NCBI GenBank assembly: GCA_023920165.1
Contig: CP089278.1
Span: forward strand, 1,860,001 to 1,924,000
DNA length: 64,000 nt
Origin: Curvularia clavata
Taxonomy: Eukaryota
Direction of reading: 5' to 3'
Shown here: positions 1 to 64,000 of the stretch, piece by piece
Position numbering within the stretch: position 1 is the first letter of the stretch
Layout of the letters: the number at the start of each line of letters is the position of its first letter
Made by a program: the position numbers and the translations under genes
Notes under the pieces: generated by a model
Database searches by the model: none
The model's input: only the letters and a program-made list of their open reading frames with translations
What the model was told of the DNA's origin: nothing

Positions 1-442
1 GCATGTATAACCATGTTCAACGCATTGGATGGTTTAGCGCATTCACCGTGTTTATCGCATAGTGCCTATAAATATCTAGGTATCGATTACGGATTTCCTG
101 CTGGTTCAAGCCTCCATGTTCAGGCTTACTTGCAATAGTGGCCATGAATGGAAGGTCAGAGCAGCCAAGGCGTTAGTGCAATATATAATGGGGGCGAGAA
201 TCCAATCAGGCAAAGTCGATTACCGAAGCCGGGTGAAAGCTACAGGGTGCTCATGTATCATTTAAGCCTACAACAGCTAGCATAAAGCCACCCATTAAAG
301 CCTTATTCCATGTGCGATATCGCATGGAAGCATTCAACCGTAGGAAGATTAGGAACAAATCACCGTTGAGCACAAGAGCATATGGTAATTGTAACAGAGT
401 TATGCACGATTTTGTCTATTCAAATTTCAGGTACAGGTACTC

Positions 443-1163
443 TCAGAGGCTTCCCTCTTGCCTTTTCAAACGCTCAAAAAGCTGGACAAAGGCAGCTGGT
501 TCTTGAGCCCCGCCCAGTTCATACTGATCGTTGATTGTAAAATGCGGGACACCAGTAATGTGCTGCTGTCTGGCCTGAAGCACCTCCTTGTCAACTTCCG
601 CTCCACCTTTGCCCGATTCGAGCCATTCCTTTATCTCTTTCTCGTCCAGCCCAGCTTTGACACCGGCCTCCGTAAGTACTTCCTGGGTCGTAATGTCTTT
701 TTCGTTTTCAAAGTAGGCAGCGAAGAGTTCCTCAATCACACGCGTTTGCATCTGGCTTCCCTTGGTCTTCGCCAGCTGCACAAGGCGATGGGAGTCACGT
801 GTGTTCCCGGTGTTGCCGCCATATTTAAAGTTGATGCCTTCGGCTTTTCCAATTTCTGAAAGGCGCTCTTGCATCATTGCTGTGCGCTCTTTGCCAAACT
901 TAGACTCATATGCTTGCTGCTTGTTGATGCTCTTGCCTGCATCTGGGTTCAGGTAGAAGGGAAACCAAGATGTGGAAAAGGTGTCGTTTGAGTCAGGATG
1001 TTTCGCTTTGTAGGCCGCAATGCCCTGCTCAAGGCGCTTTTTGCCTACGTAGCACCATGCTGTAGGGAGTGTTCAGTCTCAAATACGCTTCCATACGCCA
1101 CAAATACACCAATGACTTACGGCACACGGTATCGCTAACGATGTTGACCTGGAAGTTGGTCAT
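443..1163 (-). CDS. DsbA/FrnE-like thioredoxin-fold protein (2 exons)
   Basis: Exons 1163-1121 and 1059-443 with a GTAAGT...TACAG intron. The spliced N-terminus MTNFQVNIVSDTVCPWCYVGK places a CPWC redox motif across the junction. The C-terminus has the GVP cis-Pro loop (ITGVPHF) and GAQ motif typical of the FrnE subfamily. Confidence 0.9.
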
Positions 1164-1581
1164 ATTGCGCAGACTTGCTCGGAAAGCCACGGTGAAGTTT
1201 TGTATGACGTATACTGGTGCTGGAGTAATGTCATTGTTTCCGGCATCTCTAACTTATAACTAGATAGATGGCGAATTGAGCGGCGATCGTTGCTGACAAA
1301 TGACGTGGTTGTGTTTATCGTAGCCTGCGGAATTTTCCCTATTCCAGCAGATTCCGAGGTTCCGAGGTTACGTACAAGAGCTGTTGACCTCACCAGAAAC
1401 GCACTACCGCACAAACGCTCTTACTGTACGCATTTCATGATGCTGTGTACTTTGGCTATCTAGTATCATGGGATCATTTAATCAAATTTTGTAACAGAGT
1501 AGACCGGATGACCGTGAACGCCTCGCTATGCAGAGAAACAACTTTTGCTCAATTCAACTGAGCGCGCAGCAATCTTACTTT

Positions 1582-3132
1582 CTATTGCTGTGCTCGGTGC
1601 AACTCCTCACGGAATTTGGCCCCACGAACCAAGATCAACAACACTCCTGGTATGCAAAGCAAATCCATGATGCCCAGACCTGTAAATGCCCATCCCCATC
1701 CCATTCCCTGGAGGACGCGGCCCATAATAGCTGCGCAGATCGCGGCGGCCACGTTGCGGAGAAAGCCTCCGAGTGCCACCAGACTCGCAGTCTGAGTGGG
1801 ATCACATTCTGTTTGAAATGAGGTACTCGTCACAAAAACGACAGAGACACCGACGGCCGCAAGAGCTGAGCCCAAGAGACTTAGAGCTGGATGTGCGTGC
1901 TTGAGCGCGAACCAACCAAACATTATCTTTCCGGCTGCTGCAATGACGAACCCCGGAATTTGGATCGCAATTCGGCGTTCGGGTGCTACTTTTCCATCGG
2001 GGCTGTTGGCAATCGCTTTCTTCCGCATAGAATCAGAGAGCCGTCCAACGACAATGGAAGCGACGAACATGGCGACACCAGGACAAAGGAAGCCGTATCC
2101 CACCTCAGCAGTAGTCCAATCATAGCCCTCTTGCCAGATGGTAGGAAATGAAATGTACATGCCATACAGACCAGCGAACTGGAAGGCTCCGTTGAAAGAA
2201 ACGATCAGGTGAGGTGGGTATTTCAGAAGATGCATGAACTTCCGGAACGAGGGTCGGGGAGCCTTTGGAACATCCGCATCGGTACATGGCTTGGTTCGGA
2301 GTTTTGGCATCGATATCCAGGGCTGTCGGGCAAGAGCAGCGCCATTCCCAACAAGAGACCTCAGGGTTTCTGGCATGCAAAAGACAATAGCAAGATACAC
2401 CGGAAGACTTGCCAACGACAGGAAACCAAAAACCCATCTCCACCGCGTCTCGGTTGCAAATTGACCACCGATGAGAGGCCCCAGGATAGGGCCAAGCTGA
2501 GGTCCCATAAGGAACCAGGCCAGGGCAGATGCACGGCTTGCAGGTTCGGTGATGTCGGCTACTGTGCCAGCTCCAACAGAGAAGACAATACATGATCCGA
2601 AAGCCTGGAAGATTCGAAGAACGTATAGCAGCGCGATATGGGGTGGAAGTGTAGCAAGTAATGTGTTAGCGATGAGAAAGCTTCCGAGCCCGACCATGTA
2701 CACCGTCTTCCTGCCGCCAATGTCAGAGGCCGCCGCACCAAAGAGAGGCTGGTAGACGTCAGCAAAGTCTTTGGGATCTCATACTGGAGCACTTACTGCG
2801 ATGGCAAACACAATCATGTACATGGAAACCGTTCCATTGACTGCAGTTTCGGAAGTCTGGAAAATCTTCCGGAATAGTCTGAGCGAAGGCAGATAGACGG
2901 CTCCACAAAGTGGCCCAAAAAAGCCAGCTGCGGTAACAACGCCTAGGATGAATCGTCTGCGATTAACCGAAAATGCAGAATAGGGCGGTGGACCGGGTGC
3001 CAGTGGTACATCATCCGCGAAAGATTGATGGGGTTCATCGATACTGTTTGATGAATGATCGTCCTCGCTGTCAATGCTGTCACGGCATCTGTCATAGGCG
3101 GTCAACTTTTCAAATTCGATCGGTGAGCGCAT
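1582..3132 (-). CDS. MFS transporter, DHA1 drug:H+ antiporter type (Dtr1/Qdr-like), ~500 aa, 2 exons
   Basis: Exons 3132-2797 and 2748-1582 join in frame (GTAAGT...CCAG). Motifs seen: PYSAFS, SDIGGRKTVY (motif A), LRIFQAFG, GPQLGPILGPLIGG (motif C), WRWVF, PETL and PERR. Confidence 0.9.
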
Positions 3133-4954
3133 GATGAGGGAGTGGTGAGTGAGGTGATGCCTTTGACAGTATGGAATGTGCTATCATGAATGGAAGCATA
3201 CAAAGACAGTAATATGTGTGGACGCAACGCTCAGCATAGCCCCATAATCGGAACGGCCTACATGTTGCTTCTGCGCTACGCCGCACTACCCAAACTCGAC
3301 GCCCTATTCTGGGCGCGTATTGTGGGCTTTCAGCGACGCCCCGCTTCCAGGTTGTTCGCTAGAGGATATGACCTTGTACAAAGCATATATTTTTGTCTCG
3401 GCTGTGTTCAACCCAGCCCCTACCACAAGGAAGCTTGGCAACCATCAAGTTCAGCCCCCAATGATTTCTTACAACAGGCTACTCCTCAAATCTCACCTTC
3501 ACTGTTACGTGCTGGTATGAACGACGGTATGAACTTGTTCCAAGTTTCTTCTTCATGCGCGAAGTCTTCGAGTGCATCATGCTGGCTTACCAAGATCTAG
3601 TCCTTCTCAAAATCCGGTATGCACTACAGAGTATGATAATGGCTGGCTGAATATGCTTAAGCCATTCGGCATTCTGACAGGGGGTCCCAGTTGTGCTTTG
3701 CCTTGGATCGGTGGCATGCATGGCTTGTATCACAAGCGTTGACAAAACCAGTGTATTCTGCTAGCGCCTGGCACGGACATCCCGAGGGGCTGGGGCAAGC
3801 CTGAAGGTTGCATTAGTGGGCTCCACCCTGTAGCGAAGGAATACCGTCCACCCACGCTGCGCCTACCAAACAACTAGGTGATGTGACATGTAGAATCGCC
3901 ACTCTAGCTATAGGCCATAGGCGCTACAGATGCCGGCCATGCAACCAAAGGAAGACTGCAGTTATGACAGCCTATCTGGCACAGAAACCAAAGATAGCGA
4001 CATGAGTTAGCTGTCACTGAACATCATGGCGCAAGCACCTGGAATTAACTGAGTTGGGTTATTTTGTCCCAAGACATCAGGAGATGGGTCTCGCTGACCT
4101 GAGCAGCCGCACCGGTTCATGAGCAAAGCTACTGAGCGTGGCAAGCAATCATTTTGCAGCAAAGTAATGCAGCAGGTAGTGCACAAACCCACATACACCA
4201 ATCCGCAGAGGCTGACGCGCCTCCTGTAGCCAGCTATGGGAGAATCACAGATCATCTCAGCGCTATGTATGTTCTTGAGGTCTAAATTCTCCACCAAGGC
4301 ATTCCTCGCTAGCTAGTGTATAGTGGCTGGCAATTTCCTCAACACTTGTCATGGGTATTTATAGTTTTGGCACGGACAACTCTTTGTTCTTTTTGGGTAC
4401 AAGATGTTGCGGTCTTGAATACTCTGTTGCTCCTTCGACTGATGCTTACTTGGGACTCGGATGAACTCATCATAAGCAAGTCACGTGGTGCATGGAGCGC
4501 CTGAAGTTTAATGTCAGCGGAAAGTGGGGACTACGTTCTGACATGTCGTTGAACCGAAATTACTCTTGGTTGCCCTAATCTCCACTTTGCTCTGGACTAG
4601 AAACCTTGCACTGAAAATGTGACGTGTGTTGAAGGACCAACAAATGGGCCCGTACGTGACATGGACAATTCGCTGTCATCGTTTTTACTACTTTGGTGAT
4701 GGAGGGGAATGTAAGTGGGGTAAGCTAGTGTCGGGCCTTCTATGTTGTCTAGCTGGAGTGATTGTCTGCTCTGCGGTCGTTCTAAGTGATCGATCCAGAA
4801 CTTGTGTATTGCAAAGCAAGAAACTAACGAAGCTCACGAGACCTTGAAACTTTAGCAGAGAGGGATTAGGAGCAAAACATGCGATTAAGGTATTACGAGA
4901 TGTGAACTGTAGAATTAAACACCGATCGCTATGCAAACAACCCGCTGAACCATC

Positions 4955-6484
4955 CTATGACTTTTCCAATCGTCCTGTGATACTCGCGAATTTTAATTTC
5001 AAAGCCCGCGGGTACAGGGGCCCTGCAGGTGTCATTCTTCCATCCCACTTCTCATCCACCTTCCACCTAACATCTCTCAGTAACTGCACCAGGGTAATCC
5101 TCAGTTGCTGCATCGCAAACTTCTGGCCGAGGCAAGCTCTCCTTCCACCATGGAAACTGATAAAAGCGCACTTAGAATTGGCACGGCGGTACAACTTGTT
5201 AATTTCCTCGTTTGTGACACCCCAACGCTCAGGCTTAAAGTCTTCGGCATCAGCGCCCCAGAACTCTGTGTCACGGTTCGTAGAATAAGCATTATATCCC
5301 ATGTACACCCCAGCGGGGACAGAGACTGCGTTTCCGAGAACGACGGGAGTTGTTGTGCAGCGGTTGATAAGCTGAGAGATGGGTGGGAACATACGTAGAG
5401 ATTCGTACAGGACCGATGTGAGGAGCGGCAGGTCGTGGATGGCGGTGTAGGAAGGCTCGTAGTCTGCAGGTGCGTTGCTGGGGTACACAGAAACAATTTC
5501 TTGGCGAACAGCTTCTTGGACATGAGTATATGTACCGAGAAGGTACATGAGCGACATGAGCGCTAGCTGGGGGTTTTCGTGCCCGGCGAGAAAGGTGCTG
5601 ACTAGGTTGTCGTCGAGATCTTTGTCGCTGAGAATGCCTTCGCGGTGAGAACCGAGGAGTCTACAAGCAACGTTTCTGCCATCGTTCTCGTTGCAGACAT
5701 GATCTGTGTGGCCCTTGACTATGGCGCTGCGGAGAGTGTTGCGGAACTGCCCGCTAAGCACACGGCCCAGCTTGCGCATCTTCAAAGGTAGATGGTCAAG
5801 GAACGGGAAGTTCAAGAAGATTGGGTGGAAGATTATGGGCTTGATCTTCGTTTGTAGCGTGTGTAGCGGGGCACTTGCGTGCTGTAGAGTGTCGAAGCTG
5901 GAGCCATATAGGACTTCTGAGAGGTTGGCAAGCGCATATCGGTGGAGCAGAGAGTAGACTGGAACTCCGTTGCCCCCAGTATTCTTGGAATCGCTCAGGA
6001 ACATGTCACTGAGAATCCTTGAGTTTTTCCAGATTTTCTCAGAGTCCTGATCAGCTTGAAGGGCGGGTTTAATGACGCGCTGGTAAAGCCTCCATTTCTC
6101 GCCATGAGCGCTGATGATGTTCTCGCCTGTGTACTCTGCAATTACGCTATGCGGAATCTTGACTTGGTTTCCAGACTTTGCGTATGTGTCTTCTTGCTTG
6201 AAAATCTCTGCTATGTAAGCAGGCTTCGTGACCAGAATATTCCACTGTCCACCAAAGAACAATTTTACTGCGCCATATTGTGCCAGAGGCTCCTTCAGGT
6301 ATCGCCGATAAAGCTCAGCTTGGTCGACATCTTTGAATAGAGGTAAAAGGCCGTAGTAGAAAGGGATGGTTGGAATATTCTTGGGAAAATGTTTTGGTGG
6401 TGTGAAAAGGTACACGAAGAAGGTAGCCACACCAAAGACAGTAGCAAAGGCTGCTATGAACACCAAAGATAGATAGGAAACCAT
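4955..6484 (-). CDS. DIT2: Cytochrome P450, Dit2/CYP56-like
   Basis: Single 509-aa ORF with an N-terminal membrane anchor, I-helix AGHENPQL (CYP56-style, no conserved Thr), ESLR, PERW and heme motif FHGGRRACLG. Divergent from a Dit1 homologue, as in yeast. Confidence 0.88.
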   Translation of the reverse strand: MVSYLSLVFIAAFATVFGVATFFVYLFTPPKHFPKNIPTIPFYYGLLPLFKDVDQAELYRRYLKEPLAQYGAVKLFFGGQWNILVTKPAYIAEIFKQEDTYAKSGNQVKIPHSVIAEYTGENIISAHGEKWRLYQRVIKPALQADQDSEKIWKNSRILSDMFLSDSKNTGGNGVPVYSLLHRYALANLSEVLYGSSFDTLQHASAPLHTLQTKIKPIIFHPIFLNFPFLDHLPLKMRKLGRVLSGQFRNTLRSAIVKGHTDHVCNENDGRNVACRLLGSHREGILSDKDLDDNLVSTFLAGHENPQLALMSLMYLLGTYTHVQEAVRQEIVSVYPSNAPADYEPSYTAIHDLPLLTSVLYESLRMFPPISQLINRCTTTPVVLGNAVSVPAGVYMGYNAYSTNRDTEFWGADAEDFKPERWGVTNEEINKLYRRANSKCAFISFHGGRRACLGQKFAMQQLRITLVQLLRDVRWKVDEKWDGRMTPAGPLYPRALKLKFASITGRLEKS

Positions 6485-7430
6485 GGTGTTGAGATGATGC
6501 TTTCAGAACCGCAAGAGTCTTCGACTACTGCTTTGATAGAACATAACTATATGAAACCTGTAAACAATGCCAACAATATTCCAGCCCTACATCGGGGCGG
6601 TGCTCCCAAGCGAAAGCGGCTGAAGGCTGAGGCGGGAAGCATGGGTGCACAGACTCTGTACCTAAGGCTCTAAGCCCCATGCACCTACAATTAGACAATA
6701 GAGGGTTTACGGAAGTAACTTTTTTAACTCGATGCACAATGCTTGGCAGACTTGTCCAATGGTTCGTGGTGTAGCCAACAAGGGTAGGGAAATCCCCGCT
6801 CAGGCATGCCGCCAAGGATATGCCAACATCTCTGTGGACCTGAGGATCTCGGTAGCTCTGCCACTACCGTTCAGCTCAAAGCCTTGCAGCGTAGCAACCA
6901 GCTGGATCCTACGGTGGGACCGGTGCCACAACCAGACGGCTCGCCCTGCCCAACCGCTTCGCTTCCACCGCCCCTGTGAGTATTGCGATGCATGCCAAGT
7001 TGTGCATCTTATGGGTATCGTAGGTGCAGAGCAGGGGGCCATCCCATGCACTGCCTCCCGATACGTCCGGCATAGCGGTGAATCCCATGAGCTGAGTTGT
7101 GGTAGCGAGATTAGAAGCTACCGTAATTAGCGTGCTCGTCAGTGTATGGAGCGCACGACCGGTGGCTTGCTAGATGCCATGCGCAGTAGCGTGGGCCGCT
7201 TGCGCTCTGGCAATGTGGAGCAACGCTTTTTGCAATAATCAGAACATGTGCATTGTATTTTGATGATATATTAGAAGCCGGCATGTTGATGGTAGGACAA
7301 TCAAATAATCAACTCCCACAACAGTTTCAGCCTCACAGGCCTTCAGCATCTTTGTCTCCTATTTCCTTTGTCTAGTCTCAGCATCACCACTTCAGCGGAT
7401 ATCCCTTACTCTTTTCTTTCATAATCCACA
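6485..7430. promoter_or_regulatory. Shared divergent promoter of the DIT2-like P450 and the DIT1-like isocyanide synthase
   Basis: 946-bp head-to-head intergenic region between ATGs at 6484 (-) and 7431 (+). TATA-like runs near 6549 and 7266. Confidence 0.7.
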
Positions 7431-9537
7431 ATGGCTCCTCTCAACAAGTCCATCAACACCTACCACTGCATCCAGGGGATGTACTGGAGAAATGCCTCCG
7501 GTGAACTCCTAGCAATCGAGGGAAGCAACTCAAAATCACTTCCAGAGATCTGGGCACAGCTGAAAGACATTGTTTGCTCCACGGAGGCATCATGGACACA
7601 GCTCCAGCTACCCTCTGGAAAATGCATCAAGTCTCTCCAGATCAATGCCGACATCCCGGCCCTTCTCAACATTCGCTCAAACTTTCCACCTACATATCAA
7701 CAAGAGGAGCTCACTTCACAAATTTCTGAAATACAGGACGAGAACGGCCTCTTCCTCGGTATTATTACATCCAGGCCAAAGATTGTCAAAGCCGATGGCT
7801 TTTCAGTATGGGCAGAGCGTTTTGTTCTCCTAGAGACAGAATTCCAGCCGTTTGCTGATATCTCGTCATCTACTACACCATGGGCTGTGAAGCACCGCGA
7901 GACCTGTGCGGTCATTGCAGAGATATTCGAAAGGAGACTCAAGAATGTCTCCAAGGATGACCAGTGGCACCTCGGCGGGAAAGAGGTTTTTCTGAACCGT
8001 GTCTACGGCTATGTCGACAAAAACCTACCCATACAGCTGGCGTTACCTGCGTTTCCCTGCAAGTCGCCTAATCCAAACAAGGTCGGTGGCATCATGCCAG
8101 ATCTCGCTGAGCACATCGCGATGGATACACTCCGCGATTTCGTGAAAGAGGTGAACAGCGTATATGAGCCTGGCGCGACTATGTGGGTCATTAACGACGG
8201 CCACGTCTTTTCGGATTGCAGTAAGTCTTTTGCTTGACACTCACGCACGACAGATATTAACAAGCACAGTTGGTGTTGATGATGAAATGATTGACACATA
8301 TGATGCCTGCATGGCAGCAATCTACAAGGAACGATACCCAGAGGATGGCCCTGTACCAGCCATCAAATTCAAGGGCCTGAAGAACATTTTCGCTGCAGAC
8401 TCAGATGGCTTTCAAGGCCTGCAGAAGCTGCTTCTCAACTCCCACCAGATGCCCCACCCTGTAAAGACCAAGCTTACCGGCGAAGCTGAGCTTTGTCGAA
8501 AACTGATGCTCGGCATCGGTGGGCCTGACCGTGCATACATCCGCCAGTTGATTGAGCAACAAGAACCGGATGCTCTTGGCCTATACCGAGGTCAGACACG
8601 CTTCATGCTTGAAGACTTGGCTGATATCCCATCGGTCAAGTCTATGAGCGGTAAGCAGAAGAAGAAGACGGCAGCTCTTGTCGCAGAAGAGATGATGTCT
8701 CGAAACCAAGCATACTCCAACCTCACAGAGCTTCTCCTTCCAAATTACGTTCGTCTCTCAATTCACGCACACAACAATGCGGGTCCTAAGTTTGCGATTC
8801 GGCTGTTGCCAGCAAACACCGTCCGTGCAATTGACTCCCTCGAGACCTGTCTCGAGCCCAACCCGGTTTACGAATACCAACTCCCAACTCCCTGGCACAA
8901 CTGTATGATCAAGGTTGAAGGCGACGAGTTTATGTACCTTGCCAAAGCCCAGGTTGCCAGAAAAGCTCTACAGAGCCCAGGTTTTGTGGGATCGTGGGTA
9001 GATGGGCCTGATGGATCATACTTTAGTCTGAAGCGCAAGTCTCCTGCAACATCTGGCACCACTGCTCCTCCCAAATTGGTCATCCCCAGCACTATTACAA
9101 TGGAGAAGGTCACCGTCTTCAACCAGAACAAGAAGAGCACCATTGTACTTGTCACGCCGATCAACGAGAAGAAGAAGCCAATCATCATTTGCTCGCCTGT
9201 CGTTGGCAAGAACAGCCCCATCGTTGTCACTTCCTCGACCGACGACGGACACCGACCCATTGTCGTTTGCTCACCCGTCACTCGCAGACAAGCCATGTTC
9301 TCCCCCATTGCCGACAGGGTGCGCTCACCCATCGGCTCTCCTATCGTACGCACGAAGACATCGGTCATTGCATGTGACCCCGCTGCGGAGAAGGGTGCTG
9401 CGGTTGTTGTCTCACCGATCGAGACCGGTACGCTCAAGCGCCAGGACACACACTTTGTTCAGCGCGGAGAGAAAAACAGGTTGCGCAAGCTTATGCCAGT
9501 CATTTCCATGCTTCGCTCTATCCGCTCGCAATCGTAG
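7431..9537 (+). CDS. DIT1: Dit1/PvcA-family isocyanide synthase, ~685 aa, 2 exons
   Basis: Exons 7431-8220 and 8270-9537 (GTAAGT...CACAG) restore NDGHVFSDCIGVDD. Family motifs LPAFPCKSPN, PDLAE, RNQAYS, VRLSIHAH and PTPWHN are present. No fused TauD or NRPS domain is visible. Confidence 0.93.
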
Positions 9538-10264
9538 TTAATGTGTTTTTGCCTGAGTGTTTTGTTATTCTCGGATGTTTCTTTTCTACAAATGTATTAG
9601 CCTAGTACATTCGCTATCCCATACCTTCTTCGCATCTATATATCCTACTGAAAAAAGCTGCATTCGGCGTTTGGCGCGATGACGGGCTTCGCGATTCTAC
9701 AAGAGCTAACCAGAATGCTGCTCTCGCTTTAGTATATCAATATCTATGTTTTCCTCGATGGAAAAAATTCTTTTCTTTTCCTTAATGAATTGTTCCTATA
9801 TTTTCCAAGAAACTGAAGAGGATTGACAAACGATGTCCCTAGGAGTCGTCTTGCTAAGCTTTGCCCAGCTTACTATATTGTATGCACGTCCCTCGCATAT
9901 TATATTAAATGTATTCGTTTATGCAGAAACTTGCGCAATTCAGCTCAGCGCTGGTGTCTTATACGTGCAAAATATATGGAAATGTTTTGTGTGCCCAAGA
10001 CTTGATTGCCGTACCGGTCACGATTGAGGGTGAGCTGGACGCCTTACCTCGATTTTCTTCAGCGCTTGTTGCAACTGGCAAGATGCAGGATTTTGCCAAG
10101 AGTCGTTTGTTATTTCGAAGTTGGGCTGATGAACGCCCTGAATCCGAAAAGTGTTTAAGAGGTGGAGGCGGAATTGGGAAATGTAAACATCGTCACTTGC
10201 TAGAAAGTGGAAGGAGCAGCTCGAACGCCTCTGTTCTAGACTTGCACTCCTAATCGCTGTCACT

Positions 10265-11068
10265 ATGGGTTCAATTCAGATCACTAAGATGCTCGCCTAT
10301 CTTCTCGCACTTCAAGTCATCGGATCAGTGGCAGGCATGTGGTACTATTCGCGATTTAACGATAAAGCATACTGACTCGAAGTAGCGTCGCTCGCCACGG
10401 TACCGCGCACCTATGGCATCGTTCTCTTCCGCATGTTCGACATGCTTGACGTATACGGCCCATCCGAAGTTCTTCAGTTTATCGGCGGATCGTACAAGAC
10501 AGATATTGTCTACATCGCCGAAACTCTAGATCCCGTTACGACGCGCCCAGCTGCGGCAAACATGAACCCCTTGAACTCGTCGGTATACCCTTCGCTCACA
10601 CCAACGCACACGTTCGACACAGCGCCCGAGCTCGATGTACTCATCATTCCCGGCGGGCCAGGCTGGCGCAATCCTACAACTTTAAACACCACCATGGAGT
10701 ATATCCGTAAGACAACGCCAAAAGTCCAGCAGGTTCTTACTATTTGCACAGGGTCTGCCCTGGCCGCCCGCTCCGGCATATTGAACGGCAAAAAAGCTAC
10801 TTCGAACAAATCCTCGTGGCTCACCACTGTGCAAAACAATCCAAACACGACATGGATTTCTCACGCACGATGGGTTGAAGACTACTCGAGTTTTCCGCCT
10901 ATCTGGAGTTCGTCGGGCGTCACAGCTGGTATTGATATGATGTTGCATTGGGTAGAGAAAACTTACAATGCTGAGAATGCAACTACTATCGCCAGGTTTA
11001 TTGAGCATGTGAGGATTACGGATCCGAGTATTGACCCGTTTGCGAGGAATGATACGATGGCTGAGTAG
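10265..11068 (+). CDS. DJ-1/PfpI (ThiJ) family protein, isocyanide hydratase-like, predicted secreted
   Basis: Exon 1 10265-10334 encodes a hydrophobic leader. A GC-AG intron at 10335-10385 precedes exon 2 10386-11068. Motifs: LDVYGP, DVLIIPGG, ICTG (nucleophilic Cys), ARWVED and SSGVTAGIDM. Confidence 0.85.
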
Positions 11069-11972
11069 AAATGATTTTAGTCAGCTAGGTCCAGCAACAC
11101 GCCTACTAGCGAGAGAGTCAACTATCTGCGAGGTCTAAAACCTCTGATTGTACCTAAAGTGACTGGCCCCTGCGTGCAATCTACCTAGACGTCCTTCCCT
11201 TTCAGATGCTTTTCGCCTCTCGCTCTAATCTGCACATCCATACAGTTAGGTTCTGGATTAGAAAGTCCTCCTTTGGCATATCTGAAATATGCAATTCGCC
11301 TGTCACACGTGTGGGGGCGTGTCCCAGGACATGCAAAATATGTGGGCCGCTCCTCCCAGCCGCCTCCCTTGTGGACCTATAAGACCCATCAGATGTGCAC
11401 CATAAGAAAACCAGTAAACTTTCTCGAGAGAGCGTTAAGAACGGTCGCTTAGAGGTTTGAAATATGCCTACTCGGAAACTTTCTCATTCGCAGGGGAGGT
11501 TAGACCGCATTGAGCATGGCGCACCTGCAAGACGAACATACCTGCAGGACACAAGACGGAGGAAGTGGGAACATGCCGTCACAATCAGTAGACAGTCAGG
11601 TCGTGCTGTTGTACGAAACGGAATGACAGGCTCCAAAGAGGCTGTCAAGGTGGCCAGGCACCTTTGTAAGTCTGGGATTGCCTTGTAATTTCGTTGGCAT
11701 GCGGAATTTCTTTCCCCACTGAAAAAAGCTGGGTATATAAATAGTATGGTTCGTTTTTCGCTTCCACCGCTCTTTCTAGGAACTAAGATTTCACCTCTCT
11801 AACTCACTAGGCTACAAAGCCACCCCTTGAAATGAGGTTGCAAAAAAAGGTATAAGATTCACAAGGTCGAGTGTTACCCAAACCAACAGCCTCGCCTATT
11901 ACTCTACATATCCCGCGCTTTCCTTAGTGCTCGCCAGTACTCCTCCCCTTCGCGCCTGTACGATTCAGACGC

Positions 11973-12016
11973 AAACTTGCTCAGGGACAGATAAGGGGCT
12001 AGAGAAACTTGCTCAA
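11973..12016 (+). promoter_or_regulatory. Tandem candidate copper-response (Mac1-like) elements AAACTTGCTCA upstream of Ctr
   Basis: An identical 11-mer occurs at 11973-11983 and 12005-12015, about 145-185 bp upstream of the Ctr ATG. Its core TTGCTCA resembles the yeast CuRE TTTGC(T/G)C(A/G). Confidence 0.6.
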
Positions 12017-12157
12017 GTACAAGTTCGACACGGACCCCCGCGCGTTTGGTATATCTCCCACTACAAATTGCGCATCGTCTCGTTCACCACCCCACCCCGC
12101 TACTTCTTCTCAGCAATCAACACACCTACTGCTTCATTTCACAGAGAGAGAGAGCAA

Positions 12158-12870
12158 ATGATGAGAGTCGATATGTTAAAGGGGGTGCCCCAAGACTCCA
12201 TGGCATCTGGCGATACGCACAACATGGGCATGGGCAACGGATGCAAGATCAGCGTAAGTAGCCTCTCTTTCTTTCTTTCTTTCTCTCTCTCGGATTCAGT
12301 CATGCACGCAGCAAACTGACCTTGAGCGTGCAATAGATGCTGTGGAACTGGAACGTGGTCGATGCCTGTTTCATCTCCGAGTCGTGGCATATCAAGTCCA
12401 AGGGCATGTTTGCCGGATCGTGTATCGGCGTCATCCTGCTTGTCGTTTTGCTAGAATTCTTGCGCCGCGCGGCCAAGGAGTACGATCATTTTATCGTCAC
12501 ACAGTATAGCAAGACGCTCCACCCGACTACGATTAATGTTTCCTCTTCGGCCTCTTCTTCGGATGCCATTGCGGCTGGCACAAGCAAGGACCCGGTGGCT
12601 GAAGGAGCAGCTCTGCCGGCCAGGGTAGGCGCCGCGAACAAGTTCAGGCCGACTGTGGTTCAACAAGCGCTTCGCGCACTGTTACACACATGCGCATTTG
12701 CAGTGGCATACTTCGTCATGCTGCTGGCCATGTACTACAACGGCTACTTTATCATTTGCATCTTCATCGGAGCATACCTTGGATACTTCATCTTCGGTTG
12801 GGAGAGCTTCAATGTTAGCAAAGGCGGCGAGGATCGCATGCAGGAGAATGCTACCGTATGTTGCGGATAG
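12158..12870 (+). CDS. Ctr-family copper transporter (Ctr3-like), 2 exons
   Basis: Exons 12158-12253 and 12337-12870. Met-rich N-terminus, CKISMLWNW across the junction, LEFLRR, MxxxM (MLLAM) plus YNGY, GxxxG in TM3, and C-terminal CCG. Confidence 0.93.
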
Positions 12871-13252
12871 CACACACGTGTAGTGACATGGGAGAGCTTG
12901 AACGCTGAATGGCAATGCATGACGATATCGGGAACGAGTATGGCTTAGTAGAGGAATCAAACATTATGGTACACAGCACTGGTACACGAGAATTATAATG
13001 AAGTCATTTGCATTTGTATTACCAGCCCCTGTCAACTTGATACTCTTGTAGCCATACTGCATTAGCCACTATATGTGTATTCCCCACATCTCCTTCTCAA
13101 GATGCACATTGTATCGTCGTAGTCTTCGTCATCCCCTCGTCAACTCATCTACGGAAAGTGTTAGCAGGCCATGTCTCCAATGAGAGTATCGTTGAATATC
13201 ACTCACCGAATCGTGTCTTGTGGCTATGCACTGGACCGTAGAATCATGAAGT

Positions 13253-13387
13253 TTATTTGCCCTGAAGCAGTGTTAGCTAATCAACGAGCTGAGGACAAAG
13301 GTGCGGAGAACGTACGGGGCAGCCGTCGCAGTTGCAGGTGGAGCCGCAGTTGCAGGCACCAGAAGCACAGCCGCAGTTACCCTTCAT
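13253..13387 (-). CDS. Copper metallothionein, 26 aa: MKGNCGCASGACNCGSTCNCDGCPGK
   Basis: Exon 1 13387-13316, then a 54-nt intron 13315-13262 (GTACGT...GCTAAC...TTCAG), then exon 2 13261-13253 (GGC AAA TAA). Seven Cys in CxC...CxC...CxCxxC spacing, like Neurospora-type copper metallothionein. CACCATG start context, with TATATAA at 13526-13520. Confidence 0.92.
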
Positions 13388-14177
13388 GGTGATGGTAGTG
13401 TGTTAGGTTGGGTTGTTGAGTTGGTTTTGGAGTGGCTTGAAAAGCGTGATGGTGTTGAGACTTTGTTCGAATTGCTTGTGTGATGGAGGAGAGGCGGAGG
13501 AGATTTTGAAAGCAGAGTCTTATATACCCAAGGTATGCGCGACTTGTGCGGACTTGCCTCTCCGACCGAGGGTCTCTGATCACTGGAACTCTAACGGCCC
13601 GCTTACAGACCCTGGATTTGCTGACGCGGGCATTCCCACTGGCTAGCCATTCCCGTAGACGGATGACTGCATAGAGTAGTCCTCATTGGTGTTCCTGAGG
13701 AGTGATTGGCCTGCGCGCTTTATGCGGTTCCACGGCCCTTGTTGGTGTGGGGTTGAGGCACTTGTGCGGTCTTCTAGCCCCCTCACGTGCCTGGCGCCAC
13801 CCATCTCAACTTAGAGAAAAGTGGAGGTGCACTCTTTGTGCGGCATCAAAGCCAAGAGGCCACCCACTCCGTCTCCGTCTTGGTGTCTGCCTGGCTCCTC
13901 GCAGAAACCGTAAGAATCTTCTCTAGGTCGTTTCCCGCCTGCAGCCAAGACTGTTGGAGGGCAAGGTCTCCACCCTGTGCGCTCGAGAAACGCTCCCAAG
14001 ACCCTGACCTGGGTATATGCCACGGATGATTGTTTCCTACTGGATAATGACAAAGGCCATTATGTGATGAAGCTGCGTGGTGTGTTTGCAACTTTATGAG
14101 ATGCCATATTGGGCCTAGCGTGCACGTGACCCTAAGTAAAAAGTCAAGAAAAACACCACGGCAAGGCAAAAACAAAA

Positions 14178-14296
14178 ACATACGACAGCGGGGATTCGCC
14201 AGTGGTCACCCACCTGACTACTAGTCCGCCGGTCTCGAGCTTAAGTATGATTGATCGAACGGGGAATCCTGCTCCCTCGAGCCTATGGTCGTATGT
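14178..14296 (-). rRNA. Dispersed 5S rRNA gene (divergent variant)
   Basis: 119 nt, ACATACGACCATAGG...TACTTAAG...TAGTAGTCAGGTGGGTGACCACTGGCGAATCCCCGCTGTCGTATGT. The ends are complementary and are followed by oligo-T Pol III terminator runs. Confidence 0.95.
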
Positions 14297-14438
14297 ACTG
14301 GACGGGACACGTTTAATTCTTAATGTTCTCGGTAGCAGCTTTGAGAGACTGAGGAGACTATGGAATCGCTAGTTTGCTGATGGTCACATCTGAGCTTGAG
14401 CGGAGAGTAGTCGACCATACGTGTTGTAGTATTCTGGG

Positions 14439-16936
14439 TCATCCGATGAATTTTCCGCCGCAATAGATACAAGCGTCACAGGCTAGGAAGAGCACACGTC
14501 CCAGCGTCACAGGCAGCTGCCTGGCATCATTCGCTTGCGCCTGTCTTGCATTGCTACCCTGGTCCCGCTCTTGTCCTCTGCTATTCTCTGCGCCCTCCGT
14601 GTCTATCATCACATCCTTCTCTACATCTTTCTTTTCTTCCTTCTCTTCCAAAGTTTCCTGAGCTATCACATATCCATCGCTCAAGAATGGTGTGTTGCAG
14701 ATACCACAGTACTTCGTGATGTTAGGCGCTTGGATAGCGAGGAAGCTCAATCCACATCTTGCGAAACGATGCCCGTTTTCACACGAGGCGGAATTCAAGT
14801 CGGTCAACGGTATAGAGGCAGAGCAAAAGCCGCATCGATCTTCCCATGCAGCCGCAGCTTGCGTTGCATTGTCAACGTCGTCATTCGTAGTATCGCCGAC
14901 CTTGGAAGAGCCTTCGACGCCGGAGTCCCCACCATTCCTTCGATCTGGGCTTCCGGAAGACACATGCCCCATTACGCTGTTGATAAGCTTGATAAGCCGT
15001 TCGTGTTGAGCGACTATCTCTGAACTGAAAGCTGTTTTTACAAGTGATGACGGAAGACGATGCAATGCGTCCGCAAGCCGATACGCTATTAGCGTTCGTT
15101 CAAGATCGCATGATGCCCTAGTCTTGCAAGCTTGAGAGACGAGTATGGTGTAGCGGTCTTTAAGAGTATGCGAGTTGAGAAAGGCGGACATCTTGAATGC
15201 CTTGATCAGTGAGTTGATATCACCCGCATCACTGTACAGAGAAAAATTCTGCTCATGACCTTCGGCCATAGGAGGGTCTGAATAAGACTGAATGAGCTTC
15301 TGGACAATGTTCTCAGCGAACACGGGCATATCATCAGGATCTTCGACCATGTCCTCTGCTAGCTTCCGGATCGTATAACCAACTCCTTCTGCGCTCACAT
15401 TCTTTTTTGGGAACGCTTCCCGTTGTCCGCTGCCATGTCGTAAAGAGCTGATGGCGACTGTCCCGCTTCGGTCTGCAGGTATACCATATTCGATCATGTT
15501 TGACGGATGGACACTATTGCATGCCGCGATGAAGTCGCCTAATGGAGATATTGTTAGGCCCCAGACCTTGGCTTTGCTGTTGCCTTTCAACCCGTTCTTG
15601 ACACTAAAAAGGGCAAGATTGTTCTCAATCTTCTCTCGCCAACTTGGATTGCCGAGGCTTTTCAGTCCTTTTGGATCGACCTCGAGAACAGCTGTCTCGT
15701 TGTGCAGAGTCGATAGCAGTGAGCTTATATGTAAACGAGACACCGGTTCATCGGCGGTACCAGCAGTATCCCACGTCGCGCCAGAAACTTGATCCCACCG
15801 CCCGTCAAGACCATGAGTCGTAGTTTCAATAATCGAGGCGTCGTGAGCAGTTACGGTAAGGCAGACGAGCCCTGCGCTGGTGAAGAGGGCAAGTCTGAGT
15901 CTGTTTCCTTTTTCAACCTTGGGCGACCACTTCATTGGGCCGGCGAATCGCACTTGGAATCCGGGGTATACTACTTCCTTTTCCGCGTAAATACGGTCAT
16001 GTCTAAACGTAACGACTCTTGCCCGCACATCTTGATTTGTAGCATATACAACCACTGAACGATAACTATCGTCGCATGCAATCCACGGGCTCCAGGAAAT
16101 ATGGGATATATACCGTTGTTGCTTTATCAAATCTTCAAACACGTTTGGTTCCGAGCATGTGCCAGCTGGTTTTGGTGACAGAGACTCATGGGCTAAGACC
16201 TCTGCTCTCCAGACTCGCTCAGTTCCCAAGGTTGAAGTAGGAGATTCGACTGCCACAAAGACAAGGTGATTGTCTTCGTTCGAGACAGCCAGGAAATATC
16301 GAGAATACAACAAGCGAGTCCCAACGACACCGATCGCTTCCGAACAAGGCGGAGCGGGTGCCCATGCAAAAGCACGAATGCGACTTCGCAAGCGCAGCTG
16401 TTCTTTGGGCGGCTTTGTCAAGAGACTAGGTTCCTCATTGTAGACCTTGAAATGCTGAAAGAGCGCATCATTGATGATGAGGCGCCGGGACCAGCTCGAT
16501 TCATTTTGTAGCTTGCCTTCGGCTGACCAGATAGCAAGGGTGAGGTTTGAAGTGAGAACAGCAAGGGCGCACCTTCGATGCTTCGCAAGACCAGCGGGTG
16601 ACCACGCAATGCTGAGGGGAGCGCTATTGGAGATTTCTTCGCCAATCGAATAATTGGGTAACGGAGCGAGCTCTTTGAGTGGCAGCTCGTCTAGTGAGAA
16701 AAGAGGTACCTTGAGGGGGACATGCTGCCATTGTGGAAGGACTTGGTCTCTTTCAAAATCAACAGTGTTTGGAAACTACATTGCGATCAGCAGGACCATC
16801 ATGAAGTGCCTTACTAGACGAAACATACAAGTAGCTCTACACGCTCGTCAGACGCTAGTGCAATAATGCCGTCTGGTGACCAGTCGATCGCATCCACGCA
16901 CGCTGGCCAGCACCTCAGCACTGTCACGTCCGACAT
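14439..16936 (-). CDS. Transcription factor IIIC subunit (90 kDa/delta-type: N-terminal beta-propeller plus C-terminal zinc finger), 2 exons
   Basis: Exons 16936-16829 and 16775-14439 join in frame. N-terminal WS.DG.IA and IAWSPAG motifs. C-terminal CxxC...CENGHRFARC...CxxC...CIYCGGKF zinc finger. Confidence 0.8.
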
Positions 16937-17312
16937 GACCGTTTACAAAGCCTCGAAGTTGATGGTTTGCGCAGTCTGGCGGGTTTGATCATGACTTTAG
17001 CAGTCAAGGAATGCGAGCAGGGTCTGACTAGCGCATCGTCGTGTGACTTTTCCGCACTGAAAAGTAGAGTTATCGAAAATAGAACAGAAGATTTCGATCT
17101 GGCAATGTCGACAAAACTTAGTTTGAATCGCTGTACAATTGAGCAAAATCTAAGACTACGGCGAGATTTCTTGGCCGGCCCAGGGTCGCGTTGAGACGAT
17201 TATGGCTAGCGCGCATCTTATCGATTGAGATCAACGCCGACCGCCGACGAAAAAAGTGATTTTTCCATCATCCTCTGCTACTCCTGCACAGAGAGCATTG
17301 CGCATCGACAAA

Positions 17313-19223
17313 ATGGGAAAACGCCCAATTTCCGACGTTGTCGCCGAAGATGGCGCGACCACTCTCCCTGAAATCTCAAGAAAGAAGAGCAAGAAAGACA
17401 AGAGCAAGAAGCTCAGCAAATCCGCTGCCGTCGACGCGACAGAGACCAACGGCCACACAGAGGACGTGGTGAACGGCAAGAGTGCGGACGGTTCAGAAGA
17501 CGAAAGCAAGCTGTCAAAGGCTGAGCGCAAGGCGGCAAAGAAGGCTAAGAAAGAGGCCAAGGAGGCAAAGAAGGCGAAGAAGGCGGCAGCAGAGGCCGAA
17601 GTGCAAGAGCCCAATGGCACCGTTGCTGAAGACAAAGAGACCATAAAGGCCACAGAGAAGGCAGCACGGAAGGCAGAGAAGAAGCGCCAGAAGGCGCTGG
17701 CCAAGGGTGAAGACGCTACCGAGTCGACACCCTCATCAACGTCCACACCAGCCACCGCCAGCGTGGAGCCTGCAGCGACCAACGAGACAAGCGCAGAGCC
17801 GGGACAATATGAGGAGAGCAAGGAACTCAGGCAGCTTCCTCAATCAGAGATTGATGCTTTTCTCTCCAAGAACACCACGGTCATCCAGGATCCCAAGCCT
17901 GCTGCCCGCGCGCTTCGTCCCATCTTGAACTTCAAGTACCTGCCTGTAGACGATACGCTTCGCGCCTTTTTCTCCAAATTTAGCGCTCCCACGCCTATTC
18001 AAGCAGCAACATGGCCGTTCTTGCTGTCAGGAAGAGACATGGTTGGTGTTGCCGAGACTGGTTCTGGCAAGACTTTGGCATTTGGTGTCCCGTGCGTGCG
18101 CAACATTGCGTCGCTGCCCAAAGACAAACGGAAGGGTATCAAGGCCGTCATTGTCTCGCCTACGCGTGAGCTGGCGGTTCAGATCTACGACCAATTGGTA
18201 GCTTTGGCTACACCCGTCGGGCTTTCAGTAGTCTGTGTGTATGGTGGTGTGCCAAAAGACCCACAGGTGGCTGCTTGCCGCAAAGCACATATTGTGGTCG
18301 CTACGCCAGGTCGTCTCAACGACCTCATTAGCGATGGCTCCGCGGATCTTAGCAAAGCCGAGTATGTGGTCCTTGACGAGGCCGATCGCATGCTTGACAA
18401 GGGCTTCGAAGAAGCAATCCGACAGATCATCTCGCAGACGCCCAAGAAGCGCCAAACGCTCATGTTCACCGCTACTTGGCCCCCTTCAGTTCGGGATCTT
18501 GCAAACACTTTCATGAGCTCGCCTGTCAGGATTACCATCGGCGACAATCAGTCGGGTGAGCTCCGTGCCAACGTGCGTATCAAGCAGGTGGTTGAAGTCC
18601 TGGACCCGCGCGCCAAGGAGCAGCGTCTCCTCCAGCTGCTTAAACAGTACCAATCAGGCAAAAACAAGGACGACCGTATCCTCGTTTTCTGCTTGTACAA
18701 GAAGGAAGCAGTGCGCATAGAGAATTTTATTCGCATGAAGGGCTTCCGCGTGGGTGGCATTCACGGCGATTTGAGCCAAGAAAAGCGCAGTGCTTCACTT
18801 GCGGCGTTCAAGGAAGGCCACGTGCCGCTCCTCGTGGCAACTGATGTAGCTGCTCGGGGACTCGACATTCCGGCCGTCAAGGTTGTCATTAACGTCACGT
18901 TCCCACTGACCGCTGAGGATTACGTGCACCGGATTGGCAGAACGGGTCGTGCCGGCAAGGAGGGTCTGGCCATCACATTGTTCACGGAACACGACAAGGC
19001 GCTTTCTGGCTCGTGAGTGACCATTGCAACAACTCAACAATATGAATCGGAAACTGACAAGTCTCGCAGATTGATCAATGTCCTCAAGGCAGCAAACCAA
19101 CCTGTGCCCGAAGAGCTGATGAAGTTTGGCACCACGGTCAAGAAGAAGGAACACGGTGCTTACGGTGCCTTCTACAAAGACACGGAAAATGCCAAAGCTG
19201 CGACGAAGATTACTTTTGACTAA
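17313..19223 (+). CDS. DBP3: ATP-dependent DEAD-box RNA helicase DBP3, 2 exons
   Basis: Lys-rich N-terminus, [23 protein letters not shown] and [10 protein letters not shown]. An intron at 19013-19069 joins to [28 protein letters not shown]...KITFD. Confidence 0.95.
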
Positions 19224-20426
19224 GCACTATAGACTTTAGTAGTAGTATATGTTTGATGCATAGAACCCGAACCTGGTAGACAAACTGGTCGGCGAAGTAA
19301 GCATGTTAGAGCCGGGATACAGTGGGGTGATCGACTTTTGGGTACTGCAGCAATTGTCTAGCGGAGGCGTCTCGGGCCAAGCAAAAAGAGCATTTGGGAT
19401 AGAGCCCGTGTGTGCATAGTAGACTACGGTTCGTCATCATATGTACGTTTAGCTAGCTTGTATGCTGTTGCTGTTGCTGTTCTAAGATAATCTTGATGGT
19501 TTCTTTTTCTTTCCTCACCTAGACTAGAAGGCATACTTTCGGATCGCTACACTGTCCCGTATAGTGTTTGTAGACGTGCGGCGTTCCCTGTACCCATTTC
19601 AATCAGTTTCAAAAGAAGATATATCAAGTCATATCCTGAATGATGCCATGACAACATCAAATGTCTCCCTTCAGGCGACCATAGGATTTGAAATGTCTCG
19701 CAGCCATGGGCGCCGCCACAAGGGGGGCCGCGCTGTCTGTCTACGCAGCACACCATGGCGGCCGACGACGCAATGCACTTACTAGCCCGGTGGACCTCGA
19801 CCAGCCGTGTCGACCCAACGAAGGTCTCTGGAAAGAGAGAAAAAAAGCAAACAGTATGCCAAAGTATTTCTGATGTCATGTGGAAATAAACTTCGACGAC
19901 TCACCGTCTCTCTGTATATGTGTGTGGAGGTGTGTCTATTACCCATACAGTGGATGCACATGCACACAAAAGCGGTCTAGTAACCCCTTTGCTCAAGCCC
20001 CCAAAAATACGGAAGACAAGTTTCCTGTGCAGACGCCTCATCCGTGAGCTAAGGGTCGTGGTAAGCCATGCAGTTGGGTAGAAAAAGAGGGTTTCGAGAC
20101 CGACTTCGCCGAAAGTGGTCGCCGACTATGGTTCGGAGAAAAGCGTGGGCGGACCAATCAGGGCCGAGCAAAAGCTGGTCGCATTGGACCACATGGAAAT
20201 GGGAGCAGAAGGGTCCCCGAGATGGGGGTGTGGGAAGATGAGATTGGCTCATGTCGTAGGGAGATACGTATGGTTTCTTGTCAAAGGAAGGGGCGGAGGA
20301 ATACATATATGAGGGGAGGGTTCGTTCATCCAACAACCACTTGGGAACATTACTCGTCAGACTGTTAACATCGACACACACTGCTACATACGAAGCCTAC
20401 TTGGAACGTATAACCAAACACTCATC

Positions 20427-20713
20427 ATGTGCAAGAAAGCTTCCTGCGACTCGTGCCGTACGTCTTCCCTGTTCGCTGTTGAAACATGTTGTCTACACCC
20501 AGGTAGACAAGTTCGCAAGCGGCTATGTCACGTCTTTTTTTTTTGCTCAAGCATTGCTAACAAGGTGCAGACAAGTCGACCTGGTGGGGTTGCGGAAAGC
20601 ACGTTGCTGGTGTCATGGAGACCATCCCCTCAGAGGAGTGGTGCACATGCGCACCACGTATTGAGCAAGAGGGAAGACAATACCCGCCAAAGGGCTCACT
20701 GGCATCGGCATGA
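20427..20713 (+). CDS. Small Cys-rich protein, 57 aa, 2 exons: MCKKASCDSCHKSTWWGCGKHVAGVMETIPSEEWCTCAPRIEQEGRQYPPKGSLASA
   Basis: Exon 1 20427-20457, intron 20458-20570 (GTACGT...GCTAAC...GCAG), exon 2 20571-20713. Good CATCATG start context. Six Cys and two His in a CxxC...WxGCGxH...CxC arrangement. Confidence 0.8.
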
Positions 20714-22266
20714 CTCCCGGCATGGTTAATTGGGCCGAAGAAGTCAATGGCAGGATCGTGATATCAGCATGTCTGCCATGTCAGCCTGTCAAGTCCAAGG
20801 GGAAAATGGAGCATTGAAAGTGCGAATGGCGTTTGAAGGTGTAAAGGTATAATAATGGTGTTTTTGGCCGTGGGGGACCACGTGGATTTCTGGACAGGAC
20901 TTAGCAACCTAGCAATATATATTACCCAGTTCCTAAAACAAATGATTGCTGAACAAGATTGGTGCTTGAGTGCGGTACACTTGATAGTGAGGCGAGGCGA
21001 GACAAGCAGCGATGTTACACGACGACAGGTGGGTTTGCGACCTGTCGTTCTGGCGGGACCTTGCAGTTGTGCTCACTCTTGTGCGCCCATGGGCATGGAA
21101 CAGGGTGGTGCGGCATGTGGGCTTGGTCCCTCACGGATAGCAAAGTGGACGGGGGCGCACTTTGGTTCCCGCCCGGGTCCATTGCCGTTTGAAACAGGTT
21201 CTGGAAAGCCGCCGGGGCTCTAGTAGCATGAAACAGACGTGGCGATGATGGCCAATGTACCCATGCGAGTCTGTGTGGGAGATCAGGCACAGAAGGGAGG
21301 CGCGTATACCGCGATGATAAGACGTGGCGCAGAGAGTCGGACCCGGCGTGGTGGTGAGGGGCCAATGAGTCCGGGAGAAGGGGATGCCGCTTGGTGAGGC
21401 TGGTCTCATAATGGGCCTGCTAAGTATAGCCGTTGCAAGCGTGGAACCAGGCGCTGCAGGCGACCCGTTTCAGCCATTTGCCCTACGGCGGCGGCCCCTA
21501 GATGATAGGCGTGACGAGGGGACTGGCGAAACGACGTGATGACGGGCGGGCGTGGTGACTCGCCCAGTCCACACGGCGGCTGGGTCAGACGGCGGCTAGC
21601 CAGCGAGCGGCAGAGTATATTTTGGCCGTCGTCCATGGGGTTGCTGTAGCATGTTGGTGTTGACTGAGTGCTAGTCGCGGTCCTGCAATAGATTGTGCCT
21701 GGGCGACCCCGCCATCCCACCTGCCGACCTGGTAGGGAGCACTGGTAGACACGACGCCGCCATAGTAGTAGTGTTGTTAGCAGCAGCTACAGCAACCGCA
21801 CAAGACAACAGAAGACCATCCACCTGTCAACGCCTCCATCGACGCGGCGGGCCAGACACCATCACCACGCCACAAGCCACGGCATCCCGCCACGCACCCT
21901 TGGTCCCGCTCCCGTGCCCTTCAAGCATCCAGCTGCGACTGATTGACTTGGCAGACAATACCACAGACGCTGCCCCACCATCCGCCCTCCCCTTTCTGTC
22001 ACCGCCTGACTCCTCTCCACCTTGCGACTCGTGAGCAGCAGCATCCCAACTCAACCTGCCCGCGACGACGCTACACGACCGAAACTTTGGTCCCTCGACG
22101 ACTCCTACTGGCAGAGCAGCTGACGAGCGGCTGCCTGCGAGCGACGGGTAAGTCGTGCACCCCTCGACCCAAGGGAGCCACACGTCGAATGTGCACGGCA
22201 CCGGCGCCTAGAGTGTCTAGCCGCCGCCGCCATTTGCACTGCTGCTAAATGCTGCGCATCATGAAT

Positions 22267-22302
22267 GCTGCTACTGCTGCTGCTGCTAGTACTGCTGCTG
22301 CT
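22267..22302 (+). repeat. Imperfect (CTG/CTA)n trinucleotide microsatellite
   Basis: gctgctactgctgctgctgctagtactgctgctgct, lying in the putative 5' UTR intron of the MAPK gene. Confidence 0.75.
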
Positions 22303-22611
22303 GGCCCTGCCGCGCAAAGAAGCACGTGGGGCTGAACTCAGCGTCTGACACAGCGCCGTTTCACCATGGGCGCCCAAAGCACACCCTCCGTATTGTGAAC
22401 AATGCCTGTTTGATGACATCTGGAGCCTGTGCTGACCATCACTACTCACAGCTTTCCTCTCATCGCTCCGCATCCTCTGAGTCTCTTCACTCAATTGCCC
22501 GCCTCCAAACAATCGCAACCCCGCTGCCAACACCTGAGCACCACCACCACCACTACCACCTCGCCTGCCTGCCTGTCTCCACCGCGCACTCGCGCATCCC
22601 ACCCACAATAA

Positions 22612-23886
<1,275 letters not shown>

Positions 23887-24422
23887 ACCTTGACGTGTCC
23901 AACTTTTGCGCGAGATTAATACAAGATACCACGATCGCGTCGAATTCCGCAACTCGCCCGCAGCTAGCTGGTCTGAGCGCATTCACCATGTGAGAAATGG
24001 CGTACCATGTTCCCATCATTTGGATTTCTAGCAGAAGAAACACATTAGCAGTGACAGCACAAAGGCGTGCGGATATAAGCTTGAGCTTGAATGTTTACTG
24101 TAAAGACTTTTGTACCATCGCAATATGAGATGGCAGCCGGCAGAAATGCATGCTTCTTCGCGACTTGATTGTTTATCTTGGTGCTTTTGTTCGCGGTGCA
24201 CGAGGCAGTCTCATACTAGGCTCGGTATATGTGTATTGTTTCATGGCCATTGAACGCCTCCAAATGCCTTTGTCTTGTTATTTATACAAGAGTAGTGATA
24301 CTCATCCTCGCTATGCAGATACAAACGTTGCCCATTATACACATGATCGTACACATCGCCCCATGTCTCCAATCCACGCGGCTTGCTTTTTTTCTTTCTT
24401 TTCTTATCTTCAAATCTTAGAA

Positions 24423-25071
24423 TTAGAAATCACACCTTCCGTCCTTCCAACCCGTCCTCCACCTCTCTTCCCATCTCTTGCAATCAAACTTTTCTTTACC
24501 CAACTTCTCATTCACCGCGTTGTGCGCCTCACACATCCACTCGCCAAACTCGGCACGACTGCTCACCCGCGGCGTGTTCTGCTGCATCCACTTTTGAAAG
24601 TCCTCGGCACACACCCAGCACGGGTAGAGCTTGCCGAACGTGCTGAGAAAGGACTTTGTTTCTGATTGTAATTGCGGCGAAGGGCTGGGCGGATATGTAG
24701 CGGTTATCGAGTGCAGGAGGGTCCAGGAGGAGCGGCCGAGGGCTTCGACGTCGGGAGGGCAGTCGGCGGGGAGGGTAGGCGTGGTTGGGGTGGTGGAGGT
24801 AGCAGTGCGCTTTTTGGACACTTTGCCGGACATGGCAAAGAGGGAGGTCAGGTCGTTGCATGTGCGGCATCTATGTACTGGAGGTCAGTGTTCACTGCTT
24901 TCTCTTCTCTACCTCATGCGTGCATGCGACTGGGCTGTGGCATGGTCCGTCGCTTGGGCAGACTTACGGCTTGCCATCTGGACCCAGTATGATGCCATTG
25001 GGCAGCTTCTTGTAGCCCGGCCTTCCCTCGATGTCCTGCGCCTCGCTCGCATCTGGCTTGTCCTGGGCCAT
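24423..25071 (-). CDS. ERV1: Erv1/ALR FAD-linked sulfhydryl oxidase, 2 exons
   Basis: Exons 25071-24968 and 24870-24423. Shuttle motif GKPCRTC across the junction, then CPPDVEALGRSSW, redox CWVC, and CEAHNAVNEKLGK...C. Confidence 0.93.
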
Positions 25072-25365
25072 TTTGTGTTTCCCTCCGCTTTTTCCTCTGT
25101 GGATTTACAATAATGAGGGCAGAATATTGTGGTGTTGCATCGGATGATTTCTAAGCCCTTCCAGCGTCGGAGTTCTCGGCGTTAAGGCGGCACGCATCGT
25201 TTCTTCAAACCCTGCAATGTTGCTCCCGCTTCCGAGTGACGTACATGACGCGACTTGCGGTGTCTAGCTATACTTTTTGCTTGGATATTGCACTCGCATG
25301 GTTCCTAACAACGTGTTGTGGGTCCTTTACTGTCCTTGGTTTTTGCTGTTCCCTTTCCCTCAATT

Positions 25366-26429
25366 ATGGACATTCCCGTGGCTGCCAATGTATTGGGAAC
25401 AATGGGCGCTGTATGTGGAATCAATTGATGGCACGACGTTTGTACATACTAATCAGAACAGGTATGTTGGTCTATTCAGGTGAGTATAGGCGTATAATTA
25501 ACTTCCGTGTCCATGTACGACAACTGTACTGAGCATTCGTCAGTTGATTCCTCAAATCATCGTCAACTACAGACGGCATAACGCAACTGGACTGCAACCA
25601 ACAATGATGATGTTGTGGGCTTGGGCTGGCGTCCCCCTAGGCGTATACAACATTGCTGAAGACTTCAATGTTGCTTTGCGCATCCAGCCTCAAATCCTCA
25701 CCGCCTTGAGCCTCGTCACATGGATCCAGTGCTACTATTATGAAAAGGTGACTCGAAGAATTCACAGACTGACAGGGTGGGATTGAGACTGACGCCCCAC
25801 AGAACTGGTCTGTCTCGCGTTCACTCGCTGTAGTCGGCCCAATAGCCTGCCTCATGGGTGCTGTGCAAACAGGTCTGATCTTCGCGATACGCCATGCTAA
25901 GAGCGAGGGCCTACACTGGCCGAGCATCCTCATGGCGGTTACTTCAGCTGCTCTGCTTGCGGCTGGCGTTCTTAGACATTACATTGATGTCTACCTCTTC
26001 CGGACTGTTCGAGGAATCTCCTTCATCTTCGTAGGCATTGATGCGCTTGGCGATGTATTCTCATTGGCATCTGTTGTGTTTCAGCCTACACTTGATATAT
26101 TGGGGATTGTGATTTATGGCACTGAATTGGTTCTCTGGATCGGCATCTTTGTTTGTGGGGCTTATTACAACCTCATACCCTGGATTCGATCAAAAGCAGA
26201 TGACAAGAAGAGCCGGCAAGCCCCACGCGAAGACGGCGCTCACCGTTCCGCGCATCTCAGTAGACATGGGCATGGACCTGCAGCGACATCTGGGGTCGCC
26301 CTTCACAGTCTACCCTCTAGCACTTCAGTCTTCAGGACGCCGTCGGGTGATATGCAAGTTATGCAACCGCGCACTGTAAGTGCGGCACATGAGACAAACC
26401 CCAGCCATATGCCACGGAGGGTTGCCTAG
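25366..26429 (+). CDS. PQ-loop membrane transporter, 4 exons including an 18-nt micro-exon
   Basis: Exons 25366-25410, 25462-25479, 25544-25747 and 25803-26429 give MDIPVAANVLGTMGAVCWSIQLIPQIIVNYRRHNATGL. IQPQ and GISFIFVGID motifs and several transmembrane helices follow. Confidence 0.88.
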
Positions 26430-26829
26430 TTCCACTCCATACTTGCTAGAATCTGTTGCTGGCTGAGTGTGAGCGTTTGTTTGCCACGCGTTTAGCGGTG
26501 ACTGCGCGTTGATCTCTGGCTCCTCATACGGCAGGCGCACGCACCTCTCTCCTCCACAGTTCTACCCCACACACTGCGCTCGCATTGCCCACAACAACAA
26601 TCGCCGGCAGAGCTTTTCAACACAAGGGCTTCATTTTGAACGTATAGTGTGCAAACTGAGCGTCGGAACCAGTATTGGTAGGTACCCATTCACTTATTGC
26701 TGCTCTTCCTGCCTCATCTGCTTTCACTTGCCCTTGACCAACCAGAGGGCGAGTATATCTCTGCCATACTGATGAAACAGCAAAGCATACGCAACTTTTG
26801 CCATTGAGACTGCAGCAATTTCTACTATC

Positions 26830-27741
26830 ATGGGTCTCAAGAAGATCACTTCGCTCGACTGCCAGTCAGAGGGTCCGTCGGCGCCTGCTCCGAGCGTGGC
26901 CAGCGAGTATCCCAGTACCCCCGTCAGTGGCTCGGTTGATCCTCCTCCAGAGATGGACTTCGATGCTGTTGCCAGAGTTCTTGGCCCATTGGCTGATGCG
27001 CTCAATGAGGCCGCCTTGGAGGCTAGCTATCCGTCCCCTCCCAACAATACACCGGCGGTTGGTTCTCCAGCAGACTCCATCCTATCCCGCTACCCTAGGC
27101 CTCGTGGTCGTGGTCACAGCAACCTCGGCGATAGGTCCTTTCAGATGAAGCCTGGCAATCGCAACCTGCATTGTCGTGAGGCAGATGTCAGATCAAACAA
27201 CTACTCTCCCGAGGCTTTCATTGCCGAGAATGAACAGGCTGAGATTGTGAGTATCTCTGGGGCCCTGAGTGATAGCGACATGAACAAGCAGGGCCCTGGA
27301 AGCGCAGTCAGGTCTCATTCTCCAATCAGTGTAACCAGTCGTGTCGTACCCTTCATCTTAGGATCTCCTGCTTCCAACCCGCTCATCGAGGAGTACTTGT
27401 CCTTCACCTCGAACGACTTGCCCACCAAATCGGTCGCTCCTTGTCTTCCTTCTACGCTCATGGAGACTGGCGCAGTCTCTATCAAGACCGCCGTCAATGG
27501 CAGCAGCGAGCATAATGCCTTCAGCGAGGGTGTCACCGAGAAGACTAATTGGGCCGAGGAAGTCGAGGAGGCCGTCGAACGCGTTTGCTTACGCCTCGAG
27601 CAGCTCGCTGATGACGAGTTCAAGTCGGATCCCAGCAAGAGCATCGAGGAGTATTATGTCGCTCGCCTTCAGCGTCTGCTTGGCGGAAACAAGCGTAAAG
27701 TTCCTGTCCACGTCCACAAGGTCAAGACCGCGCACCAGTAA
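26830..27741 (+). CDS. Hypothetical Ser/Pro-rich, acidic protein (303 aa)
   Basis: Uninterrupted 912-nt ORF with an ATCATGG start and C-ending codon bias. No recognisable domain. Confidence 0.55.
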   Translation: MGLKKITSLDCQSEGPSAPAPSVASEYPSTPVSGSVDPPPEMDFDAVARVLGPLADALNEAALEASYPSPPNNTPAVGSPADSILSRYPRPRGRGHSNLGDRSFQMKPGNRNLHCREADVRSNNYSPEAFIAENEQAEIVSISGALSDSDMNKQGPGSAVRSHSPISVTSRVVPFILGSPASNPLIEEYLSFTSNDLPTKSVAPCLPSTLMETGAVSIKTAVNGSSEHNAFSEGVTEKTNWAEEVEEAVERVCLRLEQLADDEFKSDPSKSIEEYYVARLQRLLGGNKRKVPVHVHKVKTAHQ

Positions 27742-28110
27742 GCCAGATCTCCTCGAAATCATACACAGATTGTGTTTCCATACTGGCGGACACCTCGCGG
27801 AGAAACTGATGAGGATTTCGTCCCAATGTCTTTAGGACATGGACAAAAAGTTTTTTTTTATACTGAAATGGGATGCATACGGACTATCATAGCGGGTCAC
27901 ATTAGCGCCGGTGTTCTATACCCACATCACTCAATCGGCGTTTTACAATCTTATGGAAATCATGTACGCGATAAGTTGCCTTGCTAGCTAGCAGGTTCGG
28001 CCCAACTAATAGTAATGCTTGCTTTTAATGAATCTCAGCTGAGATATGGTGCGTTTCGGATACAACGTGATATCTCAATGTCATGAGCTCTACCTAATAT
28101 CTAGGCCGTT

Positions 28111-28705
28111 CTAGGCAAAGCGATGGTACCATCCATTCCTCACGCCAAGACCTTGCATAATCGCCACAACGGCCAGCGTTGCAGCAGTCGGCTTGTCGTT
28201 CGTCTTCCAGTACGCCACTCCCGCAGCTGCTAACAGTGCCGTTAAGATACCAGCAATGCTTTTATCGTATATATCGTACACTCCAGTCATAGACCACTTA
28301 TAATTGAGGATACCTTGGTCGTAGCATTAGAATGTAGAACATCTTGGCATTTGCGATCTTTTGACGCCTAAAGGGGGGGGGGCTCGCGGAAAACTTACTC
28401 ATGATCACAAAGAAGCCACTGCCTTCGTACCAGCCAATCTTGGAGGCGCCGCGAAGCATTAATGGAAGCGTGTTCATGGTTGGATGTTTGAATTGGTCAA
28501 GGCCTTTCATCTGTGTTGGAAGTAATGGGTTAGAAGGATGATGAGATGGAATACTGGAATTGACCCTTCTTCGATGTTTTGCTTTTACAAACAATCTCTA
28601 TGAAGATATCCAGGATGTATTTACCGTGTGGCCTAGAGCGAGGACGCCATATGCGGCGCTAGTTGCTAGTAGCAGCGGGTGCGATTGAGAGGTTGTGGAT
28701 GCCAT
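28111..28705 (-). CDS. Small hypothetical membrane protein, ~131 aa, 3 exons
   Basis: Exons 28705-28625, 28510-28399 and 28313-28111 have GT-AG ends and CTAAC/CTAAT branch sites and join in frame: MASTTSQSHPLLLATSAAYGVLALGHT-MKGLDQF...IGWYEGSGFFVIMSILNYKW...GWYHRFA. About four hydrophobic segments. Confidence 0.75.
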
Positions 28706-29185
28706 TATTTGCGATGATGATTGTCTAGTACGATGGTTGAGGTACAGACAGGACTCAAATTGTGGCTCAGTACGATCTGCAAACAGATGGAAAAAGACGT
28801 TATACGAGAGCAGGAGGGGAAGACATAGGTGCAGCCAACGCGGTGATGTCGCGTCGGCATGATGAAATGCCGTGTTGAGCCGAGGTTACCTAGCGCAGAT
28901 TTGTATGGTTCCCCCACTTTTATGACAATTCGGGTGCGCCAATGGTAATACGAGAGCCTGCAGAGATGCACTTGTATACTTTCATGGTACTTTTGATTTG
29001 TTCTTTGATGATCCATTGCAATCCTCGATCAGCATAATTGTTGGACCTTGGTGTACAGAGCCTATTGAGCGCCAGATTCCGTCACCTCGTTTTACTAAGC
29101 TCAGGATATATTTGTCCCTAGATGATATCCCTGACATGCTGTCATGAGCAGTACCCTGTTCTCTACGCCTGCTGTTTTTCTCCCA

Positions 29186-29700
29186 TTACTTTCTATCCTG
29201 GGAATCCTTTCCCTGCTTCACAGTACTCTCATCAAGCTGGCTTTTGGTCGGCATGGCAGGCAGGATGCCGTTCGCAATAGCATCGAGATCTGAAAGCATA
29301 CATGTGGCTGGCGAACTGTAAGGACCAACTTTCTCCTTCTCAGAGTGGAGAAAAACAGCCTTCTTCTCTGCCCAACTCAGTGCGTTGTCAGCGGCGGTCT
29401 TGGCGGTCCGGATGACATCGGAGATGAGGGTCGAAGCTCGCGAGGCATCGTTGCTGATATCGCTTGCATCGCGTAGGATACTTTGGGAATGTAAGTCTCT
29501 GGGTGATGCCTTAGTGGAAGTTTTGTCAACCTCAGTTGGAGGCACGGCCTAGCAGGTCAGATTAGTGCCATGCTGTCAGTGGGGTGTTTATAACATACCT
29601 GCTCAGTGCCTGATGAACCAGTGGACGTTCGCTGCATGTTTTCTTGAGATTTTGTGTTTCGGAAGCTCCCAGCACAGCTGGTTTTATGTATTGGTTCCAT
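29186..29700 (-). CDS. Hypothetical protein, ~154 aa (start uncertain)
   Basis: Intron 29598-29549 (GTATGT...CTAAT...TAG) joins MEPIHKTS...GTEQ in frame to the 29548-29186 ORF. Further splice signals upstream suggest more 5' exons. Confidence 0.35.
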
Positions 29701-31921
29701 GAGTCTCTTGTTTGTTGGGTGTTTGCGAAGTGGCGACTGGTGCCTTCCTTCTTTACCTCGCGTGTCGCAACGCACGTTAGTGCGTAACGCAAACGGTGAC
29801 CTTCTCATTTCTAACTTCACCTCTCCAGTGAGAAGCAGGGGGCGCCTCTTCAGCAGGCATCACGAACCTCGAGGGCATTCTTGAAGTGGAGCGAAGTTCA
29901 AGCCTGTGGCAGCGTTCATACAGGAGGAACGTACTTACTCTTGGCGGACATCGCCACCGTCAGTTCGTCAATTCAGTGTGTCAATCAAGGAGCTAATTCA
30001 TATGAATAAATGGTGAGTTATCGGTAGTATACTTAACTCACTGCAGATCATCAAGACAGACCCTATAGCAGCACCGAGTCAGTGACCCAACACAAGGCAG
30101 CCTACCTGATATTACGTCTAAAGAGCTTACAAGGTTTCTATTCATTAGTGGTCTGGGCCTCTGCATGATCTCGATTCGTCATGTCAACCGCGTTTCTCCG
30201 GGGACTTTCTGCAAGATGCAAGACACTTGTCATGGACTTGCCAGGTACCATGATTAAGGCGCTTAGTGCCGAAGCACTCTCTCTGATACCTTTTTGACTC
30301 ATTATGGTGTAGTTCGAACGTTCCTACATTTCTAATCAGGCAAGACAATAATCACATTCATGCCTCAGCACTCGACCATTCTATTTCATGAACTTGCCGT
30401 TGTCGGACACATGGAAACATATGCTCTTGTACATCGGATCATTGTCGGTCTTGTGCAGGTTGCTACGTGACGCTACTTACCTAGTCGTCAGAGTCAGGCA
30501 CCCACCGGCTATTCTCATGAGAATTCAAAGACCATCAAGTTTTTTCAAAAACGTAGCCACCAGCCTACCTCGTCCTGTACTGGAAATACACTAGGTGTGT
30601 ACCAAAACCAAGCGTGTGCCCCGTGGTGCGCCACATGGCGGGAGGGTGCAAGCGCTGGATGCGCAGATCAAAATGTTGACCCAGCGCGAGCCTTGCTCGG
30701 GTAAAGGTGGCGCACACCCAGCCGTCTGTACTCTGGCCTAGGCTATGCCCAAGCAAGCAACACGGAGGCTGGTTTCGGCGGCATTACCAGGAGGCTAGGT
30801 TGCCAGTGTTCCAGCTAGAGGCTGGGTGCACCCGGCGATAAGAAATGCCATGGTCGGTATATCACGTCCGTGACGTGACTGTATCGAAGTCCAGGTCAGA
30901 AAGATGCAGCAAAATAGCGCCGGAGTCGACGACCAATGCACATCGAAGCACTGGTTCACATCCCCAGGCGCCGTTGGACATGGTTCTCAAAACGCCCCAC
31001 TTGTTTGACGGCTCTTACAGGCACAGGCCGGGACGGACCCTGTGATTACATTTGGGCAGCGCTGTGATATGAGGTACTGCTGCACAGAAGTCTCGCCCTG
31101 CCTATCAGACCGAGAGCAATGCTTCGAGTGGAGTTCGCGTGGCTTGGAGGGTAATATGGAAATGCTGCGGTCCATGTCGGGGGGCGGGCGTGAATGATCA
31201 GGAGACGCAGTTTATGCAGGTCCAGTGCCGCTGTTCGGTGATGGCAGTCGAATGTTGGACCCTCTTTGCCAAGTCAGTAGCGTACGCCCTCCGATCTTCG
31301 TCGGCCGTCTTGCTCTTCTATTAGCCTGTTGCACACACGGTTGGTGGGTTCGAGTGGTCGGCCTGTCGCTCGCTTCTGCTGCCATGTCCAAAGCTAAGCA
31401 GGAAATGACTTTGGCAGGCTCCGTGCTTTCTGCACTCTTCTCTGTAAGCAGGCCGTGGGCACACCCCCCCTCGTGATGACCACCACTTCGCTTCTTCAGG
31501 AACTCGCCCGCAGCTGTGGGGGCAGAATCAACGACATGGTGCGCGTCCGCTTACCACTCGGGAGCCTGGGGGTGATCCTCTGCAGCCGCTGTTATTGATT
31601 GTGGAGTGCTTCACGCCCCTTGTCATCCCCGCATTTACGCCGCTCATCTCGCGGGCCATGTCTTGCACCTGTATAGAGCTAAGGGGAGGCGAGATTGGGT
31701 GTGGTTATAATCGCTGCTGGCCCTGCCGTCAGTTGTCGTCACACTGTTCTGCTGCGCCTTGTCTTAATCAGCTATTTTCGCTACCACGTTTGCGACTATA
31801 CTGTTTTCTCTTTCCCTCTTCCTCATACTCGTATCCTGCACTCAGTCTCGGTGTCGTGGCTGCACGCCGCACTACCAAAGCGTAGGACCACCCCCGGCCT
31901 TTGTCTACTCGTCCACCAATC

Positions 31922-34190
31922 ATGGCCGGGATTACTCCTTCGCCAGAAGTCAGCCCCGTGTCCGCGGCGACCACTAATGGAGGCTTTCCCCGTGATGCCT
32001 TCTGTCTCAATCTCTCCACTCTGCCAGACGCCAACAGCTTTGTGCTCAAGTCTGCTCTGAGGTCTCCCCATCTCCTCGAGTCTCCGAATGGCTTGTTCTC
32101 AGGAAGTGGTAGCTTAACCGGTACTATCAAGAAGCGGCCCCGCAACATGTCTCAATCTTCTGGTACGGACCGGGAAATGTCCAATGACAACACCCCACCT
32201 GCACAGACAAATGGTATCCCTCCCACGAGCAACGGTACCAATAGCACAAATGCAGAATCACGACCAGCCAACAAGAAGCGGCCGAGTACCGACACAATAG
32301 ACTATCCGCGACGGCGCGCGACCATTGCGGTACAGCATCCTTTCTCTCTTCTCTGTTATTCTTTCAATCTTCAAGGAGTCTCCTCGCGCAGCAACTGACA
32401 TAAAGTAGTGTGAGATATGCCGGTCACGGAAATCACGATGTGATGGAACACGGCCAAAGTGCCGGCTTTGCACAGAGCTCAACGCAGAATGTATCTATCG
32501 GGAACCAGGAATCAAGCTTGACGCAGGCGACAAGCTCATCCTTGAACATCTGAACCGCATCGAAGGCCTTCTTCAGTCCGGCCTTACCAGTAGCTTCTCG
32601 CTCTCTTCGCACTCGCCCGCTGCCAGCAACTCAACCAGCGAAGATTTTCTCGCACGAAGCACCGGCAATATACCCCATCTCGGCATGGTCCAGCCGATCA
32701 ACGGCATCGGAACATGGACTAACCATCCTTCAAATATTTCGACCATGCCAAAGACCCATAATACAGCTGCGCTAAATTTGCTGTCGTCGCCAATGATCCG
32801 TGAGCTCGTGTCTCGCCAGTATGACGCCAAGATCCTTCTCCAGTTGGAGATGACCAGAGAATCGGTAAGCCTAGGATCCAGCCGGGGGCTAGACCTGTCC
32901 AACACAGGCGCGTATGTTCAAGCATACTTTGAGAGAGTGAACGTCTTTTACGCCGTGGTCAACCCCTATACCTGGAGCAGCCACTACCAGACCGCCCTCA
33001 GCCACGGATTCCGCGATGGGCCTGAAAGCTGCATAGTTCTCCTGGTGCTTGCTCTCGGCCATGCGGCAAGCACAGGGAGTATCACACAACAAAACCCGGA
33101 AAAAGACCCTCCGGGCTTGGCGTACTTTGCCGCAGCTTGGAGCCTGCTCCCTACCGTCATGACGAAGAACAACATGGTTGCCGCGCAATGCCAGATCCTG
33201 GCCGCAGCATACTTGGTGTATCTCGTGCGCCCAGTCGAGGCCTGGAACGTCTTGTCGGGTGCGAGTATGAAACTTCAGCTCCTGTTGAGCGCGCCAGGTC
33301 GCGTGTCCCCAGCCGAAGAGGAGCTGGGCAAGAGAGTGTATTGGAATGCAGTTATGATTGAGAGTGATCTCTTAGCAGAGCTTGATCTTCCCCACTCTGG
33401 CATAGCACAATTTGAAGAAGGCTTCTCTTTGCCAACCGGCTTCGAGGACTTGGGAACGGAAACTGTTGGCCGGGACGAGCTGTGGTATTTCCTCGCTGAG
33501 ATCGCTCTCCGGAGACTGCTCAACCGCGTGAGCTCCATGCTTTACATCCGAACGACGCCCTACTCGAAAGGCCCAGCCGCCACATCGATTGCTCAATTGG
33601 ACCCGCTGGTCGTGGAACTAGATTACCAACTGAATCAGTGGTATGCTGGACTACCGCCAGCCATGCAATTTCCGCTTGACCGAGTGCCATTACAAAACCC
33701 CGTCCAGACCGTCTTGAGACTGCGATACTTTGCATGTCGTACCATCATCTTCCGACCCTATGTTCTACTAGTACTTCAAGATGAAGCACTTGCGATGGAT
33801 TCAAGTGTGCAGGATAATTGCCACAAGTGCCTAGAGGCCTGTGTCCGGCAACTGGAATACATCACCGCGCACCATGCTGGACATCTTCCCTACTTGTTCC
33901 AAGGCGCTCTTTCGTGAGTTCACCTTTCAAACCACTCGTGCATAGGCTAACCATACTAAAGTATCATCTCCCAAACACTACTCATTATGGGAGCGACTAT
34001 GACACCTTCGCTTTCACAACTTCTTCCACCACCCGCGACCATGGACGACATCATAAACAACGTTGTTCTGGAAATGGAAAGATATGCCCATCTCGCGCCC
34101 AGTCTTCGACTGTCTGCAGAGATCATTCGTGAAGCCGAAGGAAAGCGACAGATGTGGCTACGAACAGCAGGACTCAAATTCGAGGTTTGA
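31922..34190 (+). CDS. Zn2Cys6 fungal transcription factor, 3 exons
   Basis: Exons 31922-32329, 32409-33913 and 33962-34190. The cluster RRRATIA|CEICRSRKSRCDGTRPKCRLCTELNAEC is followed by a fungal TF middle homology region. An alternative ATG at 32147 is possible. Confidence 0.9.
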
Positions 34191-36886
34191 AGGTCTCTAC
34201 CAGGGAAGCGAAATACCATGCAAGGCACAAGTTGTCGCTTTGTGACCAGGGCGGCTGCTATAGAACTGGGGGAATAATCCCCACTGCCGGTTCCGCTGTA
34301 AGATTTGCCTGCCGCTTTTGGCAGGCTCCGTGGCTACATGCATTCGGTAGAATCCATCACCACACACGACACTGACTATCATATACGCGACATAAGCGGG
34401 GTAGTCTGATGGACCCAATTCTGAGGCCAAGCACAGACCTGCACAACCCACTCACTGTATTGGGTCTCACTCCATACAGACGTCGACTTGGCTTTGAGCT
34501 TGTAGTCTTCTGCACTCTGCCTTTCGTAGTTGGCACGTTTGGTGGATCCAGTCCTCGCGCGACATCCGAGGCGATTTCACCAAGGTGGGGCCGAAATCGC
34601 AAACAGGCTAGCAGACCAGAAGACAGTAACGTAAGGAAAACAATGCATGTTCCGGAAGAGCCGCATCCAAATAGAGAAGGTCTACCCAGTCACCTTTACA
34701 TCACCATGCCAAAGAAAGGCCGGGGAATCGGCGACGGAGTCACCGTGATGAAGGGACGTTCTGTGGAGACAACGATGTGTCCCATACAGGTCCGCATTCG
34801 GTACGGAACGGTGACTGGCACTGCCGCTACCACTGCCACTTCTACAGCGGGTGTGAAAGACTAGGTCTTGCACTGCACTGCTTGCTACAATACATGATTT
34901 CGACCAATAGCAAATAAGTACCAACGACAATGCTTCAGCCTGACATGATCGTGACGTCCCTCTGTACCTCACTCCGCCCGCGTGCATAATACCCTAACCA
35001 GGAAACACATATGTAGCGTACACGCGCGCACACGGCACGATTCTTAATGCCCATACACATGTACATTCGTACGCACAAAAATGCCACTAACGCAAGTCCC
35101 CCGCACAAATCCAATCTACATCATGCAGCAAGCGGCCAGGGTATAGAGTAATCCCTGTCCAACCACCAGCATCGTGAGCTTGAACGCCATTTAACCGCAC
35201 GCCCACATTTCGGGCCTTCTGGAAACGGAGTGGAAAGTTCTTTGAACCCTTCGAGAAACTAGAGTCCAAGATGACGCTGGACAGGGATCCTGAGATGGTG
35301 TGTTGGACATTGTCCGCGTGGTGAGTGATGAGGGGCCGTTGTCAGCCCTTCATCTCAGATATTAGTACGCCTATTATAGGCCCAAATGTCTTAACCTCGC
35401 AGGCATGTGGCTTAGCTACGCCAACGCTGCGTAACCCTCACCGATGGAGGGCGGTTGGAATGTATAATTCGCCAGTACATTTTGTGCAAACTCATGACCA
35501 CGATGCCCCAGATCAGCACCCGTCACCTGGAAGCATAGCCATAAACAACAAAGTCATTGCCAAATAGTCAGTAGTTGCATGTCGTTTTCCTCTGCAGCCA
35601 CAATTTTGTCGTAGATCCTGTGTGGATAACCCCGCAGAATCTGGGTTCGCAGAATGATTATCGTGACACACTTTTTATTATCTAGATAAGCCCTTTTGGT
35701 GTCGATGAGACATGATGGTACAAACCTTGAAATACACTTGTTGGAGTAGGCCATTGGTTTATCCGGATTAAGACGACGCCACAATCGGATATGCGGGAGT
35801 TTGGGCCGTCGTTGGCACACAATGCTTTGGTGGTCACACCAGCAAGAAAAAGTCGTGACGAGATTGAAATATACTCTCTATACTTTTGTGGTGTTGCAGC
35901 TCTGCTTCACGCAGCTGGACGTCATAGCAGACCCAAACAACTGGTTGTGGGTCAAGAGGAAGTTCCAGAAGAAGCGTGGAATACCTCCGATGGTAAACCA
36001 TTGAATTACCGAACGTCAAGAGTCGGTAGTTCCCAACACCCTAAGGCAGCCATTGACCTATAGAATCCGAACACCGCTTACTTAGACAACAGATTGTCGG
36101 TTTAATTCTCTTTATTGACGACCTGCTCGCCCTGCATGCACGCTTCATGCTAAGATTGCTTCATGATTGTTGAATCCTTCTCCGTTCTCATCTTGTCTCT
36201 GCGTACCTCAATAAGGTTCTCAATCTCCGATCGCCCCACGAGGCACATGCCATTGCCTGGCACGATAGAGTTGAATGAAATCTGAAAAATTCCTCATGGC
36301 TAGAACACCTCCCCTTGCCTATATGTTTCGAGCACTGGTGATAAGATCTACCGGTGAGATTTGGAATCTCATCAATGTCAGCTTCCGCACGGCTCGCACC
36401 TAATCTTTACGCCGAGATGATGAGTTGTTGGTCACGTGAGTTTGATGATGCTTGCTGGTGAAGATGTTACCTTGATCGTAGTGTTTCAGAGTACTATCAA
36501 GCCATCCTTGCGGGAGGATTTTCGATATGAGCTTTTAGGCTAGTCTTAAAGATGTCTTGTTGATGGTACATACTATATGTCCTGATCTGCTTGGTCCGCT
36601 CATAAGGCAAATGGATGAATCAGTAGCTCTTGAGCTGCTTGAACCGGTAACCTGTATAATGAGGAGGAAACACATAACAATCGAACTCTAATATGCACAT
36701 TGCCTATTATATGACAGAAACTATCAAGTACAGCGACACTACGCTTCGACGGTTTTTGGCCTGGAGAAAAGGTGATTAGCACAGACTTCGCGCTATTCGC
36801 CTTATGCACTAGCGCAATACTGGACCCACTAAAATTTCTTTGCGACTTCAACATCTGCGCGCGACAACAACTGCATCTTCAACATC

Positions 36887-37963
36887 ATGGCTATCGACAA
36901 CTCGCTGGAGTCGCTCCTCGCGACGCTTACCACATCTATTCAATCTGCTACCGAAGCGTTGCCAAGTGACGACATATTGCCACCAAAGGAAGGAATCTCT
37001 CTGCTGGACGTAAAGAACGAGTTGCTTCTGAGTTACCTACAAAACCTTGTTTTCCTCATTCTTCTGAAGTTGAGATCGCGAAAAGGCGATCAGAAAGAGG
37101 CGGATCTGCACCCACAAGATGAAGTCGTTCAGAAGCTGGTTGAGCTGAGAGTGTACCTGGAAAAAGGTGTTCGCCCCCTCGAGAGCCGACTGAAATACCA
37201 AATCGACAAGATTCTCAGAACGGCAGATGACGCCACTCGCCGCAACACCCAGGCTCCTACCAAGTTGGCTTCAAGACCTAAGAAGTCCAAGGCCAATACA
37301 GGATCTGATTCGGATGTGAGCGATGCTGAATCAGCGGGCTCGGCACAGACAGAAGAAGACGAAGACGAGATGGCATACGGTCCCCGCCGTGCACAAGTTA
37401 CACGCCAGAAGACCGAAGCCGCCCAAGAACGTGCCCGTGAATCTACAAAGGATGGTATCTACCGTCCACCCAAGATCACACCCATGGCCATGCCAACGCC
37501 AGAAGGACGCGAGGCACGACGAGAGCGCCGCCCCGGAAAATCAGCTACCCTGGATGAATTCATCGCTACTGAGCTTTCTGCTGCGCCGATTGCCGAGCCT
37601 AGTATCGGCTCTACCATCACACAGGGCGGTCGCCACACCAAATCTGAGCGTGAGCGGCGCGAAGAGAATGAGAGGCGCGAATACGAAGAAGCAAATTTCA
37701 CTCGTTTGGCTCCCCTTAGCAAAAAGGAAGCAGCCAAAAAGAAGGCTCGACAGCAGCGTGATGGAGGTTTCGGAGGCGAGGAATGGAGGAGTTTGGGTGC
37801 GGGCATTGACCGTATTGAACGGCTTACGCAGAAGAAAGGGGGTAATTTGGGGAGTCTGGAAAAAAGCAGGAAGAGGCCGGTTAACGATGGGCCAAGAGGC
37901 TCTGGATCTGCTGCCGGAGACGCATTTGAGAAGCGAAGGAAAATTGTTTCAAAGTGGAAGTAA
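36887..37963 (+). CDS. LCP5: U3 snoRNP/SSU processome protein Lcp5 (Sas10/Utp3/C1D family)
   Basis: GISLLDVKNELLLSYL, LEKGVRPLESRLKYQIDK, GIYRPPKI and YEEANFTRL motifs in a single exon. Confidence 0.9.
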   Translation: MAIDNSLESLLATLTTSIQSATEALPSDDILPPKEGISLLDVKNELLLSYLQNLVFLILLKLRSRKGDQKEADLHPQDEVVQKLVELRVYLEKGVRPLESRLKYQIDKILRTADDATRRNTQAPTKLASRPKKSKANTGSDSDVSDAESAGSAQTEEDEDEMAYGPRRAQVTRQKTEAAQERARESTKDGIYRPPKITPMAMPTPEGREARRERRPGKSATLDEFIATELSAAPIAEPSIGSTITQGGRHTKSERERREENERREYEEANFTRLAPLSKKEAAKKKARQQRDGGFGGEEWRSLGAGIDRIERLTQKKGGNLGSLEKSRKRPVNDGPRGSGSAAGDAFEKRRKIVSKWK

Positions 37964-38394
37964 ACTAATTGGAAACACCAATATCTTAGACAGTGGCTTT
38001 CGAGGGCTGTATCATATCCGTCAGATTACACTATATATGGCAACCAAAATTGAACACAGCATTCAACTCACAGACAGCATGAATCACCTTAGCTCTGGAA
38101 AAATCACATTCGTGACTTACAATTATTGATGCATGTATGCAACAAGAACCAAATGTTTGTGCAATGAGCCGAGAATCATATCATTTCATTTCATACCTTG
38201 ATACTGCTGAAACACCCCTCGGATTATAGAAGGTGTCTGCAAACGTTCCTTTCGTAATGCTCATGAACGTCATCCCGTCGACGCCAATGCTATGCGTTCC
38301 ACAATGGTGATTCATCCCAATGTCGAATCGATACTCCCCAGAACGCCATGAAAAAAAAAAGAGTATGAACAGCCACGCACCACAGGCGAAGCTC

Positions 38395-41052
38395 TTACGC
38401 AAGATACCTATATGAGTCCACCTGTGCACCTTCTATACGTTCCAAGTATTCACGCTCAATGAGCGACTCGATGCGCTTCTTGACCATGTGAACTTCAGGC
38501 TTGAATTGTCCGACGAGTTGACTGAGCGTCTCTGACATGAGTTGTTGATGCGAGAGTTCTTTGCGTTGCCTAAGAATTTGTTAGTGTAAGCCGCAGCATA
38601 TCAGCATAGGGAATACGCACTTCATGATTCGCACAACAGCAGCCTCAATGCAGAAGCCACGCGAATCGTCGTTCTTCTTCTCTGTCTCTCGTCGCTCACG
38701 ATCGCTTTCAACCTTGTTTCCTCCACTGACGACGCCAACTTTGATTTTGACGAATTTGCCCTGGAACCCTTCATTGAAGAAGAAGCGATCAGTAGGCTTC
38801 ACGTCTTTGGACATGGGTTCTTTGATGAGAATACGCGTCTTTGGAGCTACAGCAAGTGACTGTAGGTTCCTGATGAGGTCACTAGGTGGTATATTGGTTC
38901 GTGCTTGGATCTCCTCAAAGGTGAGGTGTTCGTTCGGAGCGAGCTCGTTGAACAATAGTAGGATGACCATGCCGTATGTCGACACATTGAGTTCATGACG
39001 GCGCTCCTTGAACGTGCCATCCTTTTGTGGTACTTTGGGAAAAACGGCTTTGATATCTGCCGAACCCATGTTGGCAAGCCATGTAAGCTGCCGGCCAGAG
39101 TGTTTCTGGCTGTAAAACTTCTCGAACCCACGCTTGAGCTTGTCCACAACAGAAGGATAGTTGCATCGTGGCCGTTGATCCTCTTCGTCGGCAGCGGCAC
39201 CACCCATTGTCTCAAGAGGCCATGTCATGCTCGTAAGCACATTGATAGATAGCTCGATGCGCTTTGGGTCCTTGTCGCCCAGTCCTTCAACATGTTTCTT
39301 GAACCCTGCGGTAAGTTCCTCGGAAATGGTCATATCCTTGAACATGGCCTCTAGCTTCAGCGTGAAGTTGTTACCAAGTTCAATCTTCATCTTAGAAATC
39401 ATCTGCTTCTCAACTTCGTTGCTGACTGATTTGTTCATCAACAAGCGTCGGCACAGATGCTTCTTGTAATAGCGTTCGAAGAGGTCCTTGTCCTGAACGT
39501 ATCGCAGCAGTACAATGGCCTTTTCTAGCACGGCGTCAATTTCAGACTCCGTCTTGCCCTTAATTCCCTTCTTCATGTTTTCGTCGATGAATAGAGAGAT
39601 ATATTCCGATGATCGTGGAAATGATGGTGAGTTGATGAACTCGGTAAAGCTCTGCGTCTGAGCCTGTTGTAACAATGGATCTGACCCGAATGACTCTCGC
39701 CAAATCTTGTCGAACCGGTCTTTGAGTACAAGAACATCCTCAACCCACTTGATCGCAGCAACTGTCTGTTGATTCAAACTCTTTTCTTGGGGGGGTGCCT
39801 TGGACTTGTCGGTGGGATCCGCGACAGGCACCACGGCAGGCGCTTGGGACGCGGCGATTGCGTCCTTGTTGACATCAGAGCCCATATCAACAATGCGCTG
39901 CTGGATGGCACGAGTGATTTCCATCTTCTTGTCGTCTACGCGTTTGTTGAGGTCGTAGATGAGATTCAGCTCTTCGAGTCTGTGATTGTCAATCATGAAG
40001 CGCACGCCACTCTCCATTTCCACGAGCTCATGTATCCGGTTCTTGATCAACTCATCCTCCACTACCTTTTGAATCTTTGGTCCAGTGCTCTCCAACAGGG
40101 TCTGTTTGCAACGCTCATCTTCCTCGTAAATCCTGCGTCGTGCATGTTTGCAATATGCGCCCGCATGGCAATCCCGTAGCAACAGCTCAGATTCGGCACG
40201 GTAAAAGGCACTGCTAGTCTCCAAGTATTCCTTCTCGAATGAGGTGTTATATAACCGCTGCTCTTCAGATTCTACTTCAGCCTCGTGCAGGCCTTCCAGC
40301 ATCCACACACAAGACTTGATGAGTTGCTTGTCGATGATATCGCCGTCGCGCTCCATCTGGATTTGATCGAGGATGATGTAGTTTAGTAGGCCGAGAATCG
40401 TGCGAGCATCGGTTGCGGATATCGCCGAATTTAGGATTTCGTCGCGAAACAAGACCATGGCAGCGTTGTAAATGGAAGGTCTTCGGTGGTCGGCACAGTA
40501 GACACGATCCTTTAGAATTAGTGTTAGCTTGGTTTGGTTCTCTTGTTAACATAGAAGCGCCCTGGTCTCACCATGTACATTAGCACGTCAGCAAGCATGC
40601 TTGTGCAAATCTGATGGTCGCTCCATGCCTGTCGCAGTCCCTTGAGGAACTTCTCACCAGCGACACGTCGCTCGTTGGCAGTAGTTCCACCCACACTCTG
40701 CGCATTTACAAGGAGGTTCGGGGACAGTAGTTGCTGGATAGTATTGCGGACCTCGCTACTGAGCCAGTTGCGCTCGAACTCATGGACCTTGTTGTACAGA
40801 TTCTCGCCCTTCTTCTTCAGGACGATGCGGTAGGCATGGCGGTACAACTCCTCGTATGACAATTTGGAAGCGTTCTTTGTGTGAATTTCCCGAAAAGCCG
40901 CCTCGATGGTAGCCCACGTGTTCTCAAAATCGATGTCGTCGCCATGTAGACCCTGCAAGCGTGGCGTTGTCAGTATGCGACGGTGGGGTTGAATGCGCAT
41001 AACCTACCCTCCGTGGGGGTCTTATCCGCTGCCTGCCCCGTCCCGCAATCAT
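38395..41052 (-). CDS. CUL3: Cullin-3, 4 exons
   Basis: Exons 41052-41008, 40952-40572, 40509-38621 and 38569-38395. Motifs NASKLSYEELYRHAY, DVLMYMDRVY, DKDLFERYYKKHL, neddylation site IEAAVVRIMKQRK, and terminal YRYLA. Confidence 0.95.
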
Positions 41053-41429
41053 GTCTGCTTGTGCCTTGATTCAAGAATATGACGCTCAGAACTCCAGGCT
41101 CCAGTGCGGGCCAGAGCGGAGCTATGTTCGAGCTACTAGGCTTTGTGTGGCGGGTAAGGATGAGAAGACGGATTGGAGGAAGGGAGAGGGGGTGTTTTTT
41201 TTTTTTCAGTAGAGCGCCGGCATGCTCACGCACAGCAAAGTGGCAAGACAAAGCAGTAGACAGGCTAGACGTGAGCGAGGACTGAGTGATCTGGGATGGA
41301 GTCAGGCAAGGGTCCCCACCGAATTGCCGCGGCCATCATCGTCATTGCTTGGCGGTCGATCAACTTCTGTTATTCTTTGCCCGCGCACTTCTTGCCGCCG
41401 TATTCATTTTCACGCCTTATATAGCTACC

Positions 41430-42089
41430 ATGCGCTCTTCTGTACCCTTACTACGCGCCTTTGCACGGTCCGCTGCGCCCCGGACAAGGCCAACCTTCTG
41501 TGCCGCCCAAGTCTCGGCACAAACAGAGCGCTTCCTGCACACACGGCCAACGTTAGCAGCCCTTCGCTCTTCACCAGCGCCATTGCGAGCGACAGTACCC
41601 TCTACCGTTCGCTTCGAGTCAAATACACCCTCGCCTACGTCAACCACTGCGCCAGAATCACGACTAGACCGTGACCAAGTCCCTTCCTACGAGCTCACCT
41701 TCACATGCAACGTCTGCAAGACCCGGTCGTCGCATCGCCTATCCAAGCAGGGCTACCATCATGGAACAGTCCTGATCCAGTGCCCGGACTGTAAGAACAG
41801 ACATCTGATCAGCGATCACCTCAAGGTACCGTACAGCGTACGCCCCCATTATCATACACGCGCTAATCACAAACAGATCTTTTCCGACAAGGCCGTCACC
41901 ATCGAGGATCTTATGCGCAAGAAAGGAAGCCTCGTCAAGAAAGGCTCTTTGAGCGCAGAAGGCGACGTCGAATTTTGGGAAGATGGCACGTCTACGCCCC
42001 GCTCCGCACAGTTTCACGCCAACTCCACGCCCAAAGGTGATAATCGACTGTCGCAACAGCCAGACCCGTCCAAACCGTCACAAGAATAG
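41430..42089 (+). CDS. ZIM17: Mitochondrial DNL zinc-finger Hsp70 escort protein (Zim17/Tim15)
   Basis: Arg/Ala/Ser-rich presequence, then YELTFTCNVC...YHHGTVLIQCPDCKNRHLISDHLK|IFSD. Intron 41826-41876. Confidence 0.9.
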   Translation: MRSSVPLLRAFARSAAPRTRPTFCAAQVSAQTERFLHTRPTLAALRSSPAPLRATVPSTVRFESNTPSPTSTTAPESRLDRDQVPSYELTFTCNVCKTRSSHRLSKQGYHHGTVLIQCPDCKNRHLISDHLKVPYSVRPHYHTRANHKQIFSDKAVTIEDLMRKKGSLVKKGSLSAEGDVEFWEDGTSTPRSAQFHANSTPKGDNRLSQQPDPSKPSQE

Positions 42090-42576
42090 ACGCCGTACCA
42101 GCAACCCCAACCTGTATTATACTGTTTGAATAACCATTATGGATCAATCTACCGCACTGTAGGAAACGACTTTACAATATCAAAAGCGACACATCATACG
42201 TCATTGAGACCCCAGGATATACCGAAATGCCAACTAATCATACGTAGCTAGTCATCTCTGTAATATGCCGTTCGTTTGTTAGACACAAAACGTTAGAAAT
42301 GGATAACAACTTGAAACGATTTTATAGGCGCACTACGCAAGACCTATTCAATTATGTTCGTTATTTATGCTAGCCCGCATCTGCAAGAGAAACCCAAAAA
42401 AAAAGCCAACACGAATCGCACAGGGTATCATCTCAACAATTGTGCGTCCTTTCCGTTACCATAACGCCTGACCCTGATGTTTTTGATATAGAAAGAATAA
42501 CGAAGACTTCTTCCATAATGTACCTGTATTTTGAACATTCATACATATCTGCCGTGACCTTGGGCGTTTTAGTATT

Positions 42577-45075
42577 TTATCGTCGTGCCGTGGCTGATCT
42601 CTCTTTTGGCATCTTCTTGTCGTCGCCAAGTTTGCCAATGGAACTTTCTGTATGCATATGAGGCGCCACCTCGACCAGCCACTCAGGGCTGATGGGTAGA
42701 ATGGCTCGCGCGTACGTCTTGGACGATTCTACAATCTCGAAATAGATGATCCATTTTGGACGGTTTTCGATCATACTTGACGATGGGTGAATGAAAATGG
42801 TCATTCCGCTGTTCGAAATCGCGCGATAACTCAATCCGTCACGTGCTAACCTGGCAGCGTTGATGAAATATGCTGATGTTATGCACTTGCGAATCGGAAC
42901 GTGGTTCGAACTACCACAAGTGGAGCTCGGTACCTCAACTCGGTCGCATAGCTTTGTCAACTGTTCGCGCACGTCGCGGGCTCGATTGAGGCATCTCCAC
43001 TGGAGGAAATTCTCGGTTGCCCACCGACTGTCATAGCCACTATCTTCGAACTGGTCCCAGATGTTGAGAAATGTCAGAAAGTCACCACCTTCCTTGCTGC
43101 TGAAGCGGGCTCGGGCAGCATCGGCCGCCACTTTCTTGTCTTTTGGTCGGAGGAAAAGGGAAGCCGATTCTCCCAAAACACTGACAATTGATAATATCTC
43201 CTCGCGACAGCCATACTTCTCTGATGCAAGGATAGCTTTGGAAAGCTTGATGTCAAGTGGTAACTCTGCCATTCTCCGGCCCAGTCGAGTCAGTTTCCCA
43301 GTAGAGTCTAGAGCCCCTAATGCGTAGAGATTCTCCAGAGACTTGATGAGAGAGGTACTCGATGGGGGATCCAGGAATTCGAACTCAAGGAGGTTGTCGA
43401 TACCCAGAGCCTTCAGTGTCAGGACAACACCGTCAAGATTTGCGCGCAAGAGCTCGGGCTCGGTAGTCTCACTGAGCTCATTATAGAAGGCATGTTTCGT
43501 GTACAGACGGTAGCAATATCCTTCGCTAGTACGGCCAGCACGTCCTGCCCTCTGATTGGCACTAGCGCGAGAGATCGGGCTGACAATCAACGAGCTGATG
43601 CCGTTTGTCGACATGTAATTACTCTGCTTGCTGTAACCCGAGTCTATGACGTGCCGAATACCATCGATAGTCAGCGAGGTTTCAGCTATGTCAGTGGATA
43701 TGACCAATTTTCTGGCATTGGGTGGCGTGGGCTCGAAGACCTTGGCTTGTGCATCTGGCGGAAGCGCACTATACAGCGGACAGACAATGAGTTCTTTGGC
43801 TCGCCCACCCAGCTTCTTCATGGTCGCTTCGATATTTTCCACGGCAGCTTGGATCTCTTCCTCTCCGGTAAGAAACATGAGGATGTCTCCTGGAAGTTCT
43901 GCCGCCAAATGTATTTGAAGAGCTGAAGTAATGCCAGCGCTGAGATAGTTGGCCTCTGGAGCACTTGTGTAGAGGATGTTGATCGGAAATGTCCTGCCTT
44001 CTACGTAGAACGTAGGTGCGTCATCGAAATACTTTGAGAATTTGGAGGCGTTGATCGTAGCAGAAAGGACGAGCAGCTTGAACTCGGGCCTGGCACGACA
44101 GACTTCACGACACAGGCAGAGCAAAAGATCTGAAGCAATTGATCTCTCATGCGCCTCGTCGATCATCACAACAGAGTAGTTGGACAATAAGGGGTCTGTC
44201 ATAGCCTCTCGCAGAAGTACACCGTCTGTGGCGAACTTGACAACGGTTTTATCACTTGTCTTGTCGTCGAAACGAACACTGTATCCAACTTCGTGGCCCA
44301 GCTTGCATCCGTACTCTTCTGCAACACGTTTAGCGACGCTCATGGCTGCCACTCGTCGGGGCTGAGTGATGGCAATCGCTCCAGTCTTTGTGTAACCGGC
44401 TTCGGCTGCAAATTGGGGAATTTGTGTTGTCTTTCCTGATCCGGTATCACCGACTACGACTAGTGTTTGATACTTGGATACAGCATCAAGTATCTCTTCA
44501 CGATATTTGTAAACAGGAAGACTTTTGCGGACTTCCTCAATACTCTTAGCCCTTTTTTCAGCAGAGTCGAGTTGAGCCTGGAGTGCCTGCTTGGTGGGAT
44601 CGATGCGACTCGAGATATCTTGTTGAAACTGAATCTGGTTCGAGGTGTCGAAAACGAATTCGTAGTCGTCCTCCTGTACGCGTTCGGCTTTCTTAGTCTG
44701 ACTTTTGATCTTGCTCATCTGATCTTCTTCCCACTGTTGGTATTCGGTCTTGAAATGACTGGAGTCATCGCGGCGGTTGAGCACTTCAGCTTTGTTCGAA
44801 AAGTCTGCATCGGGGATCATGAACCCATCGCGGTGCTCGTCAATGGCATTCCTCGCCTCGGCCAACCTCAAGGTCTCTCTGTTCTTCGCAAACTCTTTGC
44901 GCTCTCTTTCTGATAACTTGGATCCCAGCCTCTCTTCCTCCTCTGCTTCTTCTGCGACTTGGCGACGGAGAAGGGCGAGCTGCTGTGCTTCTCGTTCTGC
45001 AAGGTACTTCTGTCGCGACGCGAGGCGGAGCGCGCTGATGTCTTGGTCGCCGGTCTTGCGACGTTTCGGATCCAT
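42577..45075 (-). CDS. Spliceosomal DEAH-box RNA helicase, Prp2/DHX16-like, single exon
   Basis: SRQKYLAERE N-terminal motif, RKSLPVY, GDTGSGKTTQ, TQPRRVAAMSVA, DEAHER, SAT and QRAGRAGR, with HA2/OB-like C-terminal regions. The likely start is MDPKRRK at 45075. Confidence 0.88.
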   Translation of the reverse strand: MDPKRRKTGDQDISALRLASRQKYLAEREAQQLALLRRQVAEEAEEEERLGSKLSERERKEFAKNRETLRLAEARNAIDEHRDGFMIPDADFSNKAEVLNRRDDSSHFKTEYQQWEEDQMSKIKSQTKKAERVQEDDYEFVFDTSNQIQFQQDISSRIDPTKQALQAQLDSAEKRAKSIEEVRKSLPVYKYREEILDAVSKYQTLVVVGDTGSGKTTQIPQFAAEAGYTKTGAIAITQPRRVAAMSVAKRVAEEYGCKLGHEVGYSVRFDDKTSDKTVVKFATDGVLLREAMTDPLLSNYSVVMIDEAHERSIASDLLLCLCREVCRARPEFKLLVLSATINASKFSKYFDDAPTFYVEGRTFPINILYTSAPEANYLSAGITSALQIHLAAELPGDILMFLTGEEEIQAAVENIEATMKKLGGRAKELIVCPLYSALPPDAQAKVFEPTPPNARKLVISTDIAETSLTIDGIRHVIDSGYSKQSNYMSTNGISSLIVSPISRASANQRAGRAGRTSEGYCYRLYTKHAFYNELSETTEPELLRANLDGVVLTLKALGIDNLLEFEFLDPPSSTSLIKSLENLYALGALDSTGKLTRLGRRMAELPLDIKLSKAILASEKYGCREEILSIVSVLGESASLFLRPKDKKVAADAARARFSSKEGGDFLTFLNIWDQFEDSGYDSRWATENFLQWRCLNRARDVREQLTKLCDRVEVPSSTCGSSNHVPIRKCITSAYFINAARLARDGLSYRAISNSGMTIFIHPSSSMIENRPKWIIYFEIVESSKTYARAILPISPEWLVEVAPHMHTESSIGKLGDDKKMPKERSATARR

Positions 45076-45576
45076 AATGGATAATCGGTGTATGTACGTT
45101 CGTTCGTATAGTACTTTTTCGCAGCTCTCCCAAGCTGATTCGGTTCTTGCGTCACGTTCGTTACGTGGCGCGAGTGTGACGCTTGCGATGTCGAGGGTAA
45201 GTGATGGGTGGAGCTCTCTACAAAATGTTGAAGCTCGGTCCAGGTGGCGGCGAACCGCAGTTGACCGGACCACGCTAAGGCAGCATACCACACCATAGTT
45301 GCAGGGATCAAGCTATATCACGTTATTTGATAACCCTTGAAGACGTTCCATGTCGTAGACAAACGTGAAATGAGAAAATTTGGAATCCATCATACAGCAG
45401 CTCACGAAGTTCACCTTATTCAACGTAGAGAAATGTCATTTCCATTATCATAAAGTGCTCATCAAAAACGCCATTCGCGATGCCATACTTCGTGAACGCT
45501 TCAAACACGAAAGCATATACAAATAGCCGATAAGCACAACTCCCCCGGTACAAGCAACGCCATCTATTCTGAATGC

Positions 45577-48021
45577 TCAATGGCTGATGTATTGGAACAC
45601 AGCACTCACATCCCTCAAGTCGTTCGCTGTCTCCTGTCTCAGCAAAAGATCCTGAATCTTGCCCAGGGCGCCATTCTCTCCATCATTGACAAAATGGTTC
45701 CAAGTACTTGTATCGCCGTACAGCATAGCGGGAGCCTTGATGATTTGTTTGCCGTCCTCTTTCCGACACCGCTTACATTTGAATGTATCGTGGGTATCGC
45801 TGGTGGTATTATCGCGGTACTGGAAGAGCTCGCGAAGCGAGTCAAGACTGAAATGCCGCTCGACATCCTCTGCAGAGTCGACGACACAAGACGATAGTGA
45901 CTGTTTGTGGGACTGTCGCTGGAAGACTTTCTCTTCAATAGTACCGGTGGTGATGAAACGATAGACGAAGCAATCCTTCTTCTGACCATCACGCCACACA
46001 CGAGCAAGGGCTTGCTGATCAGCAGCTGGGTTCCAATCAGGGTCAAAGAGGACAAGCCGGTTGGCACCAATGAGGTTGAGACCACATCCACCAGCCTTGG
46101 AAGAGAGAAGGAAAACAAACTCCGGACTCTCCGGGTCATTGAACTTGTCCACCAGCTTCTGACGCTTGCTGACGTTCATTGTGCCGTCCAAGCGGAAGCA
46201 GCCATATCCGCGTGAGCGGCAGAGCATGGCAAAGATGTCGAGTGTCTGAGTATAATTGGAGATCAAAACAATCTTGTCGTTCGTCTCGGCGCGGATGCGG
46301 GCAAGCATACGATCCAAGACCGCCATCTTTCCGGAGTACCACACCTTGACTTCACGATCTCGGCCTCTTGCGTCCTTTTGTACGAAGTCCTCGGGTAGCT
46401 TGTCCTCACATCCTGGCAAGTCTTCCGGCAGATTGAGTAGATCAGGATGGTTGCACAGCTTCTTGAGCATACCAATGACCTTGAGTGGCTGCGAGCCCTT
46501 GCCACGCAGCAGGCTTTGAACATCTGGTGACTTGATGAAATGGTTGTACAAGTCCCTCTGGAAAGGTGCAAGATTGCAGAAAACAACGTGCTCGTACTTG
46601 ACAGGTAGATACTTGGAGAGAATGTCGTTGGTTCGTCGGATGATGAACTTGTTGACCAGCCCCAAAAGCTCTGTGAGCCGCTCATTACCCTTTTGTACGT
46701 CTGCGTCTGTTCCATTGGCGTCGCGACCCTTCAGAATAGGTATTTCAAATTGCTTGCGGAATTCCATGCGTGTACCGAGGTAGCCCGGGTTCGCAAAGTT
46801 AAGTAGTGCGAAATACTCCGATAGGTCGTTCTGGATGGGCGTGCCGGAGAGGATGACACGTCTTTGTACGTTCAGGTTGTTCAAGGCTGTGAATGTCAGG
46901 CTGTCTCCATTCTTCAGTCGGTGGCCTTCGTCGCAAAGCATCAATCCAATTGGTGTCTGTCCAAACTCATCAACGTAAAGTCGAAGTGTTTCATAAGACA
47001 CAATCAACACAGGCCGAACGACAGACCGTCCAGATGCGATTGACCATTGCCGTATTTGCTGAATCAGCTCTTCCTTCGATGCCTTTCCATCAATCGCAAA
47101 AGGAGTGACTGCGTCTTTGCCCAGCCATTTGACCAACTCATTTGCCCAGTTCCTGACCAGACTTGAGGGACATGCAATGACACATTTCTGTATCGTCGAT
47201 TTGCCAGCATCCGGCGATTGTTTCAGCAGCGTCCACATTAACGTGATGCACTGCAGTGTCTTTCCAAGACCCATCTCGTCGGCCATGATGCAACCGTTCG
47301 CCTTGGGATCAATCATTCCAGTGGTAGCTCGGTACAAGAACTTCACTCCTTCGACCTGATGTGGTCGTAGAACTTTGGCAAGCTTTGGATCTATAACAAC
47401 TGGCACTCGTGGTCGTTCGTTGTCGACTTTCTTCTTCAAGCCTAATATCTCCGCCAAACTCTTGTGAACTAGCGGGGCATCCAGTTGTTTCTTCTCGGGT
47501 TGACTTTGACTTTGACTGGGCTCTGGTTCTGGTTTTGGTTCCGGCTTATCATCAACAGTAGGGTCATATAGTACTATTGCAAATTCCCCACTGGGATCAT
47601 GCAATGGTCGCGCGATAAAGACGGTTCCTGTTCGCATACCCAGCAGGGGTGCTGGTCGGTTCGGGTTGTATGCTCCGCTGTCCTTGTTGACTAAAGGCAC
47701 GACAAACTTTGTCCTGAATGCCGTTTCCTTGTCTTTGGGTTTAAACACTGGGAATCGGTTCGCGTCTCGTGTGGCGAGGGCTAATCGATCCTCATTGGAA
47801 TATGGTTTATCGCTTTCTTCATCGTCACCACCAGCCCCGGAATAATCAACCTTCCGTTTCTTTCTCGCGGGCTTCTGTGAGGTGCGTGTTACTGTCGCTG
47901 AACCAGGACACCGAAAGGGCTTAACGAGACGTTCAGTGGACTGTGGAGTGCCGCCATAGAGACGCACTACTGGCTTTGCTGGTGTAGCCTCGCCAGCTGC
48001 GAGCGTTCTTGGTCGATGCAT
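45577..48021 (-). CDS. RAD54: DNA repair/recombination SNF2-family ATPase Rad54
   Basis: RPLHDPSGEFAIVLYDPT, LRPHQVEGVKF, DEMGLGKT, DEGHRLKN and QALARVWRDGQKK. The likely start is MHRPR at 48021. Confidence 0.95.
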   Translation of the reverse strand: MHRPRTLAAGEATPAKPVVRLYGGTPQSTERLVKPFRCPGSATVTRTSQKPARKKRKVDYSGAGGDDEESDKPYSNEDRLALATRDANRFPVFKPKDKETAFRTKFVVPLVNKDSGAYNPNRPAPLLGMRTGTVFIARPLHDPSGEFAIVLYDPTVDDKPEPKPEPEPSQSQSQPEKKQLDAPLVHKSLAEILGLKKKVDNERPRVPVVIDPKLAKVLRPHQVEGVKFLYRATTGMIDPKANGCIMADEMGLGKTLQCITLMWTLLKQSPDAGKSTIQKCVIACPSSLVRNWANELVKWLGKDAVTPFAIDGKASKEELIQQIRQWSIASGRSVVRPVLIVSYETLRLYVDEFGQTPIGLMLCDEGHRLKNGDSLTFTALNNLNVQRRVILSGTPIQNDLSEYFALLNFANPGYLGTRMEFRKQFEIPILKGRDANGTDADVQKGNERLTELLGLVNKFIIRRTNDILSKYLPVKYEHVVFCNLAPFQRDLYNHFIKSPDVQSLLRGKGSQPLKVIGMLKKLCNHPDLLNLPEDLPGCEDKLPEDFVQKDARGRDREVKVWYSGKMAVLDRMLARIRAETNDKIVLISNYTQTLDIFAMLCRSRGYGCFRLDGTMNVSKRQKLVDKFNDPESPEFVFLLSSKAGGCGLNLIGANRLVLFDPDWNPAADQQALARVWRDGQKKDCFVYRFITTGTIEEKVFQRQSHKQSLSSCVVDSAEDVERHFSLDSLRELFQYRDNTTSDTHDTFKCKRCRKEDGKQIIKAPAMLYGDTSTWNHFVNDGENGALGKIQDLLLRQETANDLRDVSAVFQYISH

Positions 48022-48401
48022 AAGAAATTGCTGTGCCTGAAGAACTTGGTGGAACTGTGCAGCGCGTTTTGGTCGGTGTAATGAAAGTTGGAAGGATAGG
48101 GCGCGAGTGTTGCTTGGTTCTCGTAGGTGGCGGACTAGCATCGCGTCAAACGACTAGCTCATTCGCGGTGTCACGTGCGATAGCAAGGCAACAACACCAT
48201 CCTGAACAATATGTATGCTTCGATCCTAAACATTGAACTTATGGTTTTATGTAAACTCAGATACATTGGAGTCTAAAAACTTCAAATGCGTGAAAAAAAA
48301 TCTGAACCGAACGTATCACAGAAAATCCTGTGACCGGCACCTCCGAGCCTCTCCGCAAATTCCCCCAACCCACCCACCACCCCATCACATACCCTCACAG
48401 C

Positions 48402-49011
48402 ATGGCGCGAAAAGCAATAGCAAAGGACCAGATTGTCAAATTGATTGTAGGCGCAGGGCAAGCGTCGCCCTCGCCGCCTGTAGGTCCCGCGCTGGGAAGC
48501 AAAGGTGTAAAGAGCATGGATTTCTGCAAAGTATGTATTGCGCACTCTACATCGCCGCCCATCGATTGCAGGCCATGTCCCAGTCTAACGGATCTTCCTC
48601 TTCTAGGAGTTCAATGCAAGGACAGCGCACTACGTAGTAGGCACACCTATTCCTGCGCGCATCACTGTTCGCCCCGATCGCTCATTTCACTTCCAACTTC
48701 GCACCCCGCCCACTGCGACTCTACTCCTCAGCGCGGCTGGTGTGCTGCCGACCAAGAATAAAGTACGCGGCGCGGGAAATGTACCAGGTCCAATGAACAA
48801 CCACGAAGGGCAGAAGGGCAAAACGTCAACAAGCAGTCCAACAGTAGGAAATGCGGTCAAGGGCACAGTTGGTACCGTTAGCCTAAAACATGTGTACGAG
48901 ATTGCAAAGATCAAGCATAGCGAGACACGATTAAGCGGATTGAGTCTCGAGGGCATTGCGAGGAGCATTGTAGGACAGGCTGGAAGCTTGGGTGTGGTCG
49001 TAGTGCCATAA
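48402..49011 (+). CDS. MRPL19: Mitochondrial ribosomal protein uL11m, 2 exons
   Basis: [38 protein letters not shown] across intron 48531-48606, then [16 protein letters not shown]. Confidence 0.93.
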
Positions 49012-49468
49012 GCTGGTGGGTAAACCTTTGGATTTTCGCTGCGATCTTGCCTGGGTTGTAGAAGAGTAGGGTGTTCTGAGAAAAAAATCGTGAGACGCAG
49101 CGAGACGACATGAACTTGTTTTACTTGATCGGACGAAATAGGGGCTGGATGATTGAACCGTGGACATGGTACATGCGCTTTGGGACGTTTGGCCGTTCCT
49201 TGCGGCATTGGTAAAGTTCACATATTCATTGCATTAGGAATATGCCCTCTCAGGGCATGACCCAATATCAATCAAGTCAAATGACGCGGCCGCGAATACG
49301 GACCATCACGTATGCGGACGACGACTTCATGCTAGTACATATAACTCGTTGAAACACATGTTAGCTCAAATGTGCCTTGTGGGAGCTCCAGAACGAGTTA
49401 CTGTGACGCGGTATGCCTACGGGCACAACATTTTGGAATTGCTCAGTCCCTGGCCTGGTGCTGCCTCC

Positions 49469-51862
49469 TTAGAAACCATACACACCCCCATGCTCTTGGA
49501 ATCTCAGCTGGTGATCTCTTAGATCCGCCCACAAGCGCAACTCACTTTCCTCATCGAAGGTGCCGCCATTCGGATCCCCGGTTTCTGGGCTCACTCTTTC
49601 TAGCTTGCTTAATATGTCTAAGAACTTGTATAGGTAATCTTGGTGTTGTTGCGCCACGCTGCCTTTTCTTTCTTTGGGTACTTCTAGTAATGTACTCGCA
49701 ATGGATCGAATTTTTTGTATCTGTGTGGAGGCAAAGTGTAAGCTTGTGATAACGTTTGAACAAAAGCAGTTCTTGACTGGATATGACGTGGCTATATCGC
49801 CAGTAGGATGAAAGTGGTCAGAATATGGAAGTAAACGTGTAAACTTACGAAAGAATCTCCATTGGGCTCCATATTGACCATGTCGATACTGCCTAGTACC
49901 ACCAAAAGGTCCTTGACTACTTGCTCTCGCTCTTCAGACATGGCCTTTTCGAGTGCTTCGGCATCGGTAGTGGTATCGGACACGAACTTATCGATTCCTG
50001 CTACGATTGGATTGGTCGCAGCCTGCAGACCCGTTTGACCTTTTGTTCTTTGATACTTTTCTAGCTGCAGAAAATACTTCTCGACCAGATGCGAACGTGT
50101 GGCGAGATGGCTAGCGTAAATGTTCGCTTTTTGTATCTCGTAGCGACGTGTATCCGGGATTTCTATTTTATTCTGCTCGTCCGTCGTGGAGTCGCGCATG
50201 CCTGAGTACTCGGGCATGGGGGGGTAATATGATTTCTGTTGTTCAATCCCACCATCTTTGCCATTCTTAGGTCGGACCTTTAGTTCCTCTGGTATGCTTT
50301 GTAGGATCTGTCTGCAACGCTGCAAGCTTTGCTGAAAAACACGCTGTTGCCGGTCCCAATCGAATATTTCATCCATTCCAAAAGCCATCTCGGCGGTAGC
50401 AAGGGAGGAGTATGACAGGTAGATGCGCACGTTGATGTTGAAACCAGTGAGCATTGAGACGACGCCCTCTTGCTGTTGCTGGATCTCATGAGGGAAGATG
50501 TGCACATCATCCACTTCTCGCGGTAAGGGAGGCAGGGGTTCGCTCGGTGTTGCAGGCGCAATCACGAGCTCTCCAAAAGAAGCACCCAACTGCTGTATAG
50601 TTCTAATCATGAGAATTAGCAAGAGTCAAGATTGAAGACGAGCTGCAACATACCGCACGCCAACAAAGACGGTCCAAAAGACTCGCCGGCCAATTTCTTC
50701 TGTAATGTAGTCGATCTTTGCTTCCCTTGATCCATCGTAGTTTGGGCCATTGGAGCCCCATGCATTGGGTACACCGCCGAGGTAGGTGTAGCCCTGAAGA
50801 TCGGGTTTATGGAGACCCAAGGAGCGTATGATGGTCAAGCATTCGGCGAGGTACAGGCGCAACTGGCGCCATTGGAATACGTAGGCGCCGGTCAATCCTA
50901 GGAAGTAGCTTGTGCAAGCATCGTACACGTTCAGCGAAGGCCGATCGAGGTAGCCAGGGCCGCGCGCGCGTGCACAAACGTCTCGACACTTGTCGACTAG
51001 GGCCAGATGATTTGGATATTCGTGGCGTGTCTGCGAGTTGAGGTGCAGGCGTGGTTTCCTAGGAAAAGAAGCGACCAAGACGGCAATCATGGAGGCTAGG
51101 AGGGCGAGGAAGGAAGGATTTGTCAGGTCTTCCCTGCGGCTCCATGCTTCGCGAAACGAGGGTTCGTGGGGAAAAGGACACAGGGGGTGTATGTAGGTAA
51201 AGAAGTCATTGATGAGGGCGTTGAGGGTGGGCAGGGCGCATATCTCTTCGGCGGAGAGGTGGGCTGGCTGGGACGACTGGAGCTGTGCCAGGGCGTGTGC
51301 GGCGTTGGTGGGAGACTGCGAGGGCGAGGCCTCGGAGTCGATGGCGTCAATCCGCCGCTTCTTGATGGCCTCGGCATGTCTGTTGGGGGGACCACGTCGT
51401 CGGCTGGGGCGGTCAAAGGTGCATGGGATCTCAAGAGCTACACAGGCCCTACAGGGCGGACCTGATTCATCGCACTACAGCAAAGTTGGCGAGTCAGCAA
51501 CGACACTTGGGCACGGGGTGCAGCAGGAGAAGAGAAGCGGCTGTGGGGCATACCTTGACCTTGCGTATGCTGCAAGAATCGCAGGCCTTGCGCAGCCGAT
51601 TTGGCTTGACGGGTTGGGCGAGGGGCGGGGTCAGGGCATGGTTTGCTTGGAGGGCTTGCTGAGCCTGCTGGGCCTGGAGCACTTGGTTGATGTTCTCGAG
51701 CTTGGGAAAGGCGGCATCGTGCGGGTAGGGCAGGCGGGCAGGTTGGGCGGATTGCGCAGGCTGGACAGGCTGGACAGGCTGCGCGTCGAGCAGCTGGGGA
51801 CCCGAATAGGTGTAATGGGGGTCCTGGGGCGGCAGATACTGCGACGACGAGGGCGATTTCAT
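49469..51862 (-). CDS. Zn2Cys6 fungal transcription factor, at least 4 exons
   Basis: Exons 51862-51554, 51474-50654, 50602-49849 and 49720-49469. Cluster RKACDSCSIRKVK|CDESGPPCRACVALEIPC followed by RRRGPPNR. A Q/P-rich N-terminus precedes it, and an additional upstream exon is possible. Confidence 0.88.
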
Positions 51863-51956
51863 GATACCGAATATCTACCGCCGCGCAGGAAGGAGATGAT
51901 GGCGTCGCGTCAGCGTCGGGTCGGGACAAACGGGGCGTTTAGGCGCAAGAGCGGAG

Positions 51957-52000
51957 CAGGCTGGACAGGCTGGACAGGCTGGACAGGCTGAGCAGGCTGC
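51957..52000 (+). repeat. 9-bp tandem repeat (CAGGCTGGA)n, with a second array at 51757-51781
   Basis: caggctgga x3 plus degenerate units. The same unit encodes QPV repeats inside the TF CDS. Confidence 0.85.
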
Positions 52001-52577
52001 AGCAGGTGGGCTGCACAGCCAGGCACGAGTAGTACAGTGCAGTCGGTACAATGCAATGCAGACGCGAACAGGAGCAGCGCGGCGCAGCGCAGAGCAAGAA
52101 CAAGACGGGTCTGCAGCCACGGCCGCAGGTGAGATTGACGTCGCGGACCGACCGCGCACGGGACGGCCAGATACCACCTCAGACGGCCCTGCTGCGACGG
52201 GAAGAACGCCTGGGGTGGGCTGCCTGGTGGGCTGCATGGCGCTGCCGGGCCCAGCACACTCGCAACCGACGGCGATCCAGGAAAATCCTCCGATACGGCG
52301 AACCCATGTTCGCTTTTTCCGCCTGCCTGTACTACTTGTACTGCTACCACCACTACCACCACAGCTGCGGCACACGTCATGGCGTGCATGCTTCGTAGTA
52401 GGTTCCCTTCCTCAGACTACAACGCCGCCTCTCCCTCTGTCCCCATTGCCCTTCCAAGGCCCCCCATGCATCCAGCTAGCACCAGCCGCTCTCTGCCAGT
52501 GCTCCACGCCCGCGCCAGGCCGGCCCTTGTCAAAACCCCCGCCGTCGTCGCCGTGGCCGCCCGCCAGCCCATGTCCG

Positions 52578-54376
52578 TCAATCGCTGTCGTCGCTGTCCG
52601 GTGAGCTGCGCGTCGGCGGGCGCGTGCTACGCGTAAGAGAGAAATCAAGCACGTCAGACCGGTCCCCAGCATCCACATACTTGCGCAGGCACCAGCCAAT
52701 CTGCACCGCCGTCGACGTTTCCTTGCCCAAGGGATCAATTTGACGGCCCTTGACAAAGACTACAAGAATGCGTTAGCCTGCCACATACACACATATATAT
52801 ATATATATATATAGCTACTTACTGATCTGATTCTGGCTGTCCTCGCGGTCGTAGACCTTGTCCGACGACCCAAAAGCAATAATGGCTAGTTTCGAGGAAC
52901 GCCCTTGCTCCTTGGCGTGGTCGCAACTACGCTCAAAGCCCTGTTGAGCCAGACCTGCAAGTAAGTGCTCGTAAATCTTGCGCGGCAGTTTGGTCGACGA
53001 AGGGCTGTTGGTCGGCCATGTAGTAATGTTGAGCGTGGCCAGGTTGCAAAGGTCGCCCAGACAATTCTCAAAGTTGACGAAGCTGTCGTTCTTGCTTCGG
53101 ACCACACTGACAGGAGGAAACGCGACCGAGATTTGCTCTAGCAAGGTGCACTCCTTGCAGATCTGTGAGAAGGATGTATACTCGTACACGAGCTCGTCGT
53201 CGCAACTGTCGGGCCCTGTGCTACCATGGACATTGAGCGTCTTCAGCGTCTTGCCATGGCGCACAATGCCCGCGGCAGCTGGCAGTGCCTTGACATAGAT
53301 AAGGTCCAGCGTCAAGACTTTGATACCCGAGACCAGACAAAGAAAGCCGTCAATGGCTGCTAAGCCGTCGTTTTCCGCGTTGTCATCATGCTTGAACTCC
53401 AACGTGTCGAGTTTGTCAGGCAGCTTTGTGCTTTTGCTCAGCTCCGCAAACAGGGCGTCGGCACCAGAGCAGCCAAAGACACGAATGCTCTTGATGGTCT
53501 GGAAGTCGATCAGCTTGCAGTATGTTTCGGCCGCGTACCGCAGGTGCAGCTTTTGCAGCGTAACCTCCTTGAGCGCTATCGGCGTGCATTTTGCGAAGGG
53601 CTGCATGTGTCGGAACATGGTTGAAGTGATGAGACCAGGCGCGTTGACCGTGTCGTTGAGCTCTCGCATGCTCACGGCCGGGTCCAGCTCATCGAAGCTG
53701 GCATGCAATGTGATCTTGTCCAGTTTGCGCTCGGCCGTGTTCTTGAGCAGAAAGTGACAGAAGTCGAGTACCTCTCGAGAGTCTGGGTATAACCCAATCT
53801 TGCGCACATTGTCAAAGCACTTGTCAATGTTGGGCAACTTCTGTAGCTCTTCCAAGACATTGCGGTCCAGTGAAATGCCCTCGAGCCACTTCATGCGCTT
53901 TTGTTTCCGATAGAGCAGCACGAGATTGTCGCCCGAGAAGGGCGACCATGGATGCCACGAGAACTTGTCCAGCTGATTCTCTGGCAACAGCTCCAAGATC
54001 ATGCGAATGGCGAAGTTGGCTTGCTGCTGCTGGTTGCATTTGTCCAGCACGTCTGCCAGGTACAGGTCCAATTTGCGCACATGTTGTAGGCCGATGTTTC
54101 GGGGATTGAGAAAGGCGGCGAGGCGTGTGTCGTTGGGTGAGCCGACGTCGAGCGTCACTTCATAGTAGAGCTGGCGGGCAGCAATCTCGTGCAGTTGTTT
54201 GCATGTGAGGCACACATTTTTGAGGTCGGTCGGACGGTTGATCTGAGTGAGCCATCAAGGTTAGCCATGTTTCTTGACGTGCCGCACGCACACCCAGGCC
54301 ATGCCAGACTTACGTGCTGAATGACCAGTGTCTTCAAGTCGACGGACAAATCCATGAAAGACAGCCGGGGCGCCAT
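52578..54376 (-). CDS. F-box-like protein with leucine-rich-repeat-like body, 3 exons
   Basis: Exons 54376-54314, 54242-52823 and 52759-52578. The N-terminus FMDLSVDLKTLVIQH|INRPTDLKNVCLTCKQLHEIAARQLY is F-box-like. Confidence 0.75.
52784..52813 (+). repeat. (AC)n(AT)n microsatellite in the last intron of the F-box gene
   Basis: A short (AC)n run followed by about 10 AT units. Confidence 0.9.
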
Positions 54377-55000
54377 CTTGTGCAATGGTGTGCGACGAGA
54401 GCGTGGGGTCTGCTGGAACAGCGTATTGGGTATGGGTATATGTAGTCGTGCGCCGTCGACCGAGTGCGGCGGCGAAAGATGTTGCTATGGCGGTTGTCAG
54501 CGCTGCTGCCTGGCGCTGCGCACGTCGGGCTGCTGATGAGTTGAGTGGAGAAGCAAGGGCGAGAGTTAAGTGGAGAGGTGGGGGGGGGTGAGTCTCCAAG
54601 GCGCATTCCCAAAAAGCAACCTTCCCTCTCAGCCTCACTTCACCTGTCCCGCCATGACGAGGCCCGCACGGAACCAGGGTCCACACGGATCGAGAAGGCG
54701 CTAGCACAGCCGACAGCCTGGGGTAAATGTGCTGGCTAGCTGCCATTGGATGGGCCGTGCCCCCCAGCTGCTCTCAAACACACCACACGACGACTGCCTG
54801 GCAGAATACGAAATCATCAGCCTTCTATTGGCACTGGCATGAGCCCTCTCTAGTAATGCTGATATCATGCAAAGCTCAAAAAAAAATGCGTCCTATTGTA
54901 AGGTATCCCCAAGAAAATGCTCACCGTGTTCAACGCCAAATGCCAGACACCTCGCTATGCACAGGGGACCATAGAGACAAAGCCCCAGTATACAGGCCCA

Positions 55001-57512
55001 TCACTCTTCTCCATCGCTGTCATCAAAGCCCGCCAAAAGCTCCGCCTCGAGCCCATCGTCATAGTCGTCACCAAGGTCGGGTGCAACCCCGTTTGCTTCA
55101 GGCGCCTTCTCCTCGTCTTCGCCTTGCTCCTCCTCTGGCCCGGTGGTTTCGGGACTGGGCAGGCCCGACGACTTCTCGGCAGTGAGCACGTTTGTCATGG
55201 ACGTCACTCGCTCCAGAGTCCGTTTCTTCCGTCGTTGCAGTCGAGAAGTACTCGTGACACTGCCATCGCTCTCCTCGGCTTCGCTGCCTTCGGTAGAGTC
55301 TGTGCGCTTTCGCTTTTGTTTGGCGTTTCTTGTGTCCGACGCTGTGCTGTTCTCGGAACGAATGCTGTCGGCATCCGATTCACTGCCGCCGTCTGTGTCC
55401 GACTCATCCATGAACTCTGCCAACTCGTCATCCAGCGCAGCCCAGGCTTCGTCAGACATTTCCACTATTGGTGAGTGCGAAGCATCTTCGGCCTCTTCGT
55501 CGCCGGTCCCGTTGATGCTCTCGTCCTCAACATCAGGAACCGGCGATCCGCCACGGTCAGCAGCATCCATCTCAATCAAGTACGGTGTCTCATCCACGTG
55601 CTCCCACCTAGTGCAGCACTGGAACATCCATTCAGGATTGACAATCTTGATATGAGGGTACCGAGCGGCTCGCTTGACTTTGGTCGTCTTGCGATCTGGG
55701 TTAGCAATGACATGTGTTGTCCGCCGGTTGACACTGGTGGTAACCTCTGCACCAAAGCTTGAGATCCACAATGCAAAGTCGGACCTGAAGATTCGTTAAT
55801 CGTGCCCTTTTCATCATGCTTGGAGAAACTTACGACAGGACATCCACGCCAAGGGGGATGATGCCCGAAAACACCACTACAGCGCCATCAAGCACCTCGC
55901 TCTTGATACGCGGCATGATCTCCGCAACATCAGGGATAACATCCTCCATGGCTCGTTTCTTGGGACTCTTTTCGCCCTTCAGTTCTGCAACGCGACCCCC
56001 GGCAGGAACTTTCTTAGCTTTCCTGTACTCATCGTAAAAGGTCTGATGCACAAGCATGAGGTTCTTCTCAATAATGTCTAGGCCTCGGTCGTTGTTGTTG
56101 AGGATGCTATGACGGACTTTGTGGTGTTCCGCATGTTGTATGCTGCCATTGTCCACTTCATGAAAACCTTCTGTGTCCTCTGCCTCGTCATCCTCTTTGT
56201 CTTGCATAAGCTGTTGCTGCAGCAAAGGCCGCTCAGTCTGCTGCGCAATGATGAGCTTCTCCTGTTCCTTGGCTTGCGTCTGCAAATCCTCAGTTGCTGC
56301 CAAGGATATGAGTTGTTGCCCAAGCTCATTCAAATCTCCATTTGTAGCACCACTTGTGCTTGACTCGATAGGGTTGCCGATAATTGGGACGGACTTGCTG
56401 GATTCGGCATCGGTATCGAGCTTCTTAGGCGTTGGAGACTTATCCTTGGTGAACGTCACCAATTCTTGTTGCTTGGGTAGAAAGCTTGCGTTGATGTCTC
56501 CAGCACCTGGAAAGAAGTTGAAGACGGGTACGCGAACAAGATGTGGACTGTATTGCCAGACGTCTGCCCTGTCATCAATGATGACACACATGGCCGTGTT
56601 CTGGTAGAAGAGTCGGGTCAGACTCTTGAGCTTATCCGTGTAGTTTTCGTCGCGGCTGAGGATTCGATCGCCAAAATATTTTCGCTCGGGATCAATGATC
56701 TTTGCAACTTCCTGCGCGTAGGCTCGAGTGGCCATGGTGTAAACGTGCATCTCATAGAGCTTGGAGATCCTGTCAAAGAAGTCCTTGAGCCCCGGTCGCA
56801 TCTTGACGTAATACCAATTTGCAGCCACATTGGACACATTATCGTCGGGCAGCTGAAAGCCCCGCACATCCTTGACGGCATCGTGGTTTGGGTTATCTGG
56901 GTCCGCTTGCCACTCAGCAATGGTTCGCTCGCATGTGGTGTGGATGACGGTCTGGTCGAGATCCACGATGAGGGTTAGCTTTCGCGCATTCAGGAGGCGC
57001 CTCTTTGCATCCTCCTCAGCGGCTATAGCTTCCTTGTGACTGACAAGCAGTGCGGTATTGTCGTGTGCCATATTCACCGTTGCACGATCCACGTCACGCT
57101 CTTTTGTGAGGTAATCGACCTGGGTCATGTCTCTGCCGCAGTCGACGCAGAGGCCACCGAATTGTGTCTCGTGGGTGCATGGTTCTTCGATCTCGAGCAA
57201 TGGGATTCTACGAGCATGTTTAGCCTCGGGTGTTGGTCTTGCGACACGGCAGTAGACTCACCCAGATCGGTCAATGACGGTGCCTGGCTTGACAAACCAT
57301 CGCGTGATCTTTCCTTCGGTGCTCGCATCGAATGTCTGTCTAAACTTCTTCATTACTGTCCTCTCGCCTCCCCATTTGTCGCCCTCAACGACGCGACTCT
57401 CATAGCTGTAGCTAAATAGCTTCTCTGACCGCGGCACGTCATCGTCGCGCTTCTTCAGCAAGTCAATGACGGTAATGGGATAGTTCAAATCCCGGGGCGA
57501 AAGGATCTTCAT
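55001..57512 (-). CDS. FCP1: RNA polymerase II CTD phosphatase Fcp1, 3 exons
   Basis: Exons 57512-57262, 57207-55834 and 55784-55001. EEPCTHETQFGGLCVDCG, catalytic DLDQT, IIDDRADVW, a BRCT domain (THVIA...TTKV...W...C) and an acidic tail. Confidence 0.95.
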
Positions 57513-58617
57513 TCCGAGTTGGGGCAGCGCATGCGACTGGCAACGTGGCGGTGATGGCGGTCGCTTCGTCGTTCTAGTCGGCGCATTCGGTGCTCACGCG
57601 GCAGAACAGCCCTTGTGAATGCTCGAGCGCGGTCGCAAGTAAGCTGGGGCGTCGGCTACGTGTCGTGGGAGCGAATTTGCCCAATTATGTGTCGTGTATA
57701 TCGTGTGTGCCAAACAGCAATTGTGCAGCGTGGAATGCGACACACAGGTGCGTGCGAGGGTGGGTGTTGGGTGCGACTGGGATTGACGTATGGCGTCGCG
57801 GCTGGACGTTTTCCCACTCGGATATTAGGAGCGAGGGGCAGCTTTATACCTTTGCAGCCACAAAACTAGCGTGCACCTTGCTCGCACGTCCACCACCGCC
57901 TCAAACATCAACCCCAAGGGACAAAGAGCGCCCTTCAAGGCCCTGTCGGCGCTTGTCACATGCATCTGCGTCAGAATTCAGCATCATTCGCTTTCGAGTA
58001 AGAGCGAGAGAGGAAACTTCATAATCCATTATCTGCGGCGCCGTCTTCTCCACGATTGTGCGGAGAGAGCCCACATAGTAGGGAGACACTGGCATTGCCA
58101 AGACCCACTGATCATCCTGGGGTTGTCCGCACAAAACCGACTGCGTGCGTGGCAATGAACAGAGCACGCTGCCTCTGTAAAAAGAAGGTGAGATTTTTTT
58201 TTTCCACAGAAATCATGTCTAGGAAGACATTACAGGGCCGCACCATCCTTCTTTGCGTAGGACTGGCAAGGTCATGTGAATGTTTTCTTGCTATTATTCC
58301 AACCAGACGTCTTGCTCTACATCTCTTGCGTATCATACAAATCATGTTTCCAGATCCACTCCAAATAATTTTATACTTCTATCTATACATAGAATGTCTA
58401 TGGCTTGTACTGAAAAGCATACATGGTCACTGTTTCCCATCTTTATGTTGAACAACATAGACTTCTACCAAGTAAATCCTCCTCATGAACAAAGGCAATC
58501 GTGTTTAGCCAAATGGGTGGCTTCTATGTAATCTGCGTTAAATCCAACTCTGTTACGTCCAAGGCGACATCCTTCCATTCTCGAAGGCATGCTCATTCAT
58601 TAAAACCTCATGAAAAC

Positions 58618-61600
58618 TCAATCGCGACGTGCCACTTCTGCTGCATGCTTTTGCGCAGCTGTACCCTTCAACACCATGCTACCCAAAACCAAGGAGCCAC
58701 CCCCCATCTGAGATGCGTCTTGTTTGATGCCTGCTAATGGCTGTGGCATTGCGAATGGACGAGCGCCATCCATTTCCTCACTCTCTTCGACTATGGTCCA
58801 ATCCTCTTCAAGCTCCTCGCTATTATCGTCATCCTGTTTAGTATGCTTCTGGATGAGCGTGCGAGCGCGATCTAACTCCCGATAAATGGTCTGAATCGCC
58901 ACTTGTGTGCCGTTGTCCTGGGAAGTATTAGTCAAGATGCCCGCAATGTTCGACGTTTGCTTATACTGACCTTTCTAATCTTCTGCCCTAGCACCTTTGC
59001 TTTCATGATCATGCGCTGGCTATTGGTAACCTCCCACAGAGCGCGGCTGAACACGCTCGTGTTGACCTTCTTCAACCATACTCCTACACCCATATCCTCG
59101 ACGCGCTGCGCAAAGAAGAATTGATCGCCGAAGAAAGGCTTGATGATCGTAGGAATGCCAGCTCGCAGACTTGCTCCTGTAGTCCCTGAGCCACCATGAT
59201 GCACTGCTGCGTCCATTTGCCTGAAGAGCCAATCGTGCGGTGCGGCCTGGATTTGAAAGATCTCCGGTGGGAGAGGGATTTCAGGTTTTGAGGCGTCCTT
59301 GGTCTCCAAGCGATCAGACCAGCCTTTAGACAACACGCAACGCACGTCTGCTTTCAATACCGAGTCTACAACGGTTCTGGTAAGCGCTGCAGGGTCATCA
59401 ATGACAATGGAACCAAATCCAACATAGACCAACTTCTTGCCATCGGCACGCGCCTTCTCCATGAACGCCACCAAGTCGGCAGGAGGTTGATATGAATCAC
59501 CTTCATCCAAGAACCAGTAGCCAGTGACGCGAACCCAATCAGGCCAGTCAAGGGGCGGTGGCACCACATGGGGGCTGAAGTTGTACAGGAATGGTCGAAG
59601 GCTGGCCTGCATCTTATGCTGGTTTGTTCCTTGAAGCCCCAACTCTCTGCGACGCCATTTGTTGATTTGACCAGAAATTGCAGTCCAGAATATGGTATCA
59701 AAGGTAATGTAGGTCAGGCTGTTGTAACCACCACCCATTTTCTTCTCCAGGACGGAGAATGCATGAGGGTAGGCTCGAGTGCGTGTCCAAGGCATCGTGA
59801 AGGCGCGGAAGTATGGAATCTCCAGAGCCTCCGCAATATGAATTCCAGCCATGGTGCTTGGACTCTCAATAAGAACATCCGCGCCCTGGCATGCCCGCCA
59901 GGAAGAACTGCACACGTCATCTAGCCATCCACGGAACTTTGCATTGGCCTCCTTCATGAATCCATATGTAAACATGCCATGTTCGACGCAGATGCGCATC
60001 AGTTCGGCTGGGTTCCCATCAACGACGGCAAAGTCGATGCCATGTTTGCGTACCCAAGGCTCAAATTCAGCATGTGTCGCAATACGCGGCCTGTGCCCCT
60101 CCTTCAATAGTTCCTTGCATAGTGCGATGTAGGGTTGCACATCACCTCGGGATCCAATGGTAAGGCAAACAATATTCAAGGGTTCTGAAGGCTTAAAGTC
60201 CACAAATGAAGCAAGCGGGTCGTCGAATATGAGAGGTATTCGATCATTGTCCGCAGCACGGACTATATCCGACACATCGACCTGCTTGTCCGTATCGATG
60301 CGCTCGCGAGCCTGTTGTAAAAGGTCGTGCTCCGCTTTGGCCGCCTCATCTTCGCTGTCAACGCCCGAAGAAGACGAGTCCTCGTCCTCAAGGTATTTCG
60401 TATTCTCTAGGATGCGTAGCACGGTAATAGCGCACTCATCGCGATACTCCGCCTTGGAGAATTCGAAAAAGAGCTCTTCATGGCCCTTGATTACAATGGC
60501 AAGGCCATGATAACCAAGTCGAAACCCCTTTTCCTTGTTCACGTTCTCGATATCGCGCATGGGGAGGATGACCTTGGTTTTTGATGTTGGCATCAGACTG
60601 CGGAAGCAGAAGTACCTTCCGCTGATGTAGATTTTGCCGTAGTTTGGTAAGACTCGCTGCAAGGAAGCGAAGAATGAGGATTGCAGGACCTCGGTTTCGG
60701 GAAAGGCAAAGTGGTCGCGGAAATTTTCGACGGCCTTTGCTGCATCCTCATCGTCCTCGAATCCATGGATCCGGTCTCCAGTCTCCAGGCCCTCAGCCGT
60801 ATTGTAGTGCTTTCTTCCACCCGCAAGCATTCCCGAAACCTTTTCATAGTAGCCCATAGACTCGCTTGCTAGCAGATTTCCCATTCTCTTTGATCGTGTC
60901 CTTAAGAATCCAGCCAGTCCTGATGCTTTCTGGAGCGGGTAAGAGGCAATATCCTGCAAAGCAGAAGACGAACCTGACAAGCGAGGGTTTGCTTGGCTAT
61001 TGTCTGTGTCGTCTTCGAAATCAGCGGCCCCCGCTGGCGTCGTAGGGTGTCTGGAGCGTTTTGTTGCGCTGGAAGTCTTCGGCTGAGCTGATCGCGCTGT
61101 TTCTTGAGAATCTCTATGCTGTAAATCAAGTTTGCTTAGTGGCGCGTTGTCTACTGCTAAGTTTGCAGGTCCACGGAAGACATCGGAACGGTCTAGGATT
61201 TGCGAGGCAGAAGCGTTACTCTCATCCATAGATTGAATGGCGGCCGATGATTCGGTCCCTGGTTCGAATGAGAGCGTAGCCGAAGCTGAGTCCGCTGCTT
61301 TGGGCGACTGAGATGAGCCGGTCTCTGAGTGGTCCTTGTTTTGCGCATCGTGCGGACCACCACTAAGGCTTCGTCGCGCCTCACGATTAGGTCTTCGTGT
61401 TTCATAGCTTGAACGGCGGAAAGTACTGGTAATGTCCATGCTGCGTCGTATGTCCCAACTCTTTCTGTTCACCTCATTGCTCGACCGCACAGACACATCA
61501 CTTGCACTCGTTCTTCCAGCATGCGGTACAGGCAGCGGTGATAAAGTAGCCCGGACATTTTCGCGTATTTGTGGCGCCTCACCGAAATTTGCTGGTGATG

Positions 61601-63136
61601 CTGGAGAGTCGCGATGGTCAGAGGGGGTAGTCGCCTGTTCGTCAGCATCTTGAGTAGCCTGATGGTGCTCATTATCATTAATCATGATTCGCAGCACATT
61701 GAGCGCGTCCTGGCCCTTGTTGAAAAACGAGAAGAAATACTACTCGAGTTAGAAGATCTCGGTGAAATATCACACAAAAACATACCTCATCTATAGCAAA
61801 TGTCTCGTCATTGTCAATCACGCGAACTTTGACAGTATTTGCCAGGTCTAGTATGGAGCTTTCTTCAATCTCGAGGACATTTTGGATCGGAAGCGAAATT
61901 TTCACACTGTTTCCGTCGTTGTGCGTTCGGAAAATGACTTTTTGAATCGATCTGGTCCATTCTTTCGCGCTCGCTGCGCTGTCAGCTTTAAAGATGTATT
62001 TTCTTTCGTCGGTCGTGATTGAGAAACTAGTCTCCTCCTCCCCTTTCTTAGTACTTTCAAGGACCTCGGCAGTCAGGGCGTATTGGAGGTTGATACGATT
62101 TCTCGGAAAGTAAAGTTCGGCTGGGTTGGTGTAGTATGCAAGTACATCGCCGCGCAAGACGAACCAGTATCTGTTGAGCTTCGACCGGCCACGCTTGAAA
62201 AGGTAACCTGTTTTGCTGACATCGTGCTGCTCAAAATCAGTATATTATTGAAATGTTGCAGCGGCAGTTGCGTACATGTTTCTTGGGCAGATATGCATAG
62301 AAGCAGATGTGCTTCTGGGTGATGTACATGTAACCTTGCAGGAGGATGCTCTGGAGAAGCCAGCATGGATACTCGGAGATGACTTCCTCAACCTCCTCAA
62401 ATTCGAATATTTGCTGAATCCTTTTGGCAAGTGTCACGGGTTCTTGGCTCTTGTCCAAACCGGCCGCGCCTTCATTCCTGCTCTTTCGCCCAGTGCTGAA
62501 CCCTTGTCTATCATTTGTCTCCTCATTTGCTGTGCCCTTGTCCTTTTGTTTGTCCTTGGCTTTTGGTGGCACTTTGTCGAGTGCTGTTGGTGATAGACTC
62601 GGCGACGGTTTGGGCGGTAGAAACTGGGATGAAGACATTTGCTGGGCTCGTTGACCGTCTGAGCGTGCTTCTTTCCGACTCGAGACTTTCAACTTGGGGA
62701 GTGAGCGCAACAACTTGTTTTCGGACAGCGTGCGCCTGTGCTTGCCTTTACCCACGGTTCTCTCGTGGGGTTCTTCTGGCGCGGTCTGGAAATCATTCGC
62801 GGAGCTCAGGCGGCTCAACCTTGCGGCTCCATCCAGTCCCTGATATGAGGCCTTCCGCTTAGCTTCGTCTTCGCTGTCGCCAGAGTCGGCCTCGTGCATC
62901 GCGCCCAAATCTGTTTGTGAATGCTGTCCCGCGCGAGCTATCATGGAGAACAAGGACTGGTTCATCGACATGGCGTTGTTCCGCTTTGGCGCTGTAACGT
63001 CTTCCTGAGCGTCATCCCCATCTTTGAAGCGCTCCGGCACGTCGAGCGACATGCCGCGTGACTCTCTTCGCGAGTCTCTTCGTCTCCTGCTCAATCTCCG
63101 AGTCATCCTGTCTCTGTCTCTGTCCTGGGACGCCAT
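58618..63136 (-). CDS. ATG26: Sterol 3-beta-glucosyltransferase Atg26/Ugt51 (GRAM-PH-GRAM-GT), 4 exons
   Basis: Exons 63136-62276, 62226-61786, 61739-58971 and 58917-58618. GRAM motif [19 protein letters not shown], a PH domain, [27 protein letters not shown] and PFFGDQ. Confidence 0.95.
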
Positions 63137-64000
63137 GTTGGGACGGTAGGGTGTGTGCTTGCGCTCAATAGCTGTGGGCGGTCGACGGCGGCGTTGGTGG
63201 GCTTCTAGGCAGTAGTACCAGGACGGGCCGAAGCAGGCAAGTTGGGATGCAAGGCGTGGCGTGTATTATGATTACTGTGAGGAACGCTGGTTGCTGCAAT
63301 GCAGTTGGGTGCTTCGTTAGACGTCACATATTGGAAAAGGTTGCAGGAATGACTTGTACGGACTCGGTGAGCCATGCACGCTCATCAGCCACGAGACTCC
63401 CGCAGGGTGCCTGCTAGCGTGACTTGATAAGAGTACGCAGACACACTCCCAGGCACCAACAGCAGGCCCCTCCTTGTTGCAGTCTGATTTGCAGGATGCG
63501 TGAAACTTGCATTTCCCCTCCTACACACTCGTCGTTATCAACCCACATGCTGTGGTGGATGTGCTAGGTTGCCAGCCTCCACGTCCCGTCATGGGCCAGC
63601 CTGCAGACGTCATTGGTCCGTACTTATCGATAGGCACACGCCGCATCCAGCCGTATCTCACTAGAGTAGCCGCGGGCACCGGTCAAGTAGGGAACTGTCT
63701 AGCGTCTGCTCAATCACGTCGACGCGTCGACAGCCAAGGACTCGACCCCGACCGACACTGCCCGTCAATCAAACCAGAAATCACGCCATCAGACACACTG
63801 TCGCTTGAGCCATGTCATTCGCTATTGGTACACCGACCTATTTGCTACTTGTATATCCAACCAGAGATACCCAAACCATTTATACCAGAGTACAATTTCA
63901 GCCAAACTCCATCACTTGATCAACATTGCTTCTCATTGCATTTCGTTTGTTTGCTACCTGCTATTTCCAGAGCTAGGGGAGCTTACTTGGACCTGGCAAG

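Follow-up and report, generated by a model that had tools for sequence, protein, structure and literature searches.

Does the copper importer that stands beside the isocyanide-synthase (dit) genes of the leaf-spot mould Curvularia clavata (Pleosporales) belong to their pathway, or is it a neighbour by descent? The dit1/dit2 pair is the most widespread fungal isocyanide-synthase (ICS) cluster and has been treated as a metal-independent spore-wall pathway. In the window, namely the 64,000-nucleotide stretch of C. clavata DNA that we analysed, the genes for an MFS transporter, a cytochrome P450, a Dit1-type synthase, a DJ-1/PfpI protein, a Ctr-family importer, and a metallothionein follow one another on strands -, -, +, +, +, and - (Table 1). 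The preliminary description of this DNA had listed the same six genes, and Pfam matches, open reading frames, and RNA contigs confirm that all of them lie where it placed them and are transcribed, with every intron backed by spliced RNA contigs from 2–4 runs.

Table 1. Features of the dit locus and its borders (positions within the window).
Feature	Position	Strand	Structure	Evidence or remark
DSBA-like gene	443-1072			Bounds the block on the MFS side
MFS transporter, Dtr1 position	1582..3132	-	2 exons, intron 2749-2796	Pfam MFS_1, E 2.7e-34; intron in spliced RNA contigs of X10 and X12
Low-level spliced transcript	3946..4684	+	Introns 4053-4106, 4174-4227	RNA contigs X10 and X12
Dit2-type cytochrome P450	4955..6484	-	Single exon	Pfam p450, E 5.6e-59
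Dit1-type isocyanide synthase	7431..9537	+	Exons 7431-8220, 8270-9537; intron 8221-8269	Pfam DIT1_PvcA (PF05141) on both exons, E 8.8e-30 and 1.1e-47; intron confirmed by spliced RNA contigs
DJ-1/PfpI protein, secreted-type	10265..11068	+	Exon 1 10265-10334, exon 2 10386-11068	Pfam DJ-1_PfpI (PF01965), E 2.9e-12
Two exact AAACTTGCTCA copies, Mac1/CuRE-like	11973-11983, 12005-12015	+		143-185 nt upstream of the Ctr ATG
Ctr-family Cu(I) importer	12158..12870	+	Exons 12158-12253, 12337-12870; intron 12254-12336	Pfam Ctr (PF04145), E 4.4e-45; intron confirmed by RNA
Copper metallothionein gene (predicted)	13002..13471	-	CDS 13387-13316 and 13261-13253; intron 13262-13315; 3'UTR intron 13149-13206	
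Three TTGTGCGG copies upstream of the metallothionein gene	13544..13843 (13544, 13762, 13836)	+	Repeat	
5S rRNA gene	14177-14296			Bounds the block on the metallothionein side, with a TFIIIC gene

The first three genes make up the dit trio. Of 21 related loci, 10 have a homologue of the MFS gene adjoining the P450 gene, and 13 have a P450 homologue adjoining Dit1. In the window, the P450 gene, spanned by an unspliced RNA contig (4872-6523), is adjacent to Dit1 and divergently transcribed from it; its product is of the Dit2 type, with putative membership of the CYP56 family. Dit1 itself shares 89% identity with a protein of Bipolaris oryzae. The low-level transcript that lies between MFS and P450 has a spliced sequence devoid of a long reading frame, and it may stand outside the five-gene unit described below.

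The DJ-1/PfpI protein, whose intron (10335-10385) is of the GC..AG type and was found in 3 runs, is isocyanide-hydratase-like, with a predicted hydratase activity. It matches the solved isocyanide hydratase (ICH; PDB 6ni5/3non) at E 2.4e-11 over residues 65–207, although its best PDB match, better than that to ICH, is the uncharacterised ThiJ-family protein 3mgk (E 3.6e-30, full length). Its C-T-G nucleophile elbow aligns with a V-C-T-G-S stretch of the solved ICH, and C141, T142, and G143 are invariant in an alignment of 24 DJ-1 homologues, in which the window's own protein is not a row. The match and the retained elbow bear out the earlier designation of a hydratase-like enzyme. The preliminary description had further placed hydration outside the cell, and as to location the protein agrees with it: the N-terminus is hydrophobic, the first exon is signal-peptide-like in the window as well as in L001, L002, L007, L015, and L020, and N-x-S/T sequons are conserved in the same 24 sequences, so that an action outside the cell fits. 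L010, the sole locus with DJ-1 but without Ctr, has a DJ-1 gene lacking such an exon.

The adjacent importer covers the whole Pfam Ctr profile (positions 1–151 of 151) and is 100% identical to a Curvularia clavata protein, the public annotation using a later ATG; a further intron, in the 5'UTR (11748-11809), was seen in one run. Marks of the Ctr family are MxxxM in the second membrane helix, GxxxG in the third, and a Met motif before the first, and the translation shows M-L-L-A-M, G-A-Y-L-G, and M-G-M. Besides the two AAACTTGCTCA copies upstream of this gene, which may be set beside the DHNTGCTCANNN sequence bound by Fusarium oxysporum Mac1 (PMC11563359), 10 of 11 loci have the TGCTCA core in front of Ctr, with 24 copies observed against 7.0 expected, and the core is 2.5 times as dense there as in the remaining intergenic DNA of these loci. 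Treated as a prior hypothesis, this excess has a Poisson probability of 1.2e-4, whereas in a blind hexamer search upstream of Ctr the core ranks 9th of 1,994, which is not significant after correction. We regard these enriched elements as candidate Mac1-type low-copper sites.

The dit genes present another picture. The window's P450/Dit1 promoter contains neither TGCTCA nor a Mac1-type site, and across the loci the dit promoters are only mildly richer in the core (15 vs. 9.2 and 11 vs. 6.5 expected). Contig depths, a poor measure of expression, in two RNA runs that carry one organism label (X10/X12) were 18/178 for MFS, 156/625–1193 for P450, and 38/218 for Dit1, as against 172/4–10 for Ctr and 6.6/5 for DJ-1; since these depths diverge, Ctr does not seem to follow the dit genes, as far as a weak measure in two runs can tell. 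Together, the dit promoters and the RNA runs count against a single copper regulon for the whole cluster.

We then compared the linkage of these genes among relatives. The accession numbers of Ctr, DJ-1, and Dit1 are consecutive in three of three species (Coniothyrium glycines, Pyrenochaeta sp., and Lophiostoma macrostomum), as are the locus tags of Dit1 and Ctr in Plenodomus lindquistii and those of Ctr and DJ-1 in Alternaria panax and Neocucurbitaria sp. Further, Dit1 and Ctr matches fall on a contig of equal size, which we take to be shared, in all 18 comparable species (those whose Dit1 match reaches 58% identity or more and for which a comparable Ctr row exists), and the same is true of DJ-1 and Ctr matches in 20 of 22 species. 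In L001, a metagenome contig resembling Alternaria, the genes run Dit1-DJ-1-Ctr. Among the 15 informative loci, which extend 3 kb or more past Dit1, 10 have Ctr within ~2 kb downstream, and nine of these 10 belong to a second Dit1 clade, 37–49% identical to the window Dit1, in which the order is Dit1-Ctr(-DJ-1) and the P450 gene is inverted. Downstream of Dit1, L005/L006 (one taxon), L016 (a trio of the yeast-like kind), and L019 have neither Ctr nor DJ-1, and L010 has DJ-1 alone. The window's outer neighbours (DSBA-like and TFIIIC), which served as a control, were matched in none of the 21 loci. Because the loci are not phylogenetically independent, such counts overstate the number of events. 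That relatives share the linkage of Dit1, DJ-1, and Ctr but not the genes flanking it shows that the arrangement exceeds chance, and its conservation is the new result of this analysis. The separation of Ctr from dit1/dit2 in relatives, which the preliminary description had named as evidence against itself, is not what we found, as the genes stay together across the Pleosporales and also in a Dit1 clade far removed from the window's. In filamentous ascomycetes, MFS-Dit2-Dit1-hydratase-Ctr forms a five-gene unit that has been conserved.

The sixth gene stands apart. Its ATG, at 13387 on the minus strand, opens a spliced product of 26 residues with 7 Cys in C-x-C spacing; it is transcribed, with both introns spliced in four of four runs, and its mRNA converges tail-to-tail on the 3' end of Ctr. 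The peptide has no Pfam match, and its sole match among 177,635 PDB sequences is the 25-residue 1t2y, the copper metallothionein of Neurospora crassa. All seven Cys align at the same positions, with one single-residue gap, at an E-value of 8.6, which is not significant at so short a length; copper binding of the Curvularia peptide is predicted. A metallothionein-like ORF was found in none of the 21 related loci, and the only close relative to extend as far as Ctr stops 199 nt past it, short of the metallothionein position. The earlier gene identities, ICH-like DJ-1 protein, and Ctr linkage stand; membership of the metallothionein in the cluster is not supported. It is probably a mere neighbour rather than a conserved member, and is probably under separate, high-copper control. 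The TTGTGCGG copies upstream of it, a possible regulatory repeat, belong to a sequence that occurs 8 times in the window against 2.6 expected, a number reached in 0 of 100 shuffles.

The reading that we prefer, at a probability of roughly 0.4, is that the five-gene unit runs a copper-capture cycle, with a separately switched Ctr and with the metallothionein as a likely neighbour. Dit1 would convert tyrosine into isocyano (or N-formyl) tyrosine, the P450 would join two units into a dityrosine-type compound, and the MFS would export it; outside the membrane, the isocyanide groups would hold Cu(I) until the secreted hydratase converted them to formamide, ending copper binding at the cell surface, where the adjacent Ctr would take up the Cu(I). 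The copper arm would have its own switch, in the form of Mac1-type low-copper elements at Ctr and not clearly at the dit genes, so that induction of synthesis need not coincide with that of uptake. Judged from the genes, such a chalkophore cycle is plausible but unproven; the recurring linkage in distant fungi hints that spore-wall-type dit genes may also handle copper.

Three known systems resemble parts of this cycle. Hazimycin is a dityrosine-type diisocyanide. The hazimycins, cited as actinobacterial chalkophores and prepared synthetically via dityrosine routes, bind copper (PMC13647977) and are the nearest chemical analogue of a Dit1-Dit2 product that retains its isocyanide groups, though they are bacterial and the Curvularia product is putative. 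The xanthocillin (xan) cluster of Aspergillus fumigatus likewise combines a tyrosine-derived isocyanide with a Dit2-homologous P450 (XanG) and a ThiJ/PfpI ICH homologue (XanA), and is copper-responsive (PMC5974471), a feature that for the Curvularia ICS gene is a proposal only. Its backbone, XanB, is an ICS-dioxygenase fusion, whereas the Curvularia ICS is of the single-domain Dit1 type, and the available text on xan names no Ctr among its genes (PMC5974471), unlike the Curvularia locus with its linked Ctr. Finally, the Aspergillus fumigatus crm cluster (crmA-D) physically includes a Ctr-type transporter, crmD, which is co-regulated by copper, and is induced by copper starvation through MacA (PMC5974471, PMC9381783). 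It differs in its backbone, a valine-using ICS-NRPS-like enzyme, and crmD is little conserved in distant species (PMC9381783), whereas two deeply separated Dit1 clades keep the dit-Ctr linkage. The papers searched describe no dit cluster with Ctr in their text, the flanking-gene domain figure (Fig. 5a) and supplements of the dit-superfamily paper aside.

A serious, if tentative, alternative is a spore or conidial wall module, in which MFS, Dit2, and Dit1 would produce N,N-bisformyl-dityrosine and send it out for use in a protective layer of the wall, and secreted DJ-1 would complete the isocyanide-to-formamide conversion in the wall. Ctr and metallothionein would then be ordinary copper-homeostasis neighbours with an indirect link, e.g. 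through copper for wall pigment oxidases in sporulation. The Curvularia locus shares the Dit1-type ICS domain and the divergent P450 with yeast DIT1/DIT2/DTR1 and the dit superfamily (Nickles et al. 2023; Clan 3, Dothideomycetes/Onygenales, the Coccidioides DIT cluster included), yeast DIT1/DIT2 being divergently transcribed (PMC5974471), and its MFS has the same place and orientation as in Clan 3 and Onygenales (PMC10153163); it differs in the long C-terminal tail of Dit1 (~180 residues), which matches no Pfam family. The yeast product is a spore-wall component, with an isocyanide not shown in yeast in the available text (PMC7345447), and dityrosine is said to have 'no known metal association' (PMC10153163). 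The nearest homologue with experimental data is the DTR1-DIT2-DIT1 cluster of Coccidioides, which is expressed in spores and whose deletion leaves the arthroconidial wall thinner (PMC12077801); the window Dit1 shares 52% identity with the 'dityrosine synthesis enzyme' of Coccidioides posadasii. The rise of all three dit genes, and not of Ctr, between the two RNA runs weakly favours a wall role as well, as does the window's dit promoter without a copper element. Such a role leaves unexplained, however, that Ctr has been kept beside Dit1 through rearrangements in two ~40%-identical clades while the outer flanks were lost. Further, the intron-less L016, which is of the yeast-like type with the established wall role, has neither Ctr nor DJ-1, and the three extra genes of the Coccidioides cluster are unnamed or 'Cutinase', none of them being described as Ctr in the available text (PMC12077801). 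In Curvularia and across Pleosporales, by contrast, a secreted-type ICH-like protein and Ctr come after the trio, and the available text of the dit papers draws no metal link.

It is distinctly unlikely that the product is first of all a copper-withholding antibiotic, a secreted xanthocillin-like isocyanide that would starve competitors while the hydratase self-protects and Ctr supplies the producer, although this reading overlaps the copper-capture cycle and merely places antagonism first. Xanthocillin is described as a chalkophore that inhibits other microbes by withholding copper, and 21.1% of fungal ICS clusters contain isocyanide hydratases, with self-protection as their hypothesised role (PMC10153163); exporter, hydratase, and Ctr are conserved as a group. 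Yet the product is putative, the dit genes are expressed in plain cultures of unstated condition, and one would look for a self-protective hydratase within the cell, whereas the DJ-1 N-terminus is of the secretion type. Neutral synteny, in which Ctr, DJ-1, and metallothionein sit beside the dit genes by descent and have no common function, is less likely still: while Ctr looks to be the one orthologue that each Pleosporales species ordinarily has (56–91% identity among named and unnamed matches), seems to be separately regulated, and has lost its link to a retained Dit1 in some lineages (L005/L006), and while the metallothionein is confined to the window among the loci compared, the linkage outlasts a P450 inversion and a Ctr/DJ-1 order swap between clades, and is found in 10/15 informative loci against 0/21 for the immediate outer neighbours. 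For the metallothionein taken alone, neutral synteny is the likeliest reading.

Extended to its full breadth, the copper-capture reading becomes rather doubtful, though less so than antagonism or neutral descent: filamentous-ascomycete dit clusters would be self-contained 'lock-and-key' devices for copper capture, and the yeast dityrosine trio would be what is left of a more ancient copper system. An MFS-exported, hazimycin-like tyrosine diisocyanide would seize Cu(I) from the surroundings, and only the producer could unlock it, because its own secreted hydratase would destroy the ligand on the cell surface, beside a dedicated Ctr; the yeast spore-wall pathway would be the trio without hydratase or Ctr, derived by reduction.

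In summary, a copper importer and a secreted-type hydratase are kept next to the dit genes in two deeply diverged lineages, which gives a testable copper hypothesis for mould dit clusters, and Curvularia, Bipolaris, and Alternaria are easily handled, plant-associated fungi in which to pursue it. Were the hypothesis false, the conserved dit-Ctr linkage would still want explaining. If it is true, the dit clusters would be a third copper-linked isocyanide system beside xan and crm, and by far the most widespread, and the extracellular destruction of a ligand would gain a role in metal release.

Six-frame ORF and Pfam searches placed the genes for an MFS protein in the Dtr1 position, a Dit2-type P450, the isocyanide synthase (ICS) Dit1, a DJ-1 protein, and the copper importer Ctr exactly where the preliminary description had put them, and the metallothionein that it named as a sixth gene also proved to be real, lying on the minus strand with a spliced product of 26 residues and seven Cys. 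Transcript structures were taken from contigs of four public RNA-type runs over window positions 1300-14500; two of these, the metatranscriptome runs X16 and X17, gave partial cover at low depth, and their uncovered parts were not counted as evidence. The Ctr translation contains M-L-L-A-M and G-A-Y-L-G, as well as M-G-M directly ahead of the first helix. The first exons of metallothionein and Ctr matched no Pfam family, and neither did the N-terminal region or the tail of Dit1. The ESM Atlas yielded no usable Dit1 match and, for the P450, nothing more specific than generic P450 clusters. The Dit1 C-terminal tail comprises ∼180 residues with abundant S-P-I-V-like repeats and several Cys; it is found in the ∼680-residue Dit1 proteins of Pleosporales and is absent from shorter, distant Dit1 proteins. 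Outside both flanking genes, we found housekeeping genes only, namely a DEAD helicase, a kinase, a cullin, and, ∼19 kb away, a Zn2Cys6 factor.

Features of the cluster and its flanks, with positions in the window
Feature	Position	Strand	Evidence or remark
DSBA-like flanking gene	443-1072		Pfam/ORF
MFS gene		minus	Pfam MFS_1, E 2.7e-34
MFS intron	2749-2796		spliced RNA contigs
Transcript between MFS and P450 genes	3946-4684	plus	low level, no long ORF
Introns of this transcript	4053-4106, 4174-4227		confirmed, GT..AG
P450 gene		minus	Pfam p450, E 5.6e-59; unspliced
RNA contig gap	6592-7032		inside shared dit1/dit2 promoter
Dit1 gene		plus	Pfam DIT1_PvcA on two pieces, E 8.8e-30 and 1.1e-47
Dit1 intron	8221-8269		spliced RNA contigs
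Dit1 C-terminal tail	9001-9534		no Pfam family
DJ-1 gene		plus	Pfam DJ-1_PfpI, E 2.9e-12
DJ-1 intron	10335-10385		51 nt; GC..AG once ambiguous cut is shifted by two; three runs
Ctr gene		plus	Pfam Ctr, E 4.4e-45, whole profile
Ctr 5'UTR intron	11748-11809		one run
(AG)n tract in Ctr 5'UTR	12142		+10 nt in two runs, +4 nt in one
Ctr intron	12254-12336		spliced RNA contigs
Ctr and metallothionein mRNA ends	near 13002-13148		RNA contigs
Metallothionein intron in 3'UTR	13149-13206		all four runs
Metallothionein intron	13262-13315		all four runs
Metallothionein first exon	from 13387	minus	ORF, 24 codons
Three TTGTGCGG copies	13544-13843		upstream of metallothionein
Loose read ends	14168-14296		pile-up
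Dispersed 5S rRNA gene	14177-14296	minus	Rfam RF00001, 74.5 bits, E 1.3e-15
TFIIIC subunit flanking gene	14439-16775		Pfam/ORF

The low-level transcript that lies between MFS and P450 is possibly a non-coding RNA belonging to the cluster. At the other end, the Ctr and metallothionein mRNAs converge so that they abut or overlap, and one assembler produced a single contig that merges the two; an antisense interplay between importer and buffer is conceivable. The 5S rRNA gene, situated between the metallothionein promoter and the TFIIIC subunit gene, accounts for the loose read ends piled up there.

To follow the linkage beyond the window, we used its exon translations as queries against 21 related loci (L001-L021), obtained in one scan of metagenome contigs for the Dit1 domain. 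Dit1 was found in 21/21 loci by construction, the P450 in 13, the MFS and Ctr in 10 each, and DJ-1 in 7, with all Ctr matches resting on exon 2, whereas the DSBA-like flank, the TFIIIC flank, and the metallothionein were each found in none. Among the 15 loci that extend 3 kb or more past the downstream end of Dit1, 10 contain Ctr within ∼2 kb (L001, L007, L008, L009, L011, L013, L015, L018, L020, and L021). The other five of these 15 loci lack Ctr: (i) L005 and L006, a single taxon whose Dit1 copies are identical, with MRC1, Plus-3, and oxysterol-binding genes in its place; (ii) L010, the one locus in which DJ-1 is present but Ctr is not; (iii) L016, which we consider yeast-like because a compact, intron-less MFS-P450-Dit1 trio is flanked by UGP1, MCM10, and COG3; and (iv) L019, a distant ICS with neither P450 nor MFS.

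Identity matrices divide the Dit1 proteins into a clade of the window and L001-L006 (66-100% alike) and a second clade of L007-L015, L018, L020, and L021 (mostly 50-93% alike, with one pair at 47%), with only 37-49% identity between the two. L001, an Alternaria-like locus whose Ctr is 99% identical to an Alternaria alternata protein, has the gene order of the window. The order in the second clade is MFS(-) P450(+) Dit1(+) Ctr(+) [DJ-1(+)], so that, relative to the window, the P450 has the opposite orientation and Ctr and DJ-1 have changed places; the linkage has therefore outlived rearrangement. In an all-against-all ORF comparison, the only families common to distant loci were MFS, P450, Dit1, DJ-1, and Ctr. 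These five genes form a core that has stayed together in two deep lineages although the genes around it differ. In one branch of the second Dit1 clade (L011, 14844-15536; L018, 16519-18158; L013, minus strand), Ctr is followed at 3-4 kb by a Zn2Cys6-like ORF, a weak Pfam match (E 1.4e-3) that may be a cluster regulator.

Named genomes gave a similar picture. A Curvularia clavata protein matches the Ctr exon at 100% identity, and the best Dit1 and DJ-1 matches come from Bipolaris, Exserohilum, Alternaria, and other Pleosporales, so that the earlier placement in Dothideomycetes was right. Consecutive locus tags join Dit1 and Ctr in Plenodomus lindquistii (NX059_004919, NX059_004920), Ctr and DJ-1 in Alternaria panax (G6011_08355, G6011_08356), and DJ-1 and Ctr in Neocucurbitaria sp. 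(Nn.00g110360, Nn.00g110370), while Ctr, DJ-1, and Dit1 accessions are consecutive in all three species examined for this, namely Coniothyrium glycines, Pyrenochaeta sp., and Lophiostoma macrostomum. Further, Dit1 and Ctr reside on equal-sized contigs (61 kb to 5.8 Mb) in 18/18 species whose Dit1 match reaches 58% identity or more and which also have a comparable Ctr row, a row that four further species lack. For more distant Dit1 matches (43-48% identity), the Dit1 and Ctr contigs differ in three species, one of them a pooled cluster. For DJ-1 and Ctr, the contigs are equal-sized in 20/22 species, four of the 20 pairs being matched on equal contig size alone and both misses being pooled clusters. 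Of the linkage that the preliminary description proposed to check in relatives, the Ctr-Dit1 part holds in both clades and in these 18 species, and the metallothionein was found in none of the 21 loci.

The DJ-1 protein has as its best solved relative an uncharacterized ThiJ-family protein (3mgk, E 3.6e-30), followed by isocyanide hydratase (ICH; 6ni5, 3non, and others, E 2.4e-11), and its nucleophile-elbow Cys-Thr-Gly aligns with both. In an alignment of 24 homologs, in which the window's own protein is not a row, C-T-G and one Asp within the F-D-x-L-D stretch are invariant, and several N-x-S/T sequons are conserved. In the spliced translation, the DJ-1 domain is preceded by an N-terminus of 23 residues, most of them hydrophobic, and a comparable signal-peptide-like start is seen in the Pleosporales members, two Aspergillus members, and one Xylariaceae member of the same alignment. 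A signal-type first exon is also present in L001, L002, L007, L015, and L020, but missing in L010. By its sequence, the hydratase-like protein is of secretion type, and we predict that it is secreted. Between Dit1 and the DJ-1 gene, L010 carries three TGCTCA copies at 15-nt spacing (11409-11439).

The metallothionein had only one match among 177,635 PDB sequences, the 25-residue metallothionein 1t2y, which we take to be the Neurospora copper metallothionein; all seven Cys align, with an E-value of 8.6 that is not significant for so short a peptide. Neither tblastn nor two Cys-pattern scans found anything convincing in the 21 loci, a null that says little about Pleosporales because L001, the only close relative reaching Ctr, ends 199 nt past it. 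As the gene was found in none of the other loci and its expected response is to high rather than low copper, it is most likely a neighbor without shared function. The three TTGTGCGG copies upstream of it, among 8 in the whole window against 2.6 expected, may be a metal-responsive element.

Ctr bears promoter elements of the low-copper type. Two exact AAACTTGCTCA copies lie 143-185 nt upstream of its ATG. ChIP-seq of Fusarium oxysporum identified their core, TGCTCA, as the Mac1 site; the 16 Mac1-dependent low-copper genes of that fungus include a DJ-1_PfpI gene (PMC11563359). Pooled over all loci, TGCTCA occurs 24 times in 15.2 kb upstream of Ctr (7.0 expected from shuffles), 15 times in the P450/Dit1 intergenic region (9.2 expected), and 11 times in the MFS/P450 intergenic region (6.5 expected). 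At least one copy precedes Ctr in 10/11 loci, the sense strand carries 18 of the 24, and the density is 2.5-fold that of other intergenic DNA in the same loci (Poisson 1.2e-4 for a prior hypothesis). In a blind hexamer ranking upstream of Ctr, TGCTCA came 9th of 1,994, a rank that does not reach significance once corrected. TGCTCA is absent from the P450/Dit1 region of the window itself, neither TTGCTCA (14 vs 14.4 expected) nor TGCKCR (189 vs 199 expected) is enriched across the whole window, and MAFFT alignment of intergenic regions of close loci showed no conserved block of at least 7 nt except one between the window and L001. Between runs X10 and X12, which bear the same organism label, contig depth of MFS, P450, and Dit1 moves together, 5- to 10-fold, whereas Ctr moves the opposite way (172 vs 4-10) and DJ-1 is nearly flat; contig depth in two runs being a poor measure, this hints only weakly at a separate switch for Ctr.

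An isocyanide cluster containing a copper transporter is a kind already known: the Aspergillus fumigatus crm cluster includes one that is co-regulated by copper, though it is poorly conserved elsewhere (PMC5974471, PMC9381783), and the xan cluster of the same fungus has Dit2 and ICH homologs (PMC5974471). Hazimycins are cited as actinobacterial chalkophores (PMC13647977). Leaving aside Nickles et al. Fig. 5a, full-text searches found no paper tying a dit-type cluster to Ctr or metallothionein, and for isocyanide synthases in Pleosporales genera they led to nothing but taxonomy papers. Nickles et al. divide dit clusters into three clans, of which Clan 3, found in Dothideomycetes, contains an MFS, report flanking genes that are conserved and in many cases have promoter motifs in common, and state that dityrosine has no known metal association (preprint PMC10153163). 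'Ctr', 'metallothionein', and 'DJ-1' are absent from the available part of that preprint's text (PMC10153163), and the dit-Ctr linkage may already be drawn in its Fig. 5a, which gives domains per conserved gene. The Pseudogymnoascus papers concern a different, opine-type copper cluster, and the Starship paper describes DIT1/DIT2/DTR1/ATG22 cargo without Ctr.

We put at about 0.4 the probability that the cluster handles copper through isocyanide, hydratase, and Ctr uptake. An exported tyrosine-derived isocyanide would encounter copper outside the cell, the hydratase-like DJ-1 protein would stop the isocyanide from binding it, and Ctr would import the released copper. This retains part of the complete chalkophore cycle proposed initially, in that the core is conserved and the hydratase-like protein appears built for secretion, but the metallothionein step probably falls away. 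That the genes instead form a wall module is only a little less probable: in the main counter-example, Coccidioides, DTR1-DIT2-DIT1 is spore-expressed and required for normal arthroconidial wall thickness (PMC12077801). A variant of the copper-handling reading in which competition comes first is unlikely. Neutral synteny, with Ctr beside Dit1 by descent and without shared function, is the least probable account. With the copper-handling reading, the most widespread fungal ICS cluster gains a testable copper hypothesis.
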